Shown piece by piece: positions 1 through 64,000 of a stretch of 64,000 nucleotides of DNA. Under the pieces are notes generated by a model. The model saw only the letters and a program-made list of their open reading frames with translations, was not told the DNA's origin and searched no databases. Position 1 is the stretch's first letter. Each line of letters opens with the position of its first letter. Both the position numbers and the translations under genes were made by a program. This DNA comes from Podarcis pityusensis (taxonomy: Eukaryota): the NCBI GenBank assembly GCA_964106645.2, contig OZ067040.1. One strand, 5' to 3'.

Positions 1-2227
1 TTAAAGCTCTTTGTACAGCCTTCCTTTTCCCATCAAAATTACTGAGCTGGATGCTGGTAACTTCTCATTTCCTCTAGTGTACGGAGAACTCTGTAATTTA
101 TAGTATTGCACAGATGCTAAAGTATATGGATCACCATCCTGTTACACATAACTTATGCTGTCAGTGGAAAATAAAAAGATAAGTGCAATCCATATTGCAA
201 AAGCATCACAGCATGATAAATTTGCAGCCTTTTTCTAGGTTATGCATCATTTTGTGGAATTTATATTGCTGTTGCAATAATGTCTGGTGTACGCCATGAA
301 TAACTTTGTGCTAATTACATTTGGATTCTGAAGCTGGGACTGTTTATGAAGACAATATTATGGCACCCTTGATTGTGGCACTAAAATAGATACCTTAAGT
401 GCAGAGTCTGGTGAATGATAGCAAAAAAACCCTAAAAACTAAAAGCTAAACAAGCCTCAGAGTAAAAAGAAGGCCATCACAACACAATACGTTCATTAAA
501 CTTTCTCACCTGCTTTCCCAAGCAGCACATTCTGAAACTGGTGACAAGGAAGTTAAACAATCATAATCACAATAGAGGTAAAAAGTCATGTAAAAACAAA
601 ACTGTTGTAAACACAAGTGCAAGCATAGTAAAATGAAATTGCAGATTAACACCAGCGATGTCCTGTGCCGATACTGAGTTGGTGGAGAACACAATCTTGC
701 GGGGCAGCAATCTGAGCAGCAAGTAAGACCCATTGAACACAGTATGGCTGAATAAACATGCATAGGATCACGCCATCTTTTAATTTGAAGAGCTTTTTGC
801 ATTTATTTCCTTTAAACAGCAGCCATTTGCACCAAGCTGCTCAAAAATTCTCCTGAGCAGCAAAACCTAACTGCAGCTGAATGGAAACCATGTGTCTGTA
901 TTTAAAAGGCTCAGTATTGTATTTGAAAAATATTCATAAATTATATTTTAAAAATTATTGATTGTGTGGCTTGGGGATATTTTATTTTCATGTTAATTGC
1001 ACTCCTTTAAATGTGCATTTTATATTTGACATCCTTTAGAAATGTTTTCTTTTGAAACGTTAAGATAATTTATTAGCTTTGCTGTGTTAAATGTGCATTC
1101 TGTACTTGATCACCTTAGTAATGTTTTATTTTGAAATCTTTAAGATAATATTTAGTTTCCTGTTAATTATGTTGCTTTGAATGTGTATTTGGCTTTCTTC
1201 TGTAATGTTTCACTCTGGGTTGTTTCATCTGATGTTTTAATGTAGGTTGTAAACCACTTTGTGATTTTTATAGAAATGAAATGAATAATAATGATGATGG
1301 TGATGATAATGATAATTTAGTCATTTTAATGGCCAGGGCATCCCCCATCAAATTCCGGAGATTTTAGTTTTGTAAAAAGACCAGAGAGCTGTAAGGCCAA
1401 GACTACCCTAGTCCTACTCAGAGTAGGCCCATTGGAGTTAATGGGCATGGTTAGGTTAGGTTCATTCATTCAGTTGGGCTACTCTGCGTAGTTTTTAGTG
1501 GATTAAAACCCATTATCTTGTTTACCCTTAACTGCATAAAGACAGATGTTAGCAGATAAGCATTTGTCAGAACCATAAAGAGTTGGTTTTCTTGCTACTG
1601 CACTGCTCAGGTAATGCCAAAGTGGGTACAAATTTGCTTGTGTTGTCAATCTAGGCTCAACCCTTTTGATTTACTACCATCTTTGTAAATATTTGAGCTG
1701 TGGTTGGAGAATGCACAAAGCATTGCTTTGACTCTGGTTAAACCAATACAGCACAATTATTCCCTTGACATCAGTGATACATCTGAGTAAACATACTTAA
1801 AATTATACAGTTAGCCTTAGGGGCCAGAAATTTTGCAGATATGTCTCTGGAACCTAGAGTGGTGGACAAGCAACTAGTATTTATTTAATAGCTTTAAATA
1901 TTACTGTGAAATGATCTCAGGGTGGGTCACACCATTGAGAAACTAAATGCAATTGAGCAATAAATGCCAATAAATTTTACTACTTCCCTCCAGCTGTCAC
2001 ACCCATCATGCTAGCCAACATTATAATTGCAAAAGACTGGGTGAAAGAGAAATGCTCCCAGCTGGCACCAAAACTAACTAGAGCTAGTACTGAGCTACAG
2101 TTACCTGGACTTTATGTGGTGATGGTGCAACCAGGGGGCCGTCTCAACTGATCTCAGATTGTTAGTAGGACAATGTAAGGAGATAAACTCCTTCAGGTTG
2201 CTGAGTTCTATGCTGGGTCTTAAATAG

Positions 2228-2820
2228 GTCCCATCTGCACTGTACATTTAAAGCAACACAATACCCAAAGAATCCTGAGAACTATCATTTGTTAAGAGCA
2301 CTGAGGTGCTAAGAGTTGTTAGCAGACACTCCAAGTGTCCCTATTTTCTGATTTGATCCCAGAATGTCCCACTTTTCCTCAGGACGTCCCTGTTTTCATT
2401 GGAGAAATGGGTATGGAGTTATATGACCCCTGAGCAATTTGAAGGCAGCCCTGTATAGGGAAGGTTTTTTGTTAATGTTTAATGTTTTATTATGTTTTTA
2501 TATATGGGCAACCCAGTCAGGTGGGAGGGGTTTAAATAGTCAAATTATTATTATGGAATGGGACATCCCTATTTTCCTTGGAGAAATGTTGGAGGGTATG
2601 TGTTAGGAGACTCTATTTCCCTCGCAGAGCTACAACTTTCAGAGTGACTCAAGAGTCAGTCCCTGATCCCAGGGAATGGTGGGAACTGTAGCTTTGTCAG
2701 TAGAAAATGGAATTGCCTAACAACTCCCAGCACCCTTAACCAGCTATAGTTCTCATGATTCTTTGGGGGGGACTAATGACCATTTAAAATGATATGATAC
2801 TGCTTTAAATGTGGGGCCTA
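2228..2820. mobile_element. Palindromic MITE interrupted by a nested element at 2323-2600
   Basis: Outer arms are inverted (acatttaaagca...ccaaagaatc vs gattctttgg...tgctttaaatgt). Inner element ends cagacactccaa / ttggagggtatg, flanked by a duplicated tgttag. Relatives at about 26560-26735 and 29500-29650. Confidence 0.7.
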
Positions 2821-4024
2821 GGTTTCAGAGGAGCTGCTACCCCTTGGAACAAGTGCTTATAGGCACAGTTTTAGATTCATAATATAAAGTACCCATACTA
2901 GAGAAAGAAGTCACACCAAACTCAGTGTTGACTACTGATGTATGTAACTTGGGTCGTGATCCCACTACACATCCACTTTTAGTGTTTTAGGGCAAAGGTT
3001 ACAGCATTCCTAGCATAATAATGTTCAGAACCAACCTTTTCTCTCTATTTGTAGGAGAATCTGGCTGCGCAGAGAGCTGTTGTCCAACCTCTATGACAAC
3101 CATGAAGCTACTTCCCTTTCTCCTTCCCTACCCCGTGTGGCTGTGCTGATCATTGATTGGCTGGCCCTTGTGCTTTGAAGATTTACTGGGAAATAATGAA
3201 TTTTAATTTTAATTTTGTTTAAACATAAGCAAGCCATCCACATCAATAACCAAAACAGAAATTTGTCTGTCTGGAAGTTTCAGGAAATTAATTGCTTTTA
3301 GCAAGCAAAATGCCTTCCTTCCCCACCCACCATTCATTTCCCTGACTCTGGCATGTTACGAATTGTAATTTTTCACTAAATGCTTCATCTGCAGGAAGGC
3401 TACTGGGTGTTCTGTTTAAAACACAAGCCCTCTCTCATTAAATGAACTGGCAACAATTTCAGCAAATCTTACTAACGTGGTAGTCTAAGATTTAATTCCA
3501 AAACAAAGTGCTGCATTATGCAAGTTTGGGGGGGTGTCCAATAAAAATAGATACTGGTGCCTGGCAGCAACCAAACATCTTGTGATAGATCATGATGCCT
3601 TTGAAAACATCTTCCATGACCAAATGAGTACAAGACTTTCCCCTTCATCTTGTACTTTACGCTTTTCTTAAGAATATTAATGCCATTATGTTGGTACAAA
3701 TCACAGCTTCTTTCCTTTTAGATGAGGGCCACGGACACATTTCTTTCAGCCATAAGGAGATATAAATGCATGCCTTTCCTCGACAACTAGAGGTCATGCA
3801 GCTTAATGGATGACAGAGCCTGAGCTGTAAACTAGGAAGTCCTGTGTATGAATCTCTCCTCAAGTTATGAGATACTTAATAGCATTACTGTGCAATCCTG
3901 TACATATCTCCAGAGAAGTACATCCCATTGAGTTTAATGAAGCTATGGAATTTCAGCCTTATGCAACTCACTTGCACCTGGCTACTGTAACTGGAATCTG
4001 GAAGGATAATAACAATACTACCTT

Positions 4025-4308
4025 AAAGGTAAAAGTAAAGGTACCCCTGACCATTAGGTCCAGTCGTGACCGACTCTGGGGTTGCGGCGCTCATCTCGCT
4101 CTATGGGCTGAGGGAGCCGGCGTTTGTCCACAGACAGCTTCCGGGTCATGTGGCCAGCATGACTAAGCCACTTCTGGTGAACCAGAGCAGCGCACGGAAA
4201 CGCCGTTTACCTTCCCGCCCTATTTATCTACTTGCACTTTGACGTGCTTTCGAACTGCTAGGTTGGCAGGAGCAGGGACCGAGCAACGGGAGCTCACCCC
4301 GTCGTGGG
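4025..4308 (-). mobile_element. Sauria SINE, 5'-truncated
   Basis: (AAGGTA)n tail, i.e. reverse-complement (TACCTT)n; body near-identical to the copy at 37630-37981; tRNA head missing. Confidence 0.9.
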
Positions 4309-5499
4309 TTTTATAAGGATTTGTACGCACTGAACGCCATATAAATGCTAAGAGTTTTTAATAAGTTACACCAGTTAATTTTGCAAAGCCAGCTGCATGG
4401 TCTGAATACTGTCAGCTTGCAGTTGTGCTCAGGGACTCTTTCCAAAAACAGTTTATTTTGAATTTTCTAGCCCGCCCTCAATGAATGAGTTGCCCTTTCA
4501 TTCAGAAATGTACCCCAAGTGTCATTTCAGAAGCAACCTTAATGCAATAACTGTACTTTATCTGCAGTTATAGCACAGGATTTTGATTCTTACTTGAAAC
4601 AGTTCAGCTGAATAACAGAAGAGGGATTTGAACAAGTGCTATTTTCTTTTAACTCCCACCCCCTTTAGATGGTTGCTGGATGTTTCCACATCTGCTTGTC
4701 TTTTTGGTTGCTGTCTGTGTTTTGAAGAAACATCCAATATTTTTTCAATGATCTCATTACATTTTGTATATTTCAAAGGATGGTTGTTGTTGTTGTTTTA
4801 CTTTATTTTTTTATCTTTTGTGGACAGCTTTGAGGTTTTTTAACCATCAAGCGCTGTGTAAATTTTATTAAAGAAATAAGCCTTTTCTTAGAGAACCACC
4901 CTTTTAAAATACAAAAGTCAATTAATGCCTATGCTACAGGCAATTACAACTCTACAGTACACATATTTAGTGCATTCGCACTTTACCTTTTAAAATGCAT
5001 ACGTTAGAGGGAGACATCCAGCATAATGCAGCCAGATGTCCCTTTGCATAACAGGGCTTCTCCTTCCTCTTCTCCCACCTGCAATTCCAAAATCTGCTCT
5101 GGGGGTGGGATTTGGGTTCTCTCTGGAGCATTTGCAATTTTGGAGCTAATGGAAAGATAAGAAAAACTGAAGGTCTCATTGTGCAAATGGACGCATGTTG
5201 CACGATTAGACAGACATCACTGGATCTTGCACAATATATCTTAGGTGCTCGCCTAAAAATGTAATCAGTATGGTGACCCTAAATAATACTGAGTGCATCA
5301 GATCTCTCACACTCTGTTTGTACAGCTTCCAAAGTAAGTGGTATTTGCCTATTTCCAAATGAACCTTGAAGACACTATATGTTTTTTTAAAAAAAAATAT
5401 TAAGGAGATTTGGAAGCAGGAAAACACACTAAAGAAAGCTACCGGAAATCCTCAGAAGAAGCTGAGAATGGTTTCCTGATGGGGCAACTGCATTTTGCC

Positions 5500-8400
5500 A
5501 AGATACATTTTTAAGTTAACTTTGGAGTAAGCTCAAGTCAAGCTGCCATATGGAATTACTCCGTGCCGCAAAGCTGGCCCAGGAACAAATATTATTTAAA
5601 ATATATATTCTGTATGAATTCCTCCAACGGTGATACATTTGCATTACTCCCACATGCTATCAGTTTCCAACAGTAAACATCATTCATATTCATTCATAAT
5701 GGAGAATCATGAAATAACGAAGTTGTACTTGTGCTTGGTTATTTTGACAACACTACAAAGCAGAACCATATTAAGTTATTTGCCTCAAAGCCTGCTGGCA
5801 CCTGCAGTTTAGCATATTTACTACCATACTTTGGAAGATTGATCACAGGAAGCCAAGCTATCCCCTTTTTAAAAAATCAGAATCAGCTGTTTTTCTGCAA
5901 GCAGTCTGTCTGATCATCGCCTTCAGGATAACCGATATGTTTCTTTTGTGCTAAATGCATTTATACATTTGGAGTCCTAGTAGCCTTAGGCAAACCCAGT
6001 TGCCACTAAGATAACAACCCTCCTTTAAACTTTATCAGTAATAAACAAGATAGGAAACAAACTGCGACTCTCACCCTTGCTTGCCAGGCATGGGCTGCCA
6101 CCATAGTTGTGGTGGCAGCTCAAAGTAGACTCTCTTAACTGTAGAGACTCTCTACAGAGAGTGGGCTCTCAGTTAGATAACAATGGTATTGCTTCAGAAA
6201 TATTTTCCCCAACAGCCTCAGGTCTAATTTAAAATCTGTGTGAACTGGGTTGTCTTAAGTTCTCATGCAGCATAATCATAACTGTGGCCTGGGCAGATAT
6301 CATATTGTAAACTAATACTGGGCACACAGTTACCTAGTTTAGATATGACAGAAGGTGAGTGAGATGCTGCACAGGTAAGTATCATTTGCCTTTGTGCAAA
6401 GGATAAGGGTTTAACTGCAAAAAGAATCAAGAAACCAGACAGAGACTACATATTGGTAGCTGTATTTTTTAAAGAAAAATTTCTTCACATAATAAATACA
6501 TCTTATACACATTGACTTCAAATTTACTTCAGAAATCTATTTACAATATAAATAATTATAAATGGAAACAATTTTCAAGATATTGGTGACATAGCTAAGT
6601 TGGGTTTCCTACATTACATTCCAAAGGAGAACTTCAAATTACAGATGTTATGCTACAATGTCACTAGAACAGGAACATTGCAAGTCGTGGTGTTTGTGAT
6701 GTTGGCAACTTTGCACTTTTGCCATACCAGCAAGTAATCCTTTTGGCCTTCCTGATCCTAAACACATTTTCTTCAGTTTTACAATTTGCTCTGAAGTGCT
6801 CCGCAGAGCTTCCCCATTCACTTCAATGGAGGACGCCTACATTCCTTTACATGCATAGAGCAGCCCATTCCATTGAGTTATCGGAAATGCCTGTGAGCGC
6901 AAAAGGAGCTCAGTATGTGCCTTAGAGTGCTGGATCAGACACATTATCATATGGGATAAAAGACCTTTTGATTTTGGTGGAACTCCAAGTAAATATGCTT
7001 ATAGTAATCACCTTATTCACTGAACCTGAGCATGCTTATTTGGAATTGATTTGTTTTAGAATAAATGGGACCTGCTTTTAAGTCAGTGGGTAGAATCCGG
7101 CTGGTCCTCCTGTTGCTGTTGCTCCAACAGAAGGCATCCACTACTGGAATAGGAGGAGGGGAGGGGTTTTTGCTGATGTCCCCTCCACCCTGCAGTCCCC
7201 ACAGAAATCTGTTTACCATTAGCAGACCCCCTCCCTGATGAATTCAAAGCCCATGCCCTTGCGCCAATGGAATACCACCCAATTGGTTTAGAAACAGGGT
7301 GTCTGCATGTCCGTGAAAAAACAAAGCAAAATGCGTCGTTATCTTAGAAGTGCTCTTGGATGCAGTTATGTTTGACCTTTAAAAAATCCCTTTAAGGAAA
7401 AATAAGACCATATCAATACTTAACAGAAAATAGTTGTGTATATTAATTTCTCTTTTCTTCTTAAAGTAAAACACTGTTCTTTCATAATAAGCTTATGTAA
7501 TTGCTTGGTTTTAAGAACACTTTTTCCATTTGAAAAGTAAGCAACATGCATTAAAAATAAATAAGAGTTTGTTTTTATAAATAGCTTAAATGACTACAAT
7601 AATAATTGAGCATATTTGTTTTCGCTGTTAAAAAGAGAGGTTAGTAGCTGTGACTAGAACTGGACACTTCTATTTTTCAGCCCAATCGTAGCCAAGCTGG
7701 ATGCAATTAAGGGTATGATTTCAGTGGCTTAAGTGCACCTTACTTGGCTAGGACAAGACACTTTGGCTTGGACTGTAACATGTTCCATTCACAGAACAGG
7801 ACTGTCCTGCCTTCTCCTTCACTCTGAAGCCCTCACACCCTCGACACACATACATACATACAAACAAACAAACAAAAAAATGGGTTCAGAATAGAAGAGC
7901 ACATGGCAAAGCAACTGCAGGAGAAAGGGTGGCTACCAAAACTGCGTTAGCAAAGGCATCTAATGCTGATTCTGCCACCTTCTGAATTCCAAGTCTTTGT
8001 CTTTAATGCCAGCTTTACTGTTTCCTACCATGAAGAGTGCCACAACTCATAAATGAGCCATCTTTCATCAGCAGGTATATTCTTCCCATCTGAAGCCAAG
8101 ATTAAACCACAAGACTTTTCTGTCTTTGAAGTGAGCATCAGTTGTCCTTAGCTTGTCCTACGGTAGTCTCCATGATAAATACACGATATTGTTTTATTAT
8201 GCAAAATAAAAATGCATTGCAGTGCCTATTCTGCAAAAACAACAAAAGCTTCTGAATTTCTCTATCAAAATATTTAATTTTCTGTTGAGGCACATTCTGG
8301 AGGTAACAGTCAACCATAAATAAAAGAACAGCCTCAGATAGATGGCAGTTTATGCTATTTTGATGGGAATGAGTAGCCTTGCTGTTTTACTTGCATTGTT

Positions 8401-11400
8401 TCCAGATTCTTGGAAAGATCAGAGGAAAGCCATGTGACGAAATAAGAAAACTTTTAAATGCATAAACAAATAAAGTAATATAATTCCTATCAGAATCACC
8501 CAGGCCAGAGCTAAACCCAGTCTGTGGTTTTCCTGGGAGCAGATCATTCTACAGAAGGCAACTGCACCAAAACTATACAGCAAACATGAAAGTTAGAGGA
8601 AACTGACTGCATATAAGCTCAAAATCAACAGAAAGGCTGGATTTTGGATTTCGTGCTTTAATTTTAAGTGCATTTTAGCTCTGGGGATAGATTCCAGGTT
8701 TTGGCAGATACATGAAAGAATGTTCAAACTGTGATGAAAAACACTTGAGTTTCAGTGAAAAGAAAGCAAGTGTCCAATTAGCAAAAGAAAGCAAATAACC
8801 ATTTAGTTGTTGTTTTAAAACAAAAACAAAACAAAAAAAATCAAGCACCCCCAGGAAGTCTTCCAGATGAGGAAGAACATCACGTCAACATGCATTTTGC
8901 AGTATTTGTTAAGCACTCCAAAATCGTAGCACACGTTTCAACTGATTTGGAGCACTGAATCTTAAACCAAATACCCACCTTTTGGGTGTATTAATGCACC
9001 ATTTCGCAATATTAATTGGGGGTGGGGGCATTAAAGCTCTGAAAATAAGACCAATTGCATTTATGCACAAGACAGCCTAGTCCTTCAATCCTCTCCTATC
9101 CTTTTTGTAAAATATGCTGTACAACAGCATGTAATTTTTATTTAAAATTTGATAGACCACATAACCATTTAAAATTAACAGGTGGCCGTTGTCATAACCA
9201 GGCAGAGGCATTGCATAAGCACTTCATTGTGAAGAGATCTAGCTGAGGCTCAAGCATATGGACATTCTAGCTTAAACAGCTGCACCAAATGGATTACCTT
9301 TCAGGTCTTAGACTCTAGAGTGTGCTATCGGACTCTGACAACTCTTGATGGGATCCATAGAATCTCAGCTTTCTTTTTTTCTTTTTATACAACACACTAC
9401 TACCATAACCCTAAATGAATCTACACTGAAAGAGGGGAGTGGGTAGAAGGTAGATTTAGACTGCAGCATCATACTCTTCAGACATTTGGACAGAATGTGC
9501 AGACACTGTAAAACCTTCCACCCAGAGCATACACATGGATGCATCATGTAAGAGCTAACCCAGCACAACCATGTTTGCCAGTGGCACTTCTTCATAGTGA
9601 TTTATGTAAGCAGTATGTGGGTGGGGGGAATGGGCTGCCAGACTCATACTGTGATCATCAAAGGCTGTATTCAGTAACATGGTTGTATCACATTAGGCAT
9701 CACTTCTTCCACATGGCTGGAAGGGATACATAGAATCATAGAGTTGTAGGGACCTTGAGAGTCATCTAGTCCAATCCCTTGCAATGCAGGAATCTCAACT
9801 ACATTATGTGGAGCGTTTTAGGGGCTCTGGAGTCTGGGCTAGGCACCTGCCACAGGGATTTCAAAGCTAGTCAGAAGCATAGAGGATACTGCATGATGCA
9901 GAATATCAAACACAGTCCAATCCAAAGCATCATTACTGCAGTGCCGTTGTGAGTGGATTTCACACTTTCGGCTATGAGGAAAGGCTTAGAAACATCAGGG
10001 CATAGTATGCTAAAGACCCAGCATACTTCCAGACTATCACAATTTTTGAGTGGGATTCAAATACATCCTGGAAAGTTCATCTTGCAAAACACACTCCCCC
10101 CAAAGATCAGACCTTTTCCAATAAGGAAAGTGATAGGGGCATGTAGTGGAAAGTGAGGGATAACACTTTCTTGATGCAGTGCCGTCCTACCACCCCACAG
10201 ACAAAGCAAGATAAATGCTCATTAAATAGCCAACATTGACTAATCTCTCTGGAAGATACCTCAGAAACCAGGTGGCAGTAATTCACAAAGCTTCCCGATG
10301 TCACGGCAAAGTTGTGGTTGATAATTTTAAACATTAGGAATAATCGAATCAATACGAAGTCTCATGATTAGTCCACTTGCTTGACCAACTCTGTATGTGA
10401 CAGAGGAGGCATTACACTGTGTTGATACTTGTACGATAGCAAAACATTTTCACGGCAACCATTGGGGCCTCTGCATAAGCCCCAATCATTCCCAAAGAGC
10501 TCTCATGGGACCATTGAAAGTTGCACTTCACTGGCCTGTTTCTTATCATCCCTGCCAGCTTTGATGCATTTTCAGAATTTTCTGAAACTGGGCAAGCCAA
10601 CCATTCTCCACACTTTTGCTGAATTTTCCCTCCTTTCTCCCCACCTCCAAGTTGTGTTTCTGTTTTTCTGACACACCTGTGTTTCTGACCCTCAGCCTCT
10701 CTAACATCACCTCTGTTGGACTTTTCCACAATCCCTTCTATTTTTTTAGCACAGGTAGGATGAGCCTTTGGCCCTTCAGATGTAGCTGAACTACAGCTCT
10801 CATCAGCCCCAGGAAGCCTGGCCAATGGCTAGTGATTATGGGAGTTGCAGTTCAGCACCATTTTGGAGGGCCAAATGTTCCCCACATCTATTTTAGCAAA
10901 TCAGGAAGTTCTCTCTCCACACACAACTCAGTCATTCTTAGACCGAGGACAGGGCATGCCAAGTTGTGGGAAATGAATTATGTTTGAATGCTCTTCCTTT
11001 TCTTGCTTAACTTCCACTATGCTCTATCTTCTACTATACTCCTTCCCAGAATGTAACCATTTCCCATGAAGTGATCACAATCTGATAGTCTCCTCTCCTG
11101 TATAACTATGCAGTTTCCAGAAGATTGAAGGGACCCATGCGCAGCAGCACTCAACGTCCTGATATTGCACAGGGGCCCCTTCTGAACATTGAGGGACCCC
11201 TGCCACTTCAAAAAAATGTTTGGGGGCCCCACGGTGCCCCAGGAGTCAATGGCCTTGGCAGTTACATCGCTTCTGCTACTCCGAACCAGGATAATAATGG
11301 CTCGCCGCCCTTCTGTTTCTCCCTTGTCACATGACCTCAGCAAGCGGTTCTCTTCCTGTCTGTGTTTGTTGTCCAGCAAGTCAGCTTCCAGGTCAAATAC

Positions 11401-11987
11401 CCATATAATAGCCAATACCCTATCAAAGAATCACACCGGCCCTATAACTTTTATCTAGCCATTCTTTGCAGTCACTGGAGAAGCAGGACCAGTATAAATA
11501 TGAAACTGCACAGATAGCTTTGTTTTAAAATGGGGGGGGGGGGCTGCATTTCACTTTCTTTTTCATGGAAAGAGTGCATAGCAGTTTTTGTCTTATGAGG
11601 GTGTGGCAGGTAGCCAGCGGCTTAGAAATTCAGTCGCTCTCTCTACATCCTCATATATTTCCACACAATGAAAAATCTGCTCACTTGATGTACCCCAGAA
11701 GCTCCCAGAATAGATCTCCTCCACCATAATGTAGCATCAGCTTTGTGATTCAACTGACTGCTGTAACCTTAACTGAGACCAGTGCATTTTCAACAGTAAC
11801 TTAAATAAAGCAACACTTCCCCAGTACCTTACAAGTATTCTCTCTAGTGCATTGTAGTTTTATCAAATGCCAGTAACAGCAAGGGTATCAAAACACGTGT
11901 GCCTGCTGTTACTACTGCAAAGATATTTTCCTAGCACAAACTTTTTTTAAAAAGAAGAGAAATGAAAAAGGGGTTGGGAAACACCCA
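5500..11987 (-). other. Probable long SIM1 3' UTR (distal end uncertain)
   Basis: Follows the stop codon. AU-rich, repeat-poor blocks at about 6450-6720, 7320-7640 and 8760-9250; AATAAA on the minus strand at 8193-8198; Pumilio-type UGUAAAUA at 6538-6545. Confidence 0.45.
9728..9800 (-). mobile_element. CR1-type 3' tail fragment
   Basis: catagaatcatagagttgtagggacc...tctagtccaatccc, homologous to 17429 and 38995-39050. Confidence 0.7.
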
Positions 11988-12727
11988 TCAGCTCCCATTG
12001 GTTATTATAACAGATGTCCCCTTATGTCCCTGTGCTGGATCTTGCTGCATCCGTAGATGAGACGTCACATCAAAGTGTGACCCATTGCAACCCAAAGAAT
12101 AGTTCCTGATGGTTTCGCTGTCGTAAAGGTGCTCCAGAGCATATCCTGTTAGCGTGTATGCATGCTTATCAAAGTACTGCCGATGGGAATTGTAATAGTT
12201 TGGGGATTCTGCTGAGCTATCCCCTGGAGTTTGATGAGGCGACACTTCTGACTGAAGGCAGTCCTTAGCCAGTATCAAACTGGATTTAGAAATTCGGTCA
12301 GAATTGGGGCTGCTTATTCTAGACAGTGCCGTGGGGCTGTTGTCATAGTCATTGTCATGGGGGCTCATCATCTTCCCATCTTGTTGCTGCGTGTGTTCGC
12401 AGGGAGATGTGTTGGTGACACTAGGGACCCTGCAGGCATCTCCTCTCAGCTGTTGTTGCTGCTGGTGGTGGTAGCTTGCAAAGCAAACAGAGTGCTTTTT
12501 CCCTGCTCCGTTAATGGAAACCAGCTGATCGGGAGTCGACTTCCGCAACTGCAGCCTGTTTTCTTCTTCTTTAATCATTTGCTGAGTCGCTCTTATGAGA
12601 GTCTCAATTTTGCTGGGCTCGTGTGGGCTGCCCTGATACTGCTCAGAGTGGTATCGGTCACCTGATTCACTAGCAGAACCAGGGTCTGGGGAACTGACAA
12701 CGCTTTCTTCATCCCAGTGCCCTCTTC
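11988..12727 (-). CDS. SIM1: SIM1 terminal coding exon 11 (740 nt including TGA): [15 protein letters not shown]...TSVIITNGS*
   Basis: Within ORF 11988..12761; ttctag|GA; stop codon at 11988-11990. Confidence 0.97.
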
Positions 12728-13334
12728 CTAGAAAGTGGGGTAAAACAAAGGAGAGAAGCAATCAGCAACGGGCTGTACACAGTCAGAGAACAGCAGAACA
12801 TTCAGACCTTATGCACGCCCAGTGGGAATATAACTCTTATAATAACTACAAGTCTTCTGCAACCATGAAATGGTGAAATTAAGCCTCCCCACCACCTGTT
12901 TCTCTGACCTTGTTACCAGTTCACAACACTGAAGTATCAGCAGAAGGGCACAACTGACAGAACTCCCCTGTCACAGTTCAAGTCAGCCTTTGCCAACCTA
13001 GATCTTCTTAGGCTCTAGCAACTTTCAATCCCAGACAGTGTGACCAGTGGTCAGGGATTGTGGAATTTGTAGTTCACAACATCGCACCAAGTTGGGGAAT
13101 TCTGGTTTAGACTCTAGGGCAGTGGGGGGGGGGGAACCTGCAGCTAATGGGTCACTCTAGGCCCACCAAATCAGCTGCCCAATTTGTCCCACAAAGTGAT
13201 TTTTGGCTGGCCATGCCCGCCTGTCACATACACCTGACATCAGGTGTGGAACAGGTAAAGCCACAGCTGCCAAAGAACAAAAAAAAATGCACAGTTTAGA
13301 GTGGACTCCTTGTCATTCTTTTGTTATACTCTTC

Positions 13335-13455
13335 TTGGTAGTGGCACCCTCCCTGTGGAACGCCCTCCCTTCAGATGTCAAGGAGATAAAGAATTACACA
13401 ACTTTTAGAAGACATCTGAAGGCAGCCCTGTATTGGAAGGCTTTTTTATTATTAT
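13335..13455 (+). mobile_element. L2 LINE 3' end fragment
   Basis: Encodes VVAPSLWNALPSDVKEIKNYTTFRRHLKAALY, typical of the L2 ORF2 C-terminus. Confidence 0.8.
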
Positions 13456-13887
13456 AATTGGCTTGCATTCAGCACTATTAAATTTTGCACCAAATACAAG
13501 TTCCATTGCTTTCTGCAAAGATCAGATCCACCTGATGCCATATTATGGTATTAAATGATTGACAGGGGATGCCCCCACTTGTCAAAATATGGCCAATGAG
13601 TGTAAAACTTCATTTTTAATAGAAAAAATATTCCCTAATTTTAAAGATGCTTGACACTTCAATCATGGTCACACTTTTGGAAGTCCTACTGTGCAAGCAG
13701 AATTAACTTACAAGTAGCCATATAATTTGTTGATGTTAAATGTGTTCTGTTGTATTTCAATCATTTTTTTAATTATTAATTGTATTTTATAATGTTTTAA
13801 ATGTTGCAAGCCACCTTGAATCCCAATTTGGGATTCAGATAATGCAGAATAATAACAATTGACTGGCTGAAATGGTCCTTTTAAAAA

Positions 13888-13891
13888 TCTG

Positions 13892-13958
<67 letters not shown>
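13888..13958. repeat. Compound microsatellite (GTCT)n(CT)n(CA)n
   Basis: Seen directly in sequence. Confidence 0.95.
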
Positions 13959-13960
<2 letters not shown>

Positions 13961-14602
13961 AGTGCACTGAATATTGATGGGTAAAATCAGTTTTTCCAAA
14001 TATAATGTATTTTGTTTGTCATTCTCACTAATATCTAGTTTCCAAGAATCTTCTTCTTTTGTGAGATTATGAGGGTGAGCGGTGAGTTTGTTTGGGCTCT
14101 GGGTGAGAGCCAGGAGGCTGAGAGGGAGGTGTATTAGACGGAGAAGACATTGATTTAGGTCTGTATTTATTCACAATTTGCATTAATGTATTATTTGTTT
14201 ATGGAACTGTATTTTTGCAACATTTGATTGTTGTTTAAGTTGCCTGTTGCTGCTACTTTAGTTTTCTACACACGATTTAGAGTTATTTTTATATATTAAG
14301 TGGTACAGAAATTATCTTAAAATTTGGATAAGTGTGAATTTTGAAGGATGGCTGTGTTTTGGTGTTCACACTGTTTTGGAATGTCTGAATTGGATAAATT
14401 CGCCTTTAAATGTGACCCAAACTGAAATTCTCCCCCATCCCTACTTCCAGGTAAGGTGCTAGTCAACAAACAGACCACAGATATCTCCTAACTCCATTGT
14501 TAGCTTCGTAAATGGTCAACTTGAGACCATTCGAGGCAGGCCTTTCAAACCCTGGCTCAATGTTGCTACCACAACCTGCCATCCAGTACATTTACCACTT
14601 AC

Positions 14603-15008
14603 CGTGAATTCGGTGTATGGAAGTTATATGAGGCATGCTGTTTTCATAGGCTTCTCTGCTCTCAGGAGATGATTTGGTTAAGGGAAGGCCAGATCGGGTA
14701 CCCCACCATGTTTCCCTCCCAGACTGCGGTGTGCCAAGGAAGTATCGGCCAGCCTCACACCTGCTGCCTTCACAGGCCTGAGTGTGGAAGTGTCTGTCAT
14801 CAGCCAACCTGGAATGGTCAAGTGCAAAACCATAGCAGAGAGCACTGCGGTCTGAGTATTGTCTATAGGCACAGGAGACATCGTGATGCTGAGAGTTTGG
14901 CCTTTCAATGGGATCCATCAATTGTGGAGAGGCAGTGTCGGTCAGTGGGCTGCCACCCCACTGGCTTTCATGGTCTGATTCAGATCTTTCTGTATGAAAT
15001 CCAGAATA
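14603..15008 (-). CDS. SIM1: SIM1 coding exon 10 (406 nt): [22 protein letters not shown]...[11 protein letters not shown]
   Basis: Within ORF 14592..15014; ttgcag|TAT ... CACG|gtaagt. Confidence 0.97.
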
Positions 15009-16011
15009 CTGCAATACAAAGAAAAAGGGGGAAAGAAGACATTAACAGTGGGATACGGTCTAAGAAGCAATTTGATTTATTGAAAACATGGAACCCATTT
15101 CACAAAACAGAGGAGTTAGAACTGAAGAAGGACTAAGACAAGTTGCATCCATAACTAGGCTGTGAATCAGAATGCCTGCTTTCTCACTGCTACATAACAC
15201 TACAAAGCTTTCTGCATTGAAACTAGCGCTATTTTTCAAGAAAAATAGGTGCCAGAACACATCAAGAATACCTCCCTTGTTCTCTTATAATACCAATGAC
15301 ACCCACCTGAGAAGTGCTGGAACGGAGTTCTGGTGATTTCCAACTGGAAAAAACCCCTGATTGAAATCATTAATGTAAAAGCTATAGAGGTCAAATGGGA
15401 CTGTTTTTGTCTATTCAGCCACAATCCCAATGGCCAAAATCCTTTTAAGACTCCATGAAGAGGCATCAGACCCACTGCCACCTATAGCCCTCTCCATATA
15501 ATCCCATGTTATGCAAGAGCTTTTCACAATAGTGCTGTTGTGTCTAGTGATACTGCTGTAACAGCAACACCCACTCACTCTGCTTTATGGGCTTACTGTG
15601 CCAATATGATGTTTCACTTAAACTCCACAAGCTAAGAAGTTTCCTTCTTAGTTTGATCTCCACCCTTAATACTTATTTGCTGGCTCTCAGGTTTACAAGT
15701 GGCAAATGAAGACACCATTTCCCAAGTGCTTATAGAGGCCAGAAAACTATGTTTGGACAGTCATTTCCCCCTCCTCACCTGCAAACACTTGTTTCTAAGT
15801 TCATTGCTTCCCCAGAATCCACAGCCATGTACTTAAAAGGCTCTTAAGCAGAAGTTTTTTAGGAATCACTGGTATGATGATCACAGTGCAATTCTATGTA
15901 CGTTTACTGAAACACAAGTTCAACTTAGTTCAACAGTAGTATTCATGGCACTTCTAGACTGTCACTATTTTCTAGTGGAATTCAATCACATATTCAGGTT
16001 GTGAAGTTACA

Positions 16012-16056
16012 GTTTGTTTGTTTGTTTGTTTGTTTGTTTGTTTGTGTTTGTTTGTT
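16012..16056. repeat. (GTTT)n microsatellite
   Basis: Seen directly in sequence. Confidence 0.92.
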
Positions 16057-17428
16057 TTTAACATTTGCTTCTGGTGTACAAGTATCTCAGGTAAATAATG
16101 CTGAGGTCTTCCATAACAAACCCACTTCCCAAAATATAATACTTTTTGCAATAAGGAGAGCGATGGGAAAGTGTGAGATAACAATTGCTTTGATGCACCT
16201 TAATTTCACCTCTCCACAAACAAATAAGAAGAAGGTGGAGGTATATTTGGGGGCAGGAAACCAAATTAAGTTCTCATGAAGAAGAAATGAAATTAAAAGA
16301 GAGGGGGAGAAATATGAGGCCAAAATAGAAGCATGCTCTTGACCAATTCCAACCATATTTGGAAGTGGTTTCTTCTCATTTTCCTCCTGTCAACTCTTCT
16401 ACAGCTGTTAACATGACTTGTCTAGTCAAATTACAAGATAAAACTTGGGACAAACACTAAGAGCTCATTTGGCCTGGAGTCGCTCCTGAAATCAGTCACC
16501 ACTTTCCAGAACTAAAAGGACTACTGGCAGTAAAGGAGCACCAGAGAGTTCATATGATCTATTTCTGACCATCTCCAGTCAGCCCAGTCCTTCCTGTTGT
16601 ACTGATAGCTTCCAGCAGGAGGGACTGGCAGTTCCTGGAACAAGAGTTGACATCCAGTGTGCTTATCCAGTGTGCCAGCAGAATGACAGGAGATGGGGGA
16701 GTGAGCATTGACCAAGGATGCATTACTAGAGGCATCCATAGCGCTTCATATTAGGGACAGCTTGCATTATGTTTTTGCCCTGTTGCTTAAGCACACGAAA
16801 GTTGCAATATTAGTACTGTTTAAGTATAATGCAAGCTGTACTTCACCAGCCTTGATCTCATGTTTAAATAAGTGTGCTTTACCCACATTTATTTTGGGGG
16901 AAAGCCAATCTGGAATATGCTCTGAATATGCCAATCTGGAATATGCTCTGATCTGAATCAGAAACTCCTTGCCAGTTTTCTGCTGGAAGTCACCACCTAC
17001 CTGACTGCTGTTTACACCAAAGGCGCTCAGCATAGGAGCCAATATCTGCCCCCACCCCAAAGTTGATGGGCATTGCCATTCAAATGGCATGTGTGATTGA
17101 TTATGCAGAGTGGGGCTTACCCAATATTTCATTGAAGTTGATTTTGCTTTCAATACAGTTTGCAAGTGCAAAAGTTCTCTGGTGGCCACACTTGTGCATA
17201 CCCCAAAACCTCCTGCTAAAACCTCATAGCTTATTATACCACAAATGTTCTGCTCTATCTTTGTCCTGCATTTGTTATGCTATAGCAGCTCCTCCAGACA
17301 GCAGTCATTAGATTCTACTTTAAAGCCCGGGAGCTCCCAATCATAGCTGGTTTGAAACTCTGCTTGTATGTTCCAGCCCCCTGATTTGGAGGTTTTGTCT
17401 CAGATATATGATATTTGATGGTTTTTGG

Positions 17429-17689
17429 AATCATAGAATTGCAAAGTTGGAAGGGATCCCCTAGGGTCATCTGGTCCAACCCCCTGAGATGCAGAAATCT
17501 CAACTAAAGCATTCAAGACAGATGGCCATCCAACCGCTGCTTAAAAACCTACAATGAAGGAAAGTACACCACCTCGGAGGTAGTCTATTCCACTGTCGAA
17601 CAGCTCTTACTGTCAGAAAGTTCTTCCTGATGTTCGGTCCAAATCTCCTTTCTTGTAACTTGAACCATTGGTTCAAGTCCTACCCTCCA
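17429..17689 (-). mobile_element. CR1 LINE 3' end
   Basis: Reverse complement encodes NGFKLQERRFGPNIRKNFLTVRAVRQWNRLP (CR1 ORF2 C-terminus) followed by an ATTCTATG-type tail. Confidence 0.88.
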
Positions 17690-20183
17690 AATCATTTATC
17701 ACAAAGCAGGGCAGAGGTTTGCTCAAAAATACTCAACCTGGCTAAAAATCATTCAAGGTCATCCCTATGCAGGTCATGGGCATAAGCGGGGGGGGGGGGG
17801 CTAGATCCACAAATATTAATTGAAAAGCTTTGAAAGTACTCAGTTATCGGAGGTTCTGCCCCCTCCCCAGCAGAAGCCTAACCCCGCAATGTCCTATTTG
17901 CAGGGTAGTTTTACACCTGATTTTCTCAGTAAAGTTCAACAACTTTGGCTGCCCCCACTCTCCACCAATCCTGGCTACGCCCATGGCCCAGAAATGTAAT
18001 TTGAGCAAACGTAAGTGTTTTAGAATTACCAGTTTTTTAAATATTTTGTTTGTTTCTATGTTTATTTTTTATTGGTGTTTTAAAATAAATATTATAGACT
18101 GTATTCCATAAGCTGCTTAGAGATCTTTTGTTCTAGTAAGCAGTATATAAATCTTGTATAACAATGATGTCAATCCCTGGCATTAAGAACAGGTTCTGTA
18201 ACTGAGCGCCCTGGCTCAAATTAAGTTATGCATTATAGCATATATATCAGGTTCTTTATATATCACCCTGGCAAGGTGGCTACAAAAAATCCCCATGCAG
18301 TGAAAGGGCAGATCATGTGAGTCGGCTCTAAGTGGTTTCTGGACAGCAGCCAAAAGGAGGTAAAGTCTTTCATGGTCTCTCTTTTTACCTAAGCTTTATA
18401 TAAATACTGAGACAAAATAGGAAAATCAATACATTTTACGAGAGTCTAGCTCCCCACTCCCTCCTTTTCTTGTTGAAAGAGCTGCAAAGCTTACATTTTC
18501 AGGCTCTTACAATGCAAGCTGCTTCAGGGGAACAGATCGGCTTACCAGTTACAAAGCTGTAAAACACTTAGGTTAAGAAGAGAGGCTGAGAAAACTGAGA
18601 ATGCACGTGGTAGATTTCAGGGGAACTTAAGCATGCATCAGTATGCGCCGGGTTGTAACTTTATTAAGCTGCTAAGCGCTAGCACATTCTTGCCGGCTGG
18701 CTTGGGGCAACAGCACACAAACCCTTCCCATCGGATCTTGATAGGTCTCAGTGCCAGTCTGGCCAAGGACAACAGAACCAGGCTTCACACCCAAAGTCAA
18801 ATGTGTGCTACAACCTATGTGACTCTTATTTCAATTCCTGGGCAACACCACTGCTCTTACAAAGGAAGAGAGAGAGAAAAGCCTTCTCAATAAAGTCTCC
18901 TTTGCTATCAAAGGTTTCTGCAGTACTGGGCATTTGCAACTGTCTTCTTAATTTGTGCCTGAAACTTGAGGGGGAATCACAGATGCAGTCTGCACTGTGC
19001 TGAGAACATATGCATGCTTTTAAATCACTTTTATCTTGCTTTTTACTAATGTAACTCTGAAATCTTACGTATGTTCATTTTGCATTCACTGTTATAGGCA
19101 GAACAGATGGCAAAGGGCTTAGATTAAAGTAACACAGCACAACCATTAAACTAACCTCTGCTGCTAGTGAGTCAATGCCAGTTTGGGGGTTACTTTTAGC
19201 AATAGAAAATGGAGAGATTCTCCCTTGTGTTTTTCAGAGTTGGAAAAGATTTGTATGGGTCTATTGGTATGAAGTCTGGTGGGCTGAATGTGTTGAGTGG
19301 TATCTTATGGCACCTTTGCCTTAGTGGATACGGGATTATCACTAATCTGACCCCCTCACACACCACCCAAGTACTGCAGCTACCCTGCCATGTCATATTT
19401 TATTCCTTTCTACTCTTTGTTCCCCAGACTTTGGAAGTGTATTTTGGAGAGTGGTGGAGGTGGGATTGGCAAAAACAAAACAAAACAAACAAACAAACAA
19501 AACAGATATCCTAACTTATGTAAGAAGCCCTTTCTGCAAAGCCACCATTGGATCCAACCCATTATTTATACAGTCCTTTTTAATCAACGAAACAGAAGTT
19601 TCTAAATGAAAGTAACAGGCTGCAGTATGAGATGGTTAGCTTTTGGAGGAGATATCAATATTCATCACATGAAAGCTTAGCAATATTTCATTGACACTCA
19701 TCAGCCAAGGCTATTACAGTAAATAGGTTTGGAGTTAAACAGCTGCAAATAACATTGCAATCAGTGGCTTAAACACAATTCTCCAACAGCGCTAAAAAAT
19801 GAATTGCAGAAGAACCCCTGAAAGGTCAAACCAGATGCTGGCCAAGTGTTTCCATTACAGAAAGAGTACTTTTCATTATATGGTCATTATAAGGAAAGAT
19901 TACATTCAGATGATCATTATCAATAATACCTCTTGTCAATTTCTGCTGTACTGTGAATAGGTGTGTGTCAATCTGTACTTATTCTGTTGTTTATTACTGT
20001 AGATCATAGCATAGGTAAAAAAACTGACATAGCTCTAATATGACATGATGAACTCTGGTGACCTTGGTACAAGTTTGATCTCAAAACATGCCCTGAGGGC
20101 ATTCAGGAAACACCCTGAGTTCCTCACACTTCGCATAAAGGTCAGCACATGTACATTTAGTTGCCAGTCCATACAGTCTATTC

Positions 20184-20306
20184 TAAGGTTACCAGATTTT
20201 TTTCAATGACTCCAGGGACACTTTTCAACTTCAATGGATTTTGTATGGGGACTGATGTATAAATCCAGGGACTGTCCCCGGGAAACGGGGACATCTGGTA
20301 ACCTTT
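20184..20306. mobile_element. Short MITE with TIR (T)AAGGTTACCAGAT
   Basis: aaggttaccagat ... atctggtaacctt, with internal gggac motifs; TSD unclear. Confidence 0.65.
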
Positions 20307-21175
20307 ATTCACCACCTGATAATTTGATAATTTGAAGACAGTGAGCAGACAAAGGTAATCAGTTCAGTCACACCCCACCAGGATGATTTCCTTTCAAACA
20401 CTTAATCTGAAATATGGACCAGGTGAAGCTGGGCAGGAACTCTGGGGAAAAGGCAGTAGAACTATTGGAAATTGTAGAAATTGCTCATCTGAAGGCCTTC
20501 CTTTCTTTTCTGTTGGAACACCTTGACCAAAATGGTATAAATCCCCCAGGTTTCAAAAAATCAGCTGGCTCTCCTAGCTCCAGCAAGGACCTTCAATCAG
20601 TGTTCAGAAGGAAGGAACACACACACTCTTAAGGACAGGTATGCTATTCCTCCCCCTCCTCTGCATTTCTTAAATTACTATTAGTGTGAGTCCTGCTGGC
20701 AAAATTGTCAAGCTCACTTCTGAGGCTTTTGAGAATAGGTAGGGATTCTTCCATTCTTTAGATCAAGGTATGTAGGTATGGTAGGATTTGCTGCCTGCTT
20801 AAATTGAAATTTTACTGTCTGAAACAGCATTGATGTATTCTATCACTTTCATTTCATATAATAAACCAAGCACATCTACCTCTCCAACTCTACTCTCTGC
20901 ACCAACACTGAGACAGCCGCCTTACTCAGCTTAATGGAAGAGCTAGCCCTGCCCACTGACCTTCATAATACTCTCTGCTCACTACCTGCTCGCACCTCAT
21001 ATGTTCAGTTTTTCCTCATCATTTAATCTACTAGAGTTCAAAACCATGCAGGCAGCCTCCATTAAGTAGAGAAGCTCTCTTCTGCAGGAGAGCTGCAAGG
21101 ATATGATGGAATTTCCTCCATATGTCCTAATCACTAACACGCACACACCCCACACACATTTGTTTATTTATTTTA

Positions 21176-21180
<5 letters not shown>

Positions 21181-21211
<31 letters not shown>
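21181..21211. repeat. (TA)n microsatellite
   Basis: Seen directly in sequence. Confidence 0.95.
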
Positions 21212-21213
<2 letters not shown>

Positions 21214-21299
21214 TTTACAAAGTAAGATTAGCAGACAGGGACACAAAGAAAAATATTTTCAGTTGTGGCCCCAGAGTTAGATAATTTATTTTCCACATG

Positions 21300-21470
21300 A
21301 ACATAGAATATATGTTGCAGGGGAAGCTGCCTTGCTCCAAATCAGACCTGTTGATCCAGTTAGCTCGATACTGTCTACACTCAACTGGCAATGGATCTCC
21401 AGAGCTTCAGAAGGGGTCTCTCCAAGACATGGGAGCATAGGAAACTCCCTTATATTGAGTTAGACCTTCT
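21300..21470 (-). mobile_element. CR1-like tail or SINE fragments
   Basis: ggaagctgccttgctccaaatcagacc...tagctcgatactgtctacact and a second cataggaaactcccttatattgagttagacc. Confidence 0.5.
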
Positions 21471-21522
21471 TTAAAACATATGAAGCACAACCATAATAAT
21501 GAAAAAATCATGTTATTCATAC

Positions 21523-21688
21523 CTGTGGATATGGAGATGTCCTAGATTTTGACTTTGTGCTCGGCAGACGTGACTTGCTTCCTTTTCTGTTGTCAGTGAT
21601 TGTTGGTGTTGAGTTTGCATATGGGAATGATGGCTTTGTTGCTGAAACTTGATCCAATGAGAGCTGTAGTCCTTTATATTCTGTATCC
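21523..21688 (-). CDS. SIM1: SIM1 coding exon 9 (166 nt): [13 protein letters not shown]...[22 protein letters not shown] (includes the basic NLS-like segment)
   Basis: Within ORF 21517..21726; tatccag|G ... CAG|gtatga. Confidence 0.96.
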
Positions 21689-22794
21689 CTGGATAAAAGG
21701 AATAAGGCGAAATTAATACCATCCAAGACAACTTGGGGTCAACTTGTATAGCTTTCATTTTATGCAGTGTCTTGATCCCTTTTGTAAGAAATCATCCCAT
21801 AAAATATACATACCTGTAGGAAATGTGAGTCTCTTTCCAGACTACAGAAGAAAAGTGGAAAGGGGAGGCAGCGGCTCAGGAATAAACAAAATAGAGAATA
21901 GCAAAGGTACACATCAAACAGTCTTCCCTGAACAAGAGAATGCTCCACATGAGCAGTGGAGACTGTCCATTCATACAGAGCATTCTTCAAATGTAGTGAT
22001 GAGCATAGTTAAATTTCATGCCCAGTGCTCCATATGTCAATAAGGAGTCACTGAATGCAGATGGCACAACAAAGAGCATCAAGCATTAATGAAGGCAATA
22101 AATAGATACAGTTGAAACCATCCATTGGAAGGAAAGATTTATAACAGTACATTGTCACAAAATGGTCTAAGACGACAAAGAGTACACAATCACTAAGAAT
22201 ATATCCAAATTTCTGAGGCTTTTCAAAGGACAAACAAGAGGATTCATTTATTATAATCTACACATGAGACCTGAGGGGGAAATCCCTTAAAAAACTAGAA
22301 GTGTTGAAGTTTGCTCCAAATTTTGCTCTAGTTAAGTAAATCCACCTGAAGTGTTTGTGGTGCAGGCCACTATATATATTAAAATGACAGCAGTGTGGGT
22401 CTCAATATAGACAATCCACATTTGATGGATAACTCATTAGTTTAGAGTTAATTCATTACATAACTTTAAACAAGCCAAGAACAGTGGCTCATTAACTGGA
22501 ATTGGGCAAAGCCAGACCTCCAGTATAAAAGTGACAGGTCTAGTCTATATTATACCACATGCAAAAATATTTATAACTGGGAATACACGGAGCACTATAA
22601 ACTATTGTGGTGGTTTGAAAAGTTGGCTTGTCTAGAGATTGACAGATGAGGTACAATCAATCTGAATATACAAACGCTTCTGGTCATTTGTCAGGTTTCT
22701 GCCTTGTGTCCGTTGGTGTTTATTTCAATGGAATGGGTGTCGAGACATAATGGAAGTTTTGTACAATGGCCTGGCTTACCTTCATAACCTACAT

Positions 22795-23060
22795 TAAGAA
22801 CATAGGACAAGCCCTGGTGGATCAGACCAAAATCCAGGATCCTGCTTTCCTAAAGTAGTCAACCAGATGCTTAAAGGAAGTCCAAAAGCAGGACACAAGG
22901 CCAACAGGCCTCTTTCTCAGAGATTGACCAAAGGCATGGTGCCTCTGATTCTGGAGGTGGTAGTAGCCATTGATAGTCTTATCCTCCATTAATTTGTCTA
23001 ATCCCCTTCTAAAGGGGTGGGAACCAACCATCACCACTTCTTACAGCAGCAAATTCTATA
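22795..23060 (-). mobile_element. CR1 LINE 3' end (second subfamily)
   Basis: ORF 22822..23037 contains FRRGLDKLMEDKTINGY, CR1 ORF2 C-terminus-like; TTCTTATG-type tail. Confidence 0.8.
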
Positions 23061-23585
23061 GCCTCACTGTAGCTTCACATGCAGCAGAATTAATGAGTTG
23101 AGTTTGGAAGTGGTAGAATGGACTCGACTACTTCAGGAGAGGCAAAACCTTTCTGAATACCACTTGCCTGCTGCACAGCAGTCTGGCAAATGTTACACCT
23201 GGAAAAAGAGGCTCTTGTTCTGCCAACTCCAGTTCCTTCACTCTGGAGCCACCCAGTTAGAGAAATTGAACCGTGGGCTGTAGGAGGAATAAATCACTGT
23301 GCTGAAGAAATAGGTTGATCTCAGGAGAGAAGCTGAGTTATTGTACCAATCACTGCAGATTCCCCCCCCCCCCCGCCGCCGCCGCCTTTTTGTGTATTTT
23401 ACTGCCTTTCCATAAACACAGACACTGCAGGCTGGCGACTAAATTTACACCAAAAGCAAAAAAAGGACCGTTTAACTTGCTGTCTCTGCCCAATCAGCTA
23501 GCAAAAACCCTGGCAGGAAGTGACAATAACAAAAGCCAATACTGTCGTGACAAACTGAAAATTTAAACACATAAAGGCTAATTAA

Positions 23586-23664
23586 AAAGGTAAAGGGACC
23601 CCTTACCATTAGGTCCAGTCGTGACCAACTCTGGGGTTGCGGCGCTCATCTCACTTTAAAGGCC
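23586..23664 (-). mobile_element. Sauria SINE 3'-end fragment
   Basis: aaaggtaaagggaccccttaccattaggtccagtcgtgacc... matches the tail of the other copies. Confidence 0.85.
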
Positions 23665-23834
23665 AATTATAAAGTTACATATACATGGGAAGAGGCATAA
23701 GCAATGTGAAAACACACATAGAAAGAGATGCTCTTTTTCGAAAGCGAGAGGGTAGATAGGTGAGATGCTGCAAGCTGCAGTGATTTCAGCCTTAGCTTCT
23801 TCAGAAGAGAGATTTGCAAGTCCAACTGATGTTC

Positions 23835-23977
23835 CATAGAACTGTAGAGTTGGAAGGGACCCTGAGGCTCATCTAGCCCACCCCTCTGCAATCCAGGATT
23901 ATGCAGCAGTCCCATACAGGATCAAACTTGCAGCCTTGGCATTATCAGCACCATGCTGTAACCAGCTGAGCTATCCA
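23835..23977 (-). mobile_element. tRNA-derived SINE (Ile-like head) with CR1-type 3' tail
   Basis: Reverse complement: ggatagctcagctggttacagcatggtgctgataatgccaaggctgcaagtttgatcc (A/B boxes), then gtcccttccaactctacagttctatg, matching the CR1 tail at 17429. Confidence 0.75.
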
Positions 23978-26900
23978 AGCAAATCAGAAGTAGTAGGTAC
24001 TTATTTAGACCATTTCTATACCACATGATATCTAAGAAAATGTGGTGTGCAGAAAACAAAAAACAACAGTAGTTACAAATACATTATGGAAACCCATTAA
24101 TATAAATTATTCAGAAACATAGACCAATATCAATTCCTTCTCCTTCTGACACATCTCCCTGCTCAAGAGCCTCCTGGCTCTCAACTAGGGTCCAAACAAT
24201 TTCAAAGATCTCCCCCCCCCCCCGATCTCCCAATAAAGAAGATTCCTGGAACCAGCTTACATTACCCTACTCTCTCAATCTAGGCTCCTTGTATGGGCAG
24301 GCACCAAGGTACATGAAGCATACCAAAGGACACTTCAGACAGTTCACAAAGGCATTTAAATGTTAGCCAACTTTTTGTTCCACAAAACCCCTCAACATCA
24401 CCCTGAATTGGCACCAAAGTTATAAAGAGGGAAACCTGATTTAATGTTTCAGATGAAACAATACCCTTTTAACTTGGTGTAATCCTGCCAAGGGTGCCAG
24501 CTCTTGGGGGCTAAGGCACTGTGCCGCCCCCCTTTTTTTAAGGGACCAGGCTTCCTCAATGTTCAGAAGGGCCCCGTGTGACATCACACACGGGCCCCTT
24601 CAATCCTTTGGAGAAGGTGGTGCCCCTGAATCCTGCAATGTTAACACTGGGCAAGCTAGCGTGTTGGTTGTTTTTTTATATATAGCATAATTTCCCATTA
24701 CATAATTTCCCATTCATAGGTGCTTTTTAGCAGCATGTCTGCAGAGAATACACTGAAAGCCTATTAGATGAGAGATAAAACAGCCAATTTCAACACCTCC
24801 CATCTTTCCTTTAAGAATTCATCTTCCCAAAGCCAACCTTTGCATTTCTACTTTAATATCCAAGCATTTATGCATAAACAGTATCTCTTATTTGTATTAA
24901 TAGCACAGAAATGTAAATCCTCACACACCAGTAGGAGAGCATCCCCCATTACATGCAAAGTTAATAGGGACCCCCAGCTGTTTCCCAGACTAGACATTTT
25001 CACCTCAATCTTCAAGGCAATCTTTTTTACATGTTGGGAGGGGGGACCATTAATACGAGTGCTGTTGGATTGAGCATCACAAGATCCAAGTTCAATTTCT
25101 CATTCTGTTACGATAAGAATCTCAAATGATCTTGGGCTAGTCATTCTGTATGAGATTTTTGGAAGCACTTGACATGGAGCTAACCTGGGCTCCCATCACA
25201 GCTGATAGTTAAACCTTCCAGTGGAGATTTCACTTTTGGCCTTGATGCAAAGAGAATCAAGAGATGGTATTGTTACAATGCGCTTTTTATTTCATGAGGA
25301 TGTGAGCTGGTTTGGAAGCTTCAGCTAAGAAGCAGCATAGAAACCTACTGTGTTAATATTTCTGTAAATGGAACTTCATTGAAGCTAATGAAAACATGAG
25401 GATTTAGGTCAGTTCACAGTCCCATTGACTTCAACGGGGTTAACTCCACAGAAACTCAAATATGTCTCAGGAGGCTGCTGCTGGATCTTTTGGTTTCATG
25501 GCCCAATCTATAACCAACCTAAGACTTCAATGTAACGTAACCAGCTCTGTTTGCTTCATAATTACATTTAACTTAAATACTGCTGTATTAGGCAGATTAT
25601 ACACTGAAATGCCAGTTTCAGACCCCATATCTGGAGATGCCATGCATGGAACCTGGGACTTCCTGCATGTGCTACAGCTCTTCCCATTTAAAAGTGTTCC
25701 TAAGTGAAAATGGAAAATAAGTTGCAGTTCCTTGACATTGATACATAGCTGAGAAGTGGCTGGGAAGCGCATGGTTTGTGTGCAAGGAACAGTGGAACCC
25801 AGTGAATAGTAAGAATAATTCCCAGTGAATCTGTAGGTTCCATTCCTGGAAGGTTTTTGAGACAGAACTGAATAAACATCTATTAGTTCTTGTATACTTC
25901 AAGATCTTGGGCAGACAACCCCAGAGTTTCATTACAGCTTATGATGATGAGTAACCAGCAAAAGACCCATAACAGCAATATGACCATCCAAAGAAAGACA
26001 GACATCATTAAACAGTTATATTTATTGGTATGAATTCAAAATCTTCTCTCTTTTTAATCTAAATATTTTACATCTTATATATTTGATCCTTGATTAAACC
26101 TCTTGTAAGTTGCTAATCATTAATGGGGTTTTTATTGTTACTGTGCAAACAGTTCATTCATGCTGGTGACCTATCAAATTTCACAGACATGGTCTTTAAT
26201 TGGATTTATTCATTTCTAATCTGCTTAAGCCCTGGGTGCTGTAATGCTTGACTAAATATACATTCAGCACCCTTATTTAAACTGGTAAAATAAATGTGAG
26301 ATTTGGACTTTGAATATATAAATGCAATTGTTATTGTGTACCTAACAGTAGCAGAGGTGGAGGGAGGAATCATAGAAGGAATTTGAGGGGGTCAGCATCT
26401 GGTGTGCTCCTAGTGAGAAAGTTAGGGATGAGGGATATAAAACTGCAAAACCTATAATTCAAGAAAACAGACTCTTCCTTAAGATCATAAATGGGCAGTC
26501 CAATGTACTTCATCTATGGTGCCAAAGCAAGATAATCTGATGCCAATGAAGCCTATGTACACCCCATACATACACTGAAAGCACACATTGTCCAAAAAAA
26601 TGAAGAAAAGAATTATGGGAACTGTAGTTTATCCCCCCAAACAGCTACAATTTCCAGCATCCTTAAAAAAACTACGTTTCCCAGGATTCTTGGGGAGGGT
26701 ATGCTTTGAATACATGGTGTGTATGCAGCCTAAGATTCCTAATATCAGCAAAGGCACTTTCCTGTTGAATCAGTAACCCTTTCACTGGCAGTTATTTTAA
26801 GGATAACCTCAGGCCTCTCTATGTAACCCTCAGTGTGCTCCCCAGGCCTCCCCCCTCAAGCAACACATATCTCCAGTCTTGCTCTGGACCCTCCTCAAGT

Positions 26901-27944
26901 CCTTTTGCCTGGCTCCAATGTGTCCTTGAAATGTGATCAAGTGTCTTGCTTGCCTGAAGGAAGAAGAAGAGATTGTGGATGTGTAGAAAAACCAACCAGC
27001 TTTTGTATGGCTGAAATGTAACCTATTGTACAAAGGTCACATCAATTGCTGTGCCCACACTTGCCTCTCGACTTGCAGAATTTTGCCTCTAGAATTATAT
27101 AAATGTTTATTTTGTACCCACCTATTGACCCTGTGTAGCCCATAACAGTCCAAGGAGGTTTTAAGCACTTGGAAACAACAACAAAATCTACAGTGAAATC
27201 TTTCCAGCATCCTAAAAGGTTTGTTTTGTATGTCATTACTTGAAAAGCCAAATAAGTTTATCTTTAGATTACACATAATACCTTCAGTTATTCCTTTTAA
27301 ATGAACAGTTCCCAGGGTTCCATCACATTCTATCATCAGAAAACAAACTGGGAGAAGAGCATTATCACCATATTTCCCTCTAAAGGTGAAAGCATATGAT
27401 CATCCCTGACAGGTAGCATATTTTTAAATGTCAGCTCCTTGTTTTCTGACTGTCATATTCAGTTATTGATAAGTCGTTGTACAGTCCAATCCGCCTTTTC
27501 CTCCCCAGTGACACCATTGAGCAATTGTCATTCTATCCAGTTGCAGCAGGGCAGGAGAAGGAAATCAGAACCACTCCGTCAGCTCTTAACAAGATAGCAG
27601 CTCCATAAGGCTCTTCCTCCATCAACTGACAGTCTGGTGCAGAGGGAGATGTGGGAAGCTGGACCAAAAGCCAAGAGACTAGAATCTGCTGGCTTCTCCT
27701 CTCCTTGCACTGTTTCAATTCCAGCTGACCCTTGGAAGAACTTTGTAAGAATGAATGGCAGGAGAAATCCAGCCAAATGAGTGGGGTATTAAATAATAGA
27801 ATTATTGCTGTTGTTATATTCCTGGGTTTGCTTTTTCTTCCTATTCTCTCCCAATCTACTTTCCTATTGTGTCCTGTCCTTTAGATTGAAAGCCCAAGGG
27901 TGGGATTGTAATCTTTTTAATGTGTGAATTTAGTGTATTTTTGG

Positions 27945-28001
27945 TTTCTGTGGAAGCCGCCCAGAGTGGCTGGGGAAACCCAGCCAGATGGGCGGGGTAC
28001 A

Positions 28002-28041
<40 letters not shown>
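27945..28041 (+). mobile_element. L2-type 3' terminus with (AAT)n tail
   Basis: ggaagccgcccagagtggctggggaaacccagccagatgggcggggtacaaat followed by (AAT)n. Confidence 0.7.
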
Positions 28042-28042
<1 letters not shown>

Positions 28043-28434
28043 TCTGTTTAGGAAGTTTCTTTAAGAGTGGGGTAAAAGTGCTCTAAATAAATAAATGCTT
28101 TGGGGAAACCTTGGGTTTCCTTCCCAGACTGCAACCATGTAAATCAGGGTTGGGGAACCTGTGGCCCCCTCTCTATGTTGTTGGGCCCAAAATCTCATCA
28201 GCTTCTGCCAGAATAGCAAATGCCCATGGACTAAGGGGGCTGTTGTCCAACAACAACTGGTGGGCACCAAAAGCCCACATCCAAGTCAACCTTCAATCCC
28301 GTTCAAATGACAGCAATGATTTTTGATGATCCATATAAACAAATCTACTTGGCAAGAATAGACATTGCCTTAGCAGGAAATCCTGTTGGCATCCCTGGGA
28401 ATGAGGCAGCCTGTGCAATAGGGATCTCCTAGAG

Positions 28435-28569
28435 CAGTGTTTCCCAAACTTGGGTCTTCAACTGTTTTCGGACAACAATTCCCATTATCCCTGACCACTG
28501 GTCCTGCTAGCTAGGGATGGTGGGAGTTGTAGTCCAACACAGCCAGAGACCCAAGTTTGGGAAACACTG
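28435..28569. mobile_element. hAT (Charlie-like) MITE, 135 bp
   Basis: TIR cagtgtttcccaaacttgggtct / agacccaagtttgggaaacactg; TSD tcctagag / tcctagat. Confidence 0.88.
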
Positions 28570-30925
28570 TCCTAGATCATTTGAAAGTTCGTAAGGTTTT
28601 ACAGTAGAACCAAAGGTCACTTGCTTATTACTCCTTCTCCTGGCCATGCCCCCCCTCTTCAAAACAGAGCAAAGCAATTCTGTCAAAGCAAAGGAGAGAG
28701 AAGAGAATCAATGCAAAAAATCTACTTGATTGGCAGTAACGAGAAACAAGCCAGCCCACTGGCCCACCAGATGTGCCAGGTAAACTGCTATAACCAGCAA
28801 CTGTGATCACTCCATCAGCAGCCACAGGATGTGGCTTTTTAATCACTGCAGTGACAACATTATTAGCAACAAAAGAAGCACCTGAACTTTCTCAATTAGC
28901 AAGCCTGTGGGCTGGGGATACACAATCCAAATCAAGTAATCTAAAATAATTACCACACCTAGATTCTCTAAGTATTCAGAATTAGCAAGGCAGACTGGAA
29001 CCAATACCTAAGGCAGCACAAGGAAGGAAAATAGTGGGGAGAGGGTGTAAAAAGGAGTGGGCAAAACATTCACTGACCCACAAATTTTTACAGAAATATT
29101 ATTCAGATTCCTTATGGTCAAAGCATGTTGTTGAGACAAAAAGAAGTGCTGAGCTCTGGGTGCACCTTGGGGCATAGGCTGACCAGAGGGGAAATGGAGG
29201 GAAAGTGCTCCCCCCACACACAGTCAGTTCCATGCTCCCCATTGGTAGACCCCTATGGTCACTTGAAGGAAAGGTGCTTTTCACAGGCCCTCCCTCCCTT
29301 ATAAATATACTTCCCCTCTTCTGTGCCCCCCTCAAATACTGTTCCCCTCATCTGGATCCATATCTATCGATTGTGCTGCAATGCCACCAACTTCCTTAAA
29401 TTTAATACAATGGTACCAAAAGGGCTGCTTTTACTGGATTTCTATGCTGGCTTCCAGTCTCTTGCATTACCAGCTTTTCTCTCTCTCTCCCTGGCTACAT
29501 CCTCACCACACATCTAAAGCACATGGTTTCCCCCAAGAATCTTAAGTTCATTAAGGGTGCTGGGAATTGTAGCTCTGTGAAATGCAAATTATTGTTCCCC
29601 AGATTCTTTGGGGGAAAGCAGTGTGCTTTGAATATATGGGCTCTCTCACTCTCTTCATTGAAAGCACATGACTTGGGTTGGCCTAATATAGGTATTCTTG
29701 CTCTAATATGGACCTTGGCTACTTTTACCTTTTTGTAACATAAAAACATCACACAAGTGAGCCAAATCACATAGTACTTTCTAGGTCACCTTGCATAAAA
29801 GCAATCCTAGACATGTCTGTTCAGAAGTGAGTCCCATTGAGAGCAATGGGACTTTATTGACAGGTAAGCCAGTACAGCCAGAAATAAATTACAGATGGTG
29901 GGAGAGAATCTCCCCTTAACTACCCTTTAACAACTCTACTCCTGAAAACAGAAAACAACTAAGTCTGCACTCCTGTATGAGTGTTTATCTATTGAACCCA
30001 GTGGGATGTACTTATGAGTTAATATATCTAGGGATTGCTCTGTGCACTGCATTAAGAGGTAACAAATTCACATGGGAGTCACCTTGAGTATGCTGTCTAA
30101 TACCATCCATGTAGACCTCTACCTCTGGCAGTGCCTAAATATTAACAATGATGGGATAAAGAGTGAGGGCAAAAGTCAACATTTTCATTACTCTTCCTCC
30201 CCCTTTCCCCCTATATTTTATTAGTTTGCTAACTGAACCCCTTCTGGTCACCCCACCTAGTTCCATGCAAGTCTCCATCCCTTTGAACAAGAAAGAAATC
30301 ATGGGGCTTTGATAGAGACTCTGGATAAAATTAAGAACTTCAAACTCCCAGGTTTCCCCCCCCCCCTTTTGGGAGCAAAAGAAAAACAGATGTCCTGTTT
30401 GTTAAGTATAAATAACTCCGTACGTTGAAACCTTTCTTTTACGCTGCATTAAACTTTATTTAATGCAGGGTGCCCCCTTCAACTGTAAAAAGGCGGAGAA
30501 GGAGCAAACTCAAGGGGTGACAAAGCCCTAAATCTTGTTCTTTCCCCTCTAGGGAAACAGAAGAAGACAGGAGGGAAAAGCTTTCAGGCAGATGAAAGAA
30601 CTTTGTGGATTCCTACCAAGCTCATGGAGAAGGATGGGCCTTGTCAACTCAAGCCCTGGGCCAAAGAGAGTTTTCTTGGCAGGACTGAAATATTTGCCTT
30701 TTTTTATGACCCCCACTTAAAGCACTTCCATGACAGGCAGAATAAAAAGAAGAGCACCTTTGATGCAATCCATCAAGCACTTATTTTTCTCCAACAGCCC
30801 TTCTCCAAGACTCATGGGACTGGCGCATTAGCAAACCTTTGGTGTGCAATGCCCCAATGTTCATGTGAGTTGACACAGGCACTCTGCTGGGGAGTAACAA
30901 GAAACCTCATGGGATTTGGTACTTA

Positions 30926-31102
<177 letters not shown>

Positions 31103-33936
31103 TTAATGAGCAGTTACTCCATTTCTGTTTTACCTTCAAAGAGGAACTCTAACAAATCTCTACAAGGGCACCATTTTCTTTATTATATTTCAGTGATTTA
31201 ACTTGTGCCCTGCTTTTTAGAAAGCTCTGGGCAACTGGGTGGTCTCTTATCCAGAACTACTTCCCTTTAGCTTCAACAAGGTTGAATAGCGTTGAGTGGG
31301 ACCAATTAGAAGTGAACTCGGAGAGATGTTGTCGGTGTTCTCAGCAAAGAAATAGAATGTGGTTTTACCAGTCCTCTATATTCATGTTGATGTACATTAA
31401 GGTCATTGGGCACATTATGTCTTTTCAAGAGTGGCACCTCTCCAGACCACCACATCGACTTACACTGTGGTCCTCCATAAGTTGTTGGACTCAACCTCCC
31501 ATCAGCCCCAGCCAGCATGGCCAAGGATGGTGGGAGTTGTTGTCCTCCACCTATTTTGAAAGAAGCCGCACTTCCCATTACAATTCTGACCAAAGTGGTG
31601 GCAGATGGTAGAAACGCAATGCTCTACTGTAAGGGCATGGCAACTCAAAAGCACAATCAATCATTAACAGCAAAAGTCAGTCTACTTCCCAGCCAGGGTG
31701 TCAATCAAATTTAAAATGAGTCTCTGGCATGTGATTATTATGTTACAGGAGTTCACAAGTGTCAGCAGTTAGATTAAAAGGCATTCTTATGGTCTCTAGT
31801 GAAAATGCCTTTTCCTGGCAGCCATGAGAGAGACTAAAGGCTTTGTAGTGTCTACACTACTAAAGAGTTCAGCTGTCATGACCTCCTTCTCTGTCAAACA
31901 TCAACATAGCAATTCTGAAAACAGACTGAGATACAGTTCTATACACACTTACCTGGGAGTAAGACCCACTGAACTTAATGGGAATTACTTCTGAGCAGTC
32001 ATAAAAGATTGTACTGTAAAGCTTCCTAACTATGAATTAAAAAACTTTAACAAATTTGACACTGTCTTTGTAATGCAGATATTGAGAGCTCACCATTGTC
32101 CCAAATTTTGTTAAATATATTAGAATTTAGACTGAACACTCAAAATCTGAGACTCAAAATTAACAAAATGTTTTGCAAGCCTGTCTTTACCATGTTTACT
32201 TAAATGTCTCATTGTTTTCAGCAGCGCTTTCAAGTCAGTGCGTGCAGAATGGCAGCAATTAAAAGTGCAACACACATTTAAAGCTATAGACTTATAGATT
32301 TAATTAGGATGGGTCCCAAAAGCTGTGGACCACAAACCAAAACAACCTGGATTAATTGGAGTTAAGACTTTTATGTTGCATTCATATGGTCAGAGGTAAT
32401 AGAATACATCAGACCTCCTCAGAGAGGATGATCCCCTATCAGATCTTTAATCCCCTAACGCTGCAGGGCAGGGCAGCTCAGGGGCATGCCACGGGAAGAT
32501 CTAGAAGGTTCTAATGCTGTACCAGCCACACCCCTGCCACCCCGTCTACAACAAGCCAAAGATAAATTTATGTCCACTGAACTGTCATAAACCAATCCCC
32601 TTTCATCACCTCTCCCAAACTGGGAGTTGTGTGTGTCTAGAAAAGGGCATAGGATTGCACCATTAAACTGCATTCTATGCCCACTTACCTGGGAGAAAAC
32701 CTCACTGAACTCAGCTGGATTCCCTTCTTTGTGGAAACGTGTAGGATTGTGCTGTTAAAGTGACACAAAACCCCAGTCCTTCCTGTGCCGTCTCTCCAAC
32801 TTAAGAACAATTTCGCGATCACGTCTATTTAGTCTGAAGTCTGCAGTAGCAGCTAGGCCTAACCCTTTGTTTTTTGGAAAGACATTACCCAGCTTTAACA
32901 GTACCCACTTTCCCCAGCAGGAAGATGTAGTTACAGAATACCTTTCGCCAGCTGAATTTCTGTCTCTATCACAATTGTGGTATGTACTACAGTTACAAGC
33001 ACAGAGCTAGGAAACAGCAAACCAAGCAGCAAGCCGGTTTAAGCAGTGATGAGGATCTGCTCTGGAAAAGTGCATTCCAAGCCACTAACATCAGATGATT
33101 CTTTGAAGCCCTGCCCTAAATTAAAACGAACCTTATAGGATTCACACCCTTGTAAATATAATTAGAATCAGGGACCAACACACCGAAAGAGAGAACCCAA
33201 AATTAAAGGTTGGCAAGGAGGTAGTATGGATTTCCCATCAAAATCACTTAACAAAAATTTAAAAAATTGTCATTGATTTGAAGACTAAACCCAAAGTGTT
33301 CTTCTGTTAAGAAGTTGCATTCCTACTCATACCAGGCTTGAGAGGCGATTTCTCACAGCCCTTTCTCAAACCATGTCATTTATTCAAGCCAAATCTATTC
33401 CATCACCCACCATTAACACATCATAAAGCAGTTCAGCAGAAGGCATGAGGGAAGTGCATATCCTTTGTTGCTTTCTAAAAATAAACCTAGAGGGGTGGAG
33501 TTGGGTCTCTTATTACCTTAATAGGCCTGAGATTATTTTGGAGTTAAGGAATGACATGGGAAAACTCATCTACACATCCCCGCCCCCTCCTACACAAAAG
33601 TCAAGTTGATTATCCATGAAGCACATCTATTCCTTTAGCTTTCAGTATAATCGAGCACTTTCTTTTTGCCATAGTGATGGGGTGACCAATGCAAAAGAGG
33701 ACCAGGGCCCCTGTGCCTTACCATCACAGTGCAGGAGAGGGGCTTTCAACAGGTATGGTTTGCAAGGCGGAATCCCCAATTTCTGCAAGACGATGACGAG
33801 GTGCAGGAACCCTGGTCCTCTTGGACTCAGCTGGAATCTCAACCCCTAATCCCAAACACATCATCCCTTCAAACTATGAAAGAAAAGATACCCTTTTGTC
33901 AAGGGGAGTGCAACCTGTCCCCTCGTGTGCTTAAGG

Positions 33937-34072
33937 CAGGCATAGGCAAACTCAGCCCTCCAGATGTTTTGGAACTACAATTCCCATCATCCCTGACCAC
34001 TGGTTCTGTTAGCTGGGGGTGATGGGAGTTGTAGTCCCAAAACATCTGGAGGGCCGAGTTTGCCTATGCCTG
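33937..34072. mobile_element. hAT-type MITE, 136 bp, palindromic
   Basis: TIR caggcataggcaaactc / gagtttgcctatgcctg; 8-bp TSD gcttaagg / gcttatgg. Confidence 0.88.
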
Positions 34073-34423
34073 GCTTATGGTTAAAGGGCTGCGGTGGAGA
34101 CAAATTTGCTTTGTGTTGGAGGCTTTTTCTCCCTGGGGTCTTATTTCGATGGAATGGTGCTTTGGGGAAATGTTTCAATCGTGCTGCCTACTCTTTCTTT
34201 CGCCCGGCTCCCAGCAGCTACCGCAATCCTATGCATGCTTGTCCCCATGAACGCAGCACGACTTCCATCAAGCCTGATTAGGATCGCACGCAGCTACGTG
34301 GAAATACCCAAGTAAGACAGCCCACCAGCCAGCCCTCTTTGACTTGGGAGTAAGGCCCAGGGAACTCAGCGCGACCTGCCTAGGCGAGGGGCTTCAAGCG
34401 TGCTAAGAGGAGAGGCTCCTTAC

Positions 34424-34530
34424 GCAGGTGATGAGCGCAGCGCAAATGGAAAGTGTCGCAGCCGTGGACGTGGTGGTAAAGCGTCTTCTCGATCAGGTCC
34501 TGAGGCTCGTAACCGGTCAGCTCGGCTACC
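34424..34530 (-). CDS. SIM1: SIM1 coding exon 7 (107 nt): [35 protein letters not shown] (PAS-B)
   Basis: Manual translation; tggcag|G ... TGC|gtaagg; follows a 111-nt intron. Confidence 0.97.
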
Positions 34531-34640
34531 CTGCCAGGAAAGAGAGAGAGACAGAGAAAGAGAGAAAGCCGGTCGGTTGCTTTGATTTGGCACGTCGGTG
34601 CTGCTAGGGCGAGGGAAGAGGAAGCCCCGACGCCGACCTA

Positions 34641-35084
<444 letters not shown>

Positions 35085-36314
35085 TTAATCGTCTGGTTGG
35101 GACTACAGCGCCAAGGGTTGATTTTGCGCGCCTGAAGGGGCCACGGCGGCCAGGCAGGACTTTGTTTATCAGTTTACAACCGATGCTTCTCAGGGAAATA
35201 AGCTTGCACGCTCTCTTGTGTCTATTTGCAGGCCGCTTTTCTGGGTCCCCATTTAGTTGGTCGTAAGGAGCGTGCCAGCCTCCGAATGATCTTTTCTTTC
35301 TTCTTCTGGATCAACGCGCTACTCCCTCTCAGTCATCCGAATGAAACTAGGTGACGTTCACCTGCCACTCATCTTCCTCTGTGATCAAGTGGGGTGCCTG
35401 CATCCTCCAACCAACCCGCAATTACGAGGCTTATTATCTACACCTATTGACTCTCAGCAGAACGTGAGAACAGTCTAAACTTAAATGTATTGCGTTTGAG
35501 GTCTGTGCAGGGCGATCCCCCCCCCCCCCTTTAATTGCCTCTGGCGAGAGGTCAATATTCATAGGATTGGGGTGCGCGCTTTCACGTATTTCCGAGGAAG
35601 TGAATTTGTTCACTGGGGCTCACTCCCAGATAAAGCCTTGGGCTGCAGTCCTATGCCCACTTACCTGGGTGTAAGCTCCATCAAACTCAGTGGGACTTAG
35701 TTCTGAGTAGACAGACGCACTGTTGACTCTCTCACCCAACTTGGTCGCGTGGTTTATTTGCGATGACAAAATCTATTACTACATCTCTCTGCGTGTGCCC
35801 GATATAGATCGGCTGGCAAAACACTTGGAATTACTGGAGAGTCAGTAGGACGGAGTCTCAGGGCGATTGCTTGGCAGCCTCCCTTTGAATTACGTGGGCT
35901 ACCTTGCAGCCGGAGGGGCAGTTAGTTCTCAAGCCTCTCAAGAAAGGCGTCCTCGACAGAATTAGGCACAGTCCGGAAGCAAGTAAAATATCGGAAAACA
36001 GGCCTTTCCTCCTTCGGAAACTACGCAATTATTCACACAACTAAATTCCCCGCAGTCGAATATTATGCACGTGATTTAGTGCTCAACAGACTTGCCCCAA
36101 ACTAAGTTAGCCCCGAAATTAAAGGAGTTTTCTTCCAGAAAACACAAGGCTCTTGGAAAACACTGCAATAGCAATCCTAACCATGCCTACTCAGAAGTAA
36201 ATCCTATTGAATTGAGTGGGGGTTACTCTCAGGAGTTAATATTGCAGCTCAACAAGGTAAGCTGCTGCGTTATGACAGGCGGGCACTCTGAGGTCTCTTA
36301 AAGCGCCTCCCTAG

Positions 36315-36647
36315 GGGGTTAAACCACAGAGCCTAGGGCTTGCCGATCAGAAGGTCAGCGGTTCGAATCCCCACAACGGGGTGAGCTCCCGCTGCTCGGT
36401 CCCTGCTCCTGCCAACCTAGCAGTTCAAAGGCACCTCAAAGTGCAAGTAGATAAATAGGTACCGCTCTGGCGGGAAGATAAACAGCGTTTCTGTTCGCTG
36501 CTCTGGTTCACCAGAAGTGGCTTAGTCATGCTGGCCACATGACCCGGAAGCTGTACGCTGGCTTCCTCGGCCAATAAAGTGAGATGAGCACTGCAACCCC
36601 AGAGTTGGCCACGACTGGACCTCATGGTCAGGGGTCCCTTTACCTTT
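36315..36647 (+). mobile_element. Sauria SINE, near full length
   Basis: B-box-like ggttcgaatcc, conserved body, ends ccctttacctttt. Confidence 0.92.
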
Positions 36648-37156
36648 TAGGCATATCTACTTGGGGGAAAGCTCACTGGGATTTGTTCCTAGAAAGCCGT
36701 GTATATGATTGCAGACTTCAGCAAGCCAACACAAAAAAGCCTGTAGGAGAGCAGGGAGGAAGCGCCACCACTGATGTCACCGGAGGGGCGATGGCGTCAT
36801 CTCCTAGGATGCTGTTGGCCAACACTCTGTCTGTAAAATAAGCTTTCTTCAGAGAGAAACCCATCCACTAAGCAGAGGAAGAGAGAGGTGACATCAGCAT
36901 ATGGGGCTAAAGGGTAAACTGGCACCCTTTTTGTTGGAAAATTCCAAAGCCCCTTTTTTGTGGTCAACCAAAACGTTAAGCCATCGTGAGCAAGCGGTGG
37001 AGTCCTCCTGAACTCTTCCTGAGGCTGAATTTTAAAAAGCTGGCATGGTAACTGAAGCCATAATGTCCTCATTGGTCAACTGGGGTATGGCTATGGGGAG
37101 TTATCATGAAGTGCGCCTGCACTTCAGAAGGTATCACTTTGCCACTGAAAGTATGT

Positions 37157-37510
37157 AAGGTAAAGGTAAAAGGTAAAGGACCCCTGCACAGTTAAGTCTA
37201 GTCAAAGGTGACTTTGGGTTGCAGCACTCATCTCGCTTTCAGGCCGAGGGAGCTGACGTTTGTCCACAGTCATCTTTCCGGGTCATGTAGCCAGCATGAC
37301 TAAACCACTTCTAGTGATGGAAGTCAGAGCGCACCGAAACACCATTTACCTTCCTGCTGCAGTGGTACCTATTTATCTACTTGCACAGGCGTGCTTTCAA
37401 ACTGCTAGGTTAGCAGGAGCTGGGGCAGAGCAACGGGAGCTCACCCCGTTGCCTGGATTCAAACCGCGACCTTCCTATCAGCAAGCCCAAGAGGCTCAGT
37501 GGTTTAGACC
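37157..37510 (-). mobile_element. Sauria SINE, older and more diverged
   Basis: (AAGGTA)n tail and a diverged body homologous to the neighbouring copies. Confidence 0.88.
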
Positions 37511-37629
37511 TGAAGCAAGCCAACAACCAGATCCTAAATATGTTTACTCTGAAATGCCTTCCACTGACAGCACTAGCCTGGACTTTGGCAACTTAGTTGG
37601 GAGTAAGTGCCATTGACCTCACTGGAGCT

Positions 37630-37981
37630 TAAAGGTAAAGCGACCCCTGACCATTAGGTCCAGTCGTGACCGACTCTGGGGTTGCGGCGCTCATCTCGCT
37701 TTATTGGCCGAGGGAGCCAGCGTACAGCTTCTGGGTCATGTGGCCAGCATGACTAAGCTGCTTCTGGCAAACCAGAGCAGCGCACGGAAACGCCATTTAC
37801 CTTCCCACTGGAGCAGTACCAATTTATCTACTTGCACTTTGAGGTGCTTTTGAACTGCTAGGTTGGCAGGAGCAGGGACCGAGCAGTGGGAGCTCACCCT
37901 GTCGCGGGGATTCGAACCACCGACCTTCTGATCAGCAAGTCCTAGGCTCTGTGGTTTAACCCACAGTGCCACCCGCGTCCC
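37630..37981 (-). mobile_element. Sauria SINE, full length
   Basis: Reverse complement begins gggacgcgggtggcactgtgggttaaacc (tRNA-derived head) and ends in an ACCTTT tail. Confidence 0.93.
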
Positions 37982-38107
37982 TACAGCCCCCCAAAATCTC
38001 CAGGCCCAGAACACTTACAGTGAGAGCCTATGTGCATTTACTTGGAAGTAAATTCCAACCATTGACCTCCAAGGGACTTAGTCTATAGTAAGCTGGTCAG
38101 CATAACT

Positions 38108-38240
38108 ACATAAGAAGGGCCTGCTGGATCAGGCCGGTGACCCACCTGGTCCAGCATCCAGTTCTCACTGTGGCCCCCTAGGTGCCTGTGGGAAACTTGC
38201 AAGCAGGGCCCGCGCACAAGAGCACTCTCCCCTTCCGCCG
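38108..38240 (-). mobile_element. CR1 3' UTR fragment
   Basis: cataagaagggcctgctggatcaggcc...ccagcatcc is homologous to the 22795 tail. Confidence 0.7.
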
Positions 38241-38634
38241 TTTCTAGCCTTATTTTCTCTATGCAGAGGATTTGCACAGACTTTAAGTCTTACCGAAAGC
38301 AATTACTGGGATTTTGAGGGTCTTACTCCCAAATATGCAGAGGATTGCTGGCTCACGGAATAATCCTATGCCTGTTTACCCAGAGGTGAGTCCCGCTGCG
38401 TGGGGCTTTCTCCCAAACAAGTACGCAAGGAATCTCAGCCTTCACTGGGATCAAGTCCCAGGGAAACGGGTGGGACTGGCTGCCAAGTAAATGCGCTTCA
38501 AATCGAGGTGGAAACATGCAGCGCTACACAGCTCCAACTGCTCCCGATTACTGTATTCCTATCAGTGAAGGTTTCAAAGCGCCCTTGTCTTTGTACTCAA
38601 GTCCGGGCGCAAACAGTTCTTCGCTCTGCCGCTA

Positions 38635-39028
<394 letters not shown>

Positions 39029-40574
39029 TCATTTAGTGTTCAACCCCCTGCTATATCTTTCTTTCCATCGATGACGACGCAACGTGTCCCCATTCTATGC
39101 CCAGGGTGATCTCAGCCACCTTCAGCCCCTTAAGCCACTCGACGGAATTGAGCCTCTTCTCTTTTCGGGTTCTGGTCTGGAATCTGAAGCACCCACGAAG
39201 GACGTCAATTCACACCATGAAAAGGAACAAAGCTCCTTCAAATTAGATGGACAGTTCAGGTTCAGTTGCAAAATGGCATCTGCACCAAGCAATTGGATAC
39301 CTTAAACCAATAATGGGGTGGTCCTGTCCAGACGTTGTTGGACTCCAGTTCCCATCAGCCCCAACCAGCATGGCCATTGGACAGGGATGATGGGAGCTGG
39401 AGTTCAGCAACTCTTGGGCGGCCAAAGATTCCACATCCAGCCTTGGACCTAAGGCTGAGCACACCCCCACTGAAGGAAAACTTATTTCTGACTAAACATG
39501 CACAAGACTGGCAGCAGGTAATAGGCATGGTTGCCAATCTTCAGCAAGTTTGCTGTGCCTTTAAATGTGACTAGAAATTCAACAGGTGAAGCTTTGCCTG
39601 AGCTGTAAAGGGAAATATTGTTAATTGAATGTATATCCCTCTTTCTCTTGAAGGAGCCCAGGATGCAAGATGGGTCAACGCTTCACCTCCTTGTCATCAC
39701 AGAATTCATCTTGCACAGGAGCTCAGCCAATCTTCTGGACAGAGATTTCTGGAATTGTACTATGGGCGTGCCAGCATAGCATTAGCATAGCATGGGGGGC
39801 CACAAGAGCAGTTGCCCCAGGCACAAAATTGTTAAGGATGTAAAATTTCAACACCCGGTGCTGCCTCAGTATAGTTGCATGCTTCTTCTGCTAGGCTCCA
39901 CTGGCAACGGCTTCTCCATGTGAACCAGGAAGTGACTTCTCCAGACGACTGAACAACTCTTCTAATCTCTGTGGCTGCAAACTCCTGGACACTGTTAAAC
40001 AGTTGAATGTGCATGCGTACTCCATCCATTTCCCTCCCACCCACCCCTCCTCATGGCCCTGGGTGCTGGCAACCCACACTATGCCACTGAGTGCCAGCAT
40101 GTCCCAGGTCTATTCAATTAAACACTATGTGAGTGTTTAATGGAATGGACTTCCAGCACAACGGAAATGTTTGCTAAGCTCCAGTCCTGTTCATGTTCCT
40201 CTGCAGCAAAGTGCCACTGAACCCAGTGAGGCTTCCCAAAAAGTACATCACCCTGAGATCTGTAGATGAAGGGTGGTATACAAATTTAATTAATAAGTAC
40301 ATTTAGGATCAGGCTGTTAGGATTGCACTGAAGTCATCGTAAATGGAACTTGAAAGCACCACCCTGTGCATGTTTACTGAGAGGTACATCTTACTGAGTT
40401 TGAAAGGATGTGCTTAAAAACACTCCTCCAAATGAATGGGACTGACTAGTAAATGGGGCTAGGATTTGCACAAGCAAACAGGCTTGGCTTCACCTGCCTT
40501 GCTCGCCAAAAGCAGTGGAGGTGAAATGTTCAGGTCTTGCATGTGAGGTTCCTGGCCTTGAACGTTGCTCATCA

Positions 40575-40817
<243 letters not shown>

Positions 40818-40847
40818 TTAACAAGTGAGGAGCAGCCTCGACTTTCA

Positions 40848-40937
40848 GGCTGCAATCCTTATACACACTTACCTGGGAGTAAGTACCACTGAACTCAGTG
40901 GGGCTTACCTGTGAATAGAAATGTATAGGATTGCACT
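40848..40937. repeat. ~90-bp palindromic interspersed repeat (best copy of an abundant family)
   Basis: Outer arms TGCAATCCT / AGGATTGCA; inner arms GTAAG..CCACTGA / TCAGTGG..CTTAC. Other copies at about 29800, 29965, 31935, 32668, 35641, 36170, 38360, 45020, 54705, 55495, 56190 and 57335. Confidence 0.8.
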
Positions 40938-41222
40938 GTCAGAGACAAAAATGGTTTGATAATGAGTGTGAAATACAAAAGACAGGCCTTCATTCAATTG
41001 CCATCACAGTTAAAAATCTGATCCTAAATCCACAATCATCCTTGTCCCCAGGGAATCCTTTTCCTGTATTTAGGCTGATGGGATTTGCATGGGGAGAAAG
41101 TGGACAAGGAGAAGAACCAAATTTCCTAGACTGTCTTTCTGACCCAACTGTGTAGACTGTATACCTTCCTTCTGATGTGATACTCTCAGAGTTGCTGACC
41201 TCACTTCCCACTTCCTCCTCCT

Positions 41223-41615
41223 CAGCGGCGTAGCGTGGGTTGTCAGCACCCGGGGCAAGGTAAGTAATTTGCGCCCCCTAACCCCTAACCTGCCGCCGCT
41301 GCCAGCTTCTTCTTGCTGCTGCCTGGGCTGGTCTGCTGTGGTTCTCTCCCGCGCTCAGCACTGCGCTGGGCGGCCGCTGCACTGTCCCTCCCCCAGATAG
41401 TCCCTCGCTCTCTCTCCGCACCGCACGCCTGGCACCCACCCCCTCCACAGTGGGCGGCGACCCAGCGGCTCGGATCGGATTCGCACAGCCAGCACTGCAG
41501 TGAGAGAGAGTGAGTGAGCCAGGTAGGGGCAGAGAGCTGCAAGTGCGAGCGCGCGCCCCCAGATGTTGCGCCCGGTGCGGCCGGCCCCCCCTGCACCCCC
41601 CACGCTACGCCACTG
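41223..41615. mobile_element. Young GC-rich non-autonomous hAT element (393 bp)
   Basis: TIR CAGCGGCGTAGCGTGGG / CCCACGCTACGCCACTG; perfect 8-bp TSD ctcctcct at 41215-41222 and 41616-41623. Confidence 0.9.
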
Positions 41616-42466
41616 CTCCTCCTTCTTGGTCCCACCTTGGGAGGAGGAGACACCTTTAGTTTCTCTCTCTCTCTCTCCCCTAAAGGGGTCTCTCATCTCC
41701 AAGCTCTCTTTCAGAGAATCTCCCATTAACCAACAGTTGACAGGACTCTTTGGGGAATATATAGCAGTAGATATCTGACTTCAGCTTGTAGTGTAGATAT
41801 AAACTCACTCCCTTTTTCAGAACCCTCAGCGGAATTGAAACTATCCCACTGATTTTAAATGGAGTCAGAATCAGTACCGGTGCTTATCTCAGTCGTGCAT
41901 TGATTCAAACGTTGCTGACGTTGCCCTTACCCGTATTACTATTCTGGACGACATGGTTTTGAATTATAATGATCATTAACAACATAATGATCATTAACAA
42001 CCTTCCAGTATCTCCGGAGATCATATGAGACAGATTATTTGCCTTGCCCCTTTAAACCACGATTGTCTTCTCGGAGAGTGTCCAGAATCCCAGGCGGAAG
42101 GGCCTTTTCTGTCACCAGCTCCCTGGCACTATTAAGCTGGCAACGACAGGGGGCGAAATGTGACCCCCGCCCTCCAGCAAATCCTGAAACAGACTTGCCA
42201 TAGGCCCACCACTGAAGTCAACGCGACGTGTCCCCTTATTTATCAGGGAGAGAAAGAAAGGACATTTTACATGGATGGGGCCCGACAGATCTGCAGGTCG
42301 CTCCCCAGGGGACCGTTTCGATCGCCTGCAAACCTTGAGTCTGGTTCAGCAACTCGTAGGAAAGAGCATCAAGCCCGTGTTTGTCTTCTATCACGAGCCT
42401 TCTATAGCCTTTCTTCCCAGTCTGCCGCTATCTCGATTGGGCTCGGGCTCTCCCTACAAAACCTTA

Positions 42467-42592
<126 letters not shown>

Positions 42593-45369
42593 TTATTCGA
42601 GATCTTCGGATGAAGGGCGGTATACAAATTTATAAAATAATAGTAATAATAAAAGAGAGGCGGGGCACCAGGGTCCTAATGCCTGATCTGGCAATGAGCG
42701 GTATATATTAATTAAACAAGAATAATTATTCTGTGGTTTCTACCTGACAGTACAAGGGGAGATGGGGAGGGGTCACGAATAATGAAACTATAAAGATCTC
42801 CCCCCCCCCTCTACTTTACAGCTCAGTTGCGCTTTCATTGACTGGACTTCAGACGTTCCAACCAGAAACCACTTTCTTGAATGATAATTCGATTGAAATA
42901 AATGCGGGTTTATGTTTTTCTGGATTAAATAGAACAACCTCTGCTCTGACTCGTGGCCTAGAATGCTTTTGCTTCTCGAATCATTGAAATCCTACCAACT
43001 GGCTCTCTGGAAAAAAATCTTCCCATATTCACACATCCGTTTCACACACAACGAACCAATTTCTGGTACCCAGAAACTAGTTTTTCTGCCAGAAATGTGG
43101 GGAACAACTAAACCCATTCCCTTTGGAGGGCCCTGGAAAGAGAGAAATGCCGTGGAAACGAACATAACGCGGGTGCTCAGCTTAGCCACAACTATTCTGT
43201 TCAATGTTTAAAAAACATCAAACTGGGTGTGAACAAGCAGCCAGCTCCTGTAAACACACAAACCGTCGTGTGGCCATTCAGCTCTCCGAATAAAATAAAA
43301 GAATAAAAGCAAAAGCGGTAATTATAGTTAATAACTTCGTCGCGTCTTTTTTGCAGATTTCAAATGGAGAAAATTTTATTTGGGAGGCGAAGGGCTGCTC
43401 CCCAGCCACGAAGGAAGCCTTGAAATTTCCCCTCTTCTCTGGGCTTTAGTCGTGTCTCTGGAAGGAACGTTATTCGGAGGGAAAGTCATGGGATCGACTT
43501 ACAAATCCCAATTAAAACCGTGGGGCTGCATGACGTCTAAGAGCGTCTCCTCGTGAATTAATTCCACCACCTCCACCCCACTTTTCCTACCCCCAATGGT
43601 CTCTTCCAGTCCCCCTGTGTCGGGAACTGTTCCCTCTAGTGGGAAGGAGACCGGCTTCCGACTCAAGCGGCGGTAGAACCAGGCAGATGATCCGAAAAGC
43701 CTCCTGGAACAACGCTTAAACATCGCCCGCGTGTAGGAAAGGACATGAATGTGTGTGTGAAATCGCGGTGTTTTTTCTTTGTCTGCAAAGCCCTTGTTTC
43801 TGGCATTCCTCATTATCTCCCCTCCCTCCACCTTGTTGTCTTTTTCTGACAATACTTCTGAAACGCCTACAGCTCCCGGTTTAAATTGAAACCATTGGAT
43901 TGGACCCGCGGTGCCAAGAACAGTTTATGCCAAACCAACTAGTGGTCACAATCATCAACAACCGCAAGCAGAACCTGTGCGCTGTGGATCCGGGGTGCTT
44001 TGCTAAACTAAGACACACCTGAGCTCGAAGTGCCACTGGAATTACTGAGAGATGCGGGTATCAAAGGGGGGAGGGGAGGGGTCCAAGGGCGTGGTGGCTC
44101 AGCTGGGTTGTGGATCGCATACAACCCCGGACACGCCTCCTCTGCTGCTCATTCAGATTCTCTCGCGCCTGGATTCCAACGCACGTTTCCTTGCAAGTGC
44201 CCTCGATGCCGCCTCATCCCATTACACCCCCTAAGTGGGCTTAGAATGGAAAGCAAGCGGCCCAAGAGCCGCCTCTTGTTGTCGATGCAGCTAAATCCCG
44301 CTAACGATCGCGCCCGCGCTTCGCAAACACCGGGCCTTCTTCGCGCAAGCCTTCGCCCTTCCCCTTTCTTCGCCTCCCCCCTCCGGCCCACTCTTCTGCC
44401 AGAGAGCCTCCCACGCGTTTCCAGGGACTCACTCGCGTTCACAAGCACGTGAAAACTCGTGAAAGCGACCGAGCCTGAGGAAACGCGAGGGCATAAGCTG
44501 AGCTAGCTAACAATTGTGGCAGGCGCTCACATAAGATGGCAATTTATACGTTCAGTGCTTTAGCAGTGGTGCTGTAAAACACTGGAGAGGATCCGCTCCG
44601 GACTCAGACCTGTCTACAACTCGGTTAAACCAAAGAGCGCTTGAATCTAAGCCGATTGGCGGCACATTCAGAGCAATTCCTCTGTGAAGATTACTCCCAG
44701 GTAGACGTGCACAGCACAACCCTATCCACGTTGACTCCTGAGTCAGTCCCACTGTATCCAAATGGGACTCAATTCCCAGGAAAGTGTGCGTTGGATTTAC
44801 GCCTTAGATCTATAATTTACACGCCCGTGATTTACACATGCACATATACACACGTCAGCGGACCATACATCCAGATGTTCAAGGTCAGCGGGGTAAGCCG
44901 CCTAAAAACCTGAGCCGTGAAAATCAAGTCGTTTGGCCTTTATAGGTTCTTTTTGCTTTCACTCTCTCTCTCTCTCACTCTCTCACACACACGGTCCCCC
45001 AACTGGGATCAGTCAGCTCTTGTCATGTTTACTCAAAAGCAAGCCCAATCGAATTAAATGGAATTGACTCCCAAGTAAGTGGGATACAGCCGAAGTCCCT
45101 AGAGCCCAGCGATTATTCAAAGCTAAGCCCGAGGGCAATCGAAGTCGTATTTCACTTTGCCAAAAAGACCGAGGACGGTGCCAACGAAGGGGAAAGCGGA
45201 CCTGGAGCCACCCCGTTCAGATTTTCCCGGAATCCACTCGGCCTCCTCGCCGGCCTAGCCTTGGACTCGCCAAATGGAACAGGACAGGCGAGTCCTCGCA
45301 GGAGTTCACCTGTAGCATATATAGGCTGCCTCTTCTATTCTAATAGCAACCATGACATGAAACTTCTAG

Positions 45370-45562
45370 CCACAGGAGCCAGACCCTAGGAATTTAGGTC
45401 CCTTCGCCCCCTCCCCCAATAAAATATTTGAGGGGGCAGGCTCCTCCCGCAAGTTGATGGGCAGTGCCATTCACCTAGTGTGCGTGTGCCGCGTCTTGTG
45501 ACTACGTGGGGCGGGGCTTACCTCCCCCTCCCCCCAATATTTTATTCAGGTTGGCACCTCTG
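45370..45562. mobile_element. MITE-like repeat homologous to 17030-17150
   Basis: Shared aagttgatgggca(g/t)tgccattca...ggggcttacc...ccaatattt. Confidence 0.6.
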
Positions 45563-48500
45563 TTTCTAGCACAGGTCTTTCCAGCTCTATATGGTCCATA
45601 AGGACCGGCATCGACTGCCTACATCTTGACAGCAGTGTTTCCAGCGGTTCCTTTTGGAACCGTTCTGTTATAGTATTGTGATGGTTTTATTTGGTTTTAA
45701 CATTGTGTTTTCTCTTGCTGTACCCAGCCCTGGGACCTCCAGGTGACGGGCAGGTAAGAAATGGTACCAATAAATAAAACCTGAAGCTTCCAGAGTGTGA
45801 ACCCGGATTCTTCATCAGACTTTCCGGCGGAAGTCCGGGGCCCCACAGAGCGAGATGAGCAGGAGGATTCCCAAAACTGAGCCTGGTTGGCTCACCACAT
45901 TTGATATGAGCAAAGCTGGAACTATTATGAAGTAAATCTTTAGGGGGGAGCATTAATTCCAGAGTCTAAAACGACCTAACTGAACTTTCTGCATGCTAAT
46001 TGCGTCCTCCGATTCCTCTAATAGTGAACGCGCACAGGGGCATCGGACCCTCTGCGCAGGTCTTCTTGAATTCCGTAATTCCGTACGTGTCCAGCTCTTC
46101 TGTCTCCCGACTTCATGTCTGTTGGGACACGCCTAATGGCTGGGGATCTCGCGCAGGTGGCCCAGGTGCGCAAGAAGGCTGGGCGCCTGAACCTTTCGTA
46201 GTGGCTCAGAAGCGGAAAGGCTAGCAGGTGCGTGATTTACCAAGCCCTCCCGCTCTTGTCTTCTGCACAACTTTTAAATGTCTAGGAGCCGGGCGCTACA
46301 CACACACACGCCCGCTTTGCCAACACCAAATATTGGGAGGGCGAGATCCTAGCGGATTTCAGAGAACACTCCTTCCTAAATCCCACCTGGCCGCCCACAC
46401 GTGGGAATCGTTCTTGGGGGAGTGGGAGCGACGACGGAAGTGGCTGTCAGGGAAGGCTCCAAGCTGATCCTTGCTCGGAAGTAAAGTTCAGCGTGGCTCA
46501 AGGAAGCTTCCTGAATCCCGGGGCGCCTAGAGTTACTGGATTGATGCGCATTTGGAAATGCCTGTTCTTGGATTCAGTGGCACTCCCTCCTGAGGGTTTC
46601 AGCCTGGAAGTCCAAATCCGTGCGTGTTTGCTTCCTTTAGAAGGGAGCCCCTGTAGCTCAAGTCCCCTGTGTGCCTAAGTTGTTGGTTGGTTAAAAAAAA
46701 AAAGGCTCGTCCGTCGAGGTTTGACTTTCTATGAAGGAGCCTCGAGAGTTTATGCGCTCCCTCAGCGCCACGATTAAACGAAAGGGCGTGGCTACCCAGC
46801 TACATTCAGATAGACGTAGCTGCCTGCTTAAATGAGTATTGGATCGTGGTAACAACCAACTCCTGTAGGGTTCTTTTCTCTTCTTCGGGAAACTGAAAGT
46901 ACTGAAGCCTGAGTGGCCGAGGGAAGCGGGAAGGTCTCAGACATTCACGGGTTCCTTTCGTTTTGATGTGTTTGTTAGCGGAATTAAGAAGAAAGACGTA
47001 AAGACGTGGGTTTTTTGGGGGGAGGGGAGCTGCCTGGATGTGCAGATCTACATAAACGTATTAAGGAGGTCTGGATTTAAACAAGCAACGAGAGTAACGC
47101 TGTCTGTGGGCATACACACAGACACACCTGTCGACTCACGAGACCCTCTCTGGGCGATCCAGACGTTCCCATTCGAATCTCTGCGCTTTTCCCAGTTCCT
47201 GATTAATCCGAATGCAAAAGGGGGGAGGAGAGAGGGGGGCCTCCTATTTCTCTTAGGCTACTAAAAGTGGAGCAGCAGATCCTGCCCCGGCGGGTTAATG
47301 AATAGTCTGCCTGCATTACAGATTAACTTTTGGGCAGAATCCGCAATTCTATTCTCTCCCGCCTCCCCGCCCTGCTCTGCAGCTCTTTTGCTCCTGTTCC
47401 GGGTGAACTCCTCCCTCCAGCCGAGCCAAGTTAATATTTTCTAAACAAGCGCTTTGCTCGCCCTTCCGAGCACTTCTCTTCCAAACTGAGCCACGTGAGA
47501 TTTAGGAGGGGGGCAGGGAGCGAGAGCCTTCTACTGGCCAGATGTCTCCATCCTTTCCCATGAATGACTGGCCGCCATCTGACCATTCTCCAATCCTTTG
47601 GTCTCTGGGATTCCTTAAAACCTCGCCGCGGTGGTGGGTGGGCGACTTTCAGCTTTTTCAATCCACAAGCCAGGGGAGGTGGAGGGCGTCGAGGCTGCTG
47701 TTTTATCCGCTTATTGAGAGAAGAAGCCCCACTGAGCTCAAGGAGACTTAGTTGCCAGTGTATTGTAAGTCACTTTGAGTTACCTTGGTAAAGAGGTGAC
47801 CAACAAATTTAATTGACGGGTGGTGATAGACTTGCACTGCGACTCAAGCTGAGTAACACTGACATCTCAAACTGACTGATCTCCCCTAGTTGCTCCGGTC
47901 TAAAACGCCCCATTGATTCAATAGCATTTAGCGCTACAGGAACATGGGGATCCTACGAGCGTCTGCTCAGAAGTGAATCCCACAAAATCAAAGGAGACAG
48001 AGGCCAAGGAGAGAGTGGATAGGCTTGCCCCCTAAATGCGTTTGGATCACAACCTTGTGGCCGGAGATGTTCACCCGGAAGTTGCGGCGCAATCCTAATC
48101 GCGACTACTCAGAAGCAAGCCCTTGTCAGTTTAGTTTCCCCCCTACCCTGCACCCCTCTCTTCCTCTGAAGTGAACAACATTTAACCCACGGATCCTAAA
48201 ATATTTATCGTAATGACAGTTCCTTTGGAATCAAGCTAGGACTTAATTCGAAACGTTTCAACTAAGTCTTCCGCTTGCATTTATTGCGCGTTAAGACACT
48301 CTGAGTTAAAAGGGGGTACTGGAAAACGGCAGCTTCAGATACATTATAGTTCGGTATCTTTTATTTTTAAAGTATCTCTCTCCCCTCCCCCCCCCCGATT
48401 TTAACGTTGAGTAAAGTTGCTTGGGGTGCACTTGACCTACCGCAGCCAATCCCCACCCCTTCAAATACTGTAGTCTGATTGCATTTTCTTCGTCTTTTTA

Positions 48501-49573
48501 AAAAGTGAGAAACCCAGATCCTCTCCCCCTCTCTCTTTGCCTTTGGGATTAGGTTGGTCAGGAGATGTAAAGGTTTCTTCTTGCAGTTTGGAGAGCCTCG
48601 CTGAAGCAGAGGAAGAAGAAGAAGGAGCGAGAATTGGAAGAGATGAAGAAGGAGCTTGGAATCTGAAGGGGGGATTTTCCCGGCTAAAGTGGTGGAAGAT
48701 AAAAAGGGAAAACATAATCTATTTTGGAAGATTTCCAAGCTACGCTACATTAACCTTCCTAGGTAAAAAAAAGGGGGGGGTCTCCGTTCCGCGCTTCGCC
48801 AAGCCTGGTTTATCATATTTACATAAGTAGCCTTAAGAAGTGGGTGGGATGTATCTATTATGGCTCTAACGAGCTCACATTTCGCTTGAAAAGCCGGGCG
48901 AAGTTCCACTGCTGCTTTCCTCGCGATTCTGTTTGAAGGCAGACGCCTCCCCCCCCCCGCCCCCTGCTCGCCTGCATCTTTCCCATCATCCCACCCCCGG
49001 ATTACCTTCACGGCCTGCCTACCGAGGCTTTGTGATTTCTGGAAATGAGATTTCGATTTCTAAAACAAGAAACCAATTAGTAACCAAATGAGGCGGAGGA
49101 GATCCACACCAATTGACCTAATCCCACAGGCACCGTTGACTAGGCAGGCGGGAGGACGGCGAACAGCCACCCCTCCTGCCCCCTCCAGAGGCGACCAGGC
49201 AGCTGCCGGCATGGCTGGCCGGACGACGAGCATCGATCGCGCTTGGGGGAGAGCCGTGCGGAGTGGGGCAGGAGGATGGCGTTTTTTGAACCACTTCTCC
49301 TCTGGCCCGAGGGTCGTCTTCTGATCTCTGAACCCTCGAGACTGAATTTCGATCCGGATTAAGAATGCCTCTGAGCTGCCATCCTAGGCGCTCTCCACTT
49401 CCAATGGCACAATCTTTCACAAAAGTGTGGGCTACTAGAGAGGGCTTGCGTGGAGATGCGTCGCCTTATTTTCTTTTTTCTTTTTTTGCGTTTGGTCTGG
49501 GTGAAGCTAACCGACAGAAACCTGTTCGATAAAGCACACACCATTGTGCTGGTTTGTGCAACGCAAACTAAGA

Positions 49574-49576
<3 letters not shown>

Positions 49577-49608
<32 letters not shown>
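49577..49608. repeat. (CT)n microsatellite
   Basis: Seen directly in sequence. Confidence 0.95.
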
Positions 49609-49613
<5 letters not shown>

Positions 49614-52600
49614 CATTCCCTTTCCTCTCTCCTCTTCCCAAGTCGCTCACCGGCGCGCGGCTATTAATATTCAGAACTCGGGTTTCTTGCAACCTGCCTA
49701 CTGCTCGAGCTGTTGCACTGAAGGCAGAGAAACTACATTTGGAAGCAGCCTCCGCCGAGAATAAAAAGACAAGAGGAAATCTTTTCAAAGTAGACAAGGT
49801 GCGCGCTGCAGGCAAGGTGTGCAGAACTAAAAGGGGCCTCCGGAGAATGGATCTCTTCTAGTCCGACTGGTTTCTCTCCTTCGCCCCCGCCACCCACCCG
49901 ATCTAAGATTCCTCACTCGGATTCGTGTGCTTACAGTATGACAGTGGAAGACCAAACACAGTTCTAGGGAAAGCCAGCCCTAGCTGAGGAAGAGAAGAGA
50001 GGACATCTCTAATCAAGGCCAAGTGTTTGGGCTCGCCTCTTCTCACTCACCCAGCGGGATTCCACCAGTTACAAATAAATAATGGGAAAGAGTTCATTTA
50101 ACAAAGAACTTAAACCTGGTGTGGTTGTTTTTTTTAAAAAAACACCATATAAGATTATTGTTATTTTTTTCCAATGTCTGTATCATTTTGGTTTTAGCAA
50201 ACAAAAATAACCACATGTCTATTATTAAAGTCACAAACTGAATATAAAAGGCTTCCCAATATTATTACATTTACTTCTATTATAATGAATCACTAACACC
50301 CAGAAAACGTTTTCTCCTGTGTTTGCAACTTCAAGAATGCAGTTCCATGCAGCAGGTAAATCTATGAGGAAACCGCTACAATAGTGATAGTAACATTAAA
50401 AGCTGGGAAAACACCTTTGCAGGTATAGGGGAAGCTGTAGACCATTGCTGTACTGCTACTAAAAATTACTAAAAATCTGCCACAACATTAGTGTCCTTGT
50501 AGTAGCGGCATTGCCCATGTTTCTCACTGCAGTATTTTCCAGTAATAATAGCTGATAGCATTGTTTATTTTTATTATTTTATTATGAAATGGTTTGTGTT
50601 GCCTACTACAGCCTGCCCCACAGCAGGAGGGATATAAGAAGCAAAACAAGCTTTTAGTCTTATTCATACTAGAGGAATTCTTCTTAGTATCTGGGAGAAT
50701 CTTACTTGCCCCACACCAAGCCAACCTAGAATTATTGTCTGTGTGCAATGCTAACGTTAACAAATATTGTGATCTGGATTTTATCTGCCTCTGTTCCACA
50801 GTTTCCCACCTATCCTGAGGGATTCTGATCTGGATTTCAGGAATCAACCACAAAATCTGCTTTCCTTTTGTAGTCATCCAGAACAGATTGTTCTATTTGC
50901 TATGCATCCAGTGCCCTAAAAAGCCTAACAAAGGCCACCTACCCAGTCAGCAGCTGTGGTGAAATTTGAATTGGCTCATCATTTCACCACCACCTCCACA
51001 CTTCTTATTCCAAGGCAATTCGTCCCAAAGTAGACAAAATGGGTCTTGTTCCCAGGTAAGTGGCCATAATGACTGCAGTCGGAAATTCAGAAATTAGCTC
51101 TACAGATTTCAGTTGAGGCCTACTCCCAAGTAATAACATATAGAAAGCTGCAACTTAAAACCCCACCCATAACCCTGTTAAGCCCAGCTACTGCAGGAAG
51201 TGTTGAGATGCAACACAGCTTGCCTATAGGTTGTTGGCTTTGCATGGGAAAGAGTAGAGTAGATAGAAGAATCTGCAAGCATCCTAGACTGTCCTTCGAC
51301 CTGTGCTGACATTCCTTCAGCTGCTGGAGGGAAACTCTTAGCGTTGCTGACCTAATTTCCTGCTCCTTCATCCTCAGCTTGGGAGAGGAGACATCTTTGT
51401 AGGCCTCTCCCGCTGAGAACAAAGAGCAAGCATGGCTCTTTGTGCATCGCCACCTCAGATTAGAGCGATGAACGTTCCCATCAAACTTCCTTTACTAAAT
51501 GTAGCTTTATTACTTTCCCAATTCGGCGTCTCTCTGAGCCCGCATCTCAAGGTAAAGTGCGCTTCTCCAAACGGGACTCGGTGTTCAGTTCAGCTTTTGC
51601 TGGTGCATTCAAAACTCCAAATGCCACCCACTGCCAGATTAAAAAACTGGGGTCCTTAACCCACTGGTTGGAAGGGGAAGCAAGTCTCACTGAACCCATT
51701 ACTTCGGAAAGGTGGGTTAGTGGCTCCATTCAGAAATGTTGGGAAGGGGGACAGGGAGAAGCTCCACTCTGTCGCTGCGCTTCACCCTCCCAGGTGGGTC
51801 ATTCGAAAAAGATGTGGTGGTCGGACGCATGTTAGGCGCATTCGGAAACCTGGAGCGAAGGGTTTGGGTCCCCAAACGCCTCTTTCAAATTAGGGGCGGA
51901 GGGCAAACCAGCTCGGACAAACCTGCGCTGAAACCCTGCGAGGAAGTCCTAATGGCCTCTGGGAGACTAACTTCCTCGTAAGCATACAGCAGCACCGATA
52001 GGCTGCGATCCTATGCATGCTTTTCTGGAAGAAAAGCCCATAGAAACGCTGGGGGGTGGGCTTATATATCTGAGTAAACATGTCAAGGATTTCTCTGAAC
52101 GTTATTTTTTCAGGATCCCAACCCCCCCAAATATTCCGATTTTCAAATGTGATTTTCTACTTTGGGTTGTTTCTATATCTAGTGGCCTTTTAAAGGGTTA
52201 TTGAAGGATCAGGCTAATACTGAACATGTCTAATACTGTAGTGTTTTTGTATGTATTCAAAGCGCGTCCCGTACACATTTTTACAACAACACCGCAAGGC
52301 AGGCCAGTACCACAGTCCTCATATTTCAGCCGAGAGCCTAAGAGCTGCGTGTCCCCAAGAATTCACAGTACACTACCTGTGTGTCAACGCTCTGCATTAT
52401 ACCTAGCCAGAATCTAACCTTTATTTATTATTAGACCGCGGGGAATAACCTCATTTCCCTTCATACCATCCGACTGTGCAGTGATCTTTCCATGCACCTT
52501 TCTTATCTAGAGTAGTTCGCTGCCCTTGGAAATTGCAGTGTTGGCTTCCTGCAAACCTCCATTTCCGGCACCTTTCTAGATCACGCATAATTTCGTCCTA

Positions 52601-53034
52601 CAGACCTGAGAAAAAATGTTGTTACCATTGCTACAGTGCAGGGCTCTTTACATACCGATAAGCAATAAAATAAAATAAAAATGGACAGGTCCCTGCCTCC
52701 ACGGAGTTTACAATTTGAAATAAACAATGAGGAACGCAAGACCGGAAAGGCAGGGCTTCGGCTGAGATGAGCAGAATCCTGCGGCCGCGTTTATTTAGTA
52801 TGTAGCAGGTTCGGTGGGAAGCAGGGAGGCAAGGATGAGACCCTGGGCTTCGGAGCCACAGTTAGGACCTTCGGTTTGTTAATTCAAGGACAATTATCCG
52901 ACAAACACATTCTTTGAAAAAATGCTGTCATCAAACTAATTAAGGCAGAATACATGGAACTTGCCTTGGTAGATCTACTGCACCTTTCGACTTATTTCAC
53001 TCTTGGGCTGAGTTTGCACTAAGGGCTGTGCCCA

Positions 53035-53250
53035 AGTCTAGGATCTGGGAATCCTGGGTTCAAGTCCTCAGTTGGCTACGAAACTCACAAGCTGATCTTG
53101 AACCAGTCACTGCCTCTCAGCGTGACCTACCCCACCCACAGCGTTGTTGTGAGGATAAAATGAAGAGGGGAGAATTATTTGCGCCGCCGTTAGCTCCATG
53201 GAGGAAAAGATGGAATATAAATGCCACAAACAAAACCATAAATAAATAAC
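53035..53250 (+). mobile_element. MIR-like tRNA SINE with L2-type tail
   Basis: B box gggttcaagtcc, core ...ttgttgtgaggataaaatg, and an (AAAT)n-like end. Confidence 0.65.
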
Positions 53251-53342
53251 GCACAATAATAAAATTACCCTAAAAGTAAGTGCCAAGGGGAATGGTTCTC
53301 CCTGACACAATCTCCATCTATATACAGGTGTTTTATTTAGAG

Positions 53343-53484
53343 CAGGTGTGGGGAATATTTGGCCCACTAGGGTGTTGATGAACTACAACTCCCATCATCC
53401 AGAACAAGCCCGGCCAATGGCCAGAGGTGATGGGAGTTCTAGTTCAGCCGCATCTGGAGGAGGACAAAAGGCTCGTCACCCCTG
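53343..53484. mobile_element. hAT MITE sharing the aactacaactcccatc core
   Basis: cagg...cctg ends; TSD atttagag / gtttagag. Degenerate relatives at about 10752-10890, 12985-13105, 28145-28280, 31465-31560, 39310-39445 and 60060-60190. Confidence 0.75.
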
Positions 53485-56400
53485 GTTTAGAGAGACGGGG
53501 GAGCATTCCATCAGGTGAGCAGCCTGAAGTGGTACAGCTACTTCAGGAGATGCAACCAGCACCCAACGTTATACGTATATCAGACAGAGTTTCGCTCAGC
53601 AAACACGCTGCAGCACGATCTGCTCTTGAATGTGGACATAGTTCAGCCCTGGACCAAAGGAAGTGGCTGCAGTAGACATCTCGATACCTTCTCAGGTAGT
53701 CAGCCCGCCGTGGGTTTTTCCTAATCTACAGAAGAAAAGCTTGTCACGTTCTTTTTAGCCGAAGAGGCTCGGGCTGAACCTCAGCGGGTTGCGGATCGCG
53801 CGGCCGTGGTCACTCTGTCCTTCCAATTCTCCAGCAACAGTCATATACTTGAGAGCCACTCTCCGTGTCTGTCCTGGTCCCTCAAAAGCTGGACTGAAGC
53901 AACCACCTGTCTTGGCCCCCTCCGACCTCTAGTCTAGCCAAGGCCCCCTAAGAGGCCTCTTCTCTGCTCTACCGCTGAGCCACGGCCCTTGTGCTACAAA
54001 CCAGGCTCGCAGGAGACGGAGGGAATGCGCGTGCAGCCCACCTTGACCTAAACCCAAGTATTGCTTCTTAATTGGATTGTTGTTGATGAGAAAGGAGTTA
54101 CGGAAGGTCCCCCCCCCCTCCTCTCCCCCGTCTCCCTCCCTCCCTTCTACTGAGTGCTTAAATAAAAGTGCTTAAATAATGCCATCTTTCCAGATGGCCT
54201 GATCTGCTTTTACTCTCGACAGCAACAGGAGATTCACGGCTGGCATGCGCGGCACTTTCTGGTTCAGGTTGCCAAGGCGCTTCCAAATTCATCGATCCGG
54301 GTTCACGAGAGACAGAAAGCAGGAACAAGCCCTACTCGGAAGTTAAATCCCACTGAGTTTCTCCCAAGCTAAAGCAACTTCAGTCAGAACTGCAGCTAAA
54401 GCTAAAAGTCCCATGAACCACATTGGATTTCTCCAAGGAGCAGGCAGGCAGTTTTACAGACATTTGGCCGACTGTATCGCTTTCAATCCCAGTCTCTGGG
54501 AAGGGTTTCCCCCCTCGCTTTTTTCTCTGAGGTCAGCGCTCTCGGGTTGACTGTTGAGATTCCTTACAGGAGTGTGTCCCTCGTTTGGAGACAGTTCACC
54601 AAACGAAAACCTGGTCCGAATCCAGGATGGTGGTTGTTTTTATCTCGATCATCCCCACCCCGCCCACCAAGTCTGCCCTGAAACACCCAAGTTTGCGTTT
54701 AAACTGTGCAGTCCTATACATGCCTGCTCAGAACTTTGAGTTCAGTTCCGTGAGACTTACACCCAGCTAAATTCGCGTCTAAGACTGTCGATATAGAGTC
54801 TGGAGCCGTATAGATATGGAGCCAAGGTACCGCCAAGGTCCCACGTGAGGCAGAGGCCTTCTGAGAATGCATTCTGCGCTTCTCGGAAGTTTGCTGATTG
54901 ACTATTTTGCTTATTAATGCTCACATTAAAATTCATAATACGTATTAATCTGTCTCTCCTCCGCTCTGGACTCAGAGGAGAGCAGGAAGAACAACTGTGG
55001 CGCATCTGCTTACTCAGATTCGGCTCAGTCTCCCTGAAGGCTCCAGACGAGGAAGGACTGAGTGGAGTTTGCCACATCCCAGGCTTGGCAGAGGCATGCG
55101 CAGTCTTTGACCCAACCCATTTCCCTCACCACGTGGCGGCCCTTCAGCCTCTTGGTTTGTCGAGGAGACCCTGGTCATCAGGCGGCCATTTCAGCCTGCA
55201 GCTTAGAAAATGAGCACCTTTTAAACCCCCTCAGCAGACACTTCACCACTTTCTCGCTTATTTTAAGGCTTCGAGGATTAATACTAATTCTACCCAGCGA
55301 TATTATCCAGTGTCCTCTCCCCTCCCCAAAAAGAAGGCAGGAAAGCGAAGCGCTTGACTTCGAACTGGGTTGAATTGAAACACACAAATTCGAGTATTCG
55401 AATCCTAGGGGCTGGAGCAACCTCGACAAAATCAGGCATGCCTCCGACACCACCGGCCGGATTATTGGGGAAACTGGGATTATTGAGGAATGCCGCAGTC
55501 CTGTACACATTTAACCGGGCGGAGAGTAAGTCTCATTGGGATTTACTGCTGAGTAGATGTGCATAGGACTGAGCTGTAAATGGCTCGCACACAATCAGAG
55601 GAAAGGGGACTTGGACTGTCAGTCCTTTTAAGCGATTGTTTCAAGGGACCTCAAATTTCCTCGTTTCCGTGTATTTATTTAGGATGGTGTGTGTGTGAGG
55701 GGTGTGTGTGCTCTGATTACTGAGAACAAGAACCAAAGCCCCACACCGAGGAGGCTGACTTTTCACTTCGACAGACCCGGGTTCTGCCATATTTAGGTAT
55801 CCAGTTCACGATATTTATTAACTAACTTTACGCTGGATCGGCTCAGATTCGACCTTACAGAACCATCAGTTGCTAGCGACCTCTACAAAATTTACGACCC
55901 TGCCCATTAAAAAGCACAAATCAGCTCTGTTTACATGCATATAAAAATGTACGCAGAAACAAAGTGCTGTTTGTCTTTAATAATAAGTGGAATCCGGTGG
56001 TTTAATATGCTGTGATTTAAATAATATCAATAAACGGTATATGTGTAAAATGTTTTATCCACACAAACCCCACTGCCACAAGTTTTTAAAAAAGAAAATC
56101 GTTAGGAAGCAGAACAGATATGGATTCATTCAGCCTTGGCAAGCAGAATCGTATTTTACCAGGAAAATAGACAAGTGAAAATAGATGAATCATATGCTCA
56201 CTTACCTGGGGAAAAGTCCCATTAAACTCTATAGTATTGCTCTGTTAATCAGACCCATAAAACGATTCCGTTTTCCATGCTAACCATAACAACAGAGGAG
56301 GGGGGAAATTAACATTTCGTCCTGAAATCCTTGGGGAAGGGGGGTGAGGATGAATTATTTCACCACCTACTAACCTCACGACTGATGAAAATATCTGCAA

Positions 56401-56945
56401 ACATCTTATTAATTAATACCATTACCACCACCACCATCATCATTTTTTTTATTCTGGCGATCGAGGCGGCTTTCCGCGAAGAAATTACGGTTTTTGCCAA
56501 TCAGCCTGACCTCTGCTTTTCTCAGCCATAAATTTGCTTTTGGAGCAGTTATGCCGGGGCTTTCGTTCTGCACTTCACATTTCAAGTCCACATCAAAACT
56601 GGAATCAAACAAAGGGAGGCAGCTTAAAGGCTTTTAAATGAGAAAAACGTCTGTAAGAAAATAAACACTGAAACCCAATGCTCAATCATTTCCCTCAGCA
56701 GCAAGAAAAACAGCATTAAATCACCGATCCACGTGGGAAAGGGGGTTGTTGTTTTTTCTGCCTTTTCTCCCCTTTGTTGTTTTTGTTTTAAATACCGCCT
56801 CCCAACTAAAACAAGGCAATGGATTTCAATACTGAAACGCTAAACGCATTTATTTATTTAACAAAATAGTAGCTGCAAAATTATGGAGTGTAGAACTGTC
56901 GAGCTGCATTGCTAAGCGATTTTGAGTAACCCTAAGCTGAGCGGC

Positions 56946-57297
56946 GGGGGACGCGGGTGGTGCTGTGGGTAAAAGCCTCAGCGCCTAGGGCTTGCCAATC
57001 GAAAGGTCGGCGGTTCGAATCCCCGCGGCGGGGGGCGCTCCCTTGCTCGGTCCCAGTGCCTGCCAACCTAGCAGTTCGAAAGCACCCCCGGGTGCAAGTA
57101 GATAAATAGGGACCGCTTACTAGCGGGAAGGTAAACGGCGTTCCGTGTGCGGCTCTGGCTCGCCAGAGCAGCCTTGTCACGCTGGCCACGTGACCCGGAA
57201 GTGTCTCCGGACAGCGCTGGCCCCCGGCCTCTTGAGTGAGATGGGCGCACAACCCTAAAGTCGGACACGACTGGCCCGTACGGGGCAGGGGTACCTT
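56946..57297 (+). mobile_element. Sauria SINE, full length, divergent subfamily, with 13-bp TSD
   Basis: Head gggacgcgggtggtgctgtggg, B box ggttcgaatcc, tail gtaccttt. Flanked by TAAGCTGAGCGGC (56933-56945) and TAAGCGGAGCGGC (57298-57310). Confidence 0.92.
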
Positions 57298-58088
57298 TAA
57301 GCGGAGCGGCAAGAAGCTGCCGGTGCCTGTTCAAAACGCATGTCCCATTCAGTTTAATGGGGCTTACTGCTTGGTAAGTGGATATAGGATTGCCGCCTGA
57401 TCGCAGCGTCCAGAATCCAACTAGTGATAGATTAACAGTATATATGTTTTCAAAATCCTCGCATTTCCTTATTTTTACTATCAAAAAATGATGTCAAGCG
57501 CCTGTTTAATCCGCCAGTCGGCCCACCCCAATGGAGATGGGATGATTTCAGAAGGAGGGTGTGTGTGTGTTTCTGGTCACGTAGTGCATAACGTACACAT
57601 AGATAAACCCACGCACGCACAATGCACACAAACACAAACCCCACATATATATCTCAAACAATCGGAAAAATAGGAGAACACCGGGTGAGTTGAAATCAAT
57701 GAACATTTTCATAATTATAAATCGACGTGAGAACCGCGCGGAAATTCCCTCCACGCGTTGTTCCTGTTTTAACTTGCACTTTTACTTTTGAAACACCGCA
57801 AAAGAAGTACAGCAACGAAGGTAGCAAGCCCTTTTTCGATTTAAGGCCTGCGGGAAGGATTGCCTACCTCACTCTTGCTGTCGTTAACCTTACAGCTCTT
57901 TTTGAAAACAACAGCAACAAACGATTGTTCTAGAGAAGAAATGAATACTTGGAGGCAAAAACTCTGGACTTTTGGACCGCTATTCTCCTTCCTAGAGGTC
58001 TAATTCTTGTAGCCCTTTTCAGAGAACGGTGCAATCCAGCTCCGTCCAGTCCACACCCGCCCATTCCTCACACATAAACAGCTTTCGT

Positions 58089-58190
58089 TCGTATCTGAAG
58101 AAGTGTGCATGCACACGAAAGCTTATACCAATAACTTAGTTGGTCTCTAAGGTGCTATTGGAAGGATTTTTTTTATTTTTTTATTTTTGT
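58089..58190 (+). mobile_element. Penelope-like retroelement terminal (pLTR) fragment
   Basis: gtatctgaagaagtgtgcatgcacacgaaagcttataccaataacttagttggtctctaaggtgctattggaagg followed by a T-rich run. Resembles squamate Penelope ends as I recall them and carries the hammerhead core typical of Penelope-like elements. Confidence 0.75.
58091..58128 (+). ncRNA. Minimal type I hammerhead ribozyme motif
   Basis: Stem I GUAU/AUAC; CUGAAGA at 58095-58101; bulged A; stem II GUGUG-CAUG-CACAC; GAAA at 58117-58120; palindromic AGCU minimal stem III; NUH = CUU with predicted cleavage after 58124. Confidence 0.75.
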
Positions 58191-61100
58191 TCCCATGTAC
58201 CTGAGTTCTCTCCTCTTGAAAGACAGGTGAAGGGAAAAAATGAATCAAACGCCTCACAGTTTCAGTTGCAATTTTTAAGCAAGACTCCTACTGGAACATA
58301 AAAAAAATAATTACGAAATAAGCGAGAGAAATATCAAGCGCGCACACACAAAAATACCGACAACCAACGAACCTTTCCATCGCAACCAACCGGCAGGCGA
58401 AAACCCGCACTTTGTGTTTCAAGGTTAGCTCTAATATTCGTTCCGCAGACCTCTCGGCGTTGCCTGCGTGAACCCTCCTCTCGACCCCTCTGTCTACCTG
58501 CCCCTCGGACTCGCCAGTCAAAATAGCCGTTTTATGTATTTGGGCAGCTATTTCATGCTTTCCACAAACCAATGTAACCGGGTCTATAGTTAATATCCTA
58601 TTTAAATTACCAAAACTTCACTGAGGGACAGCCCCCATGGCTTCAGTGGAACTTGCTTCTGAAGACACCTCATTCCCCCGTGTTTAAAGCAACGAAGACC
58701 ACTCCCTGGTTTGGGCATCGGTTAAAACGTTTCTAGAAATCTATCCGCTATGGTTTATAAACCCTTCCCTATCTGGAGGACCTGGGCCCTTCGATCTAAT
58801 CTTGCACAGGTGTAAAGCAACAGCTACGTAATAACTGGTGGCCCTCAAGCATCTGAATGCAAACGCTGCTTAGGAAATATTTTAGACAAGAGAGACGAAA
58901 AGACGCGTGGCATGCTCCCAAATCGCTGAGCTGTGTTTCTCTCCTTAAAATATTTTACCAAACTTTAGTAATGTTTGGGGAAACAACAACCGCAACAACA
59001 GCTCTCTACAACAGATGGGGCATGGAAGCAAGACAGGCTTGATGGTCTTCTGCAGCATTTCATTCTGCGAATAATGCAACCCTTACAGCAGGGTTCCTTT
59101 AAAAATGGTTCTGTCGTTCAGCTACTTGGCCTGATTTGGCTCAGCCAAGAGTCCTTCGATCCCTAACAGACGGTCCCCGAACTGGGCGCTGACGTAGAAA
59201 GCCTAGCAAGGCGTCGCCATGGCGTCATTCTCTCGTTTGGCTCCGTCACTCGCTCCGTCACTGCTTGTTTCTGGGGAGGAAGTTAGCCGGCTTCTCACCT
59301 TTAAATGTGCTTTTGTCCTTGGAGGAGAGGAGGGGGTGAGAAGAGGAGGAGGGATGTCCCCCCTCTCCCATTTATTTGTAAAAGGATCAAGGCCAGAGCT
59401 CGTTCATAAACACAGGAAGGCGAAACGGAGTCCTGAATTTGACCTTTGCCCTCCAAACCGGCGTGAATACGAATTCACTTAAGATCTCTGGGGACTCGGA
59501 AGTAGAGAGATGCGGTAGGTTTAGCGAGGTCTGGCATTTCCCTTCCTTGCCTTAACGCAACATCTGGAGAGCTCAGGAAAAGGCAGAAAGCGTCATTCCC
59601 ACCCCCACCCCCCAAAAAGAGAATTGGTGCAAAAATAAATTAATCACCTACTACTGTCTGCGATTGCGTGCCACGGCGCGTCCATTCTCACAACACGCCC
59701 AGACCCGGATCCTAAGCAAATCCCACCCTATTCCGCTGAGCATTTCAGGCCCTATGAAAAATTCGGGAGAGAGGCGATGTATTTGCCTGTCTTCAAGAAC
59801 CAGCCAAGAAAAACAAGTCAAAATCCAGAAACCAGCGGTAGCTCCGCTTTTAAGTGAACCTGCTGGCCTTTGATGTGCTAAGGCTTCGATCCCAAGACGT
59901 AGAGGGAGAGGGAGAGGGAGAGAGAGCGCCCTTAGACCTGGGGAATCTAGTCCTACGTTGTTCAGCCGGGCTAAGTTTGCCAGGCCGCTTTAGATCAGAG
60001 GCCCAGCACAGTTGATGGGTTGCTGATGGTGCCACGTGTACTTCAGAGGAAAGAGATGGCTTGATAATACGGGGGAGGGGGGCGGTGAGCCCGTGGCCCT
60101 CCAACGGCTGCTAGACTCCAGCTCCCATCAGCCCAACGTCCAATAGCCAGAGGTGATGGGAGTTGTCATTTAGGATCTGATTCCCCCATCCCTGCCTTGC
60201 CATAGTAACAATAATGGTTTGGACGCCGCTGGTTTGTTTCTGCGTCTGCTTCTAAAGCTCGCTTTCCTCACCCCACTGCTGTTCTCCTTCCTCGCCTTCC
60301 TTCAAGTGGCAATCCTGAACATGCTCAGTCCGGACCACACACAGATAGATCCTGGGACTCCTTCCACATGGATACAACCATTCCACAAGGCAGCTGTGCC
60401 CGAGACCCTGCTTGGCGCCACTGAAATCGATGGGGCTTCATCTAGGCGGCTAGGCTCAGGCCTGTAGGCCCCGATCCCTACCAACGTGCTTGGAAGAAGT
60501 AAGGAAGACCCTCAGCCGAGTCCGAAGCCCAATTAGCTCTTGCAGGCTAATTCTCTCTGCGCCCCTTTCCCAAAATCAAGATATGCAGTGATTTTAACCA
60601 AAACGCAAGCCATCGCATAAGACGCATTCCCCATAACCCTTCCCTACCTTAGCCCACCCATATAAAGAGGATGGTTGAGGTGGGGGTGGGGAGAAAGAGA
60701 GAGAATGAGGGAGAGAGAAGCGGGTGCGTGCTCAGGAAGAAGTTAAATTCCCCTTGCCTGAGGTGGGATTTATTTCCTAATCGCTGGATTTAGGCTTGCT
60801 GTCTAGTGACTGCAATGGGCTTGGAAGCTCCTGGGTGTCGCGCGGTGCCCAGCACGTTTAAGATCGACCTTAATAATTAAAAAATAAAAAAATAAAAAAT
60901 GTGGAGGGAGCCCACTTCGGGCAAGCACCGGAGCCAAAATCCAGGCCAACCTTAGCCATCCGTAGCTGGAGCTGAACACCTTTCAGTAAGATTTTTATTG
61001 AGATCTCCCCATACGATACAAGAATATCACAGCTGCCTAAGATAGAAAACAAGAAAAAGAAGCAAAAGAGAAAGAGACAACAGAGATAAAGGAAGTCCGA

Positions 61101-64000
61101 GCCCCCAAAACTTCTCTCGTTGCCTCCGAGTGTGGCAGACGCTGGGGGCCATTACCCCAGCAGCGGATCTGGCTCGCTTTGCCCTTGACCACCTCAATTC
61201 CCTGATGACTTTCGCTCTCTCTCCTCTCCCCCCACCCCTTTCCTTTCTCTTTCCAGACATTCGCCGGCTTACAAGCCAGGGGGAAGCTGGGACAGAGGAT
61301 CAGCCCTTCTTTGCCTCCTCTGATTGCTCGCAGCCGACAAGCAACACCATATGCTTCTTCTGATCGCACAAGCCCGCGAGGGAGGCGCCGGTAATTGCAC
61401 AGAGCTGCTGCAAAGCACGCTCCGGAGGAAGCCCGCCGGGACCGAGGAAGCGGGCAAATCGTGGCTAATCATCTTTGGAGGAACCCCAAGGGCCCCCCAC
61501 GGGCCCAATACTTCCACAAGTTCCGCGTGGACAGTCGAAAGGAGCCGCCTTTTCGAAAGGGGGAAATTAGGAAGGGAGGGTGCGCATAAAAGGTCTCCAA
61601 AAACTGTGCGCCGGAATGATAAGGTGACTTCATCGCCTTTGCATCTTCTCTCCCTCACCCCAAGAGTGATTAGCACCCTTCTCCTAAACACGGATATTTG
61701 GGAGCAGTGGCTCAGTGTACAACACACACACACAGGTTGGATTGCTTTCCCAAACACAGAGCATTATCCAGCCGAAATTGAGCGCGCTTTAATCCCATCA
61801 GCCGCGGCATAAAGGAATGCGGCACGTGTGGTGTATGCTGGTGAAGTTACCGGCTCTAGCTGGATCATGCCCACCTTGAAATCAAGGGAACTTCCTTGCA
61901 AACAAACGAAAATATGTATGCGCAGAAGGGGAATCTGGAGGTGCCTTGGGTATGTGCAGGACGGTAAAGGGAAAATAATAATCATCATCACATCCCAAAC
62001 TGCCTTGTTTTCATCTAATGCTTGTATAAATAACAGCAAGTTACGTGTTGCAAAGTATGGGTGCGATCCAGCCAAAGTTAATTGTGTTTAAATCCCTCTG
62101 GTTTCTTTTGCTGCTCTCTGAGCATGTGTTTAACTCCCCCGCTTTCGGAAGCTAAAAAGAATGAAAGTTGGATCCTGTTTTACGAAAACAGCCTGATGCA
62201 TATTAATAAGTTGAACTGCACGTTGCAAAATATGCAGAAGGCACAGCTGCGTCACAAGCCCAGTTATTCTGAAGTCCCCTCAATTTCAAAGGAACGTTTT
62301 CTGAGCAAGTATGATTGTAGACTTTCTGGGAAATAAATTCCACTTCAACTTATTTCCAAGTGAATTTGGTCGGGGCTGACTTTCTGTAAAAACAAACACC
62401 TTGCGCTTGTGTTCTCCTCGATTTCATAACTGAAATATCCTGTGGATGCGATCGCCTCACTTCCCCAATAAAACTACATATGTTCTTAAGGCTATAGCTA
62501 TCCTAATGATTTGTTTTCGTTAACTCCGCCGGGAGAAATTCCATTCCCCCCCCCCCCATTTCCTATACCCCCTGGTTTCCTGTTTATCTTTACAAAATAT
62601 TGGTATCATCCTTAGTGAATTTTTCTAACCCCTTGCCTGATTTAAAAATAGCCACTGATCTTATAACGCCAAATATATATTTTAGATTAATCGGGATCAT
62701 ATTCATATCCCGATTCCATGTAGACGGGAAAGGAAGTCTCATTTGGTGACAGCAAAAAACACGAGGGGCCCTTAATCCAAAGAAGAGTTTGGAGCGACGC
62801 AAGGAAGTCCCACGATTCTCTTCCGAGTTCAGTCCCAACATATTTGGGATCCGAGTTTCACAGGAGAAAAGCCCTTGGCTTACTGACGTTTTTAAAGTAC
62901 ACAGGATCCTAGAGTAACAGTCTGATCTTTTTTTTTTTAAAAAAGCAAGTCGAACATTCAGCTAGGCAATGGGAATTTCCTCTTAAAAGCCGTTGCCAGA
63001 GGGGATCGAGGCCGATGTTCCTGGCTTTTCTTTGGATTCCCCCCCTCCCCGTTTGAAGTTTGTCATACCTTATTGTTAAGGAATCCTGTTCTCCCCCCCC
63101 CTTTTTTTAATCACTCTACTCCAGAAAAACACTCCAGCTATTTCCCCCATCCTAATCACCCAGAACGGGCAGTTAACGCGGCCTTGCTTCTTACGAAGAA
63201 CTTTTAACACCAGGAAAGACTGTTTTTGTTTTTCGCTGACTACACCGACGGCCTTGATTCATGCCTTCTCAAAAACCTGGACCCTCGACATCAGTTCCAG
63301 ATGTGCCACGTTCATGCATATTCAAAAGAGGCATTTAAATTCGTCGGCTCCTTCCTCCGCCCCCGCACCTTTCTCCACCGCGACGCGACGCATCTGTCCG
63401 CGGCTGCCTCCCTTTTTTTGCTCGGCACAGAAGCCCAGGGGCTGCGCGCTGTCGATCCATCCATGCAAATATTTAGCCTCGTATTAATTCATTTCCCCCA
63501 CCTTCTCCTCCCTCCTGCCCAATTTATCTACAATAAATATGAGAGAATTGCCCTTTTGAGCAACGCACGTGGCTTCGCCGGGAGGGAGACGCGGGGCGGA
63601 GAGAGAAAATGCATTGTTTGTTTTACTGGAACAAGCAGCTGAGCTCTGAGCCTCGACGTGTTGACAAAGGTGCCAGCGGTTCCCAGCCAAACACATCCTA
63701 TGTACCAAAGGGGAAAGTGTTTATGGGCAGGGAGGGAGAGAGGGGGAGCGAGAGAAGAGAAAGATTTATTTTTGAAAGAGAGTGGGGAACCACTCCAGAG
63801 AGCCGTCTGGTGCGAAATCTACACAGGCCAGAGGAACAGGGCCACGAGGCGACTCCTCCTCGACGGCTCCCCTAGTCCGCTCTTAAACTACTGGACCAGA
63901 TGAGAGGAGGAAGAGGCCAGCACTGCGGGCTTCCTGGGCTATCAAGGACCTCCCCCCCCCCCCGCCCGCTGATTAGGAAATAGGGGTGGGTAGCTGAATC

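Follow-up and report, generated by a model that had tools for sequence, protein, structure and literature searches.

The 64,000-nt window, i.e. the whole stretch of DNA analyzed here, harbors part of a SIM-family gene on the minus strand. Two exons at 12282-12731 and 14598-15032 matched the SIM_C profile and are followed by the bHLH-PAS exons of the gene. Coding exon 2 is located near 42.5 kb, and coding exon 1, for which bHLH-PAS relatives were found, just outside the window (window-equivalent 64021-64195). Due to the positions of these two exons, the hammerhead-bearing copy described below resides within the first coding intron (42574-64000, minus strand; the lower bound is approximate), which continues to window-equivalent 64020. 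The copy lies approximately 5.8 kb into this intron and is antisense to the gene. The genome contains two SIM_C loci, and the host gene is putatively SIM1 rather than SIM2, judged by its exon sequences. Hence, the earlier placement of the motif antisense in the first SIM1 coding intron holds for the gene family, the intron and the orientation, with SIM1 as the putative name. Approximately 800 nt upstream of the hammerhead, a SINE-like element with the boxes of a tRNA-type internal promoter was observed on the plus strand (~56950-57300), which presumably resembles the Sauria SINE of squamates. T-runs are present between this element and the hammerhead.

The hammerhead, a predicted minimal type I motif, occupies 58091-58128 on the plus strand. 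Stem I is formed by GTAT (58091-58094) and ATAC (58125-58128). Between its two halves lie the core CTGAAGA (CUGAAGA in RNA, 58095-58101), stem II (GTGTG at 58103-58107, the loop CATG and CACAC at 58112-58116), GAAA (58117-58120), the palindrome AGCT (58120-58123) and the NUH triplet CTT (58122-58124), with the predicted cut after 58124. All core elements listed in an earlier note on this DNA were recovered at their positions, both in the sequence and by descriptor search. The class proposed there, a minimal type I hammerhead, is likewise supported by the core order (CUGANGA, GAAA, UH), by the G10.1-C11.1 pair closing stem II (G58103-C58116) and by the palindromic positions 15.2-16.2 (AGCT, 58120-58123), stem III being lacking as in the minimal hammerheads (min-HHRs) of Penelope-like elements (PLEs). 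Two details had escaped the note: A9 and G10.1 are separated by an unpaired extra A (58102), and stem II (58103-58116) forms a perfect 14-nt palindrome. An extra base between positions 9 and 10.1 is conserved in PLE min-HHRs (PMC4209133). A relaxed type I descriptor gave a single match on both strands of the 64-kb window, namely this motif, and no match in 40 first-order Markov simulations of 64 kb. The Rfam hammerhead models, an Infernal-type search to which the note had pointed, remained silent at E<=10 within 55000-61000. The ATG of the stem II loop starts a 13-codon frame on the plus strand (58109-58150); in full-length copies of the element, the same ATG opens a 9-codon upstream frame that is out of frame with the main ORF.

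The hammerhead opens a fragment (58091-58191, plus strand) that corresponds to the 3' part of the pLTR of a PLE, putatively of Neptune type. Over 92 nt, the sequence 58091-58178 is 91% identical to the full-length copy L146, and the first 41 nt from 58091 are identical to the L146 pLTR. If element positions are counted from the first G of stem I (+1), this direct arm begins at the 5'-end hot spot of the family and stops at the short 3' end (~+96), its end at ~58191 having been judged by eye from a T-rich stretch. It has neither a tail nor a target-site duplication, and the whole scrap comprises about 110 bases. In the genome, 2,602 exact copies of the 33-nt core (58091-58123) and 7,009 exact copies of a downstream 25-mer were counted, the reversed controls giving 0 in both cases. 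Longer copies of the family extend upstream into a GIY-YIG-like frame (Pfam E 7e-4, below the cut-off). L146 is composed of an inverted pLTR followed by pLTR-ORF-pLTR with a period of 3,010 bp, and both L146 and L147 carry hammerhead-bearing pLTRs in direct and inverted orientation. L146 and L148 each possess a single 921-codon frame in which a reverse transcriptase (RT) with a C-terminal GIY-YIG domain exceeded the Pfam cut-off (in L146, E 3e-12 for RVT_1 and 3e-5 for GIY-YIG); the first in-frame ATG of the full-length element is at +98. Together with the identity to the L146 pLTR, these domains bear out the suggestion of a Penelope-like fragment. An uninterrupted 921-codon frame was seen in five copies among the 150 places listed, including L146:1566-4331 and L148:2461-5223. 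Since several intact frames exist, the family is young and perhaps still mobile.

In a protein of the family (P0001), a CX4CxxC linker finger directly precedes the GIY-YIG domain. Because of this finger, the family falls to Neptune or Nematis and not to Penelope/Poseidon, according to the accessible text of PMC8557442. The evidence points to a Neptune-type PLE, an assignment made by motif alone, with Nematis having the same linker. Poseidon was considered as a candidate and ruled out, as the Penelope/Poseidon clade lacks a linker finger. Among 30 sibling loci, the 3' ends fell at +86..+102 in 14 cases and at +130..+135 in nine, in a tally using a reference cut at +135. The two clusters correspond to tailed and untailed forms, and the window carries the short end. 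Four identical endonuclease matches spaced by ~14.7 kb were noticed elsewhere in the genome (G000:C19:20.67-20.72 Mb, L135-L138), and this putatively is a tandem array or a segmental duplication with a PLE fragment.

Upstream of the direct arm, the nine letters 58080-58088 match 58115-58123 perfectly in reverse complement and thus represent element positions +25..+33 on the minus strand. This perfect complementarity, already reported in the earlier note, was verified. Two junction letters (58089-58090) separate the 9-mer from stem I, and a 4-nt tandem duplication is present at the joint (58085-58088 equals 58089-58092), likely caused by slippage; the same joint minus the two extra letters occurs at 17 loci. 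A 9-nt complement within 30 nt upstream would arise with a naive chance of ~0.003, and the 9-bp inverted pair was not among the 25 longest of a repeat finder. When the genome was searched with a gapped pattern for AGCTTTC 0-6 nt before stem I, 166 loci including the window were found (control 0). In 28 of the first 30 of them, an adjoining inverted arm was scored. The exceptions were L129, whose arm was scored further off, and L132, whose stump was too short to score. Over all 30 loci, the inverted arms had a median length of 106.5 nt, reached at least 100 nt in 23 loci and extended to about +130. Duplications of 11 nt or more flank 16/30 sibling loci (two of these 16 being microsatellite), as compared to a best match of 3 nt at the window. 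Stumps of less than 20 nt were seen in two of the 30 siblings only (L128 and L132), so that the 9-nt stump of the window is unusually short. In L128 and L132, the eight host letters that directly precede the stump are identical, a hint that both insertions hit a common repeat. Among the 29 best siblings, the inverted arm adjoins the direct arm in 11, and five turn at +23..+25 like the window; sibling junctions have GT in common at the turning point. Many inverted arms end within the palindromic stem II. In full-length elements, stem I is preceded by promoter-side family sequence and not by the 9-mer.

According to fold predictions, the 9-mer pairs with the core with a probability of 0.68-0.98, at which stem II forms with ~0.2 and stem I with 0, and the minimum free energy is -12.3 with the 9-bp pairing versus -6.3 kcal/mol for the hammerhead stems. 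In a plus-strand transcript across the locus, the 9-mer would be expected to pair with 58115-58123 and to block the hammerhead fold. For 58089-58140, which does not contain the 9-mer, a stem I probability of 0.89-0.93 was predicted. For +1..+60 without upstream sequence, the value was only 0.058, as a downstream hairpin captures 58127-58128. Two motifs are predicted to pair via the palindromic stem II (-31.2 versus -14.2 kcal/mol for two monomers), which gives no stem III, and no second copy of the element is present in the window and the next 30 kb (94 kb). Single min-HHRs showed no detectable cleavage and dimers cleaved at a low level (PMC4209133), while the hammerhead of an Anolis Poseidon element requires protein for cleavage and is not needed for insertion in vitro (PMC11167929). 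On the predicted folds, the motif, having no stem III and no nearby partner, would be close to inactive even without the 9-mer. A natural lock of the family itself, formed by an upstream pyrimidine tract and the CUGAAG core, was also considered. Upstream family sequence lowered the predicted stem I probability from 0.57-0.90 to 0.006-0.066, but an equal drop occurred in 16-32% of 200 shuffles per test in all five tests, and the idea was therefore rejected.

Contigs of the organisms C (57625-58117) and D (57625-58119) cover unique sequence on the left flank and continue into the hammerhead. Hence, the insertion is older than their split from organism A. In organism B, the contig breaks beside the insertion, and the empty orthologous site that the earlier note had hoped for was not found among B, C and D. 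Organism C differs from the window by seven substitutions and six gap letters, all outside 58075-58117, so that the 9-mer, the junction and the core up to 58117 are unchanged. Such an unchanged stretch is expected by chance about four times in ten (an estimate based on ~10 events in 493 nt); it fits retention, yet does not demonstrate constraint. Between organism D and the window, 26 letters differ and 14 gap letters occur (57625-58119).

With a probability of roughly 90%, the copy is a 5'-truncated scrap of a PLE pLTR whose 9-mer is the scar of an inverted second arm. More precisely, an inverted arm made at insertion has likely left its inner end behind as the 9-mer. The element RT may have been primed at nicked genomic DNA and begun synthesis internally, close to +96, proceeding along the RNA until it reached the 5' end, the first G of stem I. 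A GT microhomology at +23..+25 would then have allowed the 3' end of the cDNA (...AC) to anneal, be it by fold-back onto the same molecule or onto another cDNA whose synthesis had been primed from the opposite strand, resulting in a head-to-head pair of arms. The target-site duplication and ~100 nt at the far end of the inverted arm would have disappeared during insertion or afterwards. The unusually short 9-nt stump and the best duplication of 3 nt weigh against this reading, as such a loss has to be assumed. Inverted 5'-truncated copies and tails of 30-40 bp are standard for PLEs (PMC8557442; PMC3846280), and the RT of an Anolis PLE uses internal start sites, with extension of both strands (PMC11167929), whereby these RT-start data and those on protein-assisted cleavage come from a Poseidon element and the present family has a Neptune-type linker. 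Any inverted arm with its end at the junction necessarily complements the GAAA core. Since the arms of siblings end at the same joint, the apparent lock is simply the look of any inverted arm ending there. Among the origins previously offered for the 9-mer, the remnant of an inverted pLTR is thus favored by the 166 junction loci and the inverted arms in 28 of 30, and microhomology gained partial support from the shared GT. The built-in lock or switch did not withstand the comparison, as the 9-mer is missing from full-length elements, recurs at 166 loci and, in 28 of 30, takes the place where a longer inverted arm has its inner end.

It is conceivable that the 9-mer is host DNA that complements the core by chance and served as landing microhomology for the cDNA end. 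The window indeed has no longer arm and no target-site duplication, and PLE 5' ends joined by microhomology without duplication have been described (PMC3846280). However, the 9-mer stops exactly at the recurrent turning point of the family (+23..+25) and a chance complement so near has the low probability given above, which makes this origin improbable. Less probable still is a switch co-opted by the host, in which the 9-mer would silence the hammerhead within an antisense or enhancer transcript of the SIM intron; once some factor had displaced the 9-mer, the transcript would be cut after 58124. The predicted 9-bp pairing overriding stems I and II, the intact core nucleotides and the orthologous copies in organisms C and D would suit such a device. 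On the other hand, an intact core is common among the 2,602 exact copies, stem I is weak in +1..+60 even without upstream sequence, stem III and a partner within 94 kb are lacking, and the comparison with organism C revealed no excess conservation of core or 9-mer. In an evolved switch, the inhibitory strand should be a conserved part of the RNA and not a by-product. Here, it is absent from full-length elements, and the identical junction at 166 loci is an insertion by-product in 28 of the 30 siblings. That the motif resembles a hammerhead merely by chance would agree with the silence of the Rfam models, but is hardly credible in view of the empty simulations, the 2,602 exact core copies, the position in the pLTR of an RT/GIY-YIG element and the features listed for PLE min-HHRs (PMC4209133). 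The inverted-arm scar remains the preferred reading, and the locus, one of thousands of copies, is ordinary transposon debris with a likely arm stump, a fixed fragment that is probably inert.

The 5' ends of the family were tallied for the first 90 of the 7,009 anchors (L149-L238), which all lie on contig 1 and are not independent, as pairs are counted with each of their arms and a few of the loci are duplicated: 23 copies begin at -5..+4, around the first base of stem I, 33 at +5..+46, ten at -47..-6 and two at the cut site (+33..+37). The pile-up at -5..+4 exceeds the two neighboring spans with binomial p values of 3e-5 and 7e-11. Upstream of stem I, the family sequence contains a CCAAT-like box, a TATA-like box at a distance of ~30 nt and an initiator-like TCAGT, which is readable as a splice acceptor as well. 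A putative TATA box plus initiator has been noted in a rotifer pLTR (PMC3846280), and the internal promoter of Drosophila Penelope is TATA-less (PMC2377424). We infer that copies like that of the window are complete copies of the RNA 5' tip and not products of self-cleavage. A wider proposal, tentative and rather doubtful, is that the short copies record the 5' end of the element RNA at the first base of stem I, that the hammerhead is an off-switch at the mRNA tip and that locks arise by re-annealing. In this case, the hammerhead would lie at the capped end of the mRNA, ~30 nt behind the TATA box, and would not make the insertion template, since hardly any copies start at the cut site. Its cleavage would remove the cap and the first 34 nt, constituting a protein-triggered off-switch of the element transcript, and head-to-head pLTRs, hence locks, would result from renewed annealing of the completed cDNA end to the GT-rich palindrome of stem II.

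At position -1 of copies starting at stem I, a hand count of the first 100 of 1,898 matches gave 67 G, 20 A and 13 C (p 6e-14), and G was present in 36 of the 58 non-promoter copies among 60 fetched (L239-L298). At loci enriched for lock junctions, the distribution was G16/A9/C20, and copies starting at -2 were preceded by T in 85/100 (hand count). The G excess fits cap copying. An untemplated cap-derived G as a mark of the 5' end is unproven, however, as the -1 base is often inside the duplication: in solo copies with a duplication of at least 8 nt, this applied to 6/10, and a single extra G was found in 1/10. At several junctions, parts of the initial 5-12 nt of the element are repeated, which suggests stutter of the RT at the template end. 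In the accessible parts of the literature searched, no description of a 5'-end hot spot at the hammerhead was found.

The locus itself, one of thousands of copies, is of little consequence, and the family pattern of 5' ends matters more. As a warning, every PLE inserted head-to-head will look as if its hammerhead carried an antisense switch. The function of PLE hammerheads and the origin of inverted pLTRs are treated as open questions in the available text of PMC4209133, PMC11167929 and PMC3846280, and the thousands of junctions in this genome allow both to be tested by counting.

By its sequence, the predicted hammerhead is a further instance of the known PLE min-HHRs, which have been reported for turtle and snakes (PMC4209133). 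With the metazoan motifs of Cervera and De la Pena (2014, PMC4209133), as far as the accessible text describes them, it shares the short 4-bp stem I, the long stem II, the unpaired base between 9 and 10.1, G10.1-C11.1, the palindromic 15.2-16.2, the location in pLTRs, the occurrence mostly as single copies from truncated elements and the close pairs on opposite strands. It differs by the 9-nt inverted-arm stump directly upstream and by the perfect 14-nt palindrome of stem II, a feature not found discussed in the available part of that paper. PLE insertions without target-site duplication have been described (PMC3846280). Compared to the Neptune EN+ PLEs of Craig et al. (2021, PMC8557442), the window has only ~100 nt of pLTR and no coding part. 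PAc, the Poseidon element of Anolis carolinensis (Frangieh et al. 2024, PMC11167929), is likewise a lizard PLE with a pLTR hammerhead and, compared by description, two 3' ends ~35-40 nt apart. The PAc ORF begins at stem II, whereas the first in-frame ATG of the present family is at +98, and the family has the linker finger that Penelope/Poseidon elements lack. The vertebrate non-LTR retrozymes (bioRxiv 10.64898/2026.07.22.740005) also carry a type I hammerhead related to those of PLE pLTRs. These retrozymes form tandem arrays with one hammerhead per unit, whereas the window contains a single dispersed fragment, one in 94 kb.
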